Positions 1-22,668 of a DNA stretch of 22,668 nucleotides are shown here, piece by piece; within the stretch, counting starts at the first letter, position 1; each line of letters begins with the position of its first letter. The notes beneath the pieces were generated by a model. The model was not told the DNA's origin, did no database searches, and saw only the letters and a list, made by a program, of their open reading frames with translations. The stretch is from an uncultured Deinococcales bacterium (GTDB taxonomy: Bacteria; Deinococcota; Deinococci; Deinococcales; JAAFIG01), in NCBI GenBank assembly GCA_964244895.1, contig CAXTKV010000027.1, positions 1 through 22,668 of the forward strand, given 5' to 3'. A program made the position numbers and the translations under genes.

Positions 1-243
1 CCGGAACTCTTCGCGGGCTTCAAACGCGAGGTGATCTCCGGGTTGCCTGCCAACCCACCCGTGCCGTACCCGGCGGCCTGCCACCCGCAAGCCTGGGATG
101 CCGCCGCGCCCTTCGCATACCTGTGGGCCGCGACCGGCTTTCAACCCGGACGCCCAGGCTCGAGCCTGGGCGTGCCCGAGGACTGGGGAGCACTGAGCGC
201 CCGCGCCCTCTATCGCGCCACCGCCTTCGAGGTGCTCGAGTAA
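1..243 (+). CDS. Glycogen debranching enzyme / amylo-alpha-1,6-glucosidase family, C-terminal fragment (5' end outside window)
   Basis: Frame 1 is open from base 1: PELFAGFKR...PVPYPAACHPQAWDAAAPF, matching the C-terminal PELFxGF / PVPYPxACxPQAW motifs of this family; stop TAA 241-243; next to amylosucrase. Confidence 0.8.
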   Translation, partial: PELFAGFKREVISGLPANPPVPYPAACHPQAWDAAAPFAYLWAATGFQPGRPGSSLGVPEDWGALSARALYRATAFEVLE

Positions 244-256
244 AGCCCCAAACAGA

Positions 257-314
257 GAAGACCGTCGTGGACGCTTCTTTTTGACCCCGAGAAACGCCGT
301 CCCAGACGGTGTTC
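257..314. repeat. Palindromic intergenic repeat copy 1
   Basis: GAAGACCGTCGTGGACG ... CGTCCCAGACGGTGTTC inverted arms. Confidence 0.8.
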
Positions 315-349
315 CCTTTCGCCCGCCGCAGCATTTAGACTGAGGAACC

Positions 350-2296
350 GTGCTTTCATCACCGCTCCCACCGACCGCTTCCGCGCTGCTCGATCACCTC
401 GAGCGGCGCATCCCAGCCGACACGCCCGACCGCGAGCTCTTCACCGTGCGCCTCGAGCGGTATCTGGGCGATCTGATCTCGGGCCTGGGAACCGTCTACG
501 ACAGCCCCCAGCTCGAGCCGATCCTGACGCGCCTGCTCGAGATCATGCTGTTGCACCACCGCGCGCGCAACGCCAGCCTCAAGCACCTCGATCTCGAGCG
601 CACGCTCGCGCCCGACTGGTTCGAACGCCCCGAGATGATCGCTTACGTCTGCTACACCGAACGCTTCGCCACGAACCTGCGCGGTGTGCTGGACAGAATT
701 GATTACCTGGAAGGCATGGGCGTCAAATACCTGCACTTGATGCCCTTCTTGCAACCTCGCCCTGCCCCCCACGATGGCGGCTACGCGGTCGCGGATTTCC
801 GCAAGGTGCGCAGCGACCTGGGCTCGATGGACGACCTGGAAGCGCTGACGGCGGCCCTGCACGCGCGCGGCATCAGCCTGTGCTGTGACCTGGTGCTGAA
901 CCACGTCGCCCGCGAGCACGAATGGGCGCAGCGCGCCCGCGCCGGAGATCAAAAACACCAGCGTTACTTCATGATGTTCCCCGACCGCGCCCTGCCCGAC
1001 CAGTACGAACGCACCCTGCCCGAAGTCTTCCCGGATTTCGCGCCCGGCAACTTCACCTGGGACGAGGCCAGCCAGAGCTGGGTCTGGACGACGTTTAATT
1101 CCTGGCAGTGGGATCTGAACTGGGCCAACGAGGACGTGTTCCTCGAGTTCGTCGACCTGATTTTGTGGCTGGCCAACAAGGGAATCGACATCTTCCGGCT
1201 GGACGCGATCGCCTTCATCTGGAAGCACATGGGCACGAACTGCCAGAACCTGCCCGAAGTCCACGCCATCACGCAAGCCCTGCGCGCCGTCGCGCGGATC
1301 GTGGCGCCCAGCGTGATTTTCAAAGCAGAAGCCATCGTTTCACCGGATGACCTGATCGCGTACCTCGGGCAGCGCGAGCATTACGGCAAGGTTTCAGATA
1401 CCGCGTATCACAACAGTCTGATGGTGCAAATCTGGAGTTCTCTGGCGTCCAGGGACACCCGCTTGATGACCCATGCCCTTCGAGCCTTCCCCGAGAAACC
1501 CGCTACGACCGCCTGGGACACGTACCTGCGCTGCCACGACGACATCGGCTGGGCGATAGACGACGGCGACGCCGCAGATGTGGGACTGAACGGCGAAGCG
1601 CACAGACGCTTTTTATCCGACTACTACGCGGGCATCTTTCCCGGTTCGTTCGCGCGCGGCGTCGTGTTCCAGGAGAACAAACGCACCGGGGATCGCCGCA
1701 TCTCCGGCAGCGGCGCATCGCTGGCCGGGCTCGAGATCGCGCTGGAAGAGGGCGACGAACTGCGCGCGCAACTGGCCCTGGAACGCTTGCTGATGGGTCA
1801 CGCCCTGGTGCTGGGTTTCGGCGGCGTGCCCCTGTTGTACATGGGCGACGAGATCGCCACGCTGAACGACCCCGGCTATTTAAACGAACCCGAACACGCC
1901 GTGGACAACCGCTGGATTCACCGCCCACCGATGGACTGGCCACGCGCCTCACGCGCCCTGCGCGAGCCCCACAGTCTCGAGGGCCGGATGTACCACGGCC
2001 TGCGCCGCCTGATCGAAGCCAGGGTCAGCACGCCCCACCTCCACGCCGCCATCCCCACGCGCGTGCTGGACGTGCGAAATCCGCAGGTTTTCGCCTACGA
2101 GCGCGCGCACCCGTTGGGCACGTTCCTGGCGCTCTATAACTTCTCCGAAGCCCCGCAACAGTATCCCGCCGACGGGCTGCTCGAGCGCGGGCTGTACAAA
2201 CCGTTCGACCGGATTACCGGGCGCGAGATTGACGTTGCGAACGGCTTCGTGAACCTCGAGCCTTACGCGAGGTTGTGGTTAGTGCAAACGGAGTGA
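350..2296 (+). CDS. Amylosucrase / sucrose hydrolase (GH13 subfamily 4-like)
   Basis: Motifs LHLMP, DGGYAV, DLVLNH, FRLDA (nucleophile), FKAEAIV (acid/base), [12 protein letters not shown]; 648 aa. Confidence 0.9.
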
Positions 2297-2299
2297 AAC

Positions 2300-2569
2300 T
2301 CATCTCCGGTAGGCATCTTCTCGCTTGACGATCGCGATCACACGAACGCGCCCCGAATCGACGGCGAAGATGACCCGTAGCGATCCCACGCGCAGTCGCC
2401 ACAGACCGCGAAGTTCACCTTTGAGTGGTTTGAGGTTCCCGGAACCGTCCATGCACAGTGTCTCGAGCGCCGTCCGCACGCGCTCGAGATCGTCGTTAGA
2501 GACGCGATCGAGTTGCTTGAACGCTTGGTCGGTGATCTCGAGCGAGAACGGTGCGCCCGCGAGCCTCAC
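2300..2569 (-). CDS. Type II toxin, RelE/ParE superfamily
   Basis: 89 aa; AFKQLDR...LKPLKGELRGLWRLRVGSLRVIF...IAIVKREDAY is a typical RelE pattern; start overlaps the antitoxin stop (GTGA). Confidence 0.88.
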   Translation of the reverse strand: MRLAGAPFSLEITDQAFKQLDRVSNDDLERVRTALETLCMDGSGNLKPLKGELRGLWRLRVGSLRVIFAVDSGRVRVIAIVKREDAYRR

Positions 2570-2796
2570 GGTTGGCGCAATTTCAAACGCTCGAATGCTT
2601 CAGTGCCGGATATCACGCGGCCAGCACGCATATCCTCGAGGCCCGCGTGGATGCCTTCGAGTTCTTCATCGCTCCATTCCTCGTCCTCGAGCGCGTCGAG
2701 TGCAGCATCGATCAACTCCTCGAGTGTCCAACCTTGCGCGGCGCGAAGCTTCTCGAGGCGCGTGAATTGATCTTCGGGAAGGCTCAGGGTTTTCAC
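2566..2796 (-). CDS. Cognate antitoxin (RHH/CopG-like N-terminus, acidic C-terminus); start revised to GTG 2796
   Basis: MKTLSLPEDQFTRLEKL...ELIDAAL...GIHAGLEDMRAGRVISG (76 aa); TACACT -10 lies 6 nt upstream of GTG 2796; 4-nt overlap with the toxin. Confidence 0.8.
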   Translation of the reverse strand: MKTLSLPEDQFTRLEKLRAAQGWTLEELIDAALDALEDEEWSDEELEGIHAGLEDMRAGRVISGTEAFERLKLRQP

Positions 2797-2818
2797 GGCT
2801 TCAGTGTAGCGTAAGTGC
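2797..2818. promoter_or_regulatory. Overlapping divergent -10 elements (leaderless promoters for antitoxin and GNAT)
   Basis: Minus-strand TACACT 2808-2803, 6 nt before GTG 2796; plus-strand TAGCGT 2807-2812, 6 nt before GTG 2819. Confidence 0.6.
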
Positions 2819-3274
2819 GTGATGGACGTTCGCAACGCTAGGCTTGAGGATTTCCCCAACCTCGTTCCGCTGATGAGGAACTTCGCCACGACTCGAGAAG
2901 ATGGACTTGAAGATCGGTTCAACCGCCTGATCTCGAGCCCGGATTTCGCGTTGATCGTGGCGGAACTCGAGGGTGGAATCGTCGGGTACGCGATGGCGCA
3001 GGGCTACTTGCCGCGCTTGCGTTCTGGCGATGAAACCGTGCGCTTGCACGACTTGATGGTCATGGGCACACACCGTCGGCGCGGCGTAGGGCGCGCGTTG
3101 TTCGGAGCCATCCAGGATTGGGTCAAAGCTCGAGGCTCGCGGTATCTTGAGTGGCAATCCAGCGCGTCAGGGATCGCATTTTACGAATCATTGGGCTTGA
3201 AAGGCGACCCGTGCCCGCAGCCCGAATACCCGTTCTTCGAGGTTGACTTCCTGAAAACACCGTTCCAGACGTGA
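2819..3274 (+). CDS. GNAT family N-acetyltransferase
   Basis: Acetyl-CoA motif A HRRRGVGRAL; C-terminal AFYESLG; IVAELEGGIVGY strand. Confidence 0.88.
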   Translation: MMDVRNARLEDFPNLVPLMRNFATTREDGLEDRFNRLISSPDFALIVAELEGGIVGYAMAQGYLPRLRSGDETVRLHDLMVMGTHRRRGVGRALFGAIQDWVKARGSRYLEWQSSASGIAFYESLGLKGDPCPQPEYPFFEVDFLKTPFQT

Positions 3275-3314
3275 TTTCTCTAGATAAAAGAAATGCTGGC
3301 TGGAACGGTGTCCT
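3254..3314. repeat. Palindromic repeat copy 2 (overlaps GNAT 3' end, between convergent genes)
   Basis: AAACACCGTTCCAG ... CTGGAACGGTGTCC. Confidence 0.8.
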
Positions 3315-3316
3315 CG

Positions 3317-5992
3317 TTATTCGCTGGTCACACCCAGAATTTCTTCCAGGGTCGTGTGCCCCTGCAAGGCCTTCTCCAGACCGTCCTGGCGCAGGGTTTT
3401 CATGCCGGTATCCTGAATCGCGACATCCTTGATTTCGGTGGCGCTCTTGCCCGCGATGATCGCGCGGCGCACGGGCTCATCGACGGTCATCAGTTCGTGG
3501 ATCGCCATACGGCCCTTGTAGCCCGTGCCGTTGCACTTCTCGCAGCCGACGCCACGGAAGAGCTTGACGCCCTCGACCTCGTTTTCCGAGAGCCCGAGGC
3601 GGCGCAGCACTTCGGGATCGGGTGCGACCTCGACCTTGCAGCCCTTGCAGATGCGGCGCACCAGGCGCTGCGCCAGCACGCCGATCATCGAGGCGGAGAT
3701 GTTGAAGACCTCGACTTCCATCTCTTCAAGGCGCGTGATCGCGCCCGCCGCGTCGTTGGTGTGCAGCGTCCCGATCACCAGGTGGCCCGTCAGTGCGGCT
3801 TCGACAGCAATTTTCGCGGTTTCAGTGTCACGAATCTCACCGACCATAATAACGTCCGGGTCCTGACGCAAGAAGGCCCTGAGCGCCCTGGCGAAATTCA
3901 TGCCCGCCGCGTTGTTGACCTGAGACTGGTTGATGCCGGGGATCTCGTATTCCACGGGGTCTTCGATGGTCGTGACGTTCACGTCCGGCGTGGCGATGCG
4001 CTTGAGGGCGCTGAAGGTCGTGAACGACTTGCCGGAACCGGTCGGGCCGGTGATCAAGAAGATCCCGTAAGGCTTGAGGATCGTGTCCTGGAAGCGCTGG
4101 AAGTTGAAATCTGAAAACCCCAGCGCTTCGATCTCGGGGATGTTGGTGGCCTTCTGCAAGATACGCATGACGACCTTCTCGCCGTACACGACCGGTAGGG
4201 TCGAGGTGCGCAGGTCGATCGACATGTTCTTGGATCGGAAACGGATGCGTCCGTCCTGCGGCACTCGGCGCTCGGCGATATCCAGGTTGGCCATGATCTT
4301 GATGCGAGCCGCGACGCTCGCACCGGCGCTCTTGGGCAACTCCATGTAGTTGCGCAGCGAACCGTCGATGCGCAAGCGCACCAGAATCTTGTCCACGGTC
4401 GGTTCGATGTGAATGTCGGAGCATTCTTGAATCACGGCTTCTCGGATGATCGTGTCCACCGTGCGCACGATGGCGTTGTCGTCGAGGTTGGTGTCGAACT
4501 GCTCTTCGGCTTTGGCAGCCTGGGAATCGCGACCGATCTGCGCGAGTTCCTGGTTGAGCTTGTCCACGTCGGTGCCGCTCGAGGCGTAGAAGCGGTCAAT
4601 TAACTTGATGATGTCCGCTTCCGGCGAGACGGCGGGCACGATATCGCGTCCGGTCATCAATCGCAGGTCGTCGAGCGCGAAGACGTTGCGCGGGTCTTTC
4701 ATGATCACGACCAGCGCGCTGCCCTGCATCTTGTACGGGAAAAGCGTGTAGCGTCGCGCTTGCGCTTCCGGGATCAGCGTCAGAACGCTCGGGTCGGGCG
4801 CGGCCTCGCTCGGGTTGACGTACTCGTAGCCGAGCTGCACGGCCAAGGAACGCGCCAGCATTTCCGGCGAAAGCTTGCCGGATTGCACCAGCGTGTCCTC
4901 GAGCCGACCGCCACCGGCGCGCTGCTTGGCGAGCGCGCGTTCGACCTCGTCGGCGCTGGCGTAACCCAACTCGACCAGCACCTCGCCGAGCGGTTTGGAC
5001 TTGCCCGCCTTGCGCTGCACCTTGAGGGCTTCCGCGAGTTGTTCGCGGTTGACCTTGCCGGATTGCACCAAGGATTCACCCAATCGGCCCTTCTGGGCGT
5101 AGATCCGTTCGATCAAAAATTCCAGTTCGCCCGGCGGGATCATGGTGACTTTGACGGGCTTGGAAAACAGCGACTGGATGTCGGGGCGCTTTTTCGGGTC
5201 GGTCGTGACGACCATGTACGTGTCGCCGTCGTCGCGGATCGGCACGGCCTGAAGCTTGACCGCGTCGGAGCGCAGCATCAGGCTGGAAACCTCGTCGGGC
5301 ACTTCCAGGTCGATCACGGTCGGCATGAAAGGCACGTCGGCCTGTTCGGCCAGCACGCTGTACAGGTCTGTTTCGGTCAGGTACCCGAGGTTCTGCAAGA
5401 GCTTGCCCAAAGGTTCGCCGCCCGGTTCCTGCAGCGCGAGCGCTTCCTCGAGCTGGGCTTCGGTCACGAACAGGTGGCGCAGCAATCGGTGACCCAGACG
5501 TTCATCGGCGGGGCTGGAGAGCTTTTCGATGTCGGGAATCTCGAGGCCGAGTTCCGGGTAGTACATCGCGACCGCCCAGCGCATCTGGTCGCGCAGCGCC
5601 TGGTACGGTTCGACCGTGTAGCCCGTCAGGTCTTCGATCAGTTCGACTGCCATCGTGTTCAACGGGTCGATGAAGGCCACGCGCAATTTCTCGCCGTCGA
5701 GCGCAAATGGAAGCGATTGGAGTTCCTGAGCGCGTTCGCCTTCGATCAAGGCGGTCACTTCTGGCGCGGGTTTGAGCGCCACCAGGTTGACCAGCGGGTA
5801 GCTCAGTTCATCCTCGATGGCGCGAGCGATGCGGCGCTCACTCACCATGCCGGATTCGATCAAAATGTCGGAGAGCCGTCCGCCGATCTCGGCGTGACGC
5901 TCGAGCGCCTTTTGCAGGTCGGCGTCGGACACGTAACCGAGTTGCAGCAAGATTGCGCCGAGACGACGATCACCGATGGACAGAACGGGCAT
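3317..5992 (-). CDS. pilB: Type IV pilus assembly ATPase PilB (Thermus PilF-like) with multiple MshEN/GSPII-N domains
   Basis: Walker A GPTGSGKS, TIEDPVEY, LRQDPDVIMVGEIRD, TGHLV..TLHTN, Zn-binding CKGC...CEKC; repeated RLGxxLxxxGxxxxxxLxxAL motifs; 891 aa. Confidence 0.93.
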   Translation of the reverse strand: MPVLSIGDRRLGAILLQLGYVSDADLQKALERHAEIGGRLSDILIESGMVSERRIARAIEDELSYPLVNLVALKPAPEVTALIEGERAQELQSLPFALDGEKLRVAFIDPLNTMAVELIEDLTGYTVEPYQALRDQMRWAVAMYYPELGLEIPDIEKLSSPADERLGHRLLRHLFVTEAQLEEALALQEPGGEPLGKLLQNLGYLTETDLYSVLAEQADVPFMPTVIDLEVPDEVSSLMLRSDAVKLQAVPIRDDGDTYMVVTTDPKKRPDIQSLFSKPVKVTMIPPGELEFLIERIYAQKGRLGESLVQSGKVNREQLAEALKVQRKAGKSKPLGEVLVELGYASADEVERALAKQRAGGGRLEDTLVQSGKLSPEMLARSLAVQLGYEYVNPSEAAPDPSVLTLIPEAQARRYTLFPYKMQGSALVVIMKDPRNVFALDDLRLMTGRDIVPAVSPEADIIKLIDRFYASSGTDVDKLNQELAQIGRDSQAAKAEEQFDTNLDDNAIVRTVDTIIREAVIQECSDIHIEPTVDKILVRLRIDGSLRNYMELPKSAGASVAARIKIMANLDIAERRVPQDGRIRFRSKNMSIDLRTSTLPVVYGEKVVMRILQKATNIPEIEALGFSDFNFQRFQDTILKPYGIFLITGPTGSGKSFTTFSALKRIATPDVNVTTIEDPVEYEIPGINQSQVNNAAGMNFARALRAFLRQDPDVIMVGEIRDTETAKIAVEAALTGHLVIGTLHTNDAAGAITRLEEMEVEVFNISASMIGVLAQRLVRRICKGCKVEVAPDPEVLRRLGLSENEVEGVKLFRGVGCEKCNGTGYKGRMAIHELMTVDEPVRRAIIAGKSATEIKDVAIQDTGMKTLRQDGLEKALQGHTTLEEILGVTSE

Positions 5993-5995
5993 GAA

Positions 5996-6556
5996 CTACC
6001 TCCTGGACGGCTTCGAGGCCGGATTGTCATTGAGTACCATGCGCTCGAGGGCGCGCGCGAGACGGGTGTGCGGCAGGGCGTTCTGCGAAAGCGGCGCGAC
6101 CATGACGGTGTACGCCCCGATCAGGTTGCCGCCCAGCACGTCGGTGAAGAGTTGATCGCCGACCACGGCGATCTCTTTGGGTCGAAGCCTCATGGCGCGT
6201 GCGGCGCGCAGGAAAGCGCTCGGCAGGGGCTTGGCGGCGGTGCTGCCACCGAGCGCGCCGACGCCGGGGAATCCCAGTTGGGCCGCCCAGCGTTTGATGC
6301 GTTCCGGTAACGCGTTCGAGACGAGCCGCGCCTGAATGTTCGCCGTCCGTAAGGCGCCCACCCAGGCCTCGAGTTCCGGCGTATGCAATTCGGAACCGTA
6401 AGGCACGAGCGTGTTGTCCAGATCCAGAATCAGCCCGCGCAGCTGCCGTGCGCCCAACCATTCGGGCGTGATCTCGAAGACCGACGCCAAATGCTCGTTC
6501 GGCAAGAGCGCGCTCAACCAGGGGTTGCGATGGGATTTGGGGTTGCTCGAGGTCAA
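5996..6556 (-). CDS. YqeG-family HAD IIIA phosphatase; start revised to TTG 6556
   Basis: DLDNTL (HAD motif I), VSN, KP, VGDQLFTDVLGGN; TTG overlaps pgeF stop (TTGA 6556-6553) with GGAGAG upstream. Confidence 0.88.
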   Translation of the reverse strand: MTSSNPKSHRNPWLSALLPNEHLASVFEITPEWLGARQLRGLILDLDNTLVPYGSELHTPELEAWVGALRTANIQARLVSNALPERIKRWAAQLGFPGVGALGGSTAAKPLPSAFLRAARAMRLRPKEIAVVGDQLFTDVLGGNLIGAYTVMVAPLSQNALPHTRLARALERMVLNDNPASKPSRR

Positions 6557-7377
6557 GGTGCTCTCCGGTCGGTTCGGGCGATCACGGCCCACATGCGCCC
6601 AGTCTGGCCGTGGTCGCGTCTGTACGAGAAAAAGCGTTCGTCGGTGCTGCACAATCCCGATCGCCAGATCGCTTCGGGTGGGACGCCCGCCGCCTCGAGC
6701 AACCAGGCGTTGGCGAGCGAGAGGTCTACGCGCCATGATAGTCCGGTTTGACTTTCGGTTTCCCGAATTATTGGCACGTTCGAGAGAATCGCGCCCTGGG
6801 AGGCGTTTGCGGCCATCTCGGGGACTTTCGATTCCGCCCAGATCGAGCGCGGGAAGCCCGCGTCCAGAAAGCGTTCGCGCACCTCCGGCCCGACCTCGTA
6901 TTGCGCGCCGCTGATGCCGGGGCCGATCGCGACCCTGACCCGATCCGCCCGAGCGCCCAAATCGATCATGGCCCGCAAGGTGTTCAAGGCCACGCCGGAA
7001 ACCGTGCCGCGCCAGCCCGCGTGGGCTGCACCGATCACACCCGCCTCGGCGTCCTCGAGCAATACGGGGTAGCAGTCGGCAGTTTCGATCACCAGGGCCA
7101 CATCGGGGTCTTTGCTCACCAGTCCGTCCGCCTCGATCAGCGGTTCTTCTGGTTGGGCGATCACAACGCGGCTCGAATGCACTTGCCGCAACCGCGCCAG
7201 CCGCGCCGTGGACAGATGGAGCGCTTTGATCGCCAACCTGCGGTTTTCTTCGACCGATGTGAGCTGATCACCGACGTTGCTGGACAGGTTCAACCCGGCG
7301 TGCGCGCCCTGACTGACACCGCCGGCGCGGCTCGAGAAGCCGTGCGTGAACCGCAAGTTTGGGGCGTGCAACCACAT
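6553..7377 (-). CDS. pgeF: PgeF/YfiH family (peptidoglycan editing factor / purine nucleoside enzyme)
   Basis: HGFSSRAGGVS, QVHS, ADGL, TADCYPV, AAHAGWRG, IGPGI, YEVG, FFSYRRD..TGR. Confidence 0.92.
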   Translation of the reverse strand: MWLHAPNLRFTHGFSSRAGGVSQGAHAGLNLSSNVGDQLTSVEENRRLAIKALHLSTARLARLRQVHSSRVVIAQPEEPLIEADGLVSKDPDVALVIETADCYPVLLEDAEAGVIGAAHAGWRGTVSGVALNTLRAMIDLGARADRVRVAIGPGISGAQYEVGPEVRERFLDAGFPRSIWAESKVPEMAANASQGAILSNVPIIRETESQTGLSWRVDLSLANAWLLEAAGVPPEAIWRSGLCSTDERFFSYRRDHGQTGRMWAVIARTDRRAP

Positions 7378-7606
7378 GCCAGACAGTGTACGAGGCGAGC
7401 CATGAAATCATCGGGCGTTTCCGACAATATCCCCAGAAATACCGTTCCACACGGTGTCAAATTGGCAAACAGCGTCCAGGAGCAGGGTGGCGCGGTCAAA
7501 ATTGGTGCAGGAACCCGAAAGTCTTTGCTAGAGTGGGTCGGAAGATGGCTTTCATAAACACAACCAATCCCTTCTCGAGAAGCCGGATGCGGCGATTGGA
7601 GGCAGC

Positions 7607-9184
7607 ATGGACGATGTGAAAATCTCCCCGCTGGCGAAACGCCTCGCCGAGGAGAACTCGATTGACTGGCGTCAGATTCACGGAACCGGCCCCGAGGGCC
7701 GCGTGATCGAACGCGACATCCTCACGTACCTGGCCAAGGTGATGTCCGGCGAGGCCGAACTGCCTTACCAGCCCGACGTGTCCGAACCCCCACCGCCGAG
7801 CGGCATGATGCCAGATTTCGGGCAGATTCCCAGCATGGCGAGCGCGACGGCCTCGATGGCCAGAGAAGGTGTCGACCTGAGTTCCATGCTGGCCGATCCC
7901 GTCTTCGGTCAGCAACCCGCAGTCCAGCACGACGTGAACCTCGACCCGGTCGAACCCGGCCTGGAAGCGGATCTGGACGACGCAATCTTCGATCTGGACC
8001 TGAGCGACGACATCACCGAGGAACCAGCGGTGCAATTCAACGCACCGATGAACGTCGCCGCGCCCAGACCGAGCGATAGCGCCGACGTGATGCTCGACAT
8101 GGATGACGACCTGGCAAAGATTCCAGCTCCGACGCCGTTGAATTCGTTCGTGCCCGATCTGGATCTTTCGCACCCGATGCCGAGTACCTCCGATTTCAGC
8201 CTCGATTCCTTTGAAGCTGCACCTTTGAGCGCGCCGGATTTCGGTATCTCGAGCGCGTCTGAGTTCAGCACCTCGAGCGCGTCCGAGTTTGGCGTCTCGA
8301 GTCCGAACGATTTCAGTGCCCCGAGCGATCTGGGTTCCTCGAACGATTCGGAGTTCAGCTTCCAGATGGAAGACCCCGCCGCCCTCGATACCCACGCAGA
8401 CGCACATTCCGGCACGGACTTCAGCCTGAGCGCACCTTCTGCACCCGCCAGCCCCGAAGCTGCATTCGTGCAGCCTGTGTTCTCGATGCCGGAAACTGCC
8501 GCGCCCGAACCCATCGTGCCCGAACCCATCGTGCCCGAACCCATCACGCCTGAACCCGTGCAACCGGCGATGCCGACGTACACTGCGCCATTCGATACGG
8601 GACTGGCCACCCTTGGGGGTGCCGCCATCGGGGGTGCTGCCCTCGGTGCCGTTACCGGAGCTGCCGATCCGAGCCACACCGCGCCAGTCATCCGCAGCGC
8701 CGTCGCCCGCGATTTCTTCAAGGTCGCCACCTTGCGCCGCACGCTCAACGCCAAGCCCATGCTCGAGACTGCCGCACAACTTTCCAAGGCGCTCGACGGG
8801 CATCAGGTTTCGTCCGCACCGTTCCTGGCGCGAGCCGCCGGACGCGGTCACTTCGGCTCGAGCCTGGCGCTCGGTTCGCTCGACGGGGACGCACTCAAGG
8901 CCGTCGCCATGCCGCACCTGGAAGGTGCCTTCCGAGATTTGATCACCACCATCGGCAGCGCCCACCTGACCAGCGCCAACGCCGACCTGATCGTGCTGGA
9001 CGCCTCCGGCCTCGGGGCGGACGACGTGGTGCTGCCCGTCTCGGGTGCATTGCTGGCGCTCGGACGCGCCCACGAAGGTCAAGCCACGCTGACGCTCTCC
9101 GGTCAGTTCGATATCGCCTCCGGCGGCGCGTTCCTGGATCGCGTGGCTGAAATGCTCGAGCACCCGGTCGGGTTGCTCGTCTGA
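7607..9184 (+). CDS. E3-binding (peripheral subunit-binding) domain protein with long acidic linker and degenerate acyltransferase-like C-terminus
   Basis: ISPLAKRLAEENSIDW..IHGTGPEGRVIERDI is a PSBD signature; C-terminus TLTLS...AFLDRVAEMLEHP resembles an E2 C-terminus; GGAGG RBS upstream. Confidence 0.75.
   Translation: MDDVKISPLAKRLAEENSIDWRQIHGTGPEGRVIERDILTYLAKVMSGEAELPYQPDVSEPPPPSGMMPDFGQIPSMASATASMAREGVDLSSMLADPVFGQQPAVQHDVNLDPVEPGLEADLDDAIFDLDLSDDITEEPAVQFNAPMNVAAPRPSDSADVMLDMDDDLAKIPAPTPLNSFVPDLDLSHPMPSTSDFSLDSFEAAPLSAPDFGISSASEFSTSSASEFGVSSPNDFSAPSDLGSSNDSEFSFQMEDPAALDTHADAHSGTDFSLSAPSAPASPEAAFVQPVFSMPETAAPEPIVPEPIVPEPITPEPVQPAMPTYTAPFDTGLATLGGAAIGGAALGAVTGAADPSHTAPVIRSAVARDFFKVATLRRTLNAKPMLETAAQLSKALDGHQVSSAPFLARAAGRGHFGSSLALGSLDGDALKAVAMPHLEGAFRDLITTIGSAHLTSANADLIVLDASGLGADDVVLPVSGALLALGRAHEGQATLTLSGQFDIASGGAFLDRVAEMLEHPVGLLV
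8240..8311 (+). repeat. Three 24-nt in-frame tandem repeats (FGISSASE/FSTSSASE/FGVSSPND), each containing CTCGAG
   Basis: CTCGAG at 8248, 8272 and 8296, 24-nt period. Confidence 0.8.
8504..8563 (+). repeat. Four 15-nt in-frame tandem repeats (PEPIV, PEPIV, PEPIT, PEPVQ)
   Basis: CCCGAACCCATCGTG x2, CCCGAACCCATCACG, CCTGAACCCGTGCAA. Confidence 0.9.
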
Positions 9185-9200
9185 GTTGAACGGTTCTTGC

Positions 9201-9230
9201 GAACGGGGGCTCGAGAGGGTCCCCGTTTTT
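9201..9230 (+). terminator. Intrinsic terminator after the E3-binding domain gene
   Basis: AACGGGGGCTC-GAGA-GGGTCCCCGTT stem (GNRA loop) running into a T tract. Confidence 0.75.
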
Positions 9231-9308
9231 CGTGGTTTGGGTAGGCCGCGAGGTCTGAAGGGCAAGTCATGGCATCGCGAGATTCGTGCGGGAATCGGGA
9301 TGCTCACC

Positions 9309-9372
9309 CGAGAACACCGTTCAGGACGCGGCTTCGGGAGATCAAAGAAGAGCGTCCCAGACGGTCTTCCCG
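9309..9372. repeat. Palindromic repeat copy 3
   Basis: CGAGAACACCGTTCAGGACGC ... GCGTCCCAGACGGTCTTCCCG. Confidence 0.8.
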
Positions 9373-9490
9373 AAAATGTGGGCGGGACCCTTCGGGGCTG
9401 ACACGGTGAGAACACTGTCCTGAACCTGAAAATCCTGATCGCAGTGCGGGTCTACCAGCCCAAAAACGCAATCTCGAGTAGCCTCACGGT

Positions 9491-10264
9491 ATGAAAGACC
9501 GACTCGAAATCGCCCGCAACTGGTTGCCGCGCTACACGGGAATGCCGCTGGACGGCTTCGGCGATTACATCCTCTTGACGAACTTCCAGAATTACCTGGA
9601 AAAGTTCGCCAGCCGCTTCAACTGCGAGATCACCCCGGAAGACCGCCCGATGCGCGCCGCCACCAACAGCGCGGGCTTGAGCCTGATCAACTTCGGCATC
9701 GGCAGCCCGAACGCCGCCACGATCATGGATTTGCTGACCGCCAGAGCGCCCAAAGGCGTGCTGTTCTTAGGGAAATGCGGCGGCTTGAAGCACTCCACGG
9801 AAATAGGGCATTTCATCCTGCCGACCGCCGCCATCCGGGGCGAGGGCACCAGCAACGATTACTTTCCGCCCGAAGTGCCCGCGTTGCCGTCCTTCAAGTT
9901 GCACAAGTTCGTCAGCGACAAGATCGTGGCGCGCGGCCTCGAGTACCGCACCGGTGTGATTTACACCACCAACCGCCGCGTCTGGGAGCACGACGATCAC
10001 TTCAAGGATCGCTTGCACCGCCTGACCTGCATCGGGATCGACATGGAAACCGCGACCGTGTTCATCGTCGGGCACCACAACCAGATCGCTCGGGGGGCGC
10101 TGTTGCTCGTCTCGGACGTGCCGATCACGCCGGATGGCGTGAAAACCGAAGCGTCAGATAAATTGGTGACCCAGAACTGGGCGGACGTTCACCTGGAACT
10201 GGGTATCGAGGCCATGACCGGCATCGGGCAAAGTGGCGAGAAGATCAAGCACTTCACGTACTGA
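9491..10264 (+). CDS. amn: AMP nucleosidase (short, Bacteroidetes/Chlamydia-like type; PNP_UDP_1 fold)
   Basis: NWLPRYTG, YILLTNF, INFGIGSPNAATIMDLL, FLGKCGGL, AIRGEGTSNDY, TTNRRVWE, IDMETAT, LLLVSD. Confidence 0.88.
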   Translation: MKDRLEIARNWLPRYTGMPLDGFGDYILLTNFQNYLEKFASRFNCEITPEDRPMRAATNSAGLSLINFGIGSPNAATIMDLLTARAPKGVLFLGKCGGLKHSTEIGHFILPTAAIRGEGTSNDYFPPEVPALPSFKLHKFVSDKIVARGLEYRTGVIYTTNRRVWEHDDHFKDRLHRLTCIGIDMETATVFIVGHHNQIARGALLLVSDVPITPDGVKTEASDKLVTQNWADVHLELGIEAMTGIGQSGEKIKHFTY

Positions 10265-10299
10265 AGCCGCTGGCTCGAGTCGTGATCCGTAAGCTTCAG

Positions 10300-10349
10300 G
10301 AAAGACCGTTCTGCACGCAAATCGAGATGCGCGTACTGGACGGTGTTCT
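10300..10349. repeat. Palindromic repeat copy 4 (between convergent amn and SDR)
   Basis: GAAAGACCGTTCTGCACGC ... GCGTACTGGACGGTGTTCT. Confidence 0.8.
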
Positions 10350-10369
10350 TGATCATCGCGCCGGGAAGT

Positions 10370-11182
10370 TCAGGCGGTTCGATTCCAGTCCACTTCGAGC
10401 CCTACGAGCTTCCGGCTGAGCGCCCACAGGCGCTCCTGGCCGTCCCGATCGTGAGACAGATCGCTCGAGGTTGCCAGCTTGCCGGAACTGTAAAACGCGC
10501 CGTTCGCGCCCGTGAAAGCCGGATCGAGCGCGAAACGCGCGAAGTCATCGCCGGCTTCCTGCGGTGTGCGCGTGAACGGCATCCGATCCAGCACCCTGAA
10601 CATCAAGCCTTGAAGGCCGGACTGACCGACCATCAGGGTCTGCGGCACGAACCCCGGACAGGCCGCGATGGACACCACGGCTGAACCCTCGAGCCGCCGC
10701 GCCAGCGCGTACGCGAACCACACATTGGCGAGCTTGGTGCGGTTGTAAAACGCGCCCTGATCGTAGGATTTTTCGCCCGCCAGGTTGTCCCAATCGAAAT
10801 CCCTGGTGCGCGCGTGCAGCGTGGACGAAACGGTGATGACCCTGGATGGCGCGGACGCCCAGAGCGCGGGCAGCAGCAAGGCCGTCAACAAAAAATGCCC
10901 CAGGTGGTTCACGCCGAAAAACGTCTCGAAACCGTCGCGCGTCAACTCGAGCCCCTTGAGCGCGTTGATCGGCCCGGCGTTGTTGACGAGCGCGTGGAGC
11001 GGTTGACCCGAAGCAGTGTACGCCGCCGCGAACGCCCGCACGGACTCGAGCGAGGCCAGATCGAGCTTCACGTCCCTGACGGCCAGGATCGCGTGCGCTC
11101 CGCGCGCGACCAGGGCGCGAGCGGTGGCGAAACCGATGCCGCGATTCGCGCCCGTCACGATCACGAAAGGTTTGGGGTTCAT
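10370..11182 (-). CDS. Short-chain dehydrogenase/reductase (retinol-DH/WWOX-like), with an apparent internal in-frame deletion
   Basis: TGANRGIG, LDLASL, LVNNAG, VNHLGHFLLT, VSS, YNRTK (YxxxK). Confidence 0.85.
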   Translation of the reverse strand: MNPKPFVIVTGANRGIGFATARALVARGAHAILAVRDVKLDLASLESVRAFAAAYTASGQPLHALVNNAGPINALKGLELTRDGFETFFGVNHLGHFLLTALLLPALWASAPSRVITVSSTLHARTRDFDWDNLAGEKSYDQGAFYNRTKLANVWFAYALARRLEGSAVVSIAACPGFVPQTLMVGQSGLQGLMFRVLDRMPFTRTPQEAGDDFARFALDPAFTGANGAFYSSGKLATSSDLSHDRDGQERLWALSRKLVGLEVDWNRTA

Positions 11183-11232
11183 GCCCGGAAGTCTATCCGG
11201 TCAGGCTCGCCGCCTCCGAAACCGCAATCACA

Positions 11233-11282
11233 GGAAGACCGTCCTGCACGCAACCTGAGATTCACGTCCCGGACGGTCTTCT
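11233..11282. repeat. Palindromic repeat copy 5 (between divergent SDR and peptidase)
   Basis: GAAGACCGTCCTGCACG ... CGTCCCGGACGGTCTTC. Confidence 0.85.
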
Positions 11283-11324
11283 TAAAACGCGAGGTGCATT
11301 CCAGCTCCCGTCGGATCGCCTGCG

Positions 11325-11330
11325 TATAAT
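11325..11330 (+). promoter_or_regulatory. -10 element TATAAT, 7 nt before GTG start (leaderless)
   Basis: Perfect TATAAT; no Shine-Dalgarno before GTG 11338. Confidence 0.7.
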
Positions 11331-11337
11331 CCCGCCC

Positions 11338-13386
11338 GTGACCACCCAAACCGACCCGTACTTGTGGCTCGAGGCCGTCGAGGACGAACGCGCCCTCGCC
11401 TGGGTGCGAGAGCAGAACGCCATCTCGGAAGCTGAACTCGAGGCCAGACCGGAGTTCGAGCCGATCCGCTCGAGGCTCCTCTCGATCCTGAACTCCGAGG
11501 CGCGCATCCCGATCCTGGGCAAGCACGGTGCGCACTACTACAACTTCTGGCGCGACGCGGCGAACCCGCGCGGCCTGTGGCGGCGCACGACGCTGGAAAG
11601 CTACCGCACGCCGAACCCGGAATGGGAAATCGTTCTGAACCTGGATGCGCTGGCCGCGCAGGAAAACGAGAACTGGGTCTTCACCGGCGTCGAATACTGC
11701 CCGCCCGGTGATCGCCGCGCCCTGATCCGCCTCTCCAGGGGCGGTGCGGACGCCGTGGTCGTGCGCGAGTTCGACCTGGACACGAAAACATTCGTGGCGG
11801 ACGGCTTCAACCTTCCCGAAGCCAAAATCTGGATCAGTTGGCGCAACCAGGACTCGATCTTCGTCGGCACGGATTTCGGGCCGGGATCGCAGACTGCATC
11901 CGGTTACCCGCGCCTCGTCAAGATCTGGAATCGCGGGCAGCCACTGACGGACGCTCAGACGATCTTCGAGGGTCAGACCGACGATGTCTGGGCCTTCGGC
12001 TACCACACCGACGACGCCGAATTCCCGCGCGAATTCGTGGTGCGCGGCGTGAGCTTTTTTACCAACGAAACCCGTCTGGTCAGCGACGGCGATCTGGTCA
12101 AGCTCGAGAAACCCGACGATGCCCAGATCGCCACCTGGCGCGAGTTCGCGCTGGTGGAAACCAAAACCGATTGGGTCATTGATGGCCGCACGTACCTGCA
12201 AGGTTCCTTGCTGGCGATCAAGCTCGAGGATTTCCTGAAAGGTTCCAGGGATTTCGAGGTGCTGTTTTCCCCGACCGAACGCAAATCCCTGCTGGATTAC
12301 TCGAGCACGAGACACTTCTTGCTGCTGAACGAACTCGAGAACGTGCGCCACACGATTCACGCCCTCGAGCACGCGGACGGTGCCTGGGTCAGACGTACAC
12401 TACCGACGCCCGAATTCGGTCAGGTGAGCGTCTGGCCGGTCGAACCGACCGTCACTGACGCGTACTGGATGGAGGTCACGGATTACCTGACGCCATCCAG
12501 CCTGTACATCGGGAACGTCGGCGGTGCCCCGGAATTGCTCAAGCAACTCCCCGCTTTCTTCGATGCGTCCGGGCTCGAGACGAAGCAGTTCGAGGCGATA
12601 TCCAAAGATGGCACGCGCATCCCGTATTTCCTGGTCAGTCGCGAGGACATCAAGCTGGACGGCTCGAACCCCACGCTGCTGTACGGCTACGGCGGCTTCG
12701 AGGTTTCACAACTGCCGCAGTATTCCGCCGGAATCGGTTCCTCGTGGCTCGAGAGTCGCGCTGGTCGTTCCCAGCGCGCATGGAAAGGTGGCGTCTTCGT
12801 GGTGGCCAACATTCGCGGCGGCGGCGAGTTCGGCCCGCGCTGGCACCGCGCTGCCCTGCGAGAGAACCGCCAGCGCGCCTACGACGACTTCATCGCGGTC
12901 GCCGAAGACCTGATCGCCAGGGGCGTGACATCACCATCTCACCTGGGCATTCAGGGCGGCAGCAACGGCGGGTTGCTGATGGGCGCGATGCTGACGCAAC
13001 GCCCGGACCTGTTCAAAGCCGTCGTCTGCCAGGTTCCCCTGCTGGACATGCGCCGCTACCACCTGCTGCTGGCGGGCGCGTCCTGGATGGAAGAATACGG
13101 CGATCCGGACAAGCCCGAAGACTGGGCCTTCATCCAAAAATATTCCCCGTACCAGAACCTTCGTGACGGCGTGAAATACCCGCGCGTGCTGTTCACCACC
13201 TCCACCCGAGACGACCGCGTTCACCCCGGACACGCCCGCAAGATGTTCGCCCGCATGAAGGACATGGGCCTCGACGCGCTGTACTTTGAAAACATCGAAG
13301 GCGGTCACGGCGGTGCGGCCAACAACGACCAGGCCGCGTACATGAACGCCCTGGCGCACACGTTCTTGATTCAAGAATTGGAATGA
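11338..13386 (+). CDS. Prolyl oligopeptidase (peptidase S9A)
   Basis: DPYLWLE, YGYGGF, ANIRGGGEFG, GGSNGG (Ser), DDRV (Asp), GGHG (His). Confidence 0.93.
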   Translation: MTTQTDPYLWLEAVEDERALAWVREQNAISEAELEARPEFEPIRSRLLSILNSEARIPILGKHGAHYYNFWRDAANPRGLWRRTTLESYRTPNPEWEIVLNLDALAAQENENWVFTGVEYCPPGDRRALIRLSRGGADAVVVREFDLDTKTFVADGFNLPEAKIWISWRNQDSIFVGTDFGPGSQTASGYPRLVKIWNRGQPLTDAQTIFEGQTDDVWAFGYHTDDAEFPREFVVRGVSFFTNETRLVSDGDLVKLEKPDDAQIATWREFALVETKTDWVIDGRTYLQGSLLAIKLEDFLKGSRDFEVLFSPTERKSLLDYSSTRHFLLLNELENVRHTIHALEHADGAWVRRTLPTPEFGQVSVWPVEPTVTDAYWMEVTDYLTPSSLYIGNVGGAPELLKQLPAFFDASGLETKQFEAISKDGTRIPYFLVSREDIKLDGSNPTLLYGYGGFEVSQLPQYSAGIGSSWLESRAGRSQRAWKGGVFVVANIRGGGEFGPRWHRAALRENRQRAYDDFIAVAEDLIARGVTSPSHLGIQGGSNGGLLMGAMLTQRPDLFKAVVCQVPLLDMRRYHLLLAGASWMEEYGDPDKPEDWAFIQKYSPYQNLRDGVKYPRVLFTTSTRDDRVHPGHARKMFARMKDMGLDALYFENIEGGHGGAANNDQAAYMNALAHTFLIQELE

Positions 13387-13442
13387 ACACCGTCCAGCAC
13401 GCGAGCATTTGATCTCGAGAAAATGCGTGTAGGACGGTGTTC
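13385..13442. repeat. Palindromic repeat copy 6 (overlaps the peptidase stop codon)
   Basis: GAACACCGTCCAGCACGC ... GCGTGTAGGACGGTGTTC. Confidence 0.88.
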
Positions 13443-13484
13443 CTGTCATTGCGCCATCTTTTTCATCGGTGCTAGACTCGAACC

Positions 13485-14060
13485 ATGACCCTCAAGGTGC
13501 GCTACACCGCCACCGACCTTGAATTGTTCCCCGACGACGGCCTTCGCCGCGAGGTCATCGGAGGTGAACTGTTCATGCCGCCCGCGCCCAGCTCGCTTCA
13601 CCAACGCGCTGTGAAAATCCTTCTTTGGGAAATTGAAGCCCACCTTCGATCGTTCAATGAACCTCCAGGTGAGGTATTCATCGCTCCACTCGACGTGATC
13701 CTGGGTTTAGATGGCGTGCAACCCGACCTGATCTACATCTCCAACGACCGTGCGCACTTCATCACCGCGAAGAACGTGGCTGGCCCGCCCGACTGGGCCA
13801 TCGAGATTCTGTCCACCGACCGCAAATACGATCTCGAGACGAAACGCAGCCTGTACCAACGCTCCGGCGTGATCGCGTACTGGGCGGTTGACCTCGAATC
13901 CGAGCGCGTCCACACCTGGGAATGGCGTTCCGGCACGGAAGCGATCCTCGAGCGAGATGCGACCGCCACCGTCAGTGTGCTGCCCGGTCTCGAGATTCGT
14001 CTGTCTGAGCTTTTCGACAAGATCGAAGCGTTGCGCCGCGCGGTTCGATCGAAAGAATAA
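13485..14060 (+). CDS. Uma2 (DUF820) family PD-(D/E)XK nuclease-like protein
   Basis: EVIGGELFMPPAP...HQ, VQPDL, PDWAIEILS, K...Y...GV..YWAVD. Confidence 0.9.
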   Translation: MTLKVRYTATDLELFPDDGLRREVIGGELFMPPAPSSLHQRAVKILLWEIEAHLRSFNEPPGEVFIAPLDVILGLDGVQPDLIYISNDRAHFITAKNVAGPPDWAIEILSTDRKYDLETKRSLYQRSGVIAYWAVDLESERVHTWEWRSGTEAILERDATATVSVLPGLEIRLSELFDKIEALRRAVRSKE

Positions 14061-14115
14061 CACCGTCCAGCACGCAAGAATTGAAACTCTAGAAAATGCG
14101 TATGGGACGGTGTTC
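14059..14115. repeat. Palindromic repeat copy 7 (overlaps the Uma2 stop codon)
   Basis: AACACCGTCCAGCACGCA ... TGCGTATGGGACGGTGTTC. Confidence 0.88.
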
Positions 14116-14201
14116 TTGGACTTAGCATTTTTGCACGATTAAAGCTGTTGAACTGGCGACTGCTCTTGACCACCGCACGAGTGACTTAGTAATTTGTTTG
14201 T

Positions 14202-14672
14202 GTGAAGAACGCCCTAGTCCTGCTGTTCGTACTATCCGGTTGCACCCCTGCATTTCAACCACAGAATTTTTCATATAGCGATCACATCTATAGAATTTCA
14301 TCACTGAGTGAAGGAAAAATGCGGGTTTCCAATTCCTTGTCTGATAAATGCAATGTAATTAACACCTCGGCCCGTAAAGTTGCAATTGAAAATGGTTTTG
14401 AATATATGGGCACATATGAAGGGCATTTTTTAGGAAGTTCGTTGGATACAATCGAATATCTGAATTATGCAATTCCACGCTTTACGCCTATAATTCAAAG
14501 TTCAATCCCACAATTTTCCTCCTGGAAGCCGTTGGAATATGGTTATTCTCGAGGCTATCCCCTTGATTTTCGTGATGGTCTTGGTTTGATGCTCGCATAC
14601 GTTATTGATGAAAAACATTCTGAGCTTTCTGGCAGCCGGATTTGTTTTTCTTATTCCTTCAAATATTCTTAA
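14202..14672 (+). CDS. Hypothetical lipoprotein, AT-rich gene
   Basis: MKNALVLLFVLSG-C lipobox; visibly lower GC than flanks; TAATTT 6 nt before GTG. Confidence 0.65.
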   Translation: MKNALVLLFVLSGCTPAFQPQNFSYSDHIYRISSLSEGKMRVSNSLSDKCNVINTSARKVAIENGFEYMGTYEGHFLGSSLDTIEYLNYAIPRFTPIIQSSIPQFSSWKPLEYGYSRGYPLDFRDGLGLMLAYVIDEKHSELSGSRICFSYSFKYS

Positions 14673-14742
14673 ATTTGCATCGCTTTGATCTGGGCTTTCT
14701 CAGCATGGGTGAATGAAGTCTCCTTTGACCCTGACAGCCCGG

Positions 14743-14751
14743 TGCTATACT
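14743..14751 (+). promoter_or_regulatory. Extended -10 (TGcTATACT), 7 nt before secA GTG (leaderless)
   Basis: TGCTATACT-TCCGGGC-GTG; no SD. Confidence 0.7.
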
Positions 14752-14758
14752 TCCGGGC

Positions 14759-17700
14759 GTGCTCGGAATCCTGAACAAACTCTTCGATAACAACGCCAGG
14801 GACGTGACGCGCTTGCAGCGCGATGTCGTCACCAGGGTCAACGCTCTCGAACCGGAAGTGCAAAAAATTGAGGATCTGGCCGCCGAATTCGCCAAGTTGC
14901 GCGAACGCGTGCAGGGCGGGGAATCTCTGGATTCGGTCATGCCGGAAGCGTTCGCGCTGACGCGAGAAGCATCCGTCAGGACGCTCGGGATGCGGCATTT
15001 CGATGTGCAGTTGATCGGCGGGGCGGCTTTGCACGCGGGCCGGATCGCGGAAATGAAGACGGGCGAGGGCAAGACGCTGGTGGCCACGTTGGCGCTCGCG
15101 CTGAACGCGCTGGAGGGCAAAGGCGCGCACTTGGTCACGACCAACGATTACCTGGTCAAAGCGCAGGCGGAACAGATGGGTTTGATCTTCCGCACGCTGG
15201 GCTTGTCCGTCGGGATCATTCAGCAGCCATTGGATCCAGTATCCCGCAAAGCCGCTTACGCCTGCGATATCACGTACATCACGAACTCGGAACTGGGTTT
15301 CGATTACTTGCGCGACAACATGAGCATCAGCGCGGAACAGCTCGTGTTGCGCTCGGATTTTCCCTTGAATTACGCGATCATCGACGAGGTCGATAGCATC
15401 CTGATCGACGAGGCGCGCACGCCGCTGATCATCTCGGGGCCGTCTGAAAAATCGCCCAGCAATTACTACCTGATGGCCAAGCTCGTGCCGCAGCTCGAGA
15501 AGGGCGAACCGGTCGTGCCCGGTGACAAGAACCGTTCGGAACCGACCGGGGATTACACGGTCGATGAGAAGCAAAAACAGGTTCACCTGACGGAAAAAGG
15601 TATTGACACCGCAGAGCAGCTCCTGTCCATCGAGGGCGGGTTGTTCAGCACGGAGCACATGGAACTCGGGCACATGCTGATCAACGCGATCCGCGCCAAG
15701 GAGTTGTACAGCAAGGACAAGGATTACATCGTCGACGAAAAGGGTGAAGTCATCATCGTTGACGAGTTCACGGGCCGTCTGATGGCGGGACGGCGTTACG
15801 GCGACGGCATGCACCAGGCCATCGAAGCCAAGGAGGGCGTGACCATCGCGGGTGAAAACCAGACGTTGGCCACGATCACGTACCAGAATTTTTTCAGGTT
15901 GTATTCCAAGATCGGCGGCATGACGGGCACGGCCAAAACAGAGGAAAAGGAATTCATCGAACTGTACGGCGCGGACGTGCTGGTGATCCCGACCAACCTG
16001 CCGATGATCCGCAAGGACAACGAAGATGTCGTGTACCGCACCGAGATCGGCAAGTTCAAGGCCGTGATCGAAGAGATCGTGGAGCGTTACCAGACGGGCC
16101 AGCCCGTGCTGGTCGGCACGATCAGCATTGAAAAATCCGAATTCTTGTCCCGGATGCTTTCCGAACCCAACCGGTACGTGCAGTTCATCGAGGCCACGGC
16201 GGGCAAGGTGCTCTCGCAGTGCGTCAAGTTGGACGCGGCCAAACTGGAAAGCATCAACAAGCTCCTGAAGGACGCGGGTTCCCTGACGCTGGAAAAAATC
16301 GCGGAGGCCAAACCGTTGGTGCCCAAGAACGCGCTCGAGACCTTCGGGTATCTCGAGCGCGAGGTCAAAACGCTCTCCATGCTCCGCAAGGGCGTCAAGC
16401 ATCAGGTGCTGAACGCCAAGCAGCACGAGCGCGAGGCCGACATCGTGGCGCAGGCGGGGCGTTCGGGCACGGTCACGATCAGCACCAACATGGCGGGGCG
16501 CGGCACGGACATCAAGCTGGGCGGCAACGCGGAATTCGCGGCTTACCAGTACCTGGAGAAAAAAGGCTTGAACCGCTACGATGATTTCGTGGAGTTGTTC
16601 GTGACTTCCGCGATCCGCAACGACCTGGACACGGCCCGCAGCTTCATGGAAAAAATGCCGAAGCTGACCGAGGACGATGTCCAGGAGATCATCAAAACCC
16701 GCGAGGCGTTCAAGGACGACCACGAGAAGGTCAAGGAACTGGGCGGGTTGCACATCATGGGGACGGAACGCCACGAGTCCAGGCGCATCGACAACCAGTT
16801 GCGCGGGCGTTCGGGCCGTCAGGGCGACCCCGGCTCGAGCCGATACTACGTGTCCTTCGAGGATGACCTGATGCGCCTGTTCGCCAACGACCGGATCGTC
16901 GGGATGCTGGATCGGCTCGGCATGGATGATACGCAGCCCATCGAGGCGCGGATGGTCACGAACAGCATCGAGCGCGCGCAAAAACGCGTCGAGGATCGGA
17001 ATTTCTCTATTCGCAAGCAGCTTCTGGAATTCGACAACGTGGCCAGCAAGCAGCGCGAGATCATCTACAAGCAGCGCCGCGAGGTGTTGTTGGGCACGGA
17101 CGAGCAGGTCGCGGAACTGGTGGAAACCATGGTCGGCGATTTTGTGGAGGGTCAGGCCACGCTCAAACTGACCGGCAACGATTCCCACGAGTGGGACGTG
17201 GCGCAACTGCGCGCCAGCTTGGCGGACGCCATGCCGCCCTTCGAGGATTTCGATTTTGAAAGTCTGCGCGATCTGAAATTCGACGACGCCCGGCAGCGCC
17301 TGATGGATAAGGCCGCCGACGCCTTCGAGGGGCGCGAAAAGGAATTCCCCGCCGAGCTCTGGCCGCAACTCGAGCGTTTCGTGGTCTTGCAGATCGTGGA
17401 TCAATACTGGAAAGAGCACCTGAACAGCATGGAAGTGCTGCGCCAGGGCATTTTCTTGCGCGGTTACGGCCAGAAAGACCCGTTCGTGGAGTACAAGTTT
17501 GAAGCCACCAATTTGTTCAACGAGATGATCGAGGGCATCAAGCTGGATGTCACCAAGTACCTGTTCCGCCTGCAGGTCAATTACGATCAGCCCGCCGTGC
17601 CCGCTCAGGTTCAGGATGCGCCCGAAAGCCTCGAGGATGCGCCGCAACCGCAAGCCGCCAACCCGTTCGCGCCTTCTGCCAACCCGTTCATCCGTTCGGG

Positions 17701-17779
17701 TGGCGCGCAGAGCCGCATCCCGAAGCTCTCGCGGCAGGAACGCCGCAAAATGGAGCGCGAGACGAAGAAAAAGAAATAA
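14759..17779 (+). CDS. secA: Preprotein translocase ATPase SecA
   Basis: EMKTGEGKT, IIDEVDSILIDEARTPLIISG, IVDEFTGR, GMTGTA, TNMAGRGTDIKLGG, GTERHESRRIDNQLRGRSGRQGDPG. Confidence 0.98.
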   Translation: MLGILNKLFDNNARDVTRLQRDVVTRVNALEPEVQKIEDLAAEFAKLRERVQGGESLDSVMPEAFALTREASVRTLGMRHFDVQLIGGAALHAGRIAEMKTGEGKTLVATLALALNALEGKGAHLVTTNDYLVKAQAEQMGLIFRTLGLSVGIIQQPLDPVSRKAAYACDITYITNSELGFDYLRDNMSISAEQLVLRSDFPLNYAIIDEVDSILIDEARTPLIISGPSEKSPSNYYLMAKLVPQLEKGEPVVPGDKNRSEPTGDYTVDEKQKQVHLTEKGIDTAEQLLSIEGGLFSTEHMELGHMLINAIRAKELYSKDKDYIVDEKGEVIIVDEFTGRLMAGRRYGDGMHQAIEAKEGVTIAGENQTLATITYQNFFRLYSKIGGMTGTAKTEEKEFIELYGADVLVIPTNLPMIRKDNEDVVYRTEIGKFKAVIEEIVERYQTGQPVLVGTISIEKSEFLSRMLSEPNRYVQFIEATAGKVLSQCVKLDAAKLESINKLLKDAGSLTLEKIAEAKPLVPKNALETFGYLEREVKTLSMLRKGVKHQVLNAKQHEREADIVAQAGRSGTVTISTNMAGRGTDIKLGGNAEFAAYQYLEKKGLNRYDDFVELFVTSAIRNDLDTARSFMEKMPKLTEDDVQEIIKTREAFKDDHEKVKELGGLHIMGTERHESRRIDNQLRGRSGRQGDPGSSRYYVSFEDDLMRLFANDRIVGMLDRLGMDDTQPIEARMVTNSIERAQKRVEDRNFSIRKQLLEFDNVASKQREIIYKQRREVLLGTDEQVAELVETMVGDFVEGQATLKLTGNDSHEWDVAQLRASLADAMPPFEDFDFESLRDLKFDDARQRLMDKAADAFEGREKEFPAELWPQLERFVVLQIVDQYWKEHLNSMEVLRQGIFLRGYGQKDPFVEYKFEATNLFNEMIEGIKLDVTKYLFRLQVNYDQPAVPAQVQDAPESLEDAPQPQAANPFAPSANPFIRSGGAQSRIPKLSRQERRKMERETKKKK

Positions 17780-17794
17780 GTTCTCGAGTACGAA

Positions 17795-17827
17795 GATGCG
17801 GGCGGGGGAGACCTCGCCCGCATTTTT
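17795..17827 (+). terminator. Intrinsic terminator of secA
   Basis: ATGCGGGCGGGG-GAGA-CCTCGCCCGCAT followed by TTTT. Confidence 0.85.
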
Positions 17828-17834
17828 GTCCCAG

Positions 17835-17882
17835 GAACACCGTCCAGGACGCAAATAAAGTTATGCGTGCTGGACGGCGCTT
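17835..17882. repeat. Palindromic repeat copy 8 (left edge of the AT-rich TA island)
   Basis: GAACACCGTCCAGGACGCA ... TGCGTGCTGGACGGCGCTT. Confidence 0.85.
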
Positions 17883-17905
17883 GTAGTAAGTGCGAATAGC
17901 GAAGA

Positions 17906-18178
17906 TTAGCTTTTTCGAGCCTTTGGCTTTGGATTCACTTTTGCGGCATCCGCAGTAATACTAGACGGTTTTTCCGCTTTTTGTAAACCCAGTTTGACTA
18001 TCGGGACTATGGCCGCTGGTACAAGATTTTCAGGAGAATTTGGATCGTTTCCGATATTCGCGGCACCAATTCCAAACTCAACATAAAGTGCCCAAAGTCC
18101 CTCGTGTATTCCTTGGTGTCGGATTAGTGCTTCAACTACTTCCTTATGTGTAAATACGTAGTTAGCAGGTTCTCCCAT
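17906..18178 (-). CDS. Hypothetical 90-aa protein, third gene of the hicAB operon
   Basis: ATG 1 nt after the hicB stop (TAAgATG); globular-looking sequence FTHKEVVEALI..GIHEGLWALYVEFGIGAANIG..PAAIVPIVKLGL; no family recognised. Confidence 0.75.
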   Translation of the reverse strand: MGEPANYVFTHKEVVEALIRHQGIHEGLWALYVEFGIGAANIGNDPNSPENLVPAAIVPIVKLGLQKAEKPSSITADAAKVNPKPKARKS

Positions 18179-18179
18179 C

Positions 18180-18677
18180 TTAATTCACATCCGATCTGAG
18201 CCTGTTTGCTGCGGTAGAATCAGTTGTTATGGTAAAAGCTCTTGCTTCAGTTAGACTTGTTGCAGCATTTGAGGTTGCAAGTACGCGGTAAATGCTTCGA
18301 TTAGTTTCAGTGCGAGCTCTTGATTCGCCTACGGATTCGGCAAGAGCAGTCACGATAAACTGATTGAGGCTGATGCCATCGCGTTTAGCAGCTTGAGTAG
18401 CTTTTCTGTGCAGACTACGTGGAAGTCGAAGTGCAACTTTACCGCTATGACTTTCTTCGTTAGTTGGTTGCGGAATTTCTTGGCCAAGTCGAAGAGCAGC
18501 TTCAATCCACGATGTGGCAGCTTCCTCAAGAAGTACATACGTTTCCGACGGTGTATCTCCTTGAGTTACGCAACCTGGGAATTCGCGGATCAATCCCGTG
18601 AAGGTTGCTGTTTCTAGGTCAGGGATGACTTCTCGCGCATAGGGGAGCTTGAGGTAATCTTTTGCACTTTGCTTCAC
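18180..18677 (-). CDS. hicB: HicB-family antitoxin (partial RNase H fold + RHH) with a 48-aa C-terminal extension
   Basis: YLKLPY...FPGCVTQGDT..E...LEEA...WIE...GQEIPQP...SGKVALRLPRSLH...AKRDGISLNQF; AGGAGG RBS; GTG overlaps the hicA stop. Confidence 0.88.
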   Translation of the reverse strand: MKQSAKDYLKLPYAREVIPDLETATFTGLIREFPGCVTQGDTPSETYVLLEEAATSWIEAALRLGQEIPQPTNEESHSGKVALRLPRSLHRKATQAAKRDGISLNQFIVTALAESVGESRARTETNRSIYRVLATSNAATSLTEARAFTITTDSTAANRLRSDVN

Positions 18678-18988
18678 ATCGTGTCCTCCTCTTGGGACGC
18701 TTGTGCGTCAGATTCAACTTCTATCTCCCAGCATTCTAAATCTGATTCAAGTTGGTCGAGAATGCTTCTTGCAGTAATTTTATTTAGCGGTGTGGAATGA
18801 TTAGGAATACTTACTGGGCGGAGTTCGGGGAATTCAGGGTTGATAAAAGTCGGATGCTTACCACGACCTGGGTCAAGCACCCGACCCAGGCGTCCCGCAA
18901 ACCGCTCCATGATGCTACTTTTGATGCTGCCAGCTGCTCGCAGTCGCTCGAGTTCATCACGAAGCTTTTTCAGTTTAGCAGGTGTCAT
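18674..18988 (-). CDS. hicA: HicA-like toxin (dsRBD-fold RNase); probable start ATG 18988
   Basis: GRGKHPTF...PVSIPNH...LNKITARSIL follows the HicA G-x-H ... IP-x-H ... IL pattern; directly upstream of hicB with ATGTGA overlap. Confidence 0.72.
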   Translation of the reverse strand: MTPAKLKKLRDELERLRAAGSIKSSIMERFAGRLGRVLDPGRGKHPTFINPEFPELRPVSIPNHSTPLNKITARSILDQLESDLECWEIEVESDAQASQEEDTM

Positions 18989-19031
18989 GATATCACTGGC
19001 GATATCATACACATTGTAAAGAAATCATCAA
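18987..19031 (-). promoter_or_regulatory. hicAB promoter (TTGATG-N16-TATGAT) overlapped by operator inverted repeat ATGATATC-N6-GATATCAT
   Basis: Perfect 8-bp inverted repeat 18987-18994 / 19001-19008 overlapping the -10 (19009-19004) and the start codon; -35 at 19031-19026. Confidence 0.65.
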
Positions 19032-19221
19032 GCTTAGCGAGCATTCCTGTATGTCGGCAATGCGCCAACTGCGTCTTGTGAAAAGTCCTATCCGAGGGAG
19101 TGTCGTCGTAATCCTTAGGGATCACGTGTGCTATCTGATGCTCGAGCCTCGGGAACTTTCCGCCTGACCCGCGCATCTCAGGCACGGGGCAGACTCGTCA
19201 AATGCGCTCCCAGGAGGGTGA

Positions 19222-20583
19222 ATGAGACCGTACAAACCGGAGCGGTATTTCTACCGCGATGCCGCACACCTGCTGCGCCGCGCGGGTTTCGGCGGAAATC
19301 CCACTGAGGTCGAGGCGTACCGCAAGCTCGGGCCGGAGGAAGCCGCCGAGAAACTCCTGACGTTTTCTGATGATGACGGTACGGACGCCAGCCTGTTCGA
19401 CTGGCGCGCCGCGTACAACGGCACGAACGCCGGGAGCGCCATGCCGACGCTGGCGGCCTTGTGGTTCCACCGCATGATCGCCACCACGCAGCCTTTGAAG
19501 GAAAAGCTGGCACTTTTCTGGCACGGGCATTTTGCGACTGGACGCGACAAGGTCGACAACGCCTTCATGATGGCCGCGCAGTACGAGATGTTCCGCACCA
19601 GCGGCCTGAACAAGTTCGCAGATCTCGTGCTCGAGGTGTCCCGCGATCCGGCCATGCTGCGCTACCTCGACAACGACAAGAACGCCAAGGGTCACCCGAA
19701 CGAGAATTACGCGCGGGAACTGATGGAACTCTTCACCATCGGGGTTCACGCGGGGTACACGGAAAAGGACGTGCAGGAATCCGCTCGGGCCTTCACGGGT
19801 TGGACGCGCACCGCCGTCGGTCAGGGCAGCCCCGAGCAGAAATTTATCTTTCAGGCCAAGAACCACGACGATGGCGAGAAGACCGTGCTGGGGCAGACGG
19901 GCAACTGGGATGGTCACGACATCGTGCGGATCGTGACGGAACACCCGGCCTGCGCGCGCTTCATGACGGCCAAACTGTGGCGATTTTTCGTGAACGAAAA
20001 ACCCTCGGACGCCACCCAAGATGAACTGAGCGCGTTCTGGACGCAATCGGGCGGTGACGTGCGCGCGGTGCTGAAACTGATCTTCTCGAGCGAGGAATTT
20101 TACGCCAGCCAGAACCGTTTCGCGCTGGTCAAATCGCCCGTGGAATACGTGGTCGGCGCGATCCGCGCGACCGGAGCGCAGTTGCAGCCCGAGCACGTCA
20201 TGGCGCTGAACAACCTGACCACCAACATGACCCAGACGCTGTTCTACCCGCCGAACGTCAAGGGCTGGGACGGTGGCGACGACTGGCTGGCGGATTTCAC
20301 GGTGCTGAACCGCCTGAATTTCGTGGCCGGGCTGGTCAGCGGCAACCTGCCCGCGCAGAAAAAATCCCCGGATCAGCAAATTCCGAAGGTCGCGCTGAAC
20401 CTGCCCGTCGGTCGTGACGCTGCCCAGACCCTCGATCTCGTCGGTCGGGCGTTGAACGGCGAAACGCCCATCGGCGAGATGCGCGCCTCGATGCAAGCCC
20501 TCGCCACCGGAGCCGTGAATGCGGAGATGGCGAAACGTTTGGCGCATTTCGCGATGATCTCGCCACAGTTTCATCTGGCGTGA
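19222..20583 (+). CDS. DUF1800 family protein
   Basis: HLLRRAGFG, LKEKLALFWHGHFAT, PAMLRYLDN, PNENYARELMELFTIG, ARAFTGW, KSPVE, PPNVKGW; AGGAGG RBS. Confidence 0.92.
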   Translation: MRPYKPERYFYRDAAHLLRRAGFGGNPTEVEAYRKLGPEEAAEKLLTFSDDDGTDASLFDWRAAYNGTNAGSAMPTLAALWFHRMIATTQPLKEKLALFWHGHFATGRDKVDNAFMMAAQYEMFRTSGLNKFADLVLEVSRDPAMLRYLDNDKNAKGHPNENYARELMELFTIGVHAGYTEKDVQESARAFTGWTRTAVGQGSPEQKFIFQAKNHDDGEKTVLGQTGNWDGHDIVRIVTEHPACARFMTAKLWRFFVNEKPSDATQDELSAFWTQSGGDVRAVLKLIFSSEEFYASQNRFALVKSPVEYVVGAIRATGAQLQPEHVMALNNLTTNMTQTLFYPPNVKGWDGGDDWLADFTVLNRLNFVAGLVSGNLPAQKKSPDQQIPKVALNLPVGRDAAQTLDLVGRALNGETPIGEMRASMQALATGAVNAEMAKRLAHFAMISPQFHLA

Positions 20584-20622
20584 AAGGCGGTCAGAGGTCA
20601 GGAGTCAGAGGTGAACGCGATG

Positions 20623-20691
20623 CTCGAGGAACACCGTTCTGTGCGCAAAAAATGAACAGCAAAAAAGATCGTCCAGGACGGTCTTCTCGAG
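20623..20691. repeat. Palindromic repeat copy 9, bracketed by CTCGAG on both sides
   Basis: CTCGAGGAACACCGTTCT ... CGTCCAGGACGGTCTTCTCGAG. Confidence 0.8.
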
Positions 20692-20773
20692 ACCCCGGCT
20701 CTGCCAGACTCGCACTTTGAATTTACTTTTGACCCCTGATCTCACCGCTCTTGAACGACCATTGAGGTATCCC

Positions 20774-21967
20774 ATGAACAGAAGAGACTTCCTGAAAACT
20801 TCGATGCTGACGCTGGTATCCGGCGTGGGCGGGCCGGGATTCCTGTCCAGGACGGCGCTGGCGGCGCTCGGGCCGGGAAAGACGCTGGTGGTGGTGCAAC
20901 TCTCCGGCGGCAACGACGGCTTGAACACGCTGGTGCCGTACACGAACGGCGCGTACTACGCGGCCAGACCGTCCATCGCGGTCGGTAAGACCGACGTGCT
21001 GCCCGTGTCCGGTGAAGTCGGGTTCAATCCGAGCCTGAAACCGTTGATGAAACTCTGGGACGCGGGCGAGGTGGCCGTGGTGCAGGGCGTGGGCTACCCG
21101 AACGCGAACCGCAGTCACTTTGAGAGCATGGCCATTTGGCACAGCGCCAACCCGGAACTGGACGCGAACCGCGACGGCTGGATCGGGCGGATCGCACAAA
21201 AGTACGGCGATCCGTTCTGCGCCACCAACTTTCGATCCTCGACGCCGTTGGCGCTGCGCACCAGCGAGGTCGTGCTGCCCAGCATTCAGAGCGTGGACAG
21301 CTTCCAGATCAAGTTCCCGGAACCGATCAACAAGGTCTTCACGGAGTTCATCGAACGTCCCGCCGATGCCCGAGCCAACGACCGCAGCGAACGCGTTCGC
21401 GTCATCACCAAGCAGATGCTCGAGAACACCGCCAGGGTGCAGGCCAGCGTCAAGAAGTACAAGCCCGGCAGCGCCTACCCGGAAAAGGAAGGTTTCGCGG
21501 CCAGTCTGCGCGACATCAGCCGCATGATCGCTGGCGAGGTCGGGCCGCGCGTGTTCTACACGCAACTGGGCGGTTTCGACAACCACGCCGGGCAACTTCA
21601 GGATCACCCGAAATTGCTCGAGACGCTCTCCAACGGCCTGACAGCTTTCCGGGCTGACCTGGAGGCGCAGGGCAAGGCCGACGACGTGATCGTGATGGTG
21701 TTCAGTGAATTCGGGCGGCGCGTCAACGAGAACGCCAGCGCGGGCACGGATCACGGTCAGGCCGGGTTGATGCTCGTGCTGGGCAAACGCGTCAAGGGCG
21801 GCCTGTACGGCGCGTACCCGGATCTTGAAAAACTCGAGAACGGCGATCTGAGGTTCAACACGGATTTCCGCGCGGTCTACACCACGGCGCTCGATCGGTG
21901 GTTGAAGATTCCGTCCAGGGACATTCTGGGCGCACCGTTCCCGTCGATGGATTTTCTGGATTCATGA
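20774..21967 (+). CDS. DUF1501 family protein with twin-arginine signal; start revised to ATG 20774
   Basis: MNRRDFLK Tat motif; [34 protein letters not shown]...GTDHG; GAGGT RBS. Confidence 0.9.
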
Positions 21968-21971
21968 AAGA

Positions 21972-22018
21972 AACACCGTCCGGCACGCGAATTTGAGAAT
22001 GCGTGCTGGACGGTGTTC
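21972..22018. repeat. Palindromic repeat copy 10 (between convergent genes)
   Basis: AACACCGTCCGGCACGC ... GCGTGCTGGACGGTGTTC, near-perfect arms. Confidence 0.9.
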
Positions 22019-22042
22019 TCGTTTCGATCCGGTCTCTAGGGT

Positions 22043-22666
22043 TTACTGACCCAGGCTCTGCACGAGCTTACTTAGATCGACCGTGACCTTGTACGCGCCC
22101 TGCGCGTCGCGGTCGATGGTCAAGGTGATGGTCGCCTCGCCGCGCTTGTAGACCTGCACGATCTGCGCGTCGGAAGTCTTGTTGGTGGCGTCATCTGCGA
22201 CCTTGGCGAAGCCCTGGTCGGTCATCAGTTTGTCGTAGTAGGCCGTCACGTCCGTCAGGCTGGCCGCCGTGGCGTAATCGAGCGTGACCACGTTGTCGCT
22301 GACGCCCTGTGTCGGGTTGGTCGCGTCCGTGTACGGCAGCAGGTAGAAGTTCGTCTGGCTCGAGGTCGGTGCGCTGGCCGAGGTCGGCAGCACGCTCAGG
22401 GAAAGTTTGCCCAGATCCTGGTTGACAGCGGCGGTCAGGGGTTGTGCGGAACCCGCGCTGGCGTCCGTCGGAGCGGCAGTCGCTGGAGCGGCGCTCGCAT
22501 CAGCCGGAGCGGTTGCTGCTGGGGCTGCCGTCGCGCTCGCATCCGCCGGGGCTGTCGCGGGTGCGGCACTCGCATCGGCTGGTGCGGTGGTCGCCGGAGC
22601 CGTCGCGCTGGTATCGGCGGGCGTTGCGGTCGTGCTCGAGTCGGCTGGTGCAGCCGTGCTCGGCGT
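22043..22666 (-). CDS. Hypothetical, probably exported protein; C-terminal part with Ala/Pro/Thr-rich PADAS repeats (5' end outside window)
   Basis: Frame open to the window edge: TPSTAAPADSSTTATPADTSATAPATTAPADASAAPATAPADAS..., followed by a ~120-aa globular C-terminal domain. Confidence 0.75.
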   Translation of the reverse strand, partial: TPSTAAPADSSTTATPADTSATAPATTAPADASAAPATAPADASATAAPAATAPADASAAPATAAPTDASAGSAQPLTAAVNQDLGKLSLSVLPTSASAPTSSQTNFYLLPYTDATNPTQGVSDNVVTLDYATAASLTDVTAYYDKLMTDQGFAKVADDATNKTSDAQIVQVYKRGEATITLTIDRDAQGAYKVTVDLSKLVQSLGQ

Positions 22667-22668
22667 GG

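Follow-up and report, generated by a model that had tools for sequence, protein, structure and literature searches.

A TAC-like hicA–hicB–orf3 operon from a Deinococcales bacterium: an unnamed gene family, not recognisably SecB, in the chaperone slot

Known tripartite systems

The closest described systems are the toxin–antitoxin–chaperone (TAC) modules, and among them the HicAB–SecB type, with a chaperone addiction that depends on the tail, is established (PMC5105189). In SecB-type TAC the C-terminal tail makes the antitoxin unstable and is the part bound by the chaperone. Once the tail is removed the module again works with two genes, and a phage tail protein that competes for the chaperone can set off the toxin (PMC5105189, 10.1101/2024.02.24.581848). 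As described there, Mmet-TAC (the HicAB–SecB module of Methylomonas methanica) and HigBA1–Rv1957 of M. tuberculosis resemble the orf3 loci presented here in gene order, in an RHH-type HicB with a variable C-terminal extension, in sparse horizontal spread and in the sharing of one third-gene family by several antitoxin families (PMC5105189, PMC3581621). They differ in the third gene, which encodes 90 aa in our locus and 144–196 aa in the SecB-like genes found here, with no likeness in sequence or profile, and in the tails, which are Thr/Ser/Asn-rich at orf3 loci and aromatic and acidic in SecB-type TAC. HigBAC and CmdTAC also have a tailed antitoxin and a coupled third gene, and their sensing-by-competition model is the template for the trigger that we propose for orf3; they are, however, prophage-borne, SecB-dependent and experimentally defensive, whereas orf3 loci are rarely viral or near defence genes (10.1101/2024.02.24.581848).

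The 2013 TAC survey (PMC3581621) searched outward from the SecB chaperone, and a search that starts from the chaperone is blind to orf3 loci. An October 2026 preprint, too, names SecB where it treats third components of the chaperone type in type II modules. In the main texts of the open-access literature, all TAC systems found rely on a SecB homologue, and no non-SecB gene in the TAC slot was found.

Third genes of other kinds are coupled to type II pairs as well. The third component of PasABC is a small enhancer and that of PaaR2-type modules a repressor. We know of no link to an antitoxin tail for the third components of PasABC, PaaR2–PaaA2–ParE2 or ParA-TA. All three have a type II pair plus a third gene, as our locus does, the third component of the ternary ParA-TA systems being described as an NTPase-sensor (10.64898/2026.10.19.760177), and Orf3 matches none of these third components in the libraries searched. 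Finally, two-gene hicAB modules share with our locus the domains of toxin and antitoxin and, probably, autorepression, and have neither tail nor third gene; the terms 'chaperone', 'third gene' and 'C-terminal extension' are absent from the main text of the survey that describes them (10.1101/2023.12.08.570793).

The operon and its genes

The window, a stretch of 22,668 nucleotides of contig CAXTKV010000027.1, carries hicA, hicB and orf3 on its minus strand as three coupled ORFs in a low-GC insert (Table 1), flanked by secA (14759–17779, plus strand) and a DUF1800 gene (19222–20583, plus strand). The tight packing of the three genes described in the first-pass annotation was verified: hicA and hicB share a 4-nt overlap (ATGTGA), with AGGAGG at 18690–18685, and hicB and orf3 are joined as TAAgATG, so that all three genes form a single coupled operon, as in TAC. 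The AT-rich island reported at the same time is equally clear, since the operon has a GC content of 46.4% against 62.7% for the genome, a value of 47.5% or below occurs in 0.4% of 4,394 equal-size windows, and GC3 is 0.31–0.42 in the operon genes and 0.81–0.82 in the flanking genes. No such module was seen at the secA end in three genomes of the same family, and the orf3 profile matches 2 of 301 host-phylum genomes, the studied genome included, which makes it likely that the cassette is a horizontal insert. Its occurrence is patchy across the genome sets searched (2/301, 1/401 and 3/401 genomes).

Table 1. Features of the hicA–hicB–orf3 operon (positions in the window)
Feature	Position	Strand	Basis and remarks
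hicA-like toxin gene	18674..18988	-	104 aa from ATG; PF07927, PHROG, alignment
hicB antitoxin gene	18180..18677	-	165 aa: HicB-like N-domain, RHH and tail; PF05534, PF15919
HicB C-terminal tail, residues 113-165	18183..18341	-	Thr/Ser/Asn-rich, unconserved; candidate chaperone-addiction-like element
orf3	17906..18178	-	90 aa, unnamed family in TAC chaperone slot; predicted helix and long beta-hairpin, likely oligomeric
Candidate sigma-70-type promoter TTGATG-16-TATGAT	19004..19031	-	9/12 match; position fits operon start
Inverted repeat, likely operator for HicB ribbon-helix-helix domain	18987..19008	.	8-bp arms, 6-bp spacer

The start of hicA was placed at the ATG, where its homologues align, and not at a GTG at 19012. 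The product matches the Pfam HicA_toxin family (PF07927) with an E-value of 1.2e-5 and 25.8 bits, slightly under the cut-off of 27, and a PHROG toxin family with an E-value of 2.7e-6. It carries an extra N-terminal helix and two histidines, His45 (in G-K-H) and His64, of which His45 fills the G-x-H position that we take to be the motif of the dsRBD-like HicA toxins. A separate observation is that 19 of 30 aligned orf3-linked HicA proteins (e.g. at loci L006, L008 and L033) have Glu at the His45 position, with His64 nearly invariant; this subfamily may use a different catalysis or be partly inactive.

HicB combines a HicB-like N-terminal domain with an RHH domain, and both of its Pfam matches are over the cut-off (PF05534, residues 68–112, E 5.8e-12; PF15919, E 4.4e-7). 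The tail that follows measures 53 residues when counted from the end of the Pfam domain and 48 when counted from the conserved G117, the latter agreeing with the 48 extra residues given previously.

The operon had also been credited with its own promoter and operator, and the second part of this claim is the better supported. Taken alone, the promoter match is at chance level, two such matches being found where 1.7 are expected. The operator is a perfect 8-bp palindrome, ATGATATC-N6-GATATCAT at 19008..18987, which covers the -10 box and the hicA start, and a pattern derived from it recurs 5' of hicA in 6 of 55 other loci, where shuffling gives 0.055 on average and 1 at most. HicB is likely to repress its own operon at this palindrome.

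Two features of the flanks may be recorded here. Past orf3, at 17830–17880, lies a palindromic repeat for which short BLAST gives 140 matches in its own genome, counting both strands; it is a dispersed element of REP-like type and adjoins the secA hairpin at 17790–17829. A second low-GC ORF of 156 aa (14202–14672), with a lipoprotein-like N-terminus by eye and no Pfam match, is found directly upstream of secA, beside a Uma2-family gene.

Partners of orf3 and of long-tailed antitoxins

Patterns built from orf3 only yielded 112 loci, several of them near-duplicates, from 30 genomes, two viral contigs and metagenomes (the best 80 of 81 matches); the named hosts include Chloroflexota, Acidobacteriota, Thermodesulfobacteriota and Pseudomonadota. 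Four loci had no upstream DNA, and in the remaining 108 a script chose the upstream ORF, except for six chosen by hand. The association of orf3 with TA loci, on which the first-pass reading depended, is plain from these: directly upstream of orf3, 103 of the 108 have a tail-extended, antitoxin-type gene by Pfam, namely 76 HicB, 25 HTH (three of them below curated cut-offs) and two BrnA. The five upstream ORFs without a Pfam assignment appear by eye to be three cut or frameshifted HicBs, one tailed small membrane-like protein and one ORF without a recognisable partner, and a recognisable antitoxin is missing at two loci (L097 and L100). Two extra homologues from a whole-genome profile search (L115 and L219) follow a tailed HicB-type gene, again by eye.

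All 77 orf3-linked HicBs, the studied one included, have tails of 53–100 aa after the RHH domain, as compared with 40 or fewer in 54 controls (see below), and a variable extension of this kind is a further feature of TAC. The two BrnA proteins have extensions of 70 and 75 residues, and the HTH proteins of 51–143 residues, about 35 of which are conserved. The toxins are also of several kinds: the candidate toxin ORFs scanned (51 of 95) comprise 15 HicA, two BrnT, one Gp49, one DUF6932, one weak unrelated match and 31 without Pfam match, many of which align with HicA or belong to an unnamed family of ~160 aa. As both the antitoxin and toxin families differ between loci, the common feature of orf3 loci is the tail and not a domain. 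The spacing between antitoxin and orf3 lies between -70 and +45 nt in 105 of 108 loci, and the order and overlap are fixed across phyla.

An overlap of exactly 8 nt is found in 35 of the 108 loci. It fits M-[A/P]-E, the conserved N-terminus of Orf3, and forces antitoxin ends such as NA, HA, NG and YG, and these C-terminal dipeptides therefore need not be degrons. Members of the ~160-aa toxin-like family (L007:4050-5008, L011, L019–L021, L023, L025, L032 and others) are RelE-like by eye and are paired, upstream of orf3, with an HTH antitoxin that has a conserved extension, GP(I/V)...F..CW; the family has no Pfam match, and the two members compared with PADLOC and PHROG matched neither.

The relationship was then viewed from the antitoxin. 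A tail-less HicB core profile, built from the orf3-linked HicBs, was run against 453 genomes of three phyla and 90 HicB loci were examined, of which 72 were kept after 17 partial matches and one contig-cut gene were dropped. Tails of at least 43 aa are present in 18 of the 72, and the other 54 have tails of 40 aa or fewer. The gene after the 18 long-tailed HicBs is orf3 in three cases, SecB-like in seven, DUF6941 in four (two near-identical) and another gene in four. One of the three families is thus next in 14 of 18 long-tailed and 0 of 54 short-tailed HicBs, a contrast whose Fisher value of 1e-11 overstates the case because the cut at 43 aa was set with the data already in view and the loci, which include near-duplicates, are not independent. 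In the short-tailed set orf3 was excluded by profile at all 54 loci, and SecB and DUF6941 by inspection of the downstream ORF, 13 of these ORFs being compared with Pfam as well.

Three of the seven SecB-like third genes match Pfam SecB, one motif is common to all seven, and a profile of the set finds the M. tuberculosis TAC chaperone Rv1957 (5MTW) with an E-value of 1.6e-4. The same profile has no match in the 112 orf3 loci, 80 of which have at least 500 nt downstream, and a DUF6941 profile matches one of them. Given the 14 of 18 against 0 of 54 and these profile results, Orf3, SecB and DUF6941 behave as alternatives to one another in a single slot that is linked to the antitoxin tail. DUF6941 (PF22091), encoded directly after long-tailed HicBs at L125:911-1330, L131:905-1321, L132:1980-2396 and L193:866-1285, seems from its position to be a third occupant and a second candidate for a non-SecB tail partner; no mention of it was found in the open-access literature. 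L130:2065-2493 and L164:873-1280 may hold further occupants: at each, a long-tailed HicB is followed at short distance by a gene (142 and 135 aa, respectively) for which Pfam gives no convincing match.

The tails themselves cannot be aligned beyond one helix. Thr, Ser and Asn make up 23–25% of orf3-linked tails and 14% of SecB-linked tails, and aromatic residues 7–8% and 11%, respectively (4.9% in the studied HicB); as orf3-linked tails are the poorer in aromatics, the SecB pocket mechanism is not directly transferable. A six-column motif centred on [T/R/S]-A-x-T exceeded five shuffles in 60 HicB tails and, once learned on HicB tails, carried over to 25 HTH/BrnA-type tails, with a score that none of 500 shuffles reached, and not to 12 SecB/DUF6941/other tails. 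Single patterns did not rise above the shuffled maximum, the motif did not reappear when width or cut point was changed or when it was learned in the opposite direction, and the distal tail of the studied HicB has no strong site; we regard the motif as a weak lead only.

The Orf3 family and its possible function

Orf3 has 79 close matches, itself included, and its family extends to 1,070 clusters at 50% identity (E 0.001); orf3 is a genuine gene, one of a large family without a name. The possibility, raised at first pass, that it belongs to an already characterised family found no support in the libraries searched: 150 aligned members gave no match to Pfam or NCBIfam, Orf3 none to PADLOC, and Orf3 with four relatives none to PHROG. 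Its profile has no match among PDB sequences (best E 0.56), a protein atlas search returned unnamed clusters only, and longer fused forms were absent from 7,999 candidates, which is weak evidence. The absence of a SecB motif, remarked on earlier, extends to the sequence and profile comparisons. Profile–profile alignment (hhalign) gave a probability of 0.2% against the SecB-like third genes and 0.1% against DUF6941, the helix motif of the SecB-like genes is absent from the Orf3 consensus, and the host genome (91% complete) has no SecB match. The third gene being no homologue of SecB (PF02556) by these comparisons, the locus is not filed as a TAC member. Judged by gene neighbourhood, namely the linkage to tailed antitoxins and the slot shared with SecB-like genes, Orf3 fills the TAC chaperone slot without being recognisably SecB, and by all genomic tests run the module is TAC-like, real and conserved, a variant of TAC-type systems.

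The AlphaFold2 model of the Orf3 monomer (pLDDT 92.8, pTM 0.71) has a helix at 11–22, long strands at 28–42 and 53–67 and a short strand at 75–77, in keeping with the helix and beta-prone segments read from the sequence beforehand. Co-variation pairs 34–62 and 30–68 support the hairpin; the off-register pairs 35–56, 35–54, 27–54 and 29–54 are weak, involve near-invariant columns and may be inter-chain. Fold searches with the monomer gave no match, a result still compatible with a SecB fold. A natural protein of 637 aa, P0179, ends in two tandem Orf3 domains, both modelled with pLDDT ~90 and with longer continuous strands, the alignment rows covering the second copy only. The tandem fold suggests an Orf3 dimer and, as the output gives no contacts, falls short of proof; together with the co-variation it makes an oligomeric Orf3 likely. 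The regions of P0179 before the Orf3 domains are unrelated and poorly modelled, and the protein may be a gene-calling artefact. One natural HicB–tail–Orf3 fusion, P0090, was also found, a single sequence and possibly a gene-calling error. In the orf3 tree the partner types interleave (14 changes), but as 53 of 85 branches lack resolution the tree is compatible with one origin per type, and the interleaving is therefore not used as evidence.

By analogy with TAC, we consider it probable (about 0.65) that an Orf3 oligomer does the job of SecB with a different scaffold, binding the tail and so keeping HicB stable and HicA neutralised; the equivalence of slots makes this the most economical reading. 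Orf3 would oligomerise, as the tandem duplicate and co-variation suggest, and would bind the variable C-terminal tail of HicB, presumably by beta-strand addition. HicB, which we infer to depend on Orf3, would thereby be maintained in a folded, stable form that holds the HicA ribonuclease in check. Loss of Orf3, or its competitive occupation by, for example, a phage protein, would by analogy release HicA and stop growth. A broader version is put forward tentatively, in which SecB, the Orf3 family and DUF6941 would be at least three unrelated solutions to chaperone addiction. On this view Orf3 would be an oligomeric beta-hairpin protein with a fold not yet described; it would recognise tails rich in Thr and Ala, work with HicAB, BrnTA, HigBA-like and nucleotidyltransferase modules alike, and detect intruding proteins when they compete for its tail groove.

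We think it unlikely that Orf3 binds the tail and works against the antitoxin, as a protease adaptor or signal-gated trigger. The linkage data give a tail–partner relation and not its sign, which leaves room for such a role, but translational coupling to the antitoxin would supply the activator constitutively, and the SecB-like chaperone, the other occupant of the slot, is protective in the systems described (PMC5105189; 10.1101/2024.02.24.581848). It also appears improbable that Orf3 derives from SecB by extreme divergence and shortening, with a dimer that restores a SecB-like sheet, in which case the locus would be an ordinary TAC with an unrecognised mini-chaperone. The slot and antitoxin families are those of SecB-TAC, each chain has two long strands and a helix, and the tandem is confidently folded, the matches listed in its fold searches all falling on another domain of that protein; this is set against the lack of any Pfam or NCBIfam match among the 150 members, the profile–profile result and the missing helix motif.

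More doubtful is a tail-independent third regulatory subunit, a co-repressor or neutralisation enhancer of the kind found in PasC/PaaR2-type modules. The small size of Orf3, the basic C-terminus of many members and the tight co-transcription would fit, but Orf3 matches no DNA-binding family in the libraries searched, its RHH, HTH and BrnA partners have no common domain, and the tail correlates with the presence of a third gene. That orf3 is a functionally unlinked passenger stabilised by addiction modules is very improbable, for although the cassette is mobile and patchy, orf3 follows none of the 54 short-tailed HicBs, almost never occurs without an antitoxin and keeps its order and overlap across phyla.

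If the chaperone reading is right, an unrelated 90-aa protein in the SecB slot would be a case of convergent evolution of chaperone-gated toxins, and the family, with over a thousand clusters, a new family of small chaperones. The loci would also provide a rule for discovery, to look downstream of tailed antitoxins, which already flags DUF6941, and the compact pair of tail and binder could serve as a switchable stability tag.

A possible role in phage defence, suggested in the first-pass annotation by analogy with SecB-type TAC, drew no support from the neighbourhoods of 32 orf3 loci. From these loci 118 flanking ORFs were extracted and 91 scanned, with no background control; housekeeping genes predominate, alongside which six transposases, two methyltransferases and a single capsid gene were seen, and three of the six PADLOC matches are housekeeping look-alikes. 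The 91 ORFs do not place orf3 among defence genes or prophages, and viral contigs supplied only two of the 112 loci. tRNA genes occur in 12 of 44 orf3 loci, a figure without background control.

Two loci have unusual partners. At L081:624-1879 orf3 is preceded by a DUF6932 gene (nucleotidyltransferase-like by eye) paired with an HTH protein that has a 142-aa tail. At L097:220-835 orf3 follows the small membrane-like protein noted above, whose tail is Ser/Thr/Ala-rich, hinting that the tail–partner pair can gate other effectors.
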